A DNA stretch of 64,000 bases, from positions 26,536,001-26,600,000 of the forward strand of contig OZ260662.1 in NCBI GenBank assembly GCA_965285935.1, read 5' to 3'. Of the stretch, positions 1 through 64,000 are shown piece after piece; the first letter of the stretch is position 1; the number at the start of each line of letters is the position of its first letter. This stretch comes from Ophelia neglecta (Eukaryota). The notes beneath the pieces were generated by a model. That model saw only the letters and a program-made list of their open reading frames with translations, was not told where the DNA came from and made no database searches. The position numbers were made by a program, and so were the translations under genes.

Positions 1-580
1 ATTCGAATTGAAATAAAACATATGCCGCTTAACATGACTTGCATGTCTACAGGCAGTGGCATTGAAGTCAATCCGTCTTACTCCTAATTTGGAGCGAAAG
101 TTTGCCAATGTTTTGCTGGTGCTATCTATTAAAATGTAATTTACGATAGAAATATTTAACAATTGTGTTAATTGTATGTATGCAATTGAACTGTCACAAG
201 CGCAAAATATCTTAACATTAAAAAAATTCCTATGGACTTTTATTTGTCTCTGAATCGTACATAAATATATTCGCCAAATACAGAGTAGCTTTTAAGAGTA
301 TACGTACATGTAAAATCGTCATCAGGCGGTGACTACTATTATGATATGGCAGTGATTGAAAGAAATGCACTCTAATTTAACTTTGGGCCATTTGCGAACT
401 GTATGAACAGAATCAAAAACAGAATAAGATATATCTTATTTGGTCCAAGAATAACACCGTATATACAAACAATAGTGAGAAGAAAAAAAGACCAGGAGGA
501 CACCACTGAGGTTTTGATAAAATCGCTGGCGTGTGGACCACCTATACTTTCTACATGTTTCGAATGACGTAAAGTCTTGT

Positions 581-661
581 TTTATGGCAGAAACATAATA
601 TAGAAACATATATATAGTTGTTACTTTATGACAGAAAAATAATATAGAAACATATATATAT
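581..661. repeat. Two-copy tandem duplication, period about 44 bp
   Basis: tttatggcagaaacataatatagaaacatatatata at 581 recurs as tttatgacagaaaaataatatagaaacatatatata at 625. Confidence 0.85.
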
Positions 662-2029
662 ACATATGTTATTATATATACACAAAGGGGGTAAAAATAT
701 GAAAATTCAGACTAAAAAGGAATGTAAATTTAAAAGAAGAAATATGGGGGGAAAACTCTTCACCCCTCCACCTGCACTTTTAATGATAAATGACATCGTT
801 ACCACAACATGATATACAAGTGTACAATAAACGAGTGTAGTACCAAAAAAGTATTTCTAAGCATAGAACGGTTACCTATACAGCGTGTATAAATCTGCCA
901 ATTCGAACCAAATCAGGTGCTCATGATCTAGGTCAGGACGTAGTACAGCTCCCTCCATTTCCGCAAAAGAGACTGACTGGTTGTATATAATTACAGCAAG
1001 TTCTTTATCGTCAACAGGGAGCAGATCTGTAACGAAGCGCGGGTATGCCACCAAACAATGTGTGAAGGTCCACTATTAACAGCTGTGCTGCATCACAGGA
1101 ATCATCATAAATCAAACGTTTCTTATATGCCTATACCACTGAGTTATATTGTTGTCTAGTTGGTTTGCTGTGTCTTCACGCTTATGATGGAAAGCATTTA
1201 TCCTTTACTCTTGGTAACTAGAGTATCCGCTGTGAATTTCGCTTCTGATGGAAAATTACCTCCTTGCCCCTTCAAGCAAGTACCAACACACAGAAATGCT
1301 GGGAATTTGAACCCACAAGCTTGACCTGACGTAAAGAAAAACCTGTAATTATATGTATTTAATTATTGATGAATATTATTTCTTTAACGATGGATGTCTT
1401 GTTTTAATGTCATACATGTAAATAAATTAACGTGTGTACCCGGTGCAAATATAAAAACGGTAAATAAGGCTATCCCATTACATTAGCGTTAGATATTCAG
1501 GTACTGTTTGCTAAAATCCTCAAAACATATACTATGTCATGGGATTTAACTATCGTCAATCTGCATAATGCGTTGATTAGTGATAGGCTCATAGTCGGAA
1601 AACAGAACTCTTAATCTCCCACACTACGCAACTATATAAGCATGGCATGGCAAAAATAATCTATTAATATTCATATATATTTTGAGTACTAGAGTTTGTA
1701 CGTAATCCAGCAAGAATCGTCTGCAACTGAAATCATCGATTGTTGTCAACAAATTATTTTTGTCAACGTTCCGACTATTATCACATCACATCTGAAACTG
1801 AAAAGAATATTTCAAAGGTTTTACGAGCCAATGTGTTAAATACGTTATAGATGTAGAATAGAGAAAAACATGTTCAATCCACTGATATGGTTTGTTCGCT
1901 TATTTACCAAACGCAAGGTGACCGTTATAGTAACAAGATAATATCTAGGCGTTTTCAAATGTATGCACAGTGTGCTTTGTTCAACCAAAGGAGTATTTTA
2001 TTCTTCGCTTTGTTAACAGTGTGTACAGT

Positions 2030-2176
2030 TAGACCATGATTAATCTCCGCTCTAGAGTCTTGACAATGAATAAGTTTACGAGGTCTATAAACATCAGATT
2101 AAACTAGACTTGGGGCGTAAATAAGTCAAGTCCGGCATTTAGCGACGTAAATAGTGCGGAGATTAGTACAAGGCTA
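2030..2176. mobile_element. MITE-like element with about 25-bp imperfect terminal inverted repeats (TAG...CTA ends)
   Basis: Left end is tagaccatgattaatctccgctcta. The reverse complement of the right end is tagccttgtactaatctccgcacta (shared core taatctccgc). No clear TSD; the superfamily (Academ-like ends) is a guess. Confidence 0.5.
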
Positions 2177-5100
2177 GTGTATTAGGAAATTCTCTATTCT
2201 TTATTTGCCAGTTGTGGTTGCTATCTGTCGACCAATGTATGATTTAGTGAAAGAGAGGAACCTTCATGGAGGCAGTCTAGATAGACGATGTTCATCCGTT
2301 ATACGTCTGAGCATTTGCCATCATTCTAGGGACGACTAAGCAAACCTCGTGTATCATCTTGTTCTGTTCTTATCAATTGGTTAGATGTTAAATGATTGCT
2401 TGTAATTATTGAGTAGCCGATTTCCTATGAATCATTTTCCCTTTGGTAATTGTAGTTGCCAAGACATTTTAGAGTTCCGTTATGTCTGATGTAACCACTT
2501 GAATTATAAACAGATTTGGCCAAATTTGAAAAGCCGAAGCTTCAACCACTGACCTTAAACTACCCTTTTGGATTTGTTATGGCCCACTACATCAACCAAG
2601 TATTTGTACATATATTTCATGCATATCAGATTCCTGAGATATTTTTCTAAGCGTCGCTTCCTTTAAGGAATGTAGCCAAGGTGCATGCACATAAAAACCT
2701 GTATTCATCCAAAACAAAGTCAACACGGAAAATGGATTCGATTAATAACAAATGCGAACCCAATAAGACATATTACGTTTTGCTTTCATATGTTATGATG
2801 CATTCTAGTTAGGCTCTGTAGCGAACAATAGTCAACAACATGATGCCACGTGTGAACGAATCAGACGTATTGAGTATAGTTTTTTGTGACTTGTGTTTCG
2901 CCACTCAGTACACACATACGGCATGTGATCTCCAAATTTCTTACTATTTTTTTGGTGTTAATTCCACATTCAGCGTGACCAGACTGACAAGGGAGTGATA
3001 AGTATGAAGTGGGGCTGGGTGAACAACTCTCTTGGGAAATTAAACCAGGATGGCAGACATATGAAATGTTAGTCTCTTGGGGTCCGTCAATCTGGCTGAA
3101 TACTTAAGATTGCCTACAAATTTCGATATGCTGTGCGAATAAATGTCTGTGTTTACCATTCTGATCAACTTTGATCATGAATTAGTAATAAATTAACACC
3201 AGACGACACCAGTGTAAGCTTTGGAAGAATTACTACCCTACAAAAGATTTTTAATCATTTATAAATCACAAAATGAATATGAAGTGCCTTTGAAAAGTCA
3301 CTATCGAAGGCTTGCCTTGGGTATGTCTTTTGCTGTGATACTTGGTACTGCATACAATAATAGCAGCAGTCAATGACTTTTATAAGATTTAATGCTGGGA
3401 AAATTAGAAAAAGATTGCTTGAGTTATCAAGGGCCTCCCTTCCCCTTTCGCTTTCATATTACATTTACTTAGTAAAATCCCCTTTTAAATAATTGTAAGC
3501 AAAAAGATCGTGTATAGCCCGACACCACCAAACTTGCACCTACTCTCCAATAGTTCTGGAAAGGTCCGTAGTTGGGCTTTATATGTCACTAGCTAAAATT
3601 AATGTTAGTGTTCATACCTTAAAGACACCCTTAGGCTAAATCCTACTAAGAACGCCATTCCACAAAATAGCATGCTACGGATGTGACGTATTTATTTGTG
3701 GAGCACCTTCGCCTGTCATGTTTAATATCGTTTCACAAGCGTTTGCCTCGACTAAAGAAGTGAAACATTTATTGCTGCATTCTATGTATAAATGTGCATA
3801 GTATCTGCCTTAATGATTTCAGCCAAAAACAGCCCGTCCATTACAAAGCATCTCCTGTTTTTCTATGAAATTTTAATTCCATGTCATCGTAATGGAAATG
3901 GAAAAACAGAGCTAGAGCCTTTCCCCAAGAATGTGTACTAGTGCTGTTATAAAGCTGTCTTCAGATATAGTAAGAAGCAGGAAGCACCATGACTAGCCTG
4001 ATGGCCACACTACATCGGTAATACAAACACGCATACAATTTGTGTTGCGTACCGCAACTTATTGTTTATCGTTCGTTTTCTTAACCAAAACATTTTCTTT
4101 GTTGAGATAATACAGAAAGCATTGACAAAAAAACAACAAAAACAACAGTGAAAGTGCTAGAAGTTTTAGATGTAGTATTTCTCTTATATAATATTGTTGG
4201 TCTCCATGGCTCCATTTAGCCAAGAAACAACTTGTTGCAAATAGCTTCGAAATCAATGACGAGAGTTCCTTATAGATCCCTAAAATGAATCCAGTTTGTG
4301 GTTAACACAATAAATAGAATATCCATTAGAACCTTTATCGGCTGTTTTGTGAAGTTTTCAACGCATTTTGCAGCCAAATACCTATATAGATAATTGGAAG
4401 ACCAAAAAAGGTTTGGAAGACCTAAAAGTCTCCGTGAATCAAGATAAGTCTCCACAGAGGACCACACACGGTAGCTAAACGGACACATTGCTAGTGACGG
4501 TTAACATATTTTGAATACATTTCTACATTGCCTTCCTCATGAATGCGAAAAGAAATACAAAATGCACATTTCGATGTGTCATCGTCTTTACGTCTGGCCC
4601 TATGTGAAATCTTTCTGGTTTTATTCGTCGAATTCGACCGTATTTTACCATCTTGAAATTGTACACATTAAATTCAAGCCGCCACTTCTGAAAATGCTGA
4701 TTTTCTTTTACCGTGACCTTGGAGTAGTTTTCCTTTTTTGCTCATTAGATGTTTACACTGTTTTATCGGGCATTGGCACAAAAACATTGCAAACATTAAT
4801 ATATTGGTATAAAAATGTTCAAGACTGTGACAATCTGAATACTAATACTGATAACAACTTTTGACCTACGTTTTCCTGCTAAGCTTATGGAAGCTGAAAG
4901 CAAACACACGCAACGTATGGAACGCTTGTCCATCCTGTTCCAAGACGTTAAGTACATGTCGGACCTGTGATAGATTAGATCTGCAACAGCAAAGACGGAA
5001 CAAGGTCACTAAATAGGCTGGTCACATTTAACATATCTGAATTAAGAACGGCTTATTTAGAAGAACAACCAGGAAATTGCTTTTTTAACCCTTGACCATA

Positions 5101-5899
5101 ATTTTCTGCTTCATACAGATAAGCTAGAAACAGTTACATTCATCATACACGCATTTTTGTACTATGATTTCTTAATATTTACATAATTTGTCATCTTTGC
5201 ACCCTACTGAGTATCAAACATATGTACACCTTTGTTGACGTCATTGGTCATTATATCCGGCATTTATTTACATATATTTCTTTACTATATTCCTAAATAA
5301 AATTGCCGATTTCCAAAAAAAAAGGACTTATAAGATTGTTCACTCGGCCCGAACACAGAATAGGAGTGACAGTAGGGGTGAACAGGAAAAAGACTGAAAG
5401 TTGAACACCAAGCAACCGAGTATCATCCACTTGAAGGATGTGTCAAAACGGGGTGAATCGGGGGATGGCTAGTACTTTAGGGAGGATTACCCAATGATCT
5501 TCATATGGCAATGGGTCAGGCGGGGCTTGCGCCACCTCCCCCCCCCCCATGGTCCGGTAAAAGCTAGATCATGAGCGATCACGTTGATAGGAAGATGACA
5601 CTCTCATGTTAAATGACTGTAGATCATGTAAGATTCATGTAGATATATGCATCTGGCGCCAATGTTCATGTCCAATGAGTGATGTGCATATACCAATAAA
5701 ATGGCCGAAGACGACCAAAAACATATTTAAAAAATAACTTTCTACGTTGAGAGTCTACCAGGAATCCACGTTAAGTTCAAGACATTAGGAACAGTATCAA
5801 TATGGCAAATTCACACCGAGCACCCAAGCAATGGTTGTTGATGTAAATAGAGACAGTAAATTCTTTTGAGAACTAGAATCGTCATTTCTAGCCGATGGT

Positions 5900-7700
5900 G
5901 CTACATGGGGCAAATCGGCCGCAAACCGAGGCTTAACAGACGATGCAGAAGGCGATCAACAAAAAGCTGCGGCTCTAAATCTCGTAAGAAACGCACCCAG
6001 GAGTACACGTACGGCACAGTTTGGAGGGCAATGCCCAAGCCCAACTAGGACTTGCCCTATCTGCAAGCAGGACAGTCGTGCTGATTTTGACCATTACCTT
6101 AGTACCTGCCCATTCCATCGTTAGAACAGACGTAACCTGATAAATACTCGCACTGTGGAGACCCATAATGACAACTATGAAGAGGAGGAGTTCATTAAGG
6201 GAACTGAATCCTAATCATCAACAATGATGAACCATGTGACGCCACAACAGCACGCGTTAGTGTGGGAATGTCACCCAAATTAACCTTGTTTTTAGGACTA
6301 GCCCATGCCTCTTCTTCTCGACACCGAAGCAGATGATAACCTCATTCGTAATGATGAGGCCCGCTATAAAGATATATCCTAACAACATCCAGACACAAGC
6401 TCAAGCTAATGGTGTCTCATACCTTGGTGTTGCCAGAAAGGTCCACACATCCTTCAAAAGAGGAGGAACATTTTCGATGCTATCGTAGTACAGTGCCTAG
6501 CCTCTCCAGTCATCGCAGGCTCCGCATTTCTAGCTGCCAGCGACATCACCGTCAACCAGGACTGAGTGAACCCACCCTTCCGGACATGTACCTATGACTC
6601 AAACAAGACAGCCAACAGTGATGCTTGCAATAGGCAGATCCATATTCAACGCACTCCTGTGACCAGTGTCATATGGCCTGGGGAGCTCTTAGAGTTACCA
6701 CCCCCACTACACATCCAACTACATAGCCATCAGTCCCATGGCTGGCATTGAATGCACACTAGTCAACAGTGAGTCCGAAACTTTTCCTGAGCGTACCGAA
6801 ACATCTCCCGTAGTAGGATATATACGGCTGCAAAACATCTATCCAGTATCTGTCAGAGTGCCCAAGCATTTTCAAATATTTCTAGCCAAACCACTATGTG
6901 GCAGTCTCGTTGACCCCCACAACCATGCTACACATGCCAAACCTACCTACATTGAGTGCTCTGAAACAAACTACAGCTCCAGCCCAGTACACTGCTACAG
7001 TACGCATTGACCCGGATAACCAGCTGCCGATCGAATATAATATTTACGCTCTATCACCGATGAGCTCTTCAATCCCAAATTCATTGGATACAATGGAGCC
7101 TCAGTGCCGTTTGGTGGGGAAAGACACCAGGCCCCAGCCTGCACTGATCTCTCTGGTGTGGACAACACAAGCTGCAGCATTGCCAGGTGGAAGCACAGCA
7201 TAATATCAAAGTTAACTAGTGCTTATTTACTTCAAATCCCCCTTTCCAAGAATTTCCTCAAGTACTGTGGGATCGCGACACCATTTAGAGGGGTACGTGT
7301 ATACGGCAGATGCGCCATAGGTACGCTTAGAATCGAATCTGCCCTAGAGGACCTGATGAATCCTGGCCGACCAACTAATGAAGGGCACGGCCGTAATAGA
7401 AGGTTGCCTACTGCGGGGGAAATCCCATCAATGAACAAATAGACAACTGGCGAGAGGTCCTCACCAAGTTAGCAAAAAACAACCTGCGCCTTTCCGCAGC
7501 CTAAACCGTTATCTGTCCCCAGAATGCTACAATCTCGGGGTGGCTATAGTCTGCTGGTCGTCTGAAGCCCTCCCACACTCTATTGCTACACTGAGTACAT
7601 GCCAGCTTCTACAAACAGTGTCAGAACTGCGAAGGCCATAGCTCATCTGGTACCCTTGGACGATATGGTGGCCCTGCCTAAGACTGACACCTGAGCCTGA
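5900..7700 (+). pseudogene. Heavily decayed Ty3/Gypsy gag-pol relic (zinc knuckle, aspartic protease, partial RT)
   Basis: Motifs in the expected order: CPICKQDSRADFDHYLSTC (6053-6109, CCHC); LLLDTEADDNLI (~6311, degenerate DTG); LFNPKFIGYNGAS (~7065); LTSAYLLQIPLSKNFLKYCGIATPFRGVRVYGRCAIG...ESALEDLM (7210-7360); AYCGG; NWREVLTKLAKNNLRLSAA*TVICP (7445-7520). Many stops, frameshifts and deletions; boundaries approximate; no paired LTRs found. Confidence 0.8.
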
Positions 7701-10700
7701 ATTAGCTTTAATCAGGCGGCATCCTTTCTTAGGCATGATACCGTGCCATTAGCGTGGTGTACACTCGGTGTTTACAGCACATGTGCATTACTTTAGCCAT
7801 TTTTTCAATGCACTTTAGACAGTTGTACAACAATTTTTAATGGTTCTAGGCAGCGTGTGTACCAGATTGTGTAAAATGAAAGGTGTAGAAAAGGAAGAAA
7901 AGGAGCGAGGATTATACAGTGGCCAATGTGAATGTTATATCTAGAAAGAAGTATAATGACCTAAAGAAAAAGGTTCATAAAGATGAAACCAAAAGGAAGC
8001 CACTTCCTAATAAGGTTTAAATAAATAGAGACTGGCACAATCGTCTTGTCAAAACGGGGAGAGTGAGCGGAAAATCTATCACCTCGACATGATCGGAAGT
8101 CAAAGCAGCTAGGGACCTGGTTATTGGTGATAGTTGGCCTCCGGCTGACGGTTCCTGAGGAATTCGAAACCTTTTCGATGCCCTATTTTTGATTAAGCTG
8201 TGTCTGCCGGTTACCGACTCGAGTGGGTCATATTAAGAATAGAGTTACTAGTTCTTCTTAGTAACAGTAATTTAATGTCTGACCACTGTTTGTCAGTTTC
8301 ATTGAACATTTGTCAGGTGATTGTCAAATAATTGTCAGTATAAGTCAGGGAGAGGAAATGACAAAATGAAAGTTTCTTAGTTCAGAGTCTCCACCTATAA
8401 TTTTGTTCTAGCTGATTTATCATTTTAGGTCACTTCTGATGATTTATATCTTGACTGTTATAACGATCTTACGTTCCAGGTACATTATAAATTTTCATCC
8501 TGAAAAATAATTAACAGATCTGACTTATTGATTTTCTTTCTTTATTTTTCCTTCTATATCAACACAAATATAAGGCTCAAATTAGTATCATTACTTTCTT
8601 TGCGCCATATAATACATTTATTGATAAATATTGAACGTTAGGTGTTCCTCAGTTTTAGATATCATCCAGAGTTGGCAATCATTAGCACATCTAGACATCT
8701 TATTCATCAACACCGAAATTTCAAAACAAAATATTTAAAACCTCAGGTAAAGTGAAAAATTCAGTGTTAGACCCAACTACAAAGGTGTGCCTTGGAAAAC
8801 ACCTTGCGCCCGAAACCTAAGAATGGCAGTAATACTTCCTTTTAAGACCGGGTTTTAGTTTTAAATTATAGAAAAAGCACGGCTAAAAGTGAGTTCGCAG
8901 AGGCAAAAGCACCAGGTGCTTCTTGTATTCTAAGTGCTCTCCGGCCTCCGGCAATCAACAAAGCATGCATACATACATACATAAGAGACCGCCATGGTAT
9001 GATTCAATACGTAGAATACTGGAAAACGATAATAAACCAATGCATGGTGAAAATGTTTTTGTTTTTAGACAAATGATATATTACGGGAGTATTTACAAAA
9101 CATAAATAATTCTTCAATATATAATAAAGTAATTGAGCAAACCAAAGCGGTTACCTGAAGTACCATATTGCAACAACTATTCCCAATATGCCTTTTATAT
9201 ATGATTTAAGGTATCATAAAACGGAACTCGGCTATTGTAGAATGTCGGCAATGCAAGCTCTTACGGCAAGAGAAATATCAATCGCCAGTTTAATAATAAA
9301 ATTTTGAAAACCTTTTTTTTTTTACCTAAATGACTCCCTGTGTACCATCTGAGAGATTTTCCATTTTTCCATGCATACATGCATGTAGACATTTATGCAC
9401 ACATACCAAAAAAAATTCACACATACATGTATGCACAATAACAAATACCCATAAATACATATATATGTCATACCAAACTCCACTTTTGTGTTCTATATCT
9501 TGTTTCTTCTGTAGTATTATTTGTAGTATTTGTAGACTTGTAGTATTATTCCCTAAGGCATCTCCCGAATCCACAGAAAGGCCAGGTTTCATGCCCACAC
9601 GTGTAAGGATTGCCTGGAGGTAAAAGGGTGGTTAATATAAACACATGGTCAATAAAGTGACAGTTTGTGTTTCCTCCCTTATATTTTATTCACCATGCTG
9701 TAGGTTGCAGCAGTGCAAACCTCGCTTCTTCTGCTGACCACTACTTATTGCAAGTTATATCAATTACACTGTTAATTTCGAAGCAAGCATATGAAATAAA
9801 TACATAAAAAGTACATATTTAAATAAATGGGCTTGGTTTAACTTCTATAATAATTTACCTATACATTAATATCAAATTTAAATTATAATTCTGCAAAGCA
9901 GGCCTATCAAATGTTTCAAATGATGCATTCGCTGTGTTATTTTTGGCAAACATACAAGTACTAACTATAACATACGAGAACAAATTTTACAACACCTGTG
10001 ATCTTTACCTATATGTGGCATTTTCGTTCTAGCTTATTACTCATATTTGCCAGTTAATGCCCAACCAAGACCTGTTTTCCTATGCGCGGCACCAATATAA
10101 ATATATTTTATCATTGCGATCAATTCAGATATATGCACGCACGTATACATTTAGCCAATTTGGATGACGAGCTGTTTTCTGTGCAACACACTGAAATCCA
10201 CCTGTGTCTCATATCATGCAACATACCTTACACATTCAAAGGTGAAATATGCTGCGATAGCACTCACAATTCGTAAATGATAAAAAAAAGATCTCAGTTC
10301 AGAAAACATATTTCTCTGAATCTCGTACAAAAAGGATCTATTTCTTTAAAAAATCAATTCAATTGATTTAATATTCGATTTATTGGTTTAGCACTATGCA
10401 GTCTAAAATTCCGGGAATGGGGTTGGATGTGGGTGGGCGGGGTTTGAGTGGGTTGTGGTGTAGGTGGGGGTGAGGTGAGTGGTGTAATTTCATAGACATT
10501 TGGTATTAACCTAAGCTTGGCCATACCAGGATAGTAATTATTGTCATTTACACAAATAATAAAGTGTGAAATATTGAAACAAAATAGGCTAAATTTGCCA
10601 TTAAAATTTGTAATAATATCTGTTAATGACAATCTTAAATTTACAGAATTAATGTATGTCATTAACACTTTACTGTTTATCATACATGCATATTGTTTGT

Positions 10701-10875
10701 AAACACGTGTCGTACTATTTTGCAATATATGTATAAGCCCGGTTTGAAATAAACAAATCACCCATTTAGCAGGATTGCGACTTAAGACCGAGATTGCCGT
10801 TTATAAAATAGGAATCTACACTAATCGAGACGGTGTGAACAGCTAGAAACGATACACCTGTTGTCTGATAAAACC

Positions 10876-11022
10876 NNNNNNNNNNNNNNNNNNNNNNNNN
10901 NNNNNNNNNNNNNNNNNNNNNNNNNNNNNNNNNNNNNNNNNNNNNNNNNNNNNNNNNNNNNNNNNNNNNNNNNNNNNNNNNNNNNNNNNNNNNNNNNNNN
11001 NNNNNNNNNNNNNNNNNNNNNN
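10876..11022. other. Assembly gap (147 N)
   Basis: Run of N in the sequence. Confidence 1.
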
Positions 11023-14000
11023 TGAAACATATTCTGTGTTTACAAGTAAGATGGGGAAGAATCATGATAACACAGTTATGTCAAACATATAAACCGGGTG
11101 AATGTGAGGTTCAGATTGTCCAACTCCTTTACTGCTCCGGCTGGACAGAATTACCGACTTTCCCCGCAGTGAGGAGACTGTGGATACCGACTAGGTCAGA
11201 ACGCTTTGCCCTTTCCACATATATATAACAAAGTTTATGCAAAGCCTATAGGAATAAATAAGTCAACAGGCTTTTCCTAAAAGCACCAACTGCAGAACAT
11301 TTCTTCAATAGATTGTTCACCAAATTAAAGTGCTACTCGAGGGGAAGAGCGAGCAGTAGATTTTACTGAGATAACAGGTGTCTCGATTGTGTATAAAACG
11401 AAAGAGCACCCGCAATATACAGCGGAGCCATGCCACGAAGGGCTTAAAACGCAAGAAAAAGAACATTGAAATTCTTCTGCCATCAGTAGCCAATGCTAAC
11501 TCAGGACAGAACCCGAACATGACGCTGCACTAGCTATATGCATCCGCTCGTTAAAGTTATAAAAGGCCCCATCACACTAGGATGAAGTTTATAAAAGTCC
11601 TCACTACGACTTAGAAATGGATAAGAATGCAGCGAAAAAGCCGTGAAATAAATAAAATCAATTTTTACTACGTCCTTGCCATGTAAGTGCCAAGTTATCA
11701 ACGCGTCTAACACTATCCTATAATCACGATCGCACTACGACCAAGGAGATGGCCCAGCTAGACAGTGTTCTCTATTTACCTATCCTAAATATACCCACAT
11801 TTAATATGACACCTACTACTTGCCAATTTTCACGCATATTGTATTAAAAACGATCAAAGATTGTCTAGTTTTATCTAGATGCTTCTGGAACATAAGCTCG
11901 CAAACATTGTAGACGATTTGAATAATTCCACACCTAAATCAGCATACTTGTTCCAACAATTTATTTGACTCAAGGAACGAATTTCAAGACAGATGAAATG
12001 TTCTTGAGAGTTATCAGTCGACCCTGCCGCTACAAAAACAGGCACATTTAGTGCCATAAAATGTCTGGAGACAGACATTACAAGGCGCCAACTACTGATT
12101 GGCAAAACACGACTAAAATGTTTCTATGTGATTGTAGACATCTTGCCAGCCCCTGTTCATAATGTTTTAATGCAAATAGACTCCATTCTCGTGTAGGCTC
12201 GTGGATTGTTTACGAATTGATGCTTTACTCTCGGAAGTTTGAAACTGAGGTTGACAGAGTTGTTGATATGGATGTTTGCAAGCGGAGTTGCAAAACTCCT
12301 AGTAATTCTTGTCGGACCAATGAAAAGGTTTCCTCTGAAGAAAATACCCATACTGTATGGTATTTTCTACAAAATGTTTCTCCGAAGTTTCATTCACAAT
12401 CACCTTTCCGAGATTTGTCCCGCATTTACCATTTGAGCATGTTTATATACAACTTAATGTTCGTTTTAGTAGCAGACAGACTTTGTTTATTACCCATTGC
12501 TTAGAATTCGTCGTTGACTACCGACTTTAATTGCTGACAAATCCCATCTTATGTCAAAAGAGGTTCGTCTGTCAGCAATGGCACATTGTGTCTTGCTACG
12601 CATTCTACCTCAATAAACCAAATACGGTAAAATGACTTGCCATTTCTTTTGAGTGTTTTTAAAAAATTTAACAGCTCGTGGTGTACTGGTCAGAAATGAA
12701 CTTTAAGTGCAGCATTTGCAGCAATATCTTACGATATCCAACACCATTTAGAAATTAAGTACAGCCATTTATTACCAAATTTTAAAATGGTAAAAAGTTA
12801 ATTTTGCAAGAAAAAGGTTGTTCATTGTTACACAAGAATTGCTCTATTTCAAACATACTTTGAAAAATAACTCACTTGTTACTGCTTTGCTTTGAAAACC
12901 AGAAGTGGTGAATTTTTTTCCTGGGAAGAAATATATAATCTACAGTGTATTAAAACCCTTAGAAACATTACACGTTCTTCGCAGACAGGACAGACTTGGT
13001 CGAAAATCTAATGTACTCCATATTACTGGTAATGGTGTGCAAGTGATCGGTTGTCTGCATGCAAAGGAAGGAAGCTGTCGCTCAGAGAAGAGTAGAATTG
13101 TAAATAAAGTATGGCTCGGAGATCGCCTATCAATAGCAAAGACTAAAACCACATGCAAACAAGTATTTACCAAGCAACATTGAATCTATTGTGTTTATAT
13201 TACATTGTAATAGTACTTAGGTACAATTAACTGCCGTTTTCGGTGTCGCCTGGGTCAAATTTCAAATGAACTTCTAGATAGATATTTTACCTGCAATACA
13301 TACAATGAACACGTCCAAGACCTTTCGAACAGTTATGTAAACAAAACTTCCTTGCGTTCAGTTGTAACAAATGCAACATATTTGCTACGACCAGCCACGC
13401 TCGAATTAACTAATCGATTACAGTACGTGTCAAGAATTCATAAATGACAGATACCTTCACTGTAACGGAGAGATTTGTCGCTGTAATAAGTACTAAATGT
13501 TTCAAATGAAAACGCAGTATCTGCCTCTTTGAGTATTTTATATTATACCTCTTCCACCAAAATAATTTTTTGACTCGACTGTGAAAAATAAGTTTTTACA
13601 GTCGGAACAAGTTGGGTAAAATGTTTGGAATGTTCTTTTCATAGTCCAATTTGTCCTACAGCCGTGTTGGCCATGTTTTTAAATTCCAATTAATCCTACA
13701 CATACGTTCTATTTCTTATACCGAAGTTTAGATAGGTATTGCTTGTCATAGGTCATAGCATCGATACAAGTAATGCTGTCGTACAAGGTTGCTGAAATTG
13801 TGATACTTGGTAAAATAAACTTCATCCACATTAAAATACTATTCATAAGATTATATTTTAATAGAAGCATAATTTATGCCGTAGACAGCCTGCCAGATGC
13901 TTGGGAACTATTCTTGATTAAATACTTGTCTTGTTTACCGCATATCCACTCCAGTTTGTTAACATATATAATAACTTAATCCACAGTGTTAAAGTAATCG

Positions 14001-15570
14001 GTTGATTTTAGTGTACATATTAGTGTACATTTATGTGTACATATTATGCCAATAAACCTTTGTATTTTCACGATTGTAACATTGAAAATAAGTGCAGTAC
14101 ATAATATTATGTTCTATGTAATCATAATCCTGACTTGCCGCAATACCCACTCATAATGCCTTGTTTTCTCAGAGATATTATTACCCCTATCTTAGTAGGA
14201 CAGAACTATTCTGGCACTGAACCGGGCCCATCTGCCCCACCGCATGCATCTGCGATGGTATTGATCAGAGGGCCTGGTGCTTCTCCACAGGGAATGTTAT
14301 ACACTATCCTGCCTACAGTGGGACAGTGCCATTTCTGCCAGATTGTGCAATCATTTCAATAAGCGTGTGGAAGGGGGGGGGGGTTACACTTCAGCACGAA
14401 TGAAGAATTTTCTGACCAACGAATAATTTAAACGCATTTATTTGCACGCTGTACACATTTGAACCTCTCATATAAGCCCTAAACTCCCAATGATACATTT
14501 GCCATCATCAAATACATTTTTATTTGTTGATTTAATTTGTTATTTGTTGAAATATTTTATTCATTTGATTCAAGTTTTGTGCTGTCTTAATCTCGGGATT
14601 TTCCTCCGTCAAGGCTCAGACATTTGTGTAAAATACATTTTAATGTTCGGCTCATTTTCGATTCAAGATTATCCCCATAAAAGAGAAGCGCAGCTTGGGT
14701 GTGATATATGGATTCAAGCCAAGTAAGTGTCAAGCGCACAGCTCCTTGATATAAAGGGAACATTGTCGTCGTTACTTAATCCAACTCACAATGAAGCGAC
14801 AACGTATTCCCGGCAGAAACAAACAAATCTTTGATGAAGCATTCATAAAACTTACGCTGATTTTGCCCAGGTAGTTATGGTTTTTATTTCACATTGTCAA
14901 ACTGGACATTCAAGCAATGTTTGCAAATTTCGCGATTATCGCTTTAGTATTTCGATGGTTACCAACCAAATTTCTCGCAAAAAAGTAAGGTAAAAAAAAT
15001 TAGTTTTGGGGTATTTCGATACACTTAAAATGTGTTTGCATGCCATTTGCCATTTCCATAACTTCCACGTGATGCCTTTTTAGATATAACAAAACAAAGC
15101 TAAACGTAGGCAGACGTCTCAGTCTCTTTTTGTTGAATCTAATTGATTACTTTCTGCCGCTGAATCCGACCAACTACCTTTTAATTAAAAAGGATAGGCA
15201 CCAGCTTCTATAATTCTAAATTCTTAATTATACAATTTCCCTTATCAATGTGTTTTAAAATTGATTTATTCAAGATAGAGAACTTCTGATTGAAAAAACC
15301 CATCAACTGCAGTTTAAAAGGAAACCAAATTTAAAGCGTCGTATGGCATTCTGCACAGTTGGGAATCATTCATCATACAACGATACCAGCCTGGCCTAGT
15401 GGGAACTGCCTAATTTTGCAGTAGCAGCCTCTCTGGAAATATGTTCATGCATGCTAGATGCAAAAGAATTTGAGAGGCGTCCCTTACAGAGAAGCAAAGT
15501 TTAGCTATAAGTTATACTATTAATTTACAATTTTCAGAAGAATATTATCAGCCTTCAAGCATCCATTATA

Positions 15571-15737
15571 CAGTGAAACCAGGGAATTAAGACAATTGGA
15601 AAGTCTGGTCTGCTTATGGAGGCGGTCTGTTTACACAGGATATTTTATAATGAAAGTGTACATCATGGTCTTCATACTAGTAATCTGAATTGGCAGGTGT
15701 TCTGAACATAGAGGTGGTTTTAAGGCACGTTTTACTG
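15571..15737. mobile_element. Tc1/mariner (pogo/Tigger-like) MITE
   Basis: TA|CAGTGAAACC ... CGTTTTACTG|TA: a TA duplication, CAGT-starting imperfect TIRs and internal ggaggcggtc / agaggtggtt subrepeats; 167 bp. Confidence 0.65.
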
Positions 15738-15759
15738 TATATGATTTCGTAACGTTTTC

Positions 15760-16383
15760 CTATCCAGGCCAAATATTGACGGCCTTATCCACGTTTTCGT
15801 GACATCCAGATTGGACAGCCACAACTCGCTGTTGTACGGCTTGCAAGAGTACATGTTGAAGAATCTGCAGAGAGTACCAAATTCTTCAGCTAGGCTGATC
15901 ATGGGAGCCCGTATCAGTGACCAAATGACGCCAATGCCCTATGAACTTCATTGGTTGCATAGTTCCTGGACGATTCAAATCAAGATCTGTCTCTTGGTTT
16001 ATCAGGCAATTCATTGAATTGCCCCAATAAATATATCTCTTTGCTTACGCCATGCTCTCCTGGTCGCTTCCTTAGGTCAGAGGGCGTCGGACTTCTGGCT
16101 GTGACAATGGTTAAGACCAAAACATGTGAACAACGCTCATTTATATCCACACTAGAACCTGCATAAGTCCGGAATTTTTTAATGCAAGCTTAAAACACAT
16201 TATTTTAAACTAGCATATGACCTTAAATAAATTACAATTTTAATATATGCTATACTTTTTTGGTATTTAGCAGAAATTTATTCCTCTTTTGGCTCTTTAT
16301 ATACTATTGTGCTGCGCTGCGACTTTTGGAATAGTCGCATTAGAAATCTATTTTAAAAATAAAATAATAAAAATAATAATATT
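15760..16383 (+). mobile_element. 5'-truncated, decayed L2/CR1-group LINE (ORF2 C-terminus, 3'UTR, AAT-rich tail)
   Basis: Translation LIHVFVTSRLDSHNSLLYGL...LQRVPNSSARLI...DQMTPMPYELHWL...IKICLLVYQAIH matches the characteristic L2 ORF2 C-terminal pattern (SRLDYCNSLL..LQ.VQN.AARL..HITP.L..LHWLP). Ends in aaaataaaataataaaaataataat. Confidence 0.85.
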
Positions 16384-19300
16384 GCTCCGCCCGAATGATA
16401 ATAATTGAGTTAATAGTTATATCTCTATGGGCTAAGTCCGACGGGACGAAAACAGAATAAGCAGAAGACCCAACAAGATATCTATTTACTCACAATGCTT
16501 TACTACGTCGAATGTCCAGTGTTACTTTGTAATATTGTACACATACCACGCATCAACTATTCTGGTCAGTAATAACAACATCGCGGCACCAAGTGTGAAC
16601 CAGGCAGCTTTCAGTGTAATATCGGGCCTTTATCCAAGGACTCGCCCCTTAGTGTGCATATAATGCATGTGCTATGCAGATTTATGGTTGAAGTGCTAGC
16701 CTCGGTGTTTCATCCAGGGTGATCTGACTGACAAGCAATTGATGTATATGGAATGGGGAAGAGTGAACTGCTCTCGCGGGAGATCATTCCCAGATAGGAA
16801 ACGGAAGAAATTCTAGTCTCTTGGGATCTTTTAATCAAAGTCTGTATCCTTGAGCATTATCTACAAAATTCGGACTGCTTTGGAAACAAATGTGTGTCCA
16901 ACATTTTGATCAGCACTGTGGGTAGGAAAGTATCTGTATAGTAGATGGATGACAGGTCGGACTCAATGTAGGGAGGAAATACACAGTCTTCGTCCTGCTT
17001 TAAAATGTTTATTATAAAATTGCACTCATCCAATATTTCCGGTATACTTTAAATCAATAAGGGCACGTTTAAGCAAAGCTATGTTTTGGGGAGCTATAAT
17101 GATCGCATGTATGTAGATATATACAGTGTGTGCCCTAAATAAACGTGTATCATTCTTTATAAACACTTTTTTTTTAAATCAGTATATTAAAGTATTTATA
17201 ATGATATTAAAAGTTTACATGAACTCTATCATTGATTAATAATTTGGTTTTGTCTGCACGTAATCCACTCCCGTTTCTTGCATATGCAGACAATCTGGCT
17301 GCATCATCAGTGCTTGCAGTTTTAAATGTTTGAGAATAGAAACAATCAGGGTTATTTTCATATATGGCAGCAACGCATATAGCTCTTAAATGTAATTGGC
17401 ATAGGTTATATCAAGTATGGAACATAACCCACATGCTCGTTTATTCTCAAATTCTACAAATATTTTGTTGAATAAAATCAGGCGAGGTAAAAGTATTACT
17501 AATGTTAGTTCTCATAAATAATAACTGTAGCTGTACCTATTGGATGAATGAAAAATGTTTTACAAATTTAACAAAAAGAGATAAGCTTACATGGTTTATA
17601 CTGACATGACATATGACTCAAACAATACACAGGAGAATTAAAAGCCTTTAATATTAATAAATCATTAGGACAGAATTACTATTTGGACGGATTGCTTAGA
17701 ATGAACGAATTATCCATGACTTGACAAGATATCGGGATCATCAACAGACACATCAGCTTAACCCATAATTGACATATCCGGCTTTTCCATTAAGAAATCA
17801 GTTGCAGCCAAGTTGAAGACATATCGTGCAGTACTTCGTTTCCGATGCCATGGGATGGAGTGATTTCAGGGTAAAGTGTGTCTAACCATACATGGTAATC
17901 ACATAGACAAGGCCACACTTATACAGCTAATGGGATCAACGGGTCATAAACTCGAGCAATTTAACGGGGTGATTAATACGAATCGGTATTCCAGACCACA
18001 CTCCTTTCCATATAAACGAAAAACCTCGGATTCCATAAGCATCTCGGTGATTGTATTTTATTAAATGAAAAACACATTCCCACGCTAAACAGACGGTTGA
18101 GGTCGACAACCAATATATCAGGAACGGCATGTTATATATCATATATAACAGACTATATGTATCAAAAGTCTATTTGGGATTTGATTTGATAAAAGAAAAA
18201 ATACAAAAGGGTTTGTATTCTATGTAGCGAATGGGGAAATATGTTGCTAACGCGCATTTTATCCATTCCTTCTCTAGCTAATGATGTGATGATGTTATGT
18301 AGCTCCCCTCTTAATCAAAGATTCGTATAACACATTCCTGCATGAGTAATATGCACACACCCACCAATAACGAAGCATTCATGTTTTAGTGTGACTGAGC
18401 ATGTTGACCTGCAACAATTTTATTTTAGGGGCAAAGGACCATTGCTCTATGATTTCGGGAATGGATCAATCAAATCCCAAATCCATTGCAGTGTTTGACT
18501 TTGTAGGAGTCGAAAATTTATCGCAATTAGAAAGTAATCATCAATAGTCCAGTTCAGCAATTGCACGTCAACTCTCCTTAAACCTGAATGAAGCATTTTG
18601 CATCATTCCGCAAGACATCAAGGCAGATGAATGGTCAATTTATCTATATTTTTAGAAAACGCCTTTTTAAAGTTTATAACGGTGGGTCAGTTATTTTGCA
18701 CAAGGGATGCGTGTCTTTTATTGAAAAGGTAGACAGAAAGGCACTGGATCTGACGAAGAGTGGCGGCTTATTTATGGAACGCACATATCGCGCGAGTCAC
18801 GCTTTTTTGTTTGTTTTGACACGTCTGGCAATCCTACTTGATTCATTTTGGATTGTCGGTGAAAGCATTTGCTTCTCATGGGGCTAACAAGGACATCATC
18901 CTGTCGACAGGAGAAAGTTTGTCCTTTTTTTCAGTGCCTATACGTTGTATCGTGTCGTTACAGGCCCCAGCAGAAGCAATTAGTTGTTCATTTTAATCTT
19001 CCGTTATGCATGATTAAATCAGAACGGAGATAGATTTGGACATCCTGATATGAAGGTCCATAAACCCCAAAAAGTGGGTCTGTTAGATCAATAAATGGTA
19101 TGTGCCAAGACACTGCTTTTTGCCAAGAGGAAATGATAGGCAACACAATTTGAATATCTGATTTCAATATCCCAAATCTGAGTAGGGTTAAGTGTTCTCA
19201 AGGATGGTGTTTCATGAACAGCTGTTGCCAAACAATGTGAACCTCTATTGATAGCCTTTTCCAATTTGTAGTAATATGTAAGACTAATTATGTTGTAATA

Positions 19301-21319
19301 TGGGTTGTTTCATATAGGTAGCATTGGCGTGAGAGTTTAATTCCAAGAAACAACACGATCCAATGTTGCCGAAAGGAAATTGAAATGCACGCCATTTTTT
19401 TTTCGAACATAAACCATATTTCAGTCAAGCTGTATTTTCTTCTACGTGTTCATTACACGAAACGCAAGGTAGGATAAATTGGTAGTATTGATAATATTGG
19501 ATTACCTTCTGATGTGAAGGATGAGACTTAACCTATTAAAAATCTAAATGTTGATCTGACGATACTAAACAGTGTCACATCGGAACTATGAACCAACAAC
19601 ATTTTTTATGTGGAAATGTGAAACATTATTTCCAAAAATGTATTCATCGATTGAACCCATGAACCCCTGTTGAATTGATTGGTCTGTGTTGTATACTCAT
19701 CAATCGCCACTGTCATATATTATTATTTTTCCTCAAAACGTATATTATGTGTGTCCTATGTTTTCCAATATTGTGCGTAAACTATGCAAAACCTGTCAGG
19801 AATAATCAAGAACAATTGTAGAATTTATATTCCGATTGTCAATATTACATGAACCAAGATACTGCAATATTATGTGTCATCAAACATAGGAACTATTAAA
19901 CTCTAAGATCAAAGGTACTTATTACTTTACAGCGGTTTCATGATTATTTACTGGAGTAGGTTACACGATAATCGTTTTTGAATGGATGCTTAATGCTATC
20001 ATTTTACTTAACGAGACTGGATAGCTGAGAAACCATCCACAATGACTCTTGGCACACTTATTTGTTTTGAACATGTTAGTTACAACATTAGTCCAGCCAT
20101 CAAACGGTCACCAAATCAAGCGCTTGCGACGATTTAAAGTGTCAGCTATGGTTCAGTATCTTCTATCAGTAGAGAATATAGTTTTTTCGTATTTTATACA
20201 GCTAATACGAAGCATAACAAGATATTCACAGCCTAGCATCTATATGTTTAAGAGCTCTGTATCGAGGTTTTAACTTGAAAGAAACATTCATGTTACATGA
20301 CAACGAAGTTACGGAACGTCGTCCAAACTTCAGTTAAGAAGCAAGTTTCCCGCTGAAATTCCTATTATCAGCTTGCTAAATTAATGTTGAACATATATGT
20401 GATATGGAGTTCGAGGAGTTTTTAGTTGTGTTCATGTATTTGGAAAAAACATTAATTGTTTCTGACCCTCTTTTTAATTTGTTTGTCATCTGTTTGATTG
20501 CCATTAGTCTAGTGATGTTTTTGCTTCAGTTACATTCAAATGACAATTGATGTAATTTTCAGCGAGTATTTATCCTAATATACATTTAACCTTAAAATTC
20601 CACCCGTCTTTAAGAGCCATTATCATATGTGTCGCATGCGAAAAAATGGGAGTGGACGCCCGGAAGACAAAACTAAATTGTTAAATTAAGAACCATTAAA
20701 TGGGTCATCAGGAACCAGCAGTCGCAGCCTCACCAACATCTATCCCCAGCTCCCCTGCAGTAAGTCCAATTGTAACAAATTTAAGCATAAAAAAAATTAA
20801 AATCAATATCACTTGCATTCTGCGCAGTAGTCAACAGGTTTCCATGATGTTAGCCAACTAACCTTACATGCGAGCCAGTAGCCAAAGCGATGATGTAATA
20901 TGACCTATGGGATCCTATACTGAACTAACTGTCACATGAATTTGGGACTGTCCATTTCATTTTCAAGAAACACAACATTACAGAAGGATGTAAAAGATCC
21001 TTGCATTCTTAAAAGGATAGTGGTATTAAATATCATCAATGAAGCAATAAATTGTAAATTCAACAAGGTGAACGAGTCACGCCTTTTCCGACTTACCACA
21101 TGCAACTCAATAATTAAATAGGCCATTAAATAATCTATTTAATCGGTCCGAAATCACCAATCACCGGGTCACATGCCTCAATCCCCATATCCCATCAAAG
21201 AACAAAACAAATAAGTCAATGGTCAACGGAGGACAGGGATCATTATGAGAGAGTTTATGATGTTATTAGCTCTCTTAAAATTAAGAAACTACGAATGAAG
21301 TTGTCCTAATACACAACAC

Positions 21320-21720
21320 AAGATTTAAAAGGATGTAAAGGGGTCCCGACATACTAAAGAGGAACATTATCTTTAAAGGAAACTTTTTCCTTATGGGAGT
21401 TACATGCCTTCAGTTAAAGTCAGACAGAAAAGCACATGAGCTTGCACAGGACATGTCATGAATTATACACTCGTATGCTGGATAAATTGGTGTTTTATTC
21501 TATAGGAGTTGGAAACTTACTATTGGAAATATCGAAATAATGTCTTTTGTCATAGAGAACCGAACTTGAAACTCTATTTTTATGTTTACATAATAACACA
21601 TGCATCTGTAAACAACCTGCAGGGCTAGCAGGGATATTTAAAACTTGTACATTTGATGGATTAATTTCATTCACATATTGCTTGAATTGCTTTTAGAACG
21701 AATAGAAATTATCTATGTAC
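21320..21720 (+). repeat. Old dispersed repeat, copy A (homologous to 27470-27610 and 27920-28260; short copy at 20960-21025)
   Basis: Colinear blocks shared with 27920-28260: gaaaagcaca, tatgctgg, ggagttggaaacttactattggaaatatcgaaataat vs ggaatgggaagttacctattaaattgaaaaatcgaaatcat, acaacc...agggct. gaaggatgtaaaagatcct is identical at ~20983 and ~27475. Confidence 0.6.
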
Positions 21721-24700
21721 CTTAATGTGTAGGACGGGCAATAAAATTGGTATCGGTAAGTTTAGTGATATAAACGAAAGAAGCATAGTAAGTCCAAAAT
21801 TTAAATCGCTATGTTTCGACGAAGCACCCTACTTACCATGTGAAAAAACAATGTTATCGACTAAAGAAAAAGTAGTTAGACAATCTGGGTTACATTATAT
21901 ATATGGTAAACTCGACATTCATTATGTTAGAATAAGCATTTCTATTTCTTTCGCCAAGCCAAATTGATTATTTAATTTATGGATTTTGAGCGTAAAAACT
22001 GGAGGAGCGGATTTGCTTTTTTGTCGCCTCCGGATAAAATACATTCCGTTGATGTTTAGGTCGTAAAAATAATCGGGTCGGAATTTTCATTTTGACTCTT
22101 ATACGATCTTATAAAACAGAAGTGGAAATGATATTCCCTTCTTTGTCAGGGGATAACGGTTTAGTGCATATTGAAAATCTCATTAAAGTAGATTCAGTGA
22201 TAATATAAATATATCGAAAGCACGATTTACCGTTACGTCGAGGAATACGTAAACACTACTAAACAATACGCCGAAGCTTGTACATATACCCAGGTCCAGC
22301 TGAACTATAACAGATATCACCACATCATCATTTTATAATCATTGCTATGGGATTAAAACTGTTATTTTGCTGGAGTGAAATCATCAAAAGTTCACTACCA
22401 GCTAACAGAAATAGAGAGCATCTACTCTGACAAATTTCTTAGAATTGATGACTATAAAAAATGTGCGTACATTTTACCCAATATTTTTTTTTGAGAATCA
22501 TGAAATTAAAAACGAACCAATTCTTTAAAAGTTGCATTATAAAGAACGGAAAGTGATCAGCTACATATCCTCTTCGAAGGATTACTATCACAAACAATAA
22601 AGACAGATACCATCTGATGATAAACATGACCTTCTTGCTTTTGACCGATAGCGACAAAGCTTACTGCTCTGGTCTGGTTCAACTTATCACCGCGAAGGTA
22701 CTTCCTTAGGGATAATTAATAGCGCCTTCGTGTCAACATAAACCTATGGGGAAAGTAATTTAAAGCAACGCTAGAAACGAAAAGCAATCTAGATCGCTTA
22801 TATTAGCCAGCTTCAAAATGAGCTGAGACCAGTAATACTGAGTGAAGACTAATTTCGCCTGAGCTACGATAGGCATGGGTAACTTTAATGTTCATCTTGT
22901 AAAGAGTTACGTTTGTTTACAGATTAGGTTGGATTTTGGTTGGGAAATGTTTGCGAAAAGTAACCTCGAAGTTTGCTGGTGTTTGAATTTGCTTTTTTCG
23001 AAGGATATTTTTTCGAAGGATACATTCATACTGGTGTCTGCATTGTACCAGGTTATGAATTTTAGACTCTAAAATTCCCCATGATTTGATCTAATAAATG
23101 TAGTATTATAAATTATAACACCTCTACATCAGAACAGATGATTAACACTTCAGTTTTGTCTATGTGATTACGACTGCTATGCCCTGTTTAGATAATATAA
23201 AGTTTATTATTCTATATTTGCAGCAGCGCCAAGAAAAGAAATTTGAACCAAGGACCATCTGTCCATAATGTTCGATATTTGGAAATATATCAACTGTATA
23301 AGCAACATTAGTCTAATAGGAATTTTCCAGTAAAATATAATACAAATGTATACTCTTTTTACGCGAGTTATTGTATCAATTGTTCTATCATGTTCAATTA
23401 AATAAAGCTGAACGCCGTTCAGTACAGTATTAGAATCTATGGAAAGTGTACTGACTCAAACTCCAAAAAGACGGGCCATGAACTAAGCAAGCAGTCAGAA
23501 AAGGTAAATCTAACAACCTCTAATAAAGTGCATTCGGCTTGCTTGTCATAAACTATGGGAATTCATACAACGGAGAGGCATTGTAATAGCCTTCCTTGCT
23601 TCCAATTATACGTTAATAGCCGACTTTGGTACATAGTTTGTTTTGAATAATTGATGGACATACACAATGAATATACGATGTGTACCTATTACTGGACATC
23701 CCTCCGGATCCCCTTATTTAACTGTTGTCCAATTGCCTTCAATAAATGACTGTTATAAAGCAAATTGTTTGTTTACAACTCATGTTATGTATTTAGTAAT
23801 TCAGTAGTAATTTAATGCAACTTTGGTACCGCGTATTAAGACTTTCTCATTCCAACCGGAATGGTATTATGTCATTTATATATGCAAGAAACACCAAAAT
23901 ATAAAAGGAAATATCAAGACGCGATTGAACAAATATCAATATTATAACTGACTTGGTCATATAAGAATAACCACCCAAATTCACCTTTTTGGACATAATA
24001 ACTATACACTTTTTCCGCCCTTGTCAGATACACTGAATATGAAATTGTTTGAGTTTCACATTGCTTGCCAATGATCAGATTGGGACAAGTGACTGACAGA
24101 CAGGCTAAATTGATCTTATTTGTAATAACGTTTTAATATTCCTTTGGTTGCTCCTTCATGTATCCTAACCCGTACATGACTGTATTTCTGTGGAAAATTG
24201 AAGGGAAGCAGAAAAAGGTATGGATGCAAACATTTAAGAGGGACTTTCTTTCCTATAACCAAAATTACGCTTGGATTAAACAAGGCAGAATCACCCTGTT
24301 TCTGTTAGCATTCTGTATCACATAAAACAAACTGATTTTTGAAATGATAATGTGAACAAGTTTTGCTCAAATCTGCTTTTAAACAGGACATTGTCTTGGA
24401 AGCGAAGCCTAGCTACCATTGATGGTACCAGGAAACTAAACCGGTTTTATGACTAATTATCAATGTAAAGCAGGACTCTGCTTGCCTGTCTTTAATGTAC
24501 AAAGTGTTGCAGTAATTCAACGCAGAAAAAATATCCTTTTTATGTAGCATATTGTCACAACACTAAGTCTGCAGGAGTGCTCCCGTATTCGAAGTATAGT
24601 TTAAAAAGAAGTCAATAAGTCAACGCTTGCGGCCCCAACCGTCCTTGAGCTGATGGCCAATTAAGTGTAAGATTATCCAATTTCAGCTAATTCCTTTTGA

Positions 24701-27700
24701 TCGTATTATCTCTGTTTATTAGGAATTATACCCAATCAGCATTCTTATACGAAACCACGCATGGGTACATGTAATCCAAGCAATTCACGCTATGCTATCA
24801 TAGTCTTAACTTGCTGCGAAAATTCGGCTGTCGTTCGCAGTGTAGTTTGCCATCATGTATCCCCTTTAATGGGAAGAGAAATCAATCGCTGTAGAACTGC
24901 TAGATTTGTTTCAAGTTTGAAGCAGACTAGTGAAGCATTTAAACCTGAGCTTGTATGGTCATTTTAGGTTCTTCTTTATATCTCCTCTTTTTCCTGGAAT
25001 ACACCGATAAGGGGCCTACACCCGTCCACATATTTATTGGTTTGTGTTCTATAAATTCATGTGAATGATACGTTTGAAATGGTTATTATATTACATATAA
25101 CTCACAGGTATATTTTGACTTAAACTGATTTATTTTGCACTAGAAAGTGACCGTGAAAAAGAAAGAGCAGCACACAATCTGAGAAGGACCACGTCCTCTT
25201 TCAAACGATAACCACAAAACACTGCTTTACATTAGATCACGTAGAAAAGCACTCTTACACATGTTAAAATTTTCAATGTGACTTTTCTATCATAAGGTAA
25301 GTTTTATTTAAAGAGTTGGCATTTTGTTTTATATCTATAAACAAATGTCGTTAAAAGGTATACTTGCCATATGCAATATTGTGTTTATGATCAACAATTA
25401 TTATGAAGCGAAGCGTCTAACCTTTCTTCTTGTATTGACAATACCTGTTTAAATCTAATTGCAATGTTTTATTGCACCACAATTTTGAGGGAATATTATC
25501 AGCTAGGTGTTAGTCACCATGTTGGGACATTTATTCCCCACATTATTAAAACCTTTACATTTAAAGAAAGTTTACGGCTCAAACCAATTGTTAATCAGTT
25601 ATAGCGTGCAAAAATTGCATAATTCCCATTTGATAGTTATTGGCATAAGTTTGAAGTGACATGGTCTTCCATTGGCATAATTCGTCCCTTCCAAGTCAGT
25701 TACTCACAAGCTTCCAATCTTGCGTCGTTTAGAGAAACTGAACGACGGCATTGGGAACGATTAGTGGACGCTATATTATGGGGATTGATGCAAGATAAAT
25801 CCGCGCCCTCGAGGGGGGGGACCTGTTCACGGAGGAGGCGTCGCTGATGGAGCTATGCACATTCTGATTATAACAGTACAACACTGTCAGGCAGCGCCGC
25901 CTTATATTGAGCAAGGCAGCGACTCGCGGAGCAGGATATCATTTCTCGTGCTTTGAGACAGTACGTGGCACAAGACTAAGGCGGATGGAATACCTCTACA
26001 GTGAGTGTATAATATTCCATGTTCCTTAAATGTCGACGATTGCTTGTGCTTTATGTTGGTCACGGTAGACGAAGAAAGGTGAAGAATCATCATTAATCCA
26101 TTTATCAATAATTTCTGGATAATAGTTATTTGTATATCGGAACAGCCACCCGATACAACTCCCAACACCTTGATTGAGCAATGATTCAACAATAAGCAAA
26201 GCAATAATCTGTTATCACTGGATTACAACTCATGTTATGCTATCATAACTGTTACAGCAAGGTGTCCATTGTTAACGATGTGACATAAAAATGGCAAACA
26301 TATTGGAGTACCTCTTCATTCTTCGGTGTCTGAGAAACAGTGAGTACACGTTGTGATATTTATTTTATGTAAATTATGAGTTAATATCACCGTATGTATA
26401 TGGGGAACTGATAACGACTTAAACATCAAAACGCATATATTGTCACACTGTAGATACTTATTGCCTATAGCAGATTTAATAGAAGGAAGCTTCCGAATTG
26501 GAGACATTTAAACTCAGATGATAGAGAATAGCACTTTGATTTTTTTCTTACTGTTCGCTACGTCTCCATAAATGTTCTTTGTTTAATGTGTATTAAGGAG
26601 TAAGAACGATTGTTGTATTGTGGACAGGTGGCACTGCTCTGGGGTAAGTTATCTTTCTGAACAAGAGTAGAAGCTTTGTTTAAAGTCATAAACATGGTTA
26701 CGACCTCGCCAGTGACTTTTAGTAACTCCTTTTGCAAATTGTACTGTTAATACCTTTTCCTGTTCGCGAGCTCGTCCGCTAATGTATCAAAATACCTGAC
26801 AAATGACCCAGCTAGCTTCTTGTTTATAGAATGAATTAAAATCATACCCGTCACTTTACATCCAAACAACTTGATAGAGCACTGCCTTTTTGAAAAAAGA
26901 CCTACTTTCGTGAAAACGTTCATGCATGTATATATTTCTTGTTGTTTTTGTTGCATTCAATAAATAAGTAGAAGAACTATTGACATTAAGGCCTCCCCTT
27001 TGTCAAAGGGAGCAACATATTGGTAATAATGAGCAAATGTTCTTAATGAGCAAAAAGGAACTAGCGAAAACACGCTAAAGGCAATCTGAATCAGCTTGAT
27101 GTATATTGAGCTAAGTTCGTCGCTACTTGGGAATAGTTTTGTTGAGGATATGTGCACTTACCAGCAGGAGAAAATCGCGTCCTTCTTGACAATTAAGGCG
27201 TGATTGCATTTTTTTGTATTACCTTCAACACATTGAGATAAAATATACCCTTGGAGAGATTGTAATGGCCTACGCTCTCCAAAATATTGGAACTAATAAT
27301 GGTATGTTATTAGAACACGGGTCCCTGCACTTGGCTCTGCTTATGCTGTATGCCTGGCAGTGCCTTTCGCCGCGAGCTGCTTGAAACTGGGCCAGTGTAT
27401 GGCTATACTTTTTAACTCCCACAGTTTCAACAGTGCAGCGACAGATACCGAACTCCGATAAACGTTGGACAAGAGAAGGATGTAAAAGATCCTTTCACAT
27501 TAAAGAGTAAAGGGTATAAAATCTCCTCGACACTGCAGTAAGATGTTAACTATTTAAAGGGAGCCAGTTACACTTTTAATGTGACCGAACACGTGCATCT
27601 GTAACACACGGTGTTATATCAGTGTGAAGCAGATGCACATGGCCCCTAGTCATAGAATGATCGTAACCGATCACTCAAAGCCACTGTAGTCTCCTACTGC

Positions 27701-27919
27701 GTACGCAGCAATGGCATCGAGAACCTACACACGAGAAGTCTAAAGGAGAGGCATCGATCATATTTTTCCCCTTCCCGAGTCTGTTAAAATACTTAATCGG
27801 ATTCCACTAGTCCTCAAGGCCAGTGTTATAGATAAATATATATATAAAAATTGGTGGAATGTTTATCCGTGAAGTTAAAAATGTCCATGGGTTAGTAATT
27901 TGACACCAGGACCACGTGT

Positions 27920-28260
27920 CTCCCGTTAAAATGAGGAAGAAAAGCACAAGCTCTTATAAAGGCCAAAAGTCTCGAAGTGTACACCCCATATGCTGGGGAA
28001 ATAGGATTGTGACAAACCAGGAATGGGAAGTTACCTATTAAATTGAAAAATCGAAATCATCTCAATATAGTTTAAAAAAAAAGTGAACTTTAAAGGCTAT
28101 TTTGGTCTAGGAAAATATATCCAAATAAGAACAACCAAATAGGGCTGTCAGTTGTATCTTTAAGTTTTGTCAGTTGTATCTTTAAGTTCTACAAATGGTG
28201 GATAAATTGTACATATTTAACTGACGTATTTGCAATCAAATGTAAATATAATCTATATGC
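27920..28260 (+). repeat. Old dispersed repeat, copy B (contains a 22-bp tandem duplication at 28146-28188)
   Basis: Colinear similarity to 21410-21720; tgtcagttgtatctttaagtt occurs twice in tandem. Confidence 0.6.
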
Positions 28261-28504
28261 TCAAACGAATGAGGGAAATCCTCTGGCTATGTGCCACTTC
28301 CCACCACTTAGCAAACTAGTAATACAATCATATTCATAAATGAATAGAAATAAATCTGTAACCAAAAGAGCACACTTGGTCCCCAATATTGGAACACCAA
28401 TATTTTGACAAAACACCTCACTAAACACTTTGGCAAAAATGTTGTCTGTGAGGAACTAAAGCAGGTTAGAAGCAATGCAACACATCCGGTATGTTGGTGT
28501 GAGC

Positions 28505-28980
28505 ACGACGTATTGCCTACTCCCCTTACATGATCCTTCACACTATAAGGGAAGATGATACCGAGTTCCCTCATTCAGAAAAAAAAAACTCCCTCTCAAG
28601 AATCCTCTGACTTAAGAAACGATTGTTCTACCCTTGCATTTCATACATCTTTTCGGTGATCTGAATAACCATGTTAAGATTTCCTTCGACAAAGTGACGT
28701 CCTTTTGCTTTTCGCATTTTCGAAATGTTGCTTGATGGCCAGCGACTTGCTTACAAAGAGGTTGAGTGGTCTGACCTACATACTGTACATACTGGTGACG
28801 GCACTCACTAAAAGGGTTTAAGTAAATATTGTCCTTGGTATTACAAATAATGGGAATAGAAAAAAATGAGCCGGAACACATACGAATATTACGAAATACA
28901 TCCCTGTCAGACAGAATATAACGATTTGGAGTCATTTGTTTTAATTGGGTTTTAACGAATATTTTTGGACACCTTCTCAT
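28505..28980 (-). pseudogene. Penelope-like retroelement relic, GIY-YIG endonuclease domain
   Basis: Minus strand reads CNTKDNIYL...ECRHQYV(QYV)GQTTQPLCKQVAGH, where QYVQYV is a 9-bp tandem duplication. After frameshifts it reads QRILERE...MRELGIIFPYSVKDHVRGVGN. This matches the PLE pattern C.T.N.IY...C..QYVG.T...L..R...H ... RE..WI..L.T..P.GLN. Confidence 0.75.
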
Positions 28981-29533
28981 TCTTATGGCACTTAAACAGC
29001 ACCTTATCAGAATGATTCTTGCACCAAAGACGCTATCTTGCTAACAATTGTGATAGACCTATTCTGTTTCGAAGAATTTTAATTGGGCGTGTATATCAAT
29101 CAGATATAAATAGTACTAGCGTCAAAGACGTGAAGGTGGTGATGCTCCTATGTTAGACCTGATTAGTATTTACGCTGAAAGATTATTATGAAAGTAAAAA
29201 GCTATCCAGGAGCGCCTTTCCAAAATAAGGGTCCCCTCTTTTTGGAATTCTTTGGGCAAGTGCCCCATCTCAGATCTTCTGCAGGAGAAATATATGGATT
29301 TTCCTGCCAAAATCGCTTACGTAGCTCATCAGGATGCGCTGCATATCAGTAGCAGTGGCTTACACTTCACGACTAGGGGGTGAAATGACACAGAGACCGA
29401 CCAGCTGCGGGAAAAAATTGATTTGTCCTTTACTGTGCTTCACATGCTCCTCAATCGACTGAAAAAGTCGTCTCTTATAGACGATTACTTCGTGTAAACA
29501 CACGGCTATGTGTGCCAGGGCTGTTGATAGTGA

Positions 29534-29647
29534 CAAATGCAAGCAAAATAAGCGTCCGCTGGCTGACCGTCCTTTGTTGGCTGATGATCAAATTGCAAGC
29601 AAAATAAGCGTTCGCCGGATGACCCTCCTTTGCTGGCTGACAAATTG
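29534..29647. repeat. Tandem repeat, about 55-bp unit, 2.1 copies
   Basis: caaatgcaagcaaaataagcgtccgctggctgaccgtcctttgttggctga is followed by caaattgcaagcaaaataagcgttcgccggatgaccctcctttgctggctga, then caaattg. Confidence 0.9.
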
Positions 29648-32600
29648 ATCATAAGTTCTTATTTGTCACAGAATGACCTCTGTATGGACTGTAAAACAAT
29701 TATCTGAACAAAGGCATTGGTCCAATGGCAATTGGGGACACCATTTCCATTGGGAATTGTTTTATGACATGTACATTTGGAGAAACCTATCTTTTAATAT
29801 TTATAAGAGACTTAAGTAAAAGACTTATTTAATAGCTATCAGTCTTAACAACTCTCTAAAAAAAAAAGCATATTTTATAGCTGCTTTCTTATCTGTTTAT
29901 ATATATATATATATAAGTCTTAGCCAGCGTGTTTCTTACTAAGAAAGGGAAAATTTTATTAGCAAGGGCCTAAATATAAGGGCGCTGATAACCAACATAA
30001 TGTTCATCATATGAAAATGTACGAAATGTCAAATGTGACTGGGGATATATCTTGTAGCATTGATCGTGTTTCAGCTGATTTTAAGTGTGCCGATGTGATA
30101 TCCCTCCATATAAGCTGTTTGGTTCAAATATCACGCGTAGGGGCTGCAGCTATAAGAGCTACGAAGGGACACTTGATAATGTATTAAGTATGTAACCCCA
30201 GTCGCATCACACCGTTAGATCTGTGACATATTAGTTTACACCAATGTAAAATAAGTTGTTTTGTCTTTTCAAAATAATTCAATACTAAGTAATTTCCTGG
30301 CTTGAGGTTTGCCTATAGTAGCCTGTAGGATATTGACGACTAATAAGACTAGTGTAGTAAATGTAAAGACAGAAATTCTCATTTAAATGTATGATAATTT
30401 AACAATACGTTCAACATGCCTTGTTTGACAAGTCTCCACAGAAAACCCCAGCTTCACGAGACTCCCGTTTGCCCAAGCATAGCTGATCATATAGAAGAAA
30501 CGAAGGAAATAACGGCTTGGGCGACATATTGTCTCAATGAACGGACGTGTGATATTACAGGAATGCTCATGGAATTGGGCACGATTAGGGGATGTTTATG
30601 TATGTTCTAATAAGTACGGTAATTGCCAAATCGCCGACCGGTAGTTGAAGAGACATGTTCGCCGGATACCATACTTACACCGTTAATGGAAGCTACTGCA
30701 TTGAAACGCTAACTATACTGGATCAAGAATGATATAATCATATTTTTCCACTGGAATGCAAGTATGTGCTTTTCAAAATAAACCCAACATAATTGTAGCA
30801 TAACAGAATATGCAATAAAATAGAGAATTTCTGATCAAGGGATTTGCTACATAACTGGCCAAAGGTTATAATTGTTAGGGGAACCATTGAAAAGGAACTA
30901 CAGTGGCGAATTTGATCCCGCTTAGTTTACCAAGCCGAAATCAAACTGAAATCAAAAGTGTAAGAAACGCTGACCAATATTAAATAAATATTTGTATTTA
31001 CTTGGTTCGTCCCCTGTGCTAAGTGTATAGCAAATTTCTTTGACCATAACATGTTCAACACATGACCTTAGGTTATAAGCCCTTACACAGGAAGCAATAT
31101 ATCAAAGAGTATATAATAAAAGTCGATGGGTTGTGCCTTCATACTGTTGTTTACAGGTGATGTATTAGGCTTGAGGTTTCATATTTCAACATTCAGTATA
31201 TAGGTTAAAATTTGAGTTCAGCACCATAACCTCGGATAAGGAGCTTAGTCAATAGAGGCGAAGCCTTTATTTGTATGATTAATTCATATGACACAAATTT
31301 CGAGCCACTTTCTTGTCAATTTCAAATACTCAGTTACTGCAGAGAGATAGAGAAAGAGTGCACTGTATATAACGAATTCATGATTTGCGTTTCCAAGTGA
31401 GAATAAGCATTGCATAGGCCATGTTAGGGTGACTATGCGGTTGATCCACATTGAAATATTACTGTTTTTGAGTGTCATTCGTAGACTGTCTATCAACCCT
31501 CAAATCAAATATATCTTTTTTATGTGAGATGTTACATGTCAGTGCCAAGCGAACCGGACAATTCATATGGGTTTCCTCGTAGTTCTATTCACTTATTACA
31601 AAGTACAATATGTTTGAATACGCGGAATCTTTACTTAATTCCGGCATATTTCCTGGCAGGAAAGGTATCCTGTATCGGCGTTAACATGCCTCTAACCAGG
31701 AGAAGCCACGTGAAATTCTAGAGGCTGAGCCTGTATTGTTGAGGTTAAATTCACTGATAGGAGAGAATGCCCTGTGGGGAGCTTCTGGTCCTGAAGCAGC
31801 ATTTCTGTATATCCTGTGGTGAATGTCGCACAATTTTGCTTACCCGCCTGATATTAAAATGAACTTTATTTACTGAAACTAGTATAATATACGAAATATT
31901 TTGGTCTGCTCTCAACTTCCCAGGAAAGTTATTTCATATGTGTGAAACTTGAACTAGCTTGATCTTGTGTTTTCTTAACTTGGTTTTACACTACCATATA
32001 GGCTACGAAACAATGACAGTAGGTTCATCACTCTTTTGTGCCACTACTTGGTTCAAGGTAGTGGTACAAATATGTCGCGAATGTCGTGATTGCTGTCTTA
32101 TCGATATATATATATATATATAATATATATAAATTCCTGTATATGTAATATATATAGATAGAACACAGTTCATTATCTTAGCTCAGGTAAAAGTTTTCAT
32201 AAGCGCTACAATATGTAACGTGTTCATATATCCCGAGAAACATTTATAGTCGGTGTAATAACTCTTACTTATTCAAAATTAAACACATAACACATTCTTA
32301 TGGATCTCTTGCCAACCCAGTATATAGTATGGACATTGAATCAATATTTCATGGACGCTTCACTGTATCACGTTAGGTAATGTGAACTCATGGTCATTGA
32401 TGTGACAGCCTTTGTTCCCAGTCTTATATATAATGCATAACGTTCACAAAGTGTTCCGTGGGTGCAATATAAATATATTTTTTACATCATAAAGTGAAAC
32501 CAAGATTTCAGCTTTCCTTGAATCTCGTTTCATTGTGTGCATCGCCGTTTTTGGCATGATGTCTTTAGCCATTGAGTATAATATAATTATTTAAGTGTTA

Positions 32601-33663
32601 TGTTCCCAATATCTCTGTTTTTTATCAAATGAGACAATGTTTCCAGTTATATACGCATATATTGTGTTGATTTCTAAAGGGAAAGGTCAGTGTTAAGCTC
32701 GGTCATTTTTTTAAATGATTTTCTTTCTTCAAAACCAGTATAAGACATTATGTTTTTATAAGGGCAAAGTATTATCAAGCAGCTTGGCTGTTTTTCTGAA
32801 TGTAAATATGTTCATTTATTGGACATAGTTTGCTATCCTAGCCTCAAGGAAATGCTTATGAATAAACAATTCCTGAGCCCCAAAAGCAATTGTCCATTGC
32901 CAGTCAAATTACTCATATCTACAATGCTATTATCGCCTTCCAACTGCATCATTTGAACGTTGGCTCGACAGGGCAAATCTACACCTAACTTCTTCAAACA
33001 AATATGTGCACCATGTGACTCCATAATATAATTTGCGATTACATTCAATCATACTTTGGGCTATTCTATTGTCGTGTAATTATCCACTGACACTTGAACA
33101 ATTCCATCGTTATCACGATGCAAACTAAACCATAGACCCAAAAGTCATCATAAAGTCCACATATGATTCTGTTCGTTATATTGCAATGTTTGCCTTAACG
33201 TTCTTTCAAAATCATCTTTACCAGTATTAATTCTTTCATACAATTAATTGTTGGCTGACACCTTTGGATTAATGTGTAGTGCAATATGCTTTATATATGT
33301 TAATACACTATAGTAATACAACTAGGAACCAGCTCTTATTTTAATGGTTTTTATATATATATTGTCATTGCAAAATAAATTGTTAATGACCTTTATCAAG
33401 TCAAACACTTTGTCAAAACACTGCAAACCAGATTCTACCAAAGTGCAGTGAGTCAGGCGCAGTCATAAACATGAATAATATGTTCGATATCAGAACTAAT
33501 ATCCCTGTATATGTTTGAATAATATCTATCACGTTTGACATGTGACAGGGTATTTGTTTATATTGTTTTTCATGATTTTAATCAGGAATTTAAACCCCTG
33601 ACTTCTCATCACTTCATCATCGTAGTTTCTTTGAAGAGATGCAAATAACTGTCCCAAACTTAA

Positions 33664-34355
33664 AGGGCGTAGTACATCAGCTTTTTAATGTTCTGGAGGC
33701 AAAGTCATCTTGTTCGTGTCTTCCGAAATCGTGAGAACGTCTGGCGAAAGAAGTCTGACATAATTGCTATGTCTTCCTCTGTGAAATGTGTAATTGCACT
33801 TAAACAAATATTCAGGGCGGTAAGGGAGCACGCATAATCACACTAGAACAAACCGAATTTCGTCTCTTTTGAGTTGAATTGTGTGGAACATAGCATTGCA
33901 GGACGTTGCTAGCTTGACCTAAATCACTGCACGTGGTCAACACTCAACCCGACATGTTTCGGAACAGTTGGACATCTATCAAGCGTTTAATGACGCAAAA
34001 TCCCTAAATCGTATTTAGGTGGATCAACTCAGAATGAACACGTGGATCAATTCTGTTTAAACTTATGGATCAAAGTAGAATGTAAAACAATGGGCTTTAA
34101 CGGTGTCCGCGGTGGTGTGAGTTGAGCATGAGGTGTATGCTTGGTAAAGCTGACACGTGTTCGGTTTAAGTTGGATTCAAAGAAAAACCTGTTTCCGCGC
34201 TAAAGGTATGACAAGCTACGGTTTGCGTATTCAGTCACTGTTACCCGGAATCATCTCCGATAGGAAGTTAGGTGTTTTAGCGACCAAGTCCAGTCTTTTA
34301 ACAAGCATTTGTCAATGTCATAATATACATATATGTGTAAGTTTGTAATGCGCCT
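33664..34355. mobile_element. Possible non-autonomous Kolobok-type DNA transposon
   Basis: TTAA|AGGGCGTAGTACA ... TGTAATGCGCCT|TTAA: TTAA on both sides and short imperfect TIRs starting AGG. Confidence 0.4.
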
Positions 34356-37300
34356 TTAAGCAAGTATCCTGGAAAATGCACTACGTCAAATGAAAGAGAC
34401 AACATAATAACATTCTTGTCTTTCATCGAAGGGGGGGGGGGATATTTCCAATCATTTAGATTGATTAAAAGTTGCCAATCGTCAAAATAATATACTGTAT
34501 ATACTTCGATGGTACATTCTCCACTGGTTCCCACATCAAATTTGATTTCAAATTTATTGGTCGCCACTTTCAAGATTAGTCTATGGTAATGGTTCAACAG
34601 CCATTTTATCACATAATGATTGTTTACGGGAAAACTTATCGATATTGTAGAGGGTCCCAATTGGGTTCACATAGCCACTTATTGCTGTTACAGTTTTCAA
34701 ATTGTTGGATATTGATTTCAACATTTCAATGACCTAAGATAAAGTTAAGCACTGCATTATCTGTCTCAGGCAAGCCTGTTCACAAGACTCTTTATATTAG
34801 CTCCTCATTCATCCAACTACAGCGGTGATTAAAGTGACTGTCCTTAAGACGCAGTTCAACCGGATACGTAACGGTCATTTGATCAACAAAGGACTAGTCT
34901 ACAGTAACCAGTATCTCTGTTCGCCGATACCATGTACACGCCAGGTACAACTTGCCGTCATTGCAATATCAGGCTTACAATATCACATTAACAATGATAC
35001 TCCTCGGTAGCGAACCAATAAGGGTTTAATGAAAAGAATGAAGCAGCATTTGCTTTATGAAACGAACATAGAACAATGATATGAAGGTTTCATTTCGATA
35101 ATGCAGTGCGGATTAATTGTGCCGGAAAGCTCTCCAAATCATATTAATTGAACTGTTCACATGAGATACGTTCAATCACCACGTCGGTGTATCCACAGAA
35201 CAGATAAATTGACAAATGACTCCCAAGAAATCCTGGATATCCTAGAAGCGCGGTACACAAAGACATCATCGAGTTAAGAGCCCCATGGGGAACGAAATGG
35301 TATTGCCGTGCCGTATTGACTAAACCTGATTTCACAGCCTCGTAGATGATTAGGCTGTGCAAACACAATTACATCCCAGTCGTTACTCATGACACCAATC
35401 TAAGCCCTTTATGTATCTGTGGCTCACTCGGTCTCCGATACACTTTGGTTGTCGGGCAGTGGTGCGCTGCTGAGTACAATGTAAGTCTTACAAATGTTTT
35501 ACTGAAATAATATTAGTGTACAGTTCTTTTTGAATTTTTTGGGGAGCAGCCCAGTATTGTTCAGCGACAATGCAGCAACTGTTATGAAACAGGCATTCAC
35601 ATAATTGCATTCCTTCAACAGCAAAGGTACCCTGGTGCTTAAATAGCGAGATTCTTAAGGAAAGTGTAGGACTGGCTACATAATTATTCCCTTTGATAAT
35701 TTGTCACTGCAAACATGGAAGCGAAACCTTCCAATATTTTTTGAAAACCTATATATTATGAGAGTTATGCATTTCTGCGATGAATTTTATACTGGCATTG
35801 TGTATGAAAGGAGCAGGATTTTATCTACTTTAACCCAGACGAAGCGCGCTCTGAACAAAATTCATATTTCATGTACTTTTTTCCCAACTTCACTAACTAC
35901 GGACTAGGGTCAGGGATATTACTCATTGATCATTAATGTAAAAACTTGTAAACTACTTCTATTTCTCATGATATTACAATTTACTTATTTGTCTGCTTCT
36001 GTTTTCAGATTTATTTAATTGTTGGTAGTTATCGATTTTGTCTGTCTGTCCGATCCAGCTCTTAACATGTCGATTACATATTTGTTGCAAAATGAGTCTC
36101 AACAGAAAGGGGAAGAGAGCACATTAGTTTGGCACATAGTACATTTAGTTCGTTAATGATAATCCTCCATTGGTGACTCCATGAGTTTCTCTTTGTCTCT
36201 ATACAAATGAAACTAAAATCATTTTAAACAAATGCTAATCTTATTAAAATGTTGCGTTGATACCTCTTTACCTTTTAGAAGGAACAAAACGACATATGAA
36301 TATGCGCTTCGTTATGTTAGCTTAAGTTTCGTGTACAGACAATACCATTAGCCTAGTTATTTATATTGATATTAATCACAACGCGCTTCATTTGACTTTT
36401 ATTTATTGCAGGAATAAATCTGAGCATTGTTAAAGGCAAATATTGTTCCACACTTATTTAGTCATGCCCTGACAATAAACATGAACAAATGGTGGCTCAC
36501 CAAAGGTTTTTGTGTAAGACGTGTTGGGATCAAGACACAGCCGACTCAGTGCTTACTCCTACATCAGACGCCTTGCTGTCTAGCAGCAGTCGTGAGGGTG
36601 ATATTATTATGGCAAATATACAAGGGGACGTCTCTGAACAACAGGATTGGATCAGACCGCAATGAAAAGCGTGTATGTGGTTTTGGCGAAACTCGTGATG
36701 AACAGAGAGTGACCCATTTATTACTCACATTTGGTAAATTTTTAAGTAGCTTTATCGGCTGAGACGAATATTTCAAACTAGAAACATACATTGAAGTTGT
36801 GACTATTGGGTATTGGGTACCCAGCAGCAACACAGTTCTGGAGACAAAGAGTTCTAACGCATAAAAATTTACAGAGGAGCAGTATTAATTTTGTCATATC
36901 GAAGAACTTTATTGATATAATCGGCAATGGTCAAGAATGCTTAGCTGTATGACAAGTAACTAGGGTATGAAGATAAAAGAAGCAAAATTACCGTCTGACT
37001 GTCAGAATATGCCACATTATCTTTCAATAAGAAGCCATGGTTTAAAGTAAACAGTTTGTCTATTGACGTTTATCTCGCCTTTTTACCATCGTGCATTGTT
37101 ATAACACTGGCTACGCTCCTTTTTTTTATGATTTCAGAATAATTACTTCAGGTTTCAGTATCCATTGTACCTGGTGACATGTTTATGCTTTAAAAGCCAG
37201 CTATTTTACATTGAAAAGTTTAGGGAAAAGCTTATTTGCAGGGAATTTGGCGAAGCTCTATGGTAAGTTGCCTGGATATATTCTGTACGATTTCCTATCA

Positions 37301-38348
37301 GACCCTAATCCGTGGTAGATAATATGTCAGGATTATTGTCAACTCCAGGCGTCCCCCTTTGTTGGGAAGGTTATGTGAAGATTACGGAGTTTTAGAGTGG
37401 GATTCAAGTAAAACCATAAAGAGCCGCATCCAGATGCATCGAATCTTCCCAAGCACTGCTCCATTGCTTGGGAATAAAGTTACCCCTACAATTGTTTGCT
37501 AAGCCATCTACTTTAAGCAGTTACGCTGCTATTTATATTAGTATCTTATAATCATCACCTACACTTAGATGTTAACAGATGAAAGCTACGTTTTCTAAGT
37601 TAATGCTAAGGGCTGATATGTATGTTACATCAAAACTAAAATTTCCCATATATGTTACATGCAATCTTGCTAGATACAAAAGAAACAAAAATTATATACC
37701 GTTTCATAAAATTAATATTCAAGACCGAGGACCAACTTAAATATTGCTGGGTTAAAAGGATTGAAATACAAAACTTGCGATCTCTAATTTCGATATCATG
37801 AGTTAAATATGGATAAATTGTTAAAAACAATAACGGTTTCCAATGAATTGTAACCTAGTTACCTAGCTACTGATATGGGAAAATTTCGTTGATTTTTCCA
37901 ATGGCTATCATCGAAAAGTAAGATATTTCTATTATTTCTTGATCGAAATTTCTCTTTTATATATAATTTTAGACATGATTATTCGCATTTCTATCCGTTT
38001 TTCTTTGCATTATACTGCCAAACAGGTTAGAATTTCAAATCTAAATGGCACGATATGAAAGTAATTGTATCTGCAGCAGGCCAAAAGTCATTCTATTACC
38101 TTTTATCGTCTCATTGGTCCCCGTGAATATATCCAAGCTTTTTCTATGCATATGTGTAGGTTGACAGGGGCATAAATAAACCATTATAGGTTCATGAACC
38201 TTTTGTATTTCACTGTATTAGATTTGAATACTCAGTCAATACATCCTTACTGACCGTTCTGCAAATACCGCAGAACATTGCGGGATCTATCACGTATTGT
38301 CCGTTTACAAACTGCTATTAGAAACATATGCTACATAAATCGTCCAAG

Positions 38349-38353
38349 GAAAC
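38349..38353 (+). repeat. Left target-site duplication GAAAC
   Basis: Identical 5-mer directly outside both ends of the LTR element (38349-38353 and 43665-43669). Confidence 0.9.
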
Positions 38354-38554
38354 TAGAGAATACTACAATTTTATACTATGTCTTGCTTGTAGTGACAATA
38401 TGTGTTCCTCTTATACCTTTGCATGTAGTATTAGAGTAGATTGTTAGAATAGACTATCTGTTGTGCTTACATCTATTTCCTTTGTGTTACAGATTGAGTG
38501 TGATCATTGTCTCTAATGGAAATAAAGCACAAAGAGTAGTCTAGTACTTATTTA
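38354..38554 (+). repeat. 5' LTR (201 bp, TA...TA)
   Basis: Direct repeat of 43464-43664; single mismatch C38513/T43623. Confidence 0.97.
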
Positions 38555-38565
38555 TGATCACACTC
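38555..38565 (+). promoter_or_regulatory. Non-tRNA primer-binding site complementary to LTR 38496-38506 (putative self-priming)
   Basis: TGATCACACTC is the exact reverse complement of GAGTGTGATCA (38496-38506), or 12 bp if A38554/T38507 is included. There is no TGG start as expected for tRNA-CCA priming. Confidence 0.75.
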
Positions 38566-38635
38566 TCTACCTGATCTCTGCAAACCTTGTCAGTCCTCAC
38601 CTTAGTGACTCTAACTCCTCTACTACTTATTCACC

Positions 38636-40444
38636 ATGCCACAGGTCGGATGTCCATTCCCTGACTGTGAATATGAGACTGACGATGTCTCAGAAATAGT
38701 GGTCGTCGCACTGCTCAACCTCCATGCCAAAAGTCACGAGCCCTCAGTCCCACCGCGACAGGCTGAGGCAGCAGTGAAGGCAGAGAAAGTGAAGCGCCCA
38801 ACTGTGTCCACTGCAGGCACAAATGAGGAATGGACTTATTTCCTCACACGATGGAAGGAGTACAAAGATGCCACTAAGGTCACTGGCAAGGACAAACTCA
38901 TTCAGCTATTGGAATGTTGTGATGAACCTTTACGAAAGGACCTCACACGCTCAGTTGGTGGCAGCCTCACTGACAATAGTGAGGATGACGTTCTTGCTGC
39001 AATCAAAAAACTTGCTGTACGAGAAGAGAATGCCATGGCGGCTAGAGTTTTCCTGCATGACATGAGGCAGGACAAAGATGAACCAATACGGTCATTTGGT
39101 GCCAGGATTCGCGGCCAAGCAGGAGTGTGTAAGTTCACCGTGGACTGCCCCAGATGCCAAGCAAATGTGGACTACACAGACTGCATCTTGCGAGATGTGT
39201 TATCCCGTGGACTTGCGGATCCTGAAATCCAGCTGGACCTCCTTGGTGACTCTAATCAGGACAGGACACTAGAGGAGGTTTTCCAGTTCATGGAGTCAAA
39301 GGAAGCAGGCAAACGTTCAGCCTCACGCCTACATGACTCTCAAGGGGCCCAGGCAGCTGCCAGTTCATATCGACATGCCAAAAAACAGACTGCTACAAGA
39401 CCAGACACTGATGTATGTACATATTGTGGCAAGAAAGGGCATGGCATTAGGGCACCCCCTCGTACCCGTAAATCTGAATGTTCAGCATACAATCATACAT
39501 GTGCACACTGTGGCATAAAGCACCACCTCGAGAGTGTTTGCCGCAGTAGGGACAAGCCACAGAAACCACGCACACCAGCAGCAGCTAACAGAGGTCAGTC
39601 TGCGCTTCTGGAATGTGAGGGTGCCGCCTCTGACACATGTGAGGGTGCCACCTTCAATACACTCTGCACAGTGACTGCAGCCAGCAACCAACAGGGTGGA
39701 CAATCACTCATGATCGAGCACCATGTTTACAACCAACTTTGTGACATGTGGATGCGCCAGGGCTCAAGACCTCAGCCTTTTATTCAGGTCAGATGCACTG
39801 TGCGCCCAGAAGACTACACTGCCCTAGGCTGTAAGCAAGACAGGCAAACTGGATCAGCCACCCTCTCCGATATAGCCGATACTGGCAGCCAGAGCTGCTT
39901 CGCAGGTTTAGATGCCATCCGGCATCTTGGCCTATCGCGCAAGGATCTCATCCCAGTCACTATGAGAATGCATGCCGCCAACAATGCTGGTATTAATATC
40001 CTGGGCGCAGTGATTCTTCGATTCTCAGGGAAGGTTGCATCTGGCAAAATGTTGGAGACCCGTCAGTTGGTATACATCACGGATAGCTCAGACAAAGTCT
40101 TTCTCAGTCGAGAGGCATGTTCTGACCTAGGAATGATACCACTTGACTTCCCAAAAGTCGGTGGGGCCTTAAGAGTCAGCTCCATACCTTCAGGCTCCAA
40201 GCAAGGTACCCAGAACTCACAGGTTACTGTTTGCCCCAACCAACTCGAGAAGCCCTTGGCCACTGACAATGGTCTGACAGCCCCATGTGACTGCCCGCGG
40301 CGCCAGCTCCCACCTCCACCGCCCACTTCACTCCCCTTCGCCTCAACAGAAGGAAACAGGGCGAAACTCCAGCAATGGCTGGTAGACTATTACAGATCCA
40401 GCACATTTAACATGTGTGAGCATCAACCCCTACCAATGATATAA
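38636..40444 (+). CDS. gag: Gag-protease part of the polyprotein (602 aa, ends at a probably mutational in-frame TAA)
   Basis: Good start context (caccATG); gag capsid-like region (MRQDKDEPIRSFGARIRGQAGVCKF); knuckles CTYCGKKGH-x12-C and CAHCGIKHHLESVC (39416-39541); protease IADTGSQS (D at 39878). Confidence 0.9.
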   Translation: MPQVGCPFPDCEYETDDVSEIVVVALLNLHAKSHEPSVPPRQAEAAVKAEKVKRPTVSTAGTNEEWTYFLTRWKEYKDATKVTGKDKLIQLLECCDEPLRKDLTRSVGGSLTDNSEDDVLAAIKKLAVREENAMAARVFLHDMRQDKDEPIRSFGARIRGQAGVCKFTVDCPRCQANVDYTDCILRDVLSRGLADPEIQLDLLGDSNQDRTLEEVFQFMESKEAGKRSASRLHDSQGAQAAASSYRHAKKQTATRPDTDVCTYCGKKGHGIRAPPRTRKSECSAYNHTCAHCGIKHHLESVCRSRDKPQKPRTPAAANRGQSALLECEGAASDTCEGATFNTLCTVTAASNQQGGQSLMIEHHVYNQLCDMWMRQGSRPQPFIQVRCTVRPEDYTALGCKQDRQTGSATLSDIADTGSQSCFAGLDAIRHLGLSRKDLIPVTMRMHAANNAGINILGAVILRFSGKVASGKMLETRQLVYITDSSDKVFLSREACSDLGMIPLDFPKVGGALRVSSIPSGSKQGTQNSQVTVCPNQLEKPLATDNGLTAPCDCPRRQLPPPPPTSLPFASTEGNRAKLQQWLVDYYRSSTFNMCEHQPLPMI

Positions 40445-41803
40445 GGCCCACCAATGAGACTCATGGTGGATCCCAGTGCCACACCAGTCACTCATCACAA
40501 GCCCCTCCCAGTCCCCCTACACTGGCGGGATGAGATCAAGGCAGGACTGGACCAGGATGTCAGACTGGGAGTGATCGAACCTGTACCCATTGGGGAGCCA
40601 GCCACCTGGTGTCACCACATGGTGGTATGTGCCAAGAAAAATGGCAAGCCACGCAGAACTGTTGACCTTCAGGCACTCAACCTCCATGCAACACGTGAGA
40701 CACACCATACTCAGTCTCCATTCCACCAGGCTAGGTCGGTACCACATCATACCAAAAAGACCGTGTTTGATGCATGGAACGGTTACCACAGTGTGCCAAT
40801 ACATGAGGATGATCACCACCTCACAACCTTCATCACCCCATGGGGCAGATACAGGTACCGTACTGCACCACAAGGCTACATTGCATCTGGTGATGGCTAC
40901 ACACGTCGCTATGATGAAATCATTGCCCATATTCCACAGAAAACTAAATGTGTCGATGACTCCTTGCTATGGTCAAACACTACAGAAGAGAGCTTCTGGC
41001 AGGCAGTCAACTGGCTTGATCTCTGTGGTCGGAACGGCATCACCTTCAATGTGGAGAAGTTTGTCTTTGCTGCAGACACTGTTGAATTTGCTGGCTTCGA
41101 GATCACCCTTGACAGTGTACGCCCCTGTAGCAGGTACCTTCAGGCTATCCTAGACTTCCCAACACCCAAGAACATCACAGATGTCCGTTCATGGTTTGGG
41201 TTGGTCAATCAAGTCTCTTATGCCTTCAGCATGGCAGGCAGAATGCTGCCTTTTCGACAGCTTCTCAAACCTGGCACACCATTCCATTGGTCTGAAGAAC
41301 TCGACAGTGCCTTCGAAGAGTCAAAGCACGCCATTGTGAGTGAGATTGAGGAAGGTGTTCAAATATATGACAAGCGCAGACCCACCTGCATTGCCACAGA
41401 TTGGGCCAAGACTGGCATCGGCTTCTGGTTGTTCCAGAAGCAATGCGATTGTCCAGGTACCAAACCATTTTGCTGTCGAGATGGCTGGAAAATAACACTT
41501 GTAGGCAACCGATTCACACATTCCGCGGAATCCCGCTATGCACCCATTGAGGGAGAAGCCCTTGCTGTTGCCTATGCTCTGGATAATGCTCGCTTCTTTG
41601 TCCTAGGCTGCAATGACCTCATCCTTGCAGTAGACCATAAGCCTTTGCTCAAGGTCTTTGGAAACCGTTCACTTGATGAGATAGCCAACACCCGCCTGAG
41701 AAACCTCAAGGAAAAAACCCTGCGCTATAAGTTTCGCATTGTGCACATCCCTGGCGCAAAACACAAAGCAGCAGATGCCGTGTCCAGACACCCAACAGGC
41801 TGA
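40445..41803 (+). pseudogene. pol: Reverse transcriptase + RNase H part of pol (same frame as gag-PR)
   Basis: RT motifs KKNGKPRRTVDLQALN, VFDAWNGYH, TTFITPWGRYRY..APQG, KCVDD (40949-40960), VEFAG. RNase H acidic residues in TDWAKTGIG, IEGEALAV, VDHKPL, ADAVSR. In frame with 38636 (offset 1818 nt to ATG 40454); ends at a frameshift near 41800. Confidence 0.95.
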
Positions 41804-42800
41804 GTTACCCGAGAAATTACATCTGGAGGATGACATTGCATCTGTCTGGGCTTCATTCGACCTGTTCCCCATGAATGAATTCCGCCACTCATTCTTGGGA
41901 GGGATTCGAGTAACAGACTGCACCAGTAACCCAAGCAATGTAGATGTTGAAGTCAGAGGCTCTGCTTTATCTGCCCTGGACTCGCTGCAGTCTGTAACCT
42001 GGGACCAAGTGCGATTGGGAACAGCAAGCGATGAAAAAATGAACCTGCTCCTGTCTATTATTGAAGCTGGTATGCCACAATTCCGCAACGAGCTCCCTGC
42101 ACCACTACGTGAATATCACCAGCTCAGGGAGCACCTGTACACGTCGGATGGAGTCATTCTTTATAAGGACCGTGTTGTCATCCCCCCGAGCCTTCGTGAA
42201 GCCATCCTGTCAGCACTCTATTCTGCTCACCAGGGGGTCACAGCGATGACAGCACGGGCAGAGTCCTCTGTCTTCTGGCCAGGCATCACCCCAGCTATCA
42301 ATTCGACCCGACTGAACTGTACCCACTGTAACCGTATGGCTCCCTCTCAGCCTAGTGCTCCACCAACCCCACCTGTCCTCCCAGCCTACCCATTTCAGTG
42401 CATATGTGCAGACTTTTTCACCTACAGAGGTGTCAACTACCTCGTGATGGTTGACAGATACTCCAATTGGCCTATCGTGGAGAGGACAACAGGTGGTGCC
42501 AAAGCCCTCGTTGACAGCCTGCGTCGTACCTTTGCCACATACGGCATACCTGATGAACTCGCCTCCGATGGTGGCCCTGAGTTCACTTCCACCCAGACTA
42601 GGCAGTTTCTCAAGGACTGGGGTGTGCACCATAGGCTCTCCTCTGTTGCTTTCCACCACAGTAACTGTCGTGCTGAGGTGGGCGTTAAGACAGTGAAGAG
42701 AATGATCACTGATAACACTGGACCCAATGGAGAGCTCGACACGGACGCTGTGCAACGTGCCATTCTCCAATATCGGAACACACCTGATCCCGATACAAAC
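41801..42800 (+). pseudogene. pol: Integrase (zinc-binding + DDE core), frameshifted and C-terminally deleted
   Basis: Within ORF 41739-42851: LYSAHQG...CTHC (HHCC with the first H as Y), [29 protein letters not shown]. Homology stops abruptly after YRNTPDPDT. Confidence 0.93.
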
Positions 42801-42801
42801 G

Positions 42802-43320
42802 GGAAAGTACATTCCTGTGCAACTGCCTATGCCTCGTCGCACCATTCATGAAGATATCCGACATTTACCAGTGAAGTTAGCACCTCCAGTACAACAGCGT
42901 CCCACTATACAGCAACCAGCCACGGCAGCAAGGAGGTTAGCAGTCCCTGGTCCAACTGAGCAGGTCTCCGAGCAGCCTCCTACCCAATATGGTAAAGCTT
43001 CAGGAGCTCTGCCCTACATCCAGGACACTCAACCCGCCCCTGAACATCTGCTTGATGTTCCAGAACCACCTGTGCCTCATGCTGGGGATGCCGAGCAACC
43101 TTACCACGCAGCTCCTCCTGCTGAGGGTGCTGGCCAGCCTGGCATTGGACAGGACAGCACTCCGCAGGCTCATACTCCACAGAGGATGCTAGCCCGACTC
43201 TTACCCCATAACAAACCCGGTCTGCGCGAGCCCCTGGGTCACTCTGAGCCCAACCATGATCCTGCTCCACCCACAGGCCCAGATGGACAACCCCTGCGTC
43301 GCTCCAGCCGGCATAAATAA
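42802..43320 (+). pseudogene. Pro/Gln/Ala-rich C-terminal tail of pol, out of frame after the deletion
   Basis: ORF 42727-43320 resumes [14 protein letters not shown]... and ends LARLLPHNKPGLRE...LRRSSRHK*, 143 bp before the 3' LTR. Confidence 0.7.
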
Positions 43321-43445
43321 CTTAGGCCTTGTAACCCATAAGTTTAATGACTGAACTCTTTTCAACAACTTTTATCAGTTTTATTCTGCTCTTTGCTTGT
43401 CCCTTTAGTTATATTGGTGTATAAGAACTTTCCCAGAAGAGCCTT

Positions 43446-43461
43446 AGAAAACTTGGGGGGG
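43446..43461 (+). promoter_or_regulatory. Polypurine tract
   Basis: agaaaacttggggggg, ending 2 nt (CA) before the 3' LTR. Confidence 0.85.
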
Positions 43462-43463
43462 CA

Positions 43464-43664
43464 TAGAGAATACTACAATTTTATACTATGTCTTGCTTGT
43501 AGTGACAATATGTGTTCCTCTTATACCTTTGCATGTAGTATTAGAGTAGATTGTTAGAATAGACTATCTGTTGTGCTTACATCTATTTCCTTTGTGTTAC
43601 AGATTGAGTGTGATCATTGTCTTTAATGGAAATAAAGCACAAAGAGTAGTCTAGTACTTATTTA
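43464..43664 (+). repeat. 3' LTR (201 bp, TA...TA)
   Basis: Direct repeat of 38354-38554; preceded by the PPT and followed by the TSD GAAAC. Confidence 0.97.
43631..43636 (+). terminator. Putative polyadenylation signal AATAAA in the 3' LTR (copy at 38521-38526)
   Basis: The only AATAAA in the LTR, 28 nt before the LTR end. Confidence 0.6.
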
Positions 43665-43669
43665 GAAAC
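43665..43669 (+). repeat. Right target-site duplication GAAAC
   Basis: Matches 38349-38353. Confidence 0.9.
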
Positions 43670-46600
43670 TCTACCAAAAAACTGTTTATAGCGTGACGGG
43701 TGGATTTTACAGGGAAATTCCCTTACCGTTACGAATTAATTTTTCATAATACTGTCCACTACCCTTCGTGCAGAGTACGGAGCTACGCACAATCCCCTAG
43801 CATACTGCCGAAAACTGTTTTGAGGAACTTCTCTTGACAAATTTGCATTTCCGGCGACCTTGATGACTTTGTAGTGACCCGGCATATTTTTTTTTCTCCG
43901 TTCCACATGCGCGATGACTGGTGTATCCACGAATCAGTGGAGGGTATCAAATGATTAAGACACATATCTCCTCATATCGCAAATGTCCGGGAGAAAATAT
44001 CTCGGAGAAAAAAGGGGCTTGGCTTAACATATACCCGGCAAAGGTACACATGTCATAATGAGTATGTTCGAACACTTTGTTATAGTTCCCTCTCAGTTAA
44101 GTGTAATATACTCCGAAGATGAAAGCTTCTATTTCCTATCGCTCCTAAGATACTATCTTAAAGTGTAATTGATCTGCTGCCACAAATGATTAAAATCAAG
44201 TTCTTAAAAGACATTCACGGTAATGATACCGTGCATGTTATACACGTCATATGTAATGGTTTACTTATTCGCCTTTAACTCGTGTTTAGGGGCATTTCCG
44301 ACCCTCGGGATGGGCCTTTTTGAATTGTCAGTGAACCGGGAATTTCAGGCTTAATTTTCGTGTTTTGGTTTTCATTTGTCAAAGACCAATTGAAAAAAAC
44401 ATACAATTTGACTGCTAACAATATCGCTGCTGCTTAGTTGTTGAGAAGTCCAGGGCCGAACTGCAAATATATTTACCGAGTCCTCCTCGGTCGGTAATGG
44501 CCCAACATAAATGTTGGCTGGGCATTAGCTCGAATACAGAGGAAAATTGGATGAAACGTTCAATATCATCTACTTGACCCGTCCCATTTATCTTGTTGGA
44601 ATGGTATGATGCATTGTTTGATATTGATTCTCTGACCAATGAACAGTTTGTTCATAACACTACCACTATACTTTTGCCATACTTAAGGGGTCATACAATG
44701 AAATTATCAGTTCCAGCCATTCGCTTTTTCCCCTCGTAGGATGACAAAGAATATTGCCTATATGTTTTTCAAGTGCTAGAATATAAAACGGAAGAGATGC
44801 AGGATGAAGCTGAGATACGGGTGACTGACGCTTTGAAGGCAACCAAATAAATGACATTAGATTGTATTGCACAATGGTACACGGAAGCTGTTGAGCATTA
44901 GTATCAAACACGAACCATTGCAAACAAAACTGATGCGTTCAGAAGTAGAAAAGGAGAATATACTCATTTGTGCGTCTATAATACAACAATAGTCAATAGG
45001 AATTTACTGCCCATAACACGAGGCAGCTGTGCCGGCAATGCTTTCATAAGTAAAGCAATCACCGTCTTTTTTTCTTGCGATACCAAAAGTGCTTTTACTC
45101 ACTCAATAGAATTGACAATTAGAAGCGCCCAAAACAATGGATAGGAGAGAGAGACACTATAACGCAATATTCACACGAACAAAGCTTATATATTCAGATC
45201 CTAAGTTGCAATCGATGGCTCTGCTATCCTTCGCTGTAGTACAGAGAAGCCAAGGACGACATCAATTAGAAAGCGGCATCCGAAAAATAACTTCAATCAA
45301 ACGTGTTTGATAATGTTGGTGGAACTGTTCACAATGGAGAAAGATAAATGATCTAATTAACCTAATTACTTTGATATCTCTCTTTTAGCCGGCGAAACCT
45401 TTTGCAGAAGTCCCTGAACTGTGTGATCTTATATGTAGTCTTTCTCATCTTCCTCAAAGTTTGTTTAAATGGGTTAGATTTTAGATATTGTGCAGGTGCC
45501 ATTAGCATTGAAGAAATAATACTTTTCGGGCATTGCGTTAAAATGTCACAATTTTTAAAATGTACTTGACTACACATAAGCTAATTTAAATTCAGGTATT
45601 ACTTCTGTGCGGAGATATCCTTGTGTGATTTCATTAAACACCAGGTTACAATATGTTCCGCAAACACTCAACATGGACATTTATTTATGTTTCTTAATAA
45701 AGAGAAAATCGGTTAGGTGGAGAGACAGCTTTTAACGAACATTGGTTAAGAAAACAATGCCATTTCCCTAACCTATCATATATTTTCTGTAAGGTACATG
45801 TTAACATCAGGTCTAAAGATTATCAGTCAATTTTCAAAATTTATGAAAGTCCACGAAATGCTATTACTTTGACCATTAAAATCTGATCTCGTTTCTGTAG
45901 CGATTCACAAGAACTTGTGACATCACTCACTGCAGTCACTACTTCAGGAAGATATTGGATCGTCATCTTTATTTTAGAAGTCCTATTCCTTTTTAGCGAG
46001 GTGGAAAGATTAGATATTGCAGGACTGATTTAGTTCTTATTCTTGATCAATAATTTGGCATTGGTTGTCGGGTATCCGCTTCGTGTAGTACACCAGACTG
46101 GGCGAGGAATAAAAAGATAGTTCACATGAATGCAGCGGAACTGATAACTCATCTACTGTGTAACGTTAAAGAATGTTTAATATGAAAGGGAACCAGGCGA
46201 TAGTTCATGATCATATTCAACATTAAATAAGTTACGTGTGAAAAGACCATTAGATTATACCTCTAACTCTAGGCGCCCGTGGCTCTTATTGATAATATCA
46301 AAGGAATTATCCGCGTGTATTTACTTTGATACAATGAGAGTCGCTCGCATTATTTAACCATCATACGAAGAACATACTGTTGGCTGCACAAAGACACATT
46401 CTGTTCTTGAAGTAGCAGTGTCGTAAAGCTCGAGATTTGGCACAGAATGTGCTTATAAAAGTTATCGATGTGCTGAATAAGCCGCCTTTTCTTTTTGCGC
46501 CACCTGCTCAGTCATATAAATTACTATCACAGTAGATGTAATAAACCTAGGCAGTTTAATTGTTTGTTCGGCGCGAGAGCCCTCTCTCTTCCATAAAATT

Positions 46601-47280
46601 TCAATGCGAAAATTTGTTTTCAGTTCATTTTTATTAGTGTCTTAAAAACCTAACACAACAACGTAGTACATACAGATTTAGAACAATTGACGTTTTTCCC
46701 CAGTCTCACTGAATATGCAGGTGCAATATAATCCTGGGACAGTACAAACTCGGCCATATATTTGAAAACAAACTAAGCTAAGAAACTTTATTTTAGCTAT
46801 AAAAACGGCAGTGTACACAAATAATCTAGAATAATCCATAAAATTAGCCGAATTCTTCAGGAATTAGGTCTTCTCCGAGACTGAAAATGATGCTTCATTG
46901 ATACATATTATGATATGTCCAATACTTCGGTCGATTTGACCTCCTTATCGGCTTTAACCGCAGACAGACGTTTGTCCGTGTTTATGTCTTACAAATCGTC
47001 ACATTAATGCCCAAATGGTCTGAGTGACATTTTCATACTTTTGAGATATCACGAAAAATTGGTTAAACATGCTAGTTTGGCACATTTGATCATGTTTTGC
47101 ACAGGTTTTTTTTTCATAAGAACATTCCTATTGAGATTAAAAGAACTATAAACAATATTATGCTAAGATTTATAGGTGATTTTGTTAGGCCATAATTGAA
47201 AATGAAATATGGCCTAAGTGACAGACTGTAAACCAAAGTTTCCTTAGTGTCAACATCCAAGAATGGCCCAAGCGATACTG

Positions 47281-47311
<31 letters not shown>

Positions 47312-50300
47312 TACTTTCTGGAGAGCTTACAAAATGGTAAATGTAATAGGGAACAAAACGAAATCAGGTAAATGAACATAAACTATAGCATACGTGGCAA
47401 AAGGGGTTATACATTCGAAATGAAATGAACAAAGTATACAAATAGTATTAATGGAGTATAAACATGTTATTGTAGGACCAGATTTCGACAGGGCGTATAT
47501 TTACTGCTGTCCAGGATTCCTTTTACTGTACATGGTATAAATACATTGCAGAATACTATGTCTTACATATGGCAAGTATGACTGTTGCATCGTGTGAAAA
47601 AAATGACCTAACTAACAAAATTAAAATGGCCATAAAGACATGGTAGTTAGGGCTTTTCAACTTCAAGTTTCAGGCAATGCTTAGAATGTTCCATACATTG
47701 TTGGGCGCTGTTGCTATTTTTTTGATGCACCACTTTTTTATTACATAAATACTCTCCTATTTAATTGGAAACACTGGCGTTCTAGTAGGTCAGTCAGAAG
47801 AAACAGACGTCTTCGGTCAATGTACGATCACTATGACCACCGGCTTAGGCATGCGAGCAGTATATGTCGAGACGTCCTCTCATACAGACATTGTAAATCT
47901 TTAGCAAATCCCCTGTGTTGTTTCTCTACTGATTCTAATAATATATCAGGTAGAAATTCCAGTTTAAGACCATAGAGTCTGGACGAGACCATCGATGACC
48001 AGTATATCTTGGATCCCATACCATGGCTGGACACATTCCTTCCCGGGACGACCCTAGTCAACACATGGCATTGAAATAATGTGTGTCCATTGCTGAGCGT
48101 TCATCAATTAATGCTTAGGGCAGTGTGGTTTAATTGATTCGCCCATATGCATTGCGCTCGGAATATTAGTGTTCAATAAGAACCAGGTGATTTGTTTTTT
48201 TTTATGAAAGCCATATGCTCTTTAGATATGCCATTGTTTGCTTTAGTCCACGGCCATGTATCAACAGTTTCTGCATACTGGTTTTATGTGTTGATGCCTA
48301 AACCCTGATTTTCAACCAACCGCAGCAGTTAGTTCATATTCCTGGTCAACATCGTCATCCTTAGCTTGTTTCCTTGGCGTAAATCTTGTCTTATTTGGAA
48401 TCAGTCACAGAGCCTGTTAGGTACATTTTATAATAAAATATGCAGGATGGCAATTACTTAAGCTGGCTAGCGGAAAAATAAAATCAACGTCAAATATTCT
48501 CATTTTGTTAGCAACTGTAGACGATATTCATATGTTTTATTTGTTCAAATTCGAGGAAACCTGTCTCACATCATATACCCAATAAATTCTAATAGTAATG
48601 GTGACTTGTCTTTGATAATAATTATCAGTGATTTAACATCCACGCGATAAAACGCTGCACTGTAGTTTTGAGTGATCTACTTCACCGTTCCCACGGCTAG
48701 GACCATGTTCATCTGCTTCATACTGGGATAACATCGTATGTAGCTGTATGCACTTGCTCGGTCATAATAAAAGAGTGGCTAGTTCACATCCTTTTCTTTT
48801 GTTGTGTTTATTGAGACAAAACCGTCTTCATTCTCATAATTATGGGCGTAGTCCTCCATGGACTCACCTGTGGCATATTTTAACTCTGTCCTAAGTTGAC
48901 CACTGACGCATTCGTTTTGCCCCCTGCCTCGCATCATGGAAAACAGTTGAATGGTTCTGATTGCAAGTGGTACCAATTTTATTTATTAGTAATTTGATTA
49001 CGAGTATATTTAACATTTTGGTGGTGGGTTTTGGGGCTTATGCACCAGCAGCTGGTTCCTTATGATTTTTAGAAAACGAAAACAATATTCCGAAAGTAAC
49101 TTGTATATAATCATATATTCTTCCTCACAATCAACCATTTGAACAATGTATTTCTTTATTTCTGGTATCTATTTCATAATAAAAATAACATATATGAATA
49201 TGTGCATATAAGTCAACAGGAGGAAGGTATGAGTCGTTGTAATAGTGATTAGCATACTGTGAATATTTAATAAAAATATAAGATGTGCTGGGCAGCACAT
49301 TCAGGCAAGCACCCATTGGATAGTAACAAGGCAACTTCTTACTTGTGCACTTGGATGTGTGACTGGAATTTGTACATTTTTATATCGTAGAAAACTGCTG
49401 ACTATTTCCCATTGCAAGGGATTTCTTTTAACTAAATTACTTTTACTATTATTTACTATTATTATCAGTTAAGGAGCTGGTGAGTGATGTTCGGGGGCCC
49501 GCACAATTAAGTGGAACATTCTGCTTTAATCCTTTAATTTGCTTTTGTCTTTATGGTATCCTCATCCCTTTAAGTAGTAGTAAAGATCACTTGACATGAC
49601 TCAGTGGTATAACCATACGGGGGGAGTAAGACAAATGTTGAAATATACATCATTCCTGATGTCTTGTTCTCCGAGTTTTTCAAGCCACATATAGCAATTC
49701 TTATTTGAACCACCAGAAAGATTAAATAACAGGCAAATGCTGGGAAATTGATGTTATTACAGACAACGTGGTGTAAACATCAGTTTCCTGTCACCGTTGT
49801 CCCTTTGGCATTAGAGTTGCGTATTTCCAAGTCGAATCTGGCTATCGCTTAACGTGTTAAGCTGTTTCGTGCATATTTATTGGAATTCCTTCCCAAGTTA
49901 TTATATGTTCTTGACCGTTATGACTAAGGTCATAAAAAGTCTCATTTTCTCCAATAGCAGCTAGAAATCCTTAAGGCTGTTTTTGGAAGTTTGATGAATA
50001 TGTTTATGTAGGGGACGCATAAACCGGGGCAAAAATTGGTACTGTGGTATTTTTTGTAGCAGGATTTATCTACCTAAAAATGGTACTTTCTAACTTTGGA
50101 ACCATACAGATAACAGATCTACTAGTTTCCCCGGGAGAGTAAAGTGCGACACGTTCGACCCGCTTCTCAGGCTAAGAACGCATAATGCGAATTTAATTTG
50201 ATTATTTCCTCACAAAACTCTTATGCCGCGCCATCCAAGAATGTGCCTGTCATGTGTGCATGCGATGAAAATTTATGTTAACAATTTACTCTATGTGGGC

Positions 50301-50783
50301 AAAGGGGATGGGGAGGCTTCCCGATATCGATTAAAGCCAGGGCAAGTATGATAGATAAATTATTGATCAATTCAGATGAGAATGTTCTTGCTATTAAATA
50401 ATCCCCATTCGGCTCTGTTAGGATAGCATTTGACCTCTTGTTAAGCACAAACATATATTTGTCAATGTAATCTATTATTTGTATTATTAACTAACGCTAT
50501 GCACATATAACTTTTGATTTGGTGGAGGCGTAAAGTGCTAAGATTGATTCACAGAATTGACAGTCAAGTTTATGTAACTTGAGATTTTGTATTATATAAT
50601 TAATCACGTGTATTCGGCGAGGGGCTAGATTATATGAACTAACGGCTGCTGTTGCTTAAAATCAGGATACAGGCATCAAAATAGTCACAGTTTGGTATAT
50701 CAACCCATCATATTCGGAAAATATTAGCGTTTGGCGCTGTCTTTGATTGAGTGAATCCTTAGAGTTCACTCTCTTGTTCACAG

Positions 50784-50930
50784 ACAGGACAACAGTGGCC
50801 AATAGGATGCTATTTATTGTATCGTCTTAAGAAAATGTCTGTGACTCGCCTGTCTCTGTCATTCACGGACCACTTATGTGGAACAACCATTTGTATTCTT
50901 GCACTGGGTGTGCACATAAGCATGGATGAC
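50784..50930 (+). repeat. Diverged direct repeat, partner at ~52534-52665
   Basis: acaggaca...aaatgtctgtgactcgcctgtctct...tgtgcacataa vs acaggaca...aaatgtctgtgtctcgcctgtctct...tgcgcacataa. Confidence 0.65.
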
Positions 50931-53900
50931 ATGGTATTTTTAGTAAGTAAACAAGGATAAGTCTTAATATTTTTACCCTTTATTATATCTTATACAAATT
51001 TGACATGGATATAGCTGTTTTTTTTTTATTTATTTTTTTTTTTGCAGTCAAAACTAGCAAGCGTTTCAAGTCTAAGCAAAATTAGTTTACCATTTTCAAT
51101 GCAAGATCGAAAGAAAGTAAAACATATTTAGGCAATCGGTAGCGTACAATGCAATGTGTGATAATTTTCAACATGCTCTATCAATTAGGTTTTACAAATC
51201 TCAAAGGTTCTACTCGCCGCGAGATTCAGTTAATGGAGCCTATTGTCATAATAATTGCCCCTTGCATGCCTGTCATATGATGGAATTCCGGGATTTTCCG
51301 TCAAGACCAGCTCCACTTTTCGATGTGGGGGCTCATAGTGCTCCTCATCCTTTAGTATTCTTCATACTTAATGTTGTCGTACGAATAAAACATACATGCA
51401 CATGTGGCTCCTGGAAAGCATATTGAATAACAACCAGGGGTGCATGTCCAGCTGTGCACCAATGTACTTCTAGTCAATGGTTCCTTTGGCTTCGAGGCTC
51501 GGTCCTGGCCAGGAGATTTATGCATAGAACACGGTTGTATGCTGTCCGAAGTTGCTCATAATGCCCTTGTACATTGGCTAGTCTCAGCTGAGCCTCCACC
51601 CCCTTAAGTGATATGATACAGCAATCCATAGGGGCAAGCCTGAGGACAATGTTTTTCGGGCGATGGTCTGTGGCCGTAAGTTCCAGCACCAGATTGAAGG
51701 ATCGAGAAAAATAGCTAAATCTGTCTTTGTCGATTCTGATGGCTGGGTTAAAATAGGCATGAGGGTGCCATGCTCAGGAAGTGATAGATTGGCTTGGAAC
51801 ATGTGATTGCATAGCTATGACAGTCTGCTCATGCTTTTTTTCTGCTGAAGGGTTTGAGTTGAAACGAATCTCATTTCCCGTAAGATTGTGCAATTCAACA
51901 CTGACATCATCCCGATGCCACTATACTATCAACCGCAGTTAGATTTGACAATCTTGCAGTATTCACTGTACCGTTTTCGGTGGTGATACGTACATTAGGA
52001 AATAGACTTTGCTACAGCTGTGCCATAATTTTGCATTTGGATCTCACTCATATTTCACGCAGTCTGACATACAACGCATACAACCATTTGAACATTTTAT
52101 TACTCGTTTTCTTGCAGAAAGTTTTCCACGGGCCGTGATTTACAAAATTCGCCATTAACCATGGCCTGCTGGGCCTTTTCATTACTTTCTGCTTTCAGAT
52201 AACTTTCAAATGACAACACCATCGATTTGGAAATAGGCCCCTGTTAAAAATGTAACCTTATTGATTTAAAACAACACGTCCTTTAAAGGTACCAGGTGGA
52301 AGTCATAACTCGTTGGGTTTGTGACCAAATATGATAATATATATATATATATATACAATATAAATTTTTTTTAATTTTAAGCCTCCATTGATGTGTGTAT
52401 GTTGAGTTATTGTGTGTATTATATGTATGATTACAGGCCCGATCTTTCCGTCATATCAGACCATATGTGATTGTTGTTGTGTAGATCCGCATCATGTATG
52501 CCCATTTGTTTCATAGATTTGTATTGGTCCAAAACAGGACACTGGACAGGATACCTTCTCTGACATGATCTCAAGCAAATGTCTGTGTCTCGCCTGTCTC
52601 TAATGACTAACTACTAATCCGGTTAGATTTTAGTCTTTTAGTATTGTGTGCGCACATAACCAAGACATATTGCATAAGCTTGTATCAATGGCCTTGATTT
52701 TTTATTCGATCCAACCAGTTTCATTTTATGTGTTATCCACCATGTTAACATAGAGAATAAAGTGTGAGGCAAACTACAACCACCCACAAGAAACAGTGCC
52801 GAGTTATTATTACAATCGTCAATAGAGCGAGTATTATACTTTGGTTAAACATTTGCTTCATTTTTTACTTAGCCAACGTTTGCTACTCAATATGCCGCCG
52901 TTAAGGAGGGATGAAGTGCCATGACCCATTTGGCCGCCTGTCATATAAAATTGGACCTTCCCCTCATTTGTGGCCACAGGTTGACTACCCCATGCAATCC
53001 CACAAGCTTATTCAGATCATTTGTCCCGTAATGGTACAAAGTGGTTTCTATAAAACCCTGAGCCCGGTTAACCATTGGACGTTAATCACCAGTCTCCCCA
53101 TTTACTTATTATAGCAATCCTCTTCAGCTATTATGCTTAGCCAGTAATGAAATTGGGGTTTACTATGTGTCAGAATGGGATATATGTCAACGACCCTGAA
53201 TGGCCAGCAATCACAATGAAGATCAGTGGACGATGCTATACAGACGACCACTGTCATTATGACAGGAGTAAAACCAATTCGGTTTATTCTTGTGGATGTT
53301 CAGAGCAGTATTCAGTGTTATTGATTAGTATTGAATGAACTTCACAGTACTGTAGAACGTAATTGAGGTGCTTCAATAGAATCAGGAGGGAAATCGTAAC
53401 TGTCCTTGTCTTGATCCCTTCTGGCCAATTTCGTGATATGATCCTAGATATTCATATTACTGCACAATGGTTGCGTTGTCAACGATGATTCATACATGGG
53501 GACAAATGATATCATAAGGCATCATAGTGTGTTATAAACGTTTAGTCGTCTTTTTAAAGTAATATTGGGATAATGCAGATAAAAAGAGAAAAACTGGTTT
53601 TTGTTTTTGTTTTTTGTTCAACATGTATGTACAAAGGATGATACAATGGTTTGGAAGAGCTATTCGGACACTTAGTGCCGATGGGGGTAGGGTAATATAG
53701 TACACTTTCCCAATTGCCAGCAGAAAGTAATTCTAATCACATTTTGCTGACTTGTGTATTCTATATCATGCTAGGTATTGTACATTTCGACAGTCAGTCG
53801 TGCTATCAAATGAAGTAATTTCGAAAATGCAAAAGAAACAATATGAATAATAAACATATGATTACCTGCCATATGATTTCACATAACATCCAATTGAGCA

Positions 53901-56103
53901 TTACATTTTATTCAATCTATTCGCCAAACCCCCCCCCCCCCTCCATTCCCACGCTTCAGAGAGACAAGCACACATCCTGGTTATCAGCCGCGACTAATTA
54001 AATGATATCTTATTCTATTTGATTTCATTCATGAATCACTGCAAACGTTTGTAATTTTTGTAATTAAATCAAATTTTATATGGAGTGAGTGTATTACACG
54101 ACTTAGGATTTCTGATGTAATTTGTCTAAGTCGATGGAACATTCTCTATTGCTGATGCTTCTTTGTCTGCTAGGTATTCCCTTATCTTTTTCTTAAACAA
54201 ATTGATGTTATATTACCTCAGCGGTTTCAAGCTATACTGCTCTATATCATAATATTAAAACTTAGCTTGTTGAGATAACAATGACATATTATTCGAGGAG
54301 TTCGTCATGGATATGAGAAAACCAAACTATGTTGAGTCTACATTAATCTCCTATTCACAAATACCGAATGGGTATTCATATAGCCCCAGAAACAAGCAGT
54401 ACATTAATATTTGATAAAAAACATTAAAATCTTTCTCCCTTGAAACAAAGATGCCTCTCAGTAGGATGGTTAACCAGTATCAGATTCTACCCTCCATTAC
54501 CTGAATAATAAAACGGGGTTGGGCTTGAACGATGTGTTTGTTCTTGTTATATGTTTTTTTCTATAACAATATGTATTCCCTCTATATGGCAACCATTAAA
54601 TATCTTTCATATCCATAATCATGCAGCTGGCATGTTGTTAAAAACTCGTTACTGTGAGCTTCGAGGAAAAAGGAGAAGGGTATAAAAAGTTCATGTCCAG
54701 TTACAGGTTATTTGAAAATAACGAATTATGTGGCGAAGTAGAGTGACTCCAATACCTGAACTCTTTGGCACTGATTTGGTTTACGTATGTCCGCTAGGCC
54801 TTAATAACATAGGGGAATCGTAAATTGTTAAATGAAACAAACATTTTCTGTTACTGTTAAGACAAAAGATGGTGAATTAAGACTTTCATCGTGCATAGTT
54901 GTCTTCTAAATTTTAACCTAGCATTGGCCAGGCATTAAAATAAATCTCCTATCCGCGAAAAGCCAACGTCATGCATTCTTAAATTCACACCCTAGCTATG
55001 TTCTCTCGTGTTTGCCCAAGTAGTGAACTGGTTATGTAGCCTTGTTCGAGCGAGATGGAGCATATAAAGAGCATCTGCGACTGATAAATATTGCATGAAA
55101 ACAACTCTGACTTAAGTGATTAAGCTAATGACGAACATTTCCAGCCGTCAACTCCAAAAAGCATCCTTGTTTAGAGTTAATAAACATGACAGAGTGATAA
55201 CTCCGGATATTTGAAAGCACATATTGTAATTAAGTGCACAGAGATACCAGGTGTTGTAGCATCCCGGTATTAGAAGAGGGGAGGAATTTAAGCACAACAA
55301 CATCACGCCACTTTGTGCTGCCATATGATTATGCAGAAAGAAAGTACCTTACGTCATTTTCTCAGATATTTGTTTTTGTTCTTAAAGGTGACAAGTCAAC
55401 CGGGCAGACAAACCAAGATCAGGCATTAACAATAAGTCATTAACGGTTCCATTTGTTGTCTACATTTCACTAATATACCAGCGGCACCCAGGTATCCAAC
55501 AGTTTGCGTGGCCACAATATTGAATATCGCATCTAACCGATTGCAATTCGAACCTCTTGCGGTCGAATTTGAAAGACATGCCTCATAACGTAGCAAAAGA
55601 TAGGCCTTCTCATTCACATATAAATATCGTGTTGTTAAAGCCCTCAATATGAATATGATGATGACCTTTTCTCTATAACATATATTGCACCAGTGAATGA
55701 TTCTGGCAAACAAGTGTTTGTTAAACCTAGGTCGGTAACAAAAGTCTTTAGAAGCATTAAACATAAGTGAACTGCGCGCAGCATTTAGGCATGTGTATAG
55801 GCTGAAGACTATTTCGGTATTTATGCTGTGGGTTTTTGCAATGCATGCTGGTTTATGCTTAAGCTTGTGATATCATCCAGGCTGTTTCGTCCACCAATCG
55901 TACTGGCTGTTTTAAGAGTACTATCAAAAGTGGTCATCTAACAGCATGATTTTTTTTGCAATTTACAATATGGATGGAATAATTGATATCATATATCATT
56001 GCCACTTTGGTGTAATGGTATATATATTGCAAGTGAACTTGTTTATGAAAAACCGTTTCCATTTGTTTTTAATGCAATGACTAGTTAATTACCTGTGTTC
56101 CTG

Positions 56104-56559
56104 GGAACACAGGTAAACACAGTTTTACATATCAAGGTGCTAGATTCTGGAATGCTCTGCCTAGTCATATTAAAGGTTCTGAGAGTATCGAGGTGTTTAA
56201 ATCCAAATGTAAGGCTCATGCTCTAGAATGTATTGTTTAGTGTTTTTAGTGGGTTTTTTAATTGTGGTAGGATTTGTATGTGATGTGTTGGCTCTATTGT
56301 AATGAGTAACCATGTGATAACCTAGGCTGTGCCCCACATTAAGGACCACCATGGAAATAAGTCATTTAATTTGACTTTCTGGTGCTATCCTTTTCACAGT
56401 TTTGTACATTTCTTTTTCACATAGGTCTTTTGTGCTTGGTGCTGATATAGTTATGTGCAATATGTTCTTGTCCAACCTGTGCCATAATATATTGATTGTC
56501 CATATATTGATTAGCATTTTTATGTATTGTGTACTTTTTACAGTGAATAAATAAAAAAA
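56104..56559 (+). mobile_element. 3' end of a CR1/L2-group LINE (last ORF2 codons, 3'UTR, AATAAA/A tail)
   Basis: GKHSFTYQGARFWNALPSHIKGSESIEVFKSKCKAH matches the SF...G...WN.LP..IK......FK...K..L pattern. It is followed by a T-rich UTR with a stem-loop-like ggaccaccatggaaataagtc...gactttctggtgctatcc, and ends aataaataaaaaaa. Confidence 0.8.
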
Positions 56560-56792
56560 TGTACTCACCAGCAATAGTTTTCTGCTGAAGTACCTCGACT
56601 TTTCCTCTCGCTTAACAGTTTTATTCGTGATTTAAAAATCCCATGGCTCATAATTGTTAATGATGATTTGGTAAATTGGTTTATTGTTGGAAACAGAAAG
56701 TTACCAGGAAAGTAACACACTAAGTCGTGCAGCAAGATCATTCATTGAGGGTTTATAAAGGATTTAAGGTATGGTGTTGCAAATCTATATTT

Positions 56793-56828
56793 GATAATAC
56801 AATGGATAAGGATAATACAATGGATAAG
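56793..56828. repeat. Perfect 18-bp tandem duplication
   Basis: gataatacaatggataag twice. Confidence 0.9.
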
Positions 56829-57491
56829 GAGTTTCCCTCCATGGATAAGCTTTCTCTAAGGGCATTAAAGACTCATTTCCAAACCAAGTATAATTTGTTT
56901 CAAAATATGTTCAGTTCGTAAGGATACTTCCTCAATATACTGCACATAATGCTCAATGGGAAAATTAATTCGAATTAAGAATAGCATGTATAATTATCTT
57001 AGTATACCAACCCGACCGTTTCCTCTTGCTTAACAAAATAAGGCAAAACCAATAATACTAGAGAAGCATTTCTGTTTTGTGTTACCACTTAAACTGTATT
57101 AAATAAGGGTTACAATAGCAACATGAAATAAGGAAGCATTAATACTTCGAATTCAGGTTGGTAAGAACGCATGGTAGAGAAATACGCCTATTCCTCAATC
57201 GTTTTCTTGCCGTGTAAGCTTAGTCTGATAAAAGGGAGAAAGATATTGCGATTAATAATATGTATTCATTTTTGAATTTCGTTTTAGGCATCATTTGACA
57301 TTTATATTTTACTTGTTGGCTTTCGACTTTCATTTTTATTATTCCTAATTAAGCATTTAATATGTAGATCACTAGAATGTTTTAGGTAGCCGATGAATGT
57401 CCTAAAAAATAAATGCAATATGTTGTAAACAACGAGAAAAAGGTGTCAAGCTGCTTTTCTGATGATATATACATATATGTGTGTATGTGTT

Positions 57492-57572
57492 CTATATATA
57501 AGCTATATATATAAGTTACATATAAACTACATATAAGCTATGTATAAGCTATATATAAGCTACATATATATA
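57492..57572. repeat. AT-rich degenerate minisatellite (tatatataagc-like units)
   Basis: ctatatataagctatatatataagttacatataaactacatataagctatgtataagctatatataagctacatatatata. Confidence 0.8.
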
Positions 57573-58896
57573 CTAGAATAAAATTGCTGGTAGTATCTAA
57601 TTTAATAACGTTTCACTTTTCTAGAAATTGCTAACGTTTATGGACTATTCTTTATTAATAATTTGGCTTTTGTCTTTGTGGTATCCCTTCCTTTTTATCA
57701 ACTTATGAACGCACTATTGAGATGAAAATTTCTATCAGATAAAACAATTGCCTTCGTCAGATTTTGTGTTTGCCTTTTCATTACCATTTACATAGAGGCT
57801 GTCTATTCTCGTCTTATGTAGTATCATGTAATGAGATAAACTGGGTCCTATACAACCATGTGCGCTGTTTAAAAATGGGAGCAAATTAGCAAGGCTGTGA
57901 TTTAACAAGCTTCGCAAGTTGAGTCTACTCAGTAATCACATTGGGATTCTCGACCTTTCCAAACAGGGATTTCGTATTCAGTTAAGAACCTGATAATGCA
58001 AGTAAAAAACGTCGGTTTCATCATACAGGAAATTCAGAGGACACCCTACCATGTATATTATTCATGCCTTACAAACATGGAATAGTAAGCACTACAGCCA
58101 GCAGCTTAGTGGGCGCTGTGATTGTTTTGCCCATTCAAAACACCATCCTTGTGTCAACTGGCTTCATTAATAGACCAAAAAAGAAAATGTTCTAATGATA
58201 CCCTAAGTATGATTATTGTCACCAACGCATTTACTTGGAGTGGACGCAATAATAATAGTCAACGCCGGACTCTCAACCAACCAGTAAATTAGGCCGAACT
58301 AGGTTTGATCATGGATTTGCTCTACAAGGAAAAATAATAGAAACATAACTTAAGTAAACCATGCCACTTTAGGTTGGAAATGTTGAAAACATTTAGTTTT
58401 GCAAATGCACACTATTGTCAGTCCACACCTGTTACGTTCAGGTATATGCTACTTGGTGAGCTACAGCACTGAAACAGTTTAGATTCAAAACAATCATTAT
58501 AGCACCTTGAAATGTTGCTTGGAAAGCAAGAGGTACCGAGTGCTTTACCTCACAGCAAAATTAATTCATTTGTGGCTAATAGCTCTATTACATGGTATTG
58601 ATAAAGTGAAATAAGTAATTAACAACCATTACTTGCTTATAAATTTATATTAATCTGGAATCGTGTGGAGTTCTAACCACACAAGCTAAACCTCTTTGTT
58701 GATAATCTGCGATTTGCGACACTGTGCAAGGTGTTTGTGTCGAATGAACCTTCGAATCTTCTGTTTTGTATTATCGAGGAGATACAAAACCATTTCTTTT
58801 CCAGAAGGGCCTTTTACGTCCTTCATAAGATATGTCTTGTGTGGTCAGTTTCATCACATGAATCTCGCCCTTATAAGAGAGCCTAGCCCATCGTAG

Positions 58897-58945
58897 AATC
58901 TTCCAGTGGATATCATGTTCTTCCTACGCTATTTAACAGTTCTGC
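58897..58945. repeat. Direct repeat, copy 1 (39 bp identical to 60404-60442)
   Basis: aatcttccagtggatatcatgttcttcctacgctattta, then acagttctgc vs ccgattctgc in copy 2. Confidence 0.9.
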
Positions 58946-60403
58946 ATTCTGGCCTGACTCACATTATGGAAAACTGTTAACTTATCACGTCATATCATAT
59001 TTTTCTACTTCTTGGCATTGTTATATTAAATTTTGGCGGCGAAACTTGATATAACATTGTTTGGGCCTGCAGCTTCAGGCTCCTGATGAAGGGAGACATG
59101 ATTAATAGCTAGTTCCTGGGTACAGGTTTGGGGTTGCTTTACTTTTGCCCTCGTCCATTGTAACGTAATGTGTATCATTAGTTCTATCATCGCCTCTTCA
59201 TAACGAGACTATTTTTTTGCTATTGAATGCTATTTTCCTTTTTGCTTTGCTTTTATACGCAGATTTATTGGAATCTAATTGTCCGTTTGTCAGGGCTCAT
59301 AATGAGCCTTATAGGAATCGCGGTGAATCCTTTGTATATCCAGAAAAAGTATGAAATAACGTCACAACCTAGGGGTCCCTCCCTGCTAATAAAACATTAA
59401 CACCATGTTTGAAACAAACGAAAGGTGTTTTACTCTGGCGTAGAAAAGAGTATGGCTTTAACATTTGGCTTTAGGGCAAAAACATTCCTAGACCTGTGTA
59501 CCCCATTGTATGCCGAGTTTAAATATGGCGTAACTAATAATACCTGAAGGATATTAATTGCCAGTGCATGTGTACTCGAACATGCCAGCTTATAAACCTA
59601 GCGCTTTGTATCCGTCAATATCTCTGGAAAATTATTACTCGTTAAACTCCGTAACAACATTTTTGTCAACGTTTAACCAGCTCGCTTAATCGGCATGTCC
59701 GAAGGCGCCATAAAACAGAATCCATCTCTACCATTAGTGTCAGCCATCGTGCATCCTCGGATTACAGCGCATGGAGCAAAACTACACTGTCTGATTTCAT
59801 ACATTGGATATTTAGTCATGTACAATGTAAGCCATACAAAATGAAATGGTTTTACTCTAATGATAATTCTAAAATAAAAAATCGAGTCGAAACTCAATCC
59901 ATTAATACACTATGTTATTTGTGCATGAAAATCTCTAGCGTGATGGAGGGATAAAAGACAAAGGGTCATGCGGGAGAAATAAACGACGCCTGGTATTTGG
60001 CCGACATGGTGTACTGCTGTAAAGATGGCTCGGGGATGTTATATTTTCATGACATAGCAAACGCTATATATAATATTATTATTCTTAAAGGAAATATAGC
60101 AAATATTGTGTCTCGCTTAGTCTGTATCATAAATATGGTATCTGTCCGTATTATATTTGACAGTGAGCCATAAAATAAATTTTGTAATAAATGTATTGAA
60201 AATGCGCTGCAACATGAAGTGGTAAGCTTAATGTTACTGGTTATCACACAACAACGATTGCTATTCTCATAATATTGTGGAGTCATCAAGATTCCTTCTC
60301 GTAGCTGAGATACAGCAAGTCATTTAGCGTTTTTGCCTGAGGTGCCATAGGGATATATAACACCCTAAACACCCATTTTTGTTGTTGCCAACTGTAGCTG
60401 CAC

Positions 60404-60452
60404 AATCTTCCAGTGGATATCATGTTCTTCCTACGCTATTTACCGATTCTGC
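60404..60452. repeat. Direct repeat, copy 2
   Basis: 39-bp identity with 58897-58935. Confidence 0.9.
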
Positions 60453-63400
60453 GAGCGATACTTTAATTATAAAGTGGCCACAATCTGCGCAATAAAAAAC
60501 GGAAATAGTTACCCTACAGATAACGAGAAAATATTAATCAGACTTACTATAATTATAAATAATACACAATTAAAGCTAAAACGTTGTACGTTGTTCAAAT
60601 GTTGAATAGCTCCCTTAGGTCCCGCAAGTTTACCATCATTTTTATTTCTTTCCATATAGTCCACTTAATGAAGGCAAATTATGCCCACTCAAATATGCTT
60701 ATAGGACTTCCTCCAGCCAAAAAACCAGAATAGTACATTTGAATGATTTCCAAATAATATAGTTGCTTCTTCGTCCTGTTGCAATTAATCGCTCGGTATT
60801 TTCACCATATCAGCGCACACAAATGAAGAACATAATACCGAATATAGCATGCTTAAAACCATGGTCCCGAAAAATGACTCTTATCCGTTTGCCAAGGAAA
60901 ATATATTTAAACCAAATGTAATAGATAATAAATAATATTTCGCTTAGGGTTTTTGTACTTTTCCGCCCATTAACGTTTGCAGGAATAAATAAGTGTTGGT
61001 ACCTAAATCACTGAATGGTTTTGTGCATGGAGAACGTGGGGTAGTAACCGCAAACAAGTCAACGTTATGTATTCCATCCGTTTATGTGTTAGTTAAGTTT
61101 GATTATAACGGGAATGCATTTTTTCTTCAACTCTTTGCTCAGAACCTTTTGCCCGGAAACAAATTTTGTGTCCGTTTATATTAAACCGTCATGTACAGGT
61201 CGCGAGAGTGGTAATTTAGTGGGTCGCTGTGTATTTTGATTTCAAAGCCAGGGCTTTGAAATAATATGTCAAGCACGTCTGGCGTCTTTTTATATAAAAC
61301 CTACAGCACCCGTCAGTTCCTCAAATGGACCTAGCAGATATATTACCCGTGTGATTTTATGCAATGTTTAATATACATTCCATATGCGGGGTGCCTATTT
61401 TCTGTACCACCCTCTCAAAATTTGCTTGAAGAGTGATATGTGATTCCGATTCCAGTGTATCTGATGAAAATAAGTTATTTCTATGTGTCACCGAATGACG
61501 CAGTTCAATTTGTGAATAACACAAAGACGAAGTTGAAGTGTCGTATTGGTTATATTGTTGATAACAAATAACAAAATAGTAAATTCACAAAGTGAGGGGA
61601 AAACCCACATATAATAGTGATATCAATACAAAACAAACTACATTGATATTAGGATGTGTCCCTGAACAATACTGGTTCAATTCTGGACCTAATACATATA
61701 CATATAAAATAACTGATATATAAACAACAGTAGTAGTTCTATAGTGGTCGGCGGTGGGGATGGAGGTGGAATGAAGTTTATACACCTACTTGTGGCGGTG
61801 GTCAGTGCTGGAAAGAGAGATCCCAGACAGTCTCTGGCTTGCCTGAGTGATTGTCACCTGACAAATTACATAATGTCCGGGACCATTACAGTGTGTTTCA
61901 TAAATTTGCACCTCAAGTAGGTATTACAAACTGCTTGCATTTAATACAGTACATAGTATACTATGAATACATAGATTTATAAATTAATGGTATCCATCTA
62001 TTATCTGTAAAATTGCTAACATAGTTAAAGAACAAGTTGTTTCCATACAAAAAAACAGAAATTGTTTTATTGTGCCAATAAATATTTTTAATCCGATGGG
62101 TATAAACGGCTGCTCTGCTATTCACTCCCCTAGTGGGTCTTGTAATGAATCGTTTTCCGAACAGTGTGTCGGAATAAAGCTAATCATATGTTCTATGCCG
62201 TTCATTTTACACTGAAATCATAGCTTTTTGATACGAATCGCTTCAAATGACTTTCCAGGCGTCATCGATGGTATAATGCAACAAATGTAAGGCTTAAATT
62301 GAACATGTCTTAAACCCTTTGTTGGTCATATTATGCCTTGGTTGTCGGCTTACAGAGGAATCTGTTGAAATTGCATAAAGGTGATAATTATTATTAACGG
62401 CTTAGTTCCATAAGCGGGAGGACTGGACATGAGGAAATGGGCTATGGCTTATCGTCAGTATTCTAGAAAAAAGTACTATCCCGTGGGTTCTTTTGTCGTC
62501 GAGGGGTCTGGCCTGCCTAATTTATCATGTGTCAGGATTTGGCTTGGTCCGGTAAATGCTGGACAATAATCGGTAGAAAGACAGCTCTCTCGCCCAGTCC
62601 GGAGGTGCATTGGCAAAGTGTTCCCCTTTTCCCCGACCTGATTTAACATACTTGTCTGAAGCCTACGTCTGTTTACAATGTATGTGGTATGCAAAAAGTA
62701 AAAGGAAACCATAATCAATAAAAGCCTTTTTTAAAGATGAAATTGTTGTGTTTTTTCGTTTCGGTACGCTACCAAAACCTGGTTTGTAGATAATTTGATT
62801 AAAAATCACTACAATACATGGAAAAGCTCTCTTTGTTTAAATTAATCAGTCTATCTTACAGCTCAGTGGCCTGCAAAATAAGCTTTGGTAAATTTGTGAA
62901 GAGTTTAGAACACCTTAGTACTCCAGACTTTCAATAATCATTGACAATATAAATGCCGTGGCAATCCGGAATGCAACAGAGGTCGGGCAGGCCGAATTCG
63001 GGCGTTACATCAGTCTAAATGTATTAAGAAAATACTCCATTCTTAGTTTCATCTCTACGAGCGAGTCGGTAACCTAATATGAATTACTTGTATATACCCA
63101 ATAATAGATTATCGCAATACTACAAATAAGTAGTTTTCAATAGTTTTTGCAGGATAGAAGTCAAACCACAATAAGTAGCAATTGGGTTAAACCTTGGCGT
63201 GGATACCCGGCAGGCAAAGCAAATTTAAACACATGAATATACCATTAAATTGGCCCGAAATCATCAGGATACTACTACCATTACCTCCTTACCCTCACGA
63301 CTAAGCCCTCAATGCTTGTTTCACAACAATGTACGTCAAGGAACAAAGTGCCATGATTATTTGGAGAAAAAAACAAATAGGAATTCGTTTTGCATACATA

Positions 63401-64000
63401 TATAAACAGATTGCGATCACATGTAAAAAAAAGACAGCTTAGGAATTTTTAAGTAGTCCTTTGTGGCGGAATAGACGGCCATGACTTTAAACAATAAACA
63501 GTCGGGTAAGAAAGTGAACCATGCTTATCAAAATGCGAAGTACTAACTTCAATTTGGCTAATGAATACTACTCTTTCACTATTTAGTCGATATATATCAC
63601 CAACTGCTTTATTTTTGTTTGGCAGGAGGTTGTAAAGGCGTTGGATTAAGTATATACTGATGTTTTCAAACGTTGCAGCATATCGGTAAGTTTTTTCCGT
63701 TGTTGTATATCCTTAAATACAAGACAGAAAAGAAAATTCATTTTTAAAAGAATAGTCCATTAATAAGGTCTAGAGTCATTAAAATACGGCACTGGCAGGC
63801 ACACAAAGTTCAACTCCCAGTTTCTTACTGTCAATTAAAGTCAAATTAAAGCCCAAACGTTATTGCATCTTGCATATTTCATGTGCTGCTCTCTTGTGTC
63901 AGGGCTTGCTTCCGACAGCTAGCTATATGTCATAAAATTGTCAATGTCAACTTACCCACCCTTGTACTATATTAACACATTACACAATACGTTTTAAAAA

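Follow-up and report, generated by a model that had tools for sequence, protein, structure and literature searches.

The element and its parts

The analysed stretch of the Ophelia neglecta genome (the window, 64,000 nucleotides of contig OZ260662.1) contains a young Ty3/Gypsy retrotransposon with 201-bp LTRs that differ from each other by one mismatch. This assignment is based on the direct LTRs with a target-site duplication (TSD), on the domain order reverse transcriptase (RT), RNase H, integrase in Pfam, and on the best PDB matches of its RT and integrase, which are those of Ty3. A single gag-pol frame, no env gene, short LTRs and a 5-bp TSD make up the layout of the element. Its parts, all on the forward strand, are as follows.

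38349..38353, +: left 5-bp TSD GAAAC (from sequence)
38354..38554, +: 5′ LTR, 201 bp, TA...TA (LTR pair comparison)
38488..38495, +: initiator-like stretch directly 5′ of the primer segment (from sequence and from where pairing ends in related families)
38496..38506, +: candidate self-primer of 11 nt, exactly complementary to the primer-binding site (PBS)
38521..38526, +: AATAAA, a likely poly(A) signal from its sequence, presumed to work in the 3′ LTR
38555..38565, +: PBS, immediately 3′ of the 5′ LTR, complementary to the LTR and lacking a tRNA-type TGG start
38636..40444, +: presumed gag-protease part of the polyprotein, with a stop codon at its end in this copy
40445..41803, +: RT and RNase H (Pfam RVT_1, RT_RNaseH, RT_RNaseH_2)
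41700..42851, +: integrase zinc finger and core (Pfam Integrase_H2C2, rve; PDB matches to Ty3 and foamy-virus integrase)
42651..42677, +: integrase segment up to the catalytic Glu, with His and Cys
42798..42803, +: site of a deletion of about 340 bp in the integrase region of this copy
43455..43463, +: polypurine tract (PPT) of G residues plus CA, adjoining the 3′ LTR (the last two bases differ between families)
43464..43664, +: 3′ LTR, 201 bp, TA...TA (LTR pair comparison)
43665..43669, +: right 5-bp TSD GAAAC (from sequence)

The region 38636..40444 has no match in Pfam, and we take it to be gag-protease from its position and from known motifs. Integrase and RT lie in different frames in this copy, with a frame break near 41800. 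No tRNA gene was found in the window, and an Rfam search over the element gave no match. The copy is a recently inserted, damaged member of an animal Ty3/Gypsy clade.

LTR ends and target-site duplications

The 5′ boundary (38349-38556) reads GAAAC/TAGAG...ATTTA/TG, and the 3′ boundary (43455-43669) reads G7-CA/TAGAG...ATTTA/GAAAC. An earlier, sequence-only reading had pointed out that all four LTR ends lack TG and CA and had held that this is not decay. The genome-wide tabulation of termini and TSDs that it proposed bears this out. The LTR search of the whole genome gave 13 matches. Six two-LTR copies all have 5-bp TSDs (GAAAC, CCTAT, GCCAT, GTGTT, CTTTT and GTATA), and a seventh, internally rearranged insertion has ATCAC, so that TA...TA ends with a 5-bp TSD are found in 7/7 insertions of this family. 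In the wider clade, 26 of 31 two-LTR insertions have an exact 5-bp TSD at TA...TA; among the other five, one is ambiguous because it lies in a TAA repeat, one reads TA...AA, and three have no exact TSD there. Two outcomes that the same reading had named as contrary to it were also looked for. TG...CA ends occur in none of the 31 clade insertions, and a 6-bp TSD combined with an AG start is possible in the family for the window copy alone (1/7; GAAACT) and in the clade for 11/31 insertions. Post-insertion decay is ruled out as the source of the TA ends because identical ends recur across copies and families. The TA ends are therefore real, inherited and clade-wide. They are not absolute, since three families end in GA (over 28 families the 3′-end dinucleotide is TA in 23, GA in 3 and CA in 2), and since L137 has a GA 3′ end with the integrase motif PQSNG.

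Bases flanking the LTRs

The CA ahead of the 3′ LTR and the TG after the 5′ LTR had been read as mirror 2-nt overhangs of a linear cDNA, 5′-CATA...TATG-3′, from both ends of which integrase would strip a symmetric TG. Both dinucleotides are indeed present in the window, the three TA families of this genome all have them beside their LTRs, 25/28 families have TG after the LTR, and a G-tract with a short spacer recalls retroviruses, whose integrase removes 2-3 nt according to the accessible text of PMC12789967. However, CA precedes the 3′ LTR only in these families (A, B and C of O. neglecta). On the PPT side, 19 other TA-start families carry GA and 2 carry GG, and no metagenome locus has CA there. 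Within the O. neglecta genome, L157, an element with canonical TG...CA ends, likewise has CA ahead of its 3′ LTR. Furthermore, the bases after the 5′ LTR vary with the end of the primer stretch inside the LTR (25 families have TG/CA, two TC/GA and one TA/TA) and not with the PPT side; judging from these letters, the TG is the start of the self-complementary PBS, which the sequence-only reading had overlooked. A conserved CA/TG symmetry is thus excluded by the 19 GA and 2 GG families and by the link of TG to the PBS, and we regard symmetric TG removal as unlikely. It would be compatible with self-priming if cleavage of the primer took place two bases earlier and TG were thereby copied into DNA. 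At the PPT end, 2 nt may be removed.

A primer-binding site that pairs with its own LTR

The PBS of the window element is exactly complementary to 11 nt within its own LTR, and T38507 may add a pair with A38554, the last LTR base. A PBS/LTR duplex of at least 10 bp is present in 28/35 families, against 1/35 for a control region of the same size; its letters differ from family to family, and the pairing persists. Among the 7/35 families without a 10-bp duplex, one gave a 14-bp duplex in a separate analysis, and the others are unexplained or decayed. In all 11 bounded elements (ten have a TSD that is exact or likely, and L076 is delimited by its LTR pair), cognate PBS and LTR match over 9-16 nt; in 110 non-cognate pairs the match never exceeds 6 nt, and only 0-2 of 2000 shuffles per element equal the observed cognate match. 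Among 27 families picked for possessing a duplex, 88 changes at duplex positions 2-10 were counted on the RT tree, and all remain paired. Compensatory changes are seen also inside families (L048/L050 and L063/L064). The 18 LTR pairs compared from other O. neglecta Gypsy elements, mostly with TG...CA ends and TGG-type sites, have self-complements no longer than 6 nt.

In related families, the pairing frequently ends at the A of an initiator-like TCAGTT (Inr consensus TCAKTY; PMC3601003); from this, transcription is predicted to start between 38491 and 38497. A C stands just past the duplex in 13/17 families where it ends at an A. The 85-nt fold of the window copy is only modestly stable (z -1.95; 9/200 shuffles equally good), which counts against self-priming. 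From the PBS/LTR pairing, the clade is likely to prime itself with 10-15 bases from the 5′ end of its own transcript, not with a host tRNA.

Two other origins of the primer were considered. If the duplex were a regulatory or packaging hairpin, with a fragment of a tRNA or some other small RNA of the host as the primer, one would not expect 28 distinct PBS sequences, each matching its own LTR only and from the first post-LTR base. None of the 28 starts with TGG, as judged on the first bases, while TGG-type sites are retained by the genome's other Gypsy elements. We hold this to be very unlikely. Formation of the primer by splicing or trans-splicing at a preceding pyrimidine tract and YAG has in its favor that these lie directly ahead of the primer in families A-D, and that a branch-point-like CTAAT occurs in family C. 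However, GT-AG removal in 10 elements gave no longer match in nine and two more nucleotides, with a weak donor, in one, so that a cis-splice-junction primer is unsupported, and the pairing spans the AG in many families and stops at the A of TCAGTT. Of all the alternatives, we give this the least credence.

Phylogeny and integrase

On the unrooted RT tree, the clade lies on a long branch among tRNA-primed host elements, which we tentatively call Mag-like from their PBS type. A branch with support of 100 parts it from chromodomain-bearing and related fungal and frog sequences; chromoviruses are represented here by contigs that carry a chromodomain and by homologues of these, with no Tf1, sushi or named Mag sequence on the tree. 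The AU test rejects a grouping of the clade with chromodomain elements (p-AU 9.4e-05; 42 of 51 rows, LG+G4). The chromodomain PF00385 was found in none of one sister copy and six related polyproteins, while L160 and L161 have it. The clade could instead be a divergent Tf1/sushi chromovirus that lost its chromodomain and inherited self-priming; the long branch and the PBS/LTR layout, the same as in Tf1 and Tj1 in the accessible parts of PMC4600332 and PMC7175516, are consistent with this. Against it stand the position among Mag-like elements, the fully supported branch and the AU test, and we judge it highly improbable. Since there is no chromodomain and the chromodomain grouping is rejected, self-priming is likely to be independent of Tf1/sushi. 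The hosts of the relatives are marine animals. In cluster look-ups with 20 distant proteins, only two clusters were named, both crustacean; the ESM Atlas returned generic RT clusters, and a viral-contig scan with a distant relative as query gave one weak match.

In the integrase, PHxN followed by C, N, S or T, with His and a non-Gly residue before the catalytic Glu, is present in 31/31 TA-branch families. In other Gypsy integrases, the position of the window copy's His is mostly Gln and that of its Cys almost always Gly. Gly at the sixth position (mostly PQxNG) is retained in the TG-start sister branch (3/3), other host Gypsy elements (16/16) and chromodomain elements (2/2). His is likewise found in 5/24 more distant proteins whose LTR ends are unknown. 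These motifs suggest that the altered integrase is likely to accept TA ends. Because the correlation is based on one branch, it may reflect one event in the history of the clade and no causal link. Of the sequence-only reading, the TA ends are upheld and are clade-wide, and the proposed altered end specificity gains a motif correlate; its symmetric TG removal is not supported. The sister branch self-pairs yet has PQSNG and TG...CA ends, read from single-LTR contigs bounded by PPT and PBS without a TSD; judged from this branch, self-priming predates the TA ends.

Proposed mechanism and significance

We consider it probable that this is an animal Ty3/Gypsy clade with TA...TA ends and a 5-bp TSD, likely primed by the 5′ bases of its own RNA and with an integrase likely to accept TA. 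Its transcript would begin at the initiator-like A just 5′ of the primer segment, and the 5′ end of the RNA would fold onto the PBS. RNase H would cleave behind the last primer base (CA/T), as in Tf1, and minus-strand DNA would therefore begin opposite the last A of the LTR. Plus-strand synthesis would copy the primer and rewrite the PBS in every cycle, which would explain the perfect LTR/PBS covariation. Plus-strand priming by the G-rich PPT would take place at the LTR or no more than 2-3 nt from it. Finally, integrase would join A-3′ ends, its penultimate-base preference being shifted or relaxed, perhaps through the Gln-to-His and Gly-to-Cys/Asn/Ser/Thr changes ahead of the catalytic Glu. 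More tentatively, and with less than even confidence, we propose an undescribed, widespread animal Gypsy lineage with independent self-priming, in which two substitutions rewired the integrase of one branch from CA to TA, and in which the C past the duplex is a record of cap copying.

Few features of retroviral and LTR-element integration are as conserved as the terminal CA. A TA-ended clade, a CA-ended sister and a two-residue signature offer a ready comparison for how the penultimate base pair is read. Priming without a tRNA also seems to have arisen separately in this clade, which has dozens of covarying primer/PBS pairs; if this is right, the clade may escape host control acting via tRNA fragments. 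Such young elements would be overlooked or wrongly trimmed by annotation software that demands TG...CA or a tRNA site. TA...TA ends (in plant Copia) and self-priming are each already known separately. In the literature outside Repbase and most subscription journals, no TA...TA or self-priming clade of non-chromoviral animal Gypsy elements was found; it is possible that the clade has been catalogued before.

Comparison with known systems

The Mag lineage includes clades A, B and C as well as MolGy3, MolGy11 and PolGy1. The closest RT matches in the host genome are to Mag-like elements. These elements have TGG-type sites, presumably for tRNA-Leu/Ser, and share with the clade one gag-pol frame, no env, short LTRs and a 5-bp TSD. 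Described Mag A and C elements have TG...CA ends (PMC3601003, Table 3) and tRNA-Leu/Ser primer sites (PMC3286476), whereas the clade has TA...TA ends, no TGG-start PBS (0/28) and an RT identity of only ~30%. It may correspond to a MolGy or PolGy group, whose names derive from RT trees. No description of MolGy/PolGy LTR ends or PBS was found in the literature, and motif searches in their readable supplements gave no match.

Among animal Gypsy elements, Zam and other errantiviruses also have LTRs without TG...CA, namely AGTTA...TAAYT (PMC3601003, Table 3), but they are primed by tRNA-Ser/Lys/Leu and bear env, according to the accessible text of PMC13524379; the clade has neither AG...YT ends nor an env gene. 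Inherited TA...TA termini are described for Copia elements of lotus, Arabidopsis and grape in the available portion of PMC9804982, which does not tie them to self-priming or an integrase motif. They belong to another superfamily and kingdom, and unlike in Copia, the integrase of the clade does not lie ahead of RT.

As for self-priming, a PBS/LTR complement of 10 bp or more has led to its prediction for the plant Copia lineage TAR and the Tcn1 chromoviruses (PMC6317226, accessible part). Neither TAR nor Tcn1, which goes with Tf1/sushi, is an animal non-chromoviral Gypsy element. A further parallel is with Tf1/Tf2 of Schizosaccharomyces pombe, Tj1 and Tf1/sushi, in which the PBS is likewise complementary to an LTR segment at the predicted RNA 5′ end. 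In Tf1, the pairing takes in the first 11 RNA bases, and the RNase H cut falls between bases 11 and 12 (PMC7175516 and PMC4600332, accessible parts), whereas in the clade this cut is predicted. The clade further differs from Tf1/sushi in its lack of a chromodomain, an RT far from those of chromodomain elements, TA...TA ends and marine-animal hosts.

Structure of the family A element

The copy in the window belongs to family A and is bounded by the following repeats:

38354-38554, 5' LTR, 201 bp, TAGAG...ATTTA, with GAAAC before it and TG after it
43464-43664, 3' LTR, with a G-tract and CA before it and GAAAC after it

These LTRs differ by a single base, and LTR pairs of family A differ by 0-2 bases, so the insertions are recent. 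By Pfam, RT, RNase H and integrase follow the Gypsy order, and the top PDB matches of the element are Ty3 RT and Ty3 integrase. Family A is coded in a single gag-pol frame, and neither env nor a chromodomain was found in this coding region. A stop codon and a frame break interrupt the window copy, which has also lost about 340 bp by deletion. Homologues with named hosts, a minority of the matches, come from a mussel, two sea slugs, an octocoral and an eel. Elsewhere in the window, 6001-8000 reaches a GC content of 0.47 with a C and A skew (background, 0.35-0.39); no ORF of 150 aa was found there, and it is possibly another decayed element.

LTR ends and target-site duplications

The sequence-only reading had claimed that the LTRs end in TA...TA. 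By itself, the window copy is also compatible with an AG start and a 6-bp target-site duplication (TSD). The 13 LTR matches in the genome of O. neglecta come from seven family A insertions, six with two LTRs and one rearranged. Each of them ends in TA...TA and has a different 5-bp TSD; the 6-bp alternative fits the window copy only and was rejected. An RT search revealed three further related families (B, C and D) in the same genome, and the best 80 of 123 loci were taken from a metagenome scan for relatives. To judge the ends of 31 two-LTR clade insertions, TSDs were sought while the boundaries were shifted: an exact 5-bp TSD at TA...TA emerged for 26; one was ambiguous, one was TA...AA, three lacked an exact TSD at TA...TA boundaries, and none resolved to TG...CA. 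As a control, other Gypsy loci of the genome gave LTR pairs in 18 of 20 cases, mostly TG...CA with a TGG-type site, the automatic boundaries being one base off or wrong in several. The TA ends are real and clade-wide, and the original claim about the ends held.

The rearranged insertion (L053, G000:C2 about 54.10 Mb) has both TA ends and the TSD ATCAC, but only 13 nt of its 5' LTR remain. These are followed by 831 bp of internal sequence in inverted orientation, fused to the 3' end, a structure that resembles the outcome of autointegration or of some other aberrant event. A solo LTR of family B (L197, G000:C9:71154416-71154585) is TA...TA with the TSD ATATT. At L073, L099/L100 and L137, whose ends are not TSD-defined, the LTR 3' end is GA, not TA; since L099 starts with TA, TA...GA elements may exist. 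Target bias is mild: among 26 typed TSDs, G occupies position 1 in 12 and never position 2, and positions 2-4 are mostly A or T.

A self-complementary primer-binding site

The CA before the 3' LTR and the TG after the 5' LTR had been taken as symmetric ends of the linear cDNA. This meaning proved wrong. Among TA-start families, CA precedes the 3' LTR only in A, B and C; the two bases are GA in 19 (plus two more GA) and GG in two, so that the purine tract extends to the LTR in most families. The canonical TG...CA element L157 also has this CA. The TG after the 5' LTR is the start of a self-complementary primer-binding site (PBS): without a mismatch, window 38555-38565 can pair with 38496-38506, inside the LTR. 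This LTR segment does not overlap the likely poly(A) signal.

The PBS matches the LTR of its own element over 9-16 nt in 11 elements whose 5' LTR is defined, and 110 non-cognate pairs give at most 6 nt (mean 4.1); 0-2 of 2000 dinucleotide shuffles per element reach the cognate match. Of 86 loci surveyed, 61 had a gag start and sufficient upstream DNA, representing 35 families. Duplexes of 10 bp or more were present in 28 of the 35, compared with 1 of 35 when a control region was used (by locus, 47/61 against 2/61). In all 28, the last A of the LTR is matched to the T that follows the primer, and the dinucleotide after the 5' LTR follows the primer end (TG in 25, TC in two, TA in one). For 27 duplex-bearing families, 88 changes at duplex positions 2-10 are needed on the RT tree with pairing kept; these rows were chosen for pairing, so the informative part is the number of changes. 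The predicted 5' RNA of the window copy forms the LTR/PBS stem, its overall stability being modest (z -1.95). A splice-made primer was also tested and was unsupported.

In many families, pairing ends exactly at the A of TCAGTT; PMC3601003 cites TCAKTY as the initiator consensus. In 13 of 17 families where the duplex ends at A with a non-G upstream genomic base, the next PBS base past the duplex is C (L063, L074-L076, L082, L087-L089, L098, L099, L106, L109, L119), and all 13 fall in one subclade. Copying of the RNA cap may have produced this C. In a decayed family D element (L051, G000:C5 about 38.36 Mb), the LTR/PBS complement extends to 16 nt, and 768 bp are duplicated in tandem upstream. 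Window 38564-38569 (TCTCTA, in and just past the PBS) is complementary to the six bases that open the LTR (38354-38359); the sequence deviates in one sister copy, and the match is probably chance.

Integrase signature

The integrase motif was scored in the stretch that leads up to and includes the catalytic Glu, and was readable in 31 of 36 TA-branch families. In all 31, position 3 is His and position 6 is one of Cys, Asn, Ser and Thr. Position 6 is Gly in the sister branch (3/3), other host Gypsy families (16/16) and chromodomain elements (2/2), and position 3 is mostly Gln in these groups. The segment can be aligned with HPQTDG of Ty3 and the corresponding motif of foamy-virus integrase. In the foamy-virus enzyme, Pro-Gln and Gly at the aligned positions are reported to touch the penultimate C:G pair at the end of the viral DNA. 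The motif suggests that the shifted integrase end preference proposed from the sequence is probably right. Against a simple causal reading, the correlation between motif and ends amounts to one branch, one of three families with GA 3' ends carries PQSNG, and the His is shared by 5 of 24 distant proteins of unknown LTR ends.

The sister branch (L125, L126, L133; 54-58% RT identity) combines PBS self-pairing with a PQSNG integrase. Its ends are apparently TG...CA, as read from single-LTR contigs and not TSD-defined, which argues that self-priming is older than the TA ends. The larger finding is the covarying putative self-primer together with the integrase signature.

Placement and comparison with known systems

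A long, fully supported branch separates the clade from 18 other host Gypsy families. In a 51-row tree (quick search, unrooted, one short row omitted, without Tf1, sushi or named Mag sequences), the neighbours of the clade are host elements with tRNA-type sites, and two chromodomain-bearing elements, together with seven homologues of those, stand far from it. Joining the clade and its nearest relatives to the chromodomain group was rejected by the AU test (p 9.4e-05; 42 of 51 rows). We tentatively take the neighbouring host elements to be 'Mag-like' from their PBS type. A related polyprotein (P0159) has an N-terminal SAM domain (Pfam SAM_2, 25.8 bits, cut-off 20.5). The clade possibly corresponds to one of the MolGy/PolGy groups (PMC6238403, PMC8556966).

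Plant Copia elements with TA...TA ends are known (PMC9804982), as are animal Gypsy elements, of the Zam type, that do not have TG...CA (PMC3601003). PMC12789967 gives a summary of retroviral 3' processing. Self-priming is known from Tf1/sushi; for Tcn1 and the TAR lineage of Copia it is a prediction (PMC6317226). No description of TA ends combined with self-priming was found in the literature searched, which lay outside Repbase and most subscription journals. In Tf1, pairing with the PBS involves the first 11 RNA bases, and base 11 is the last one before the RNase H cut (PMC7175516 and PMC4600332). The clade would resemble Tf1 in that a primer segment is predicted to pair with the PBS, often ending at an initiator-like A.
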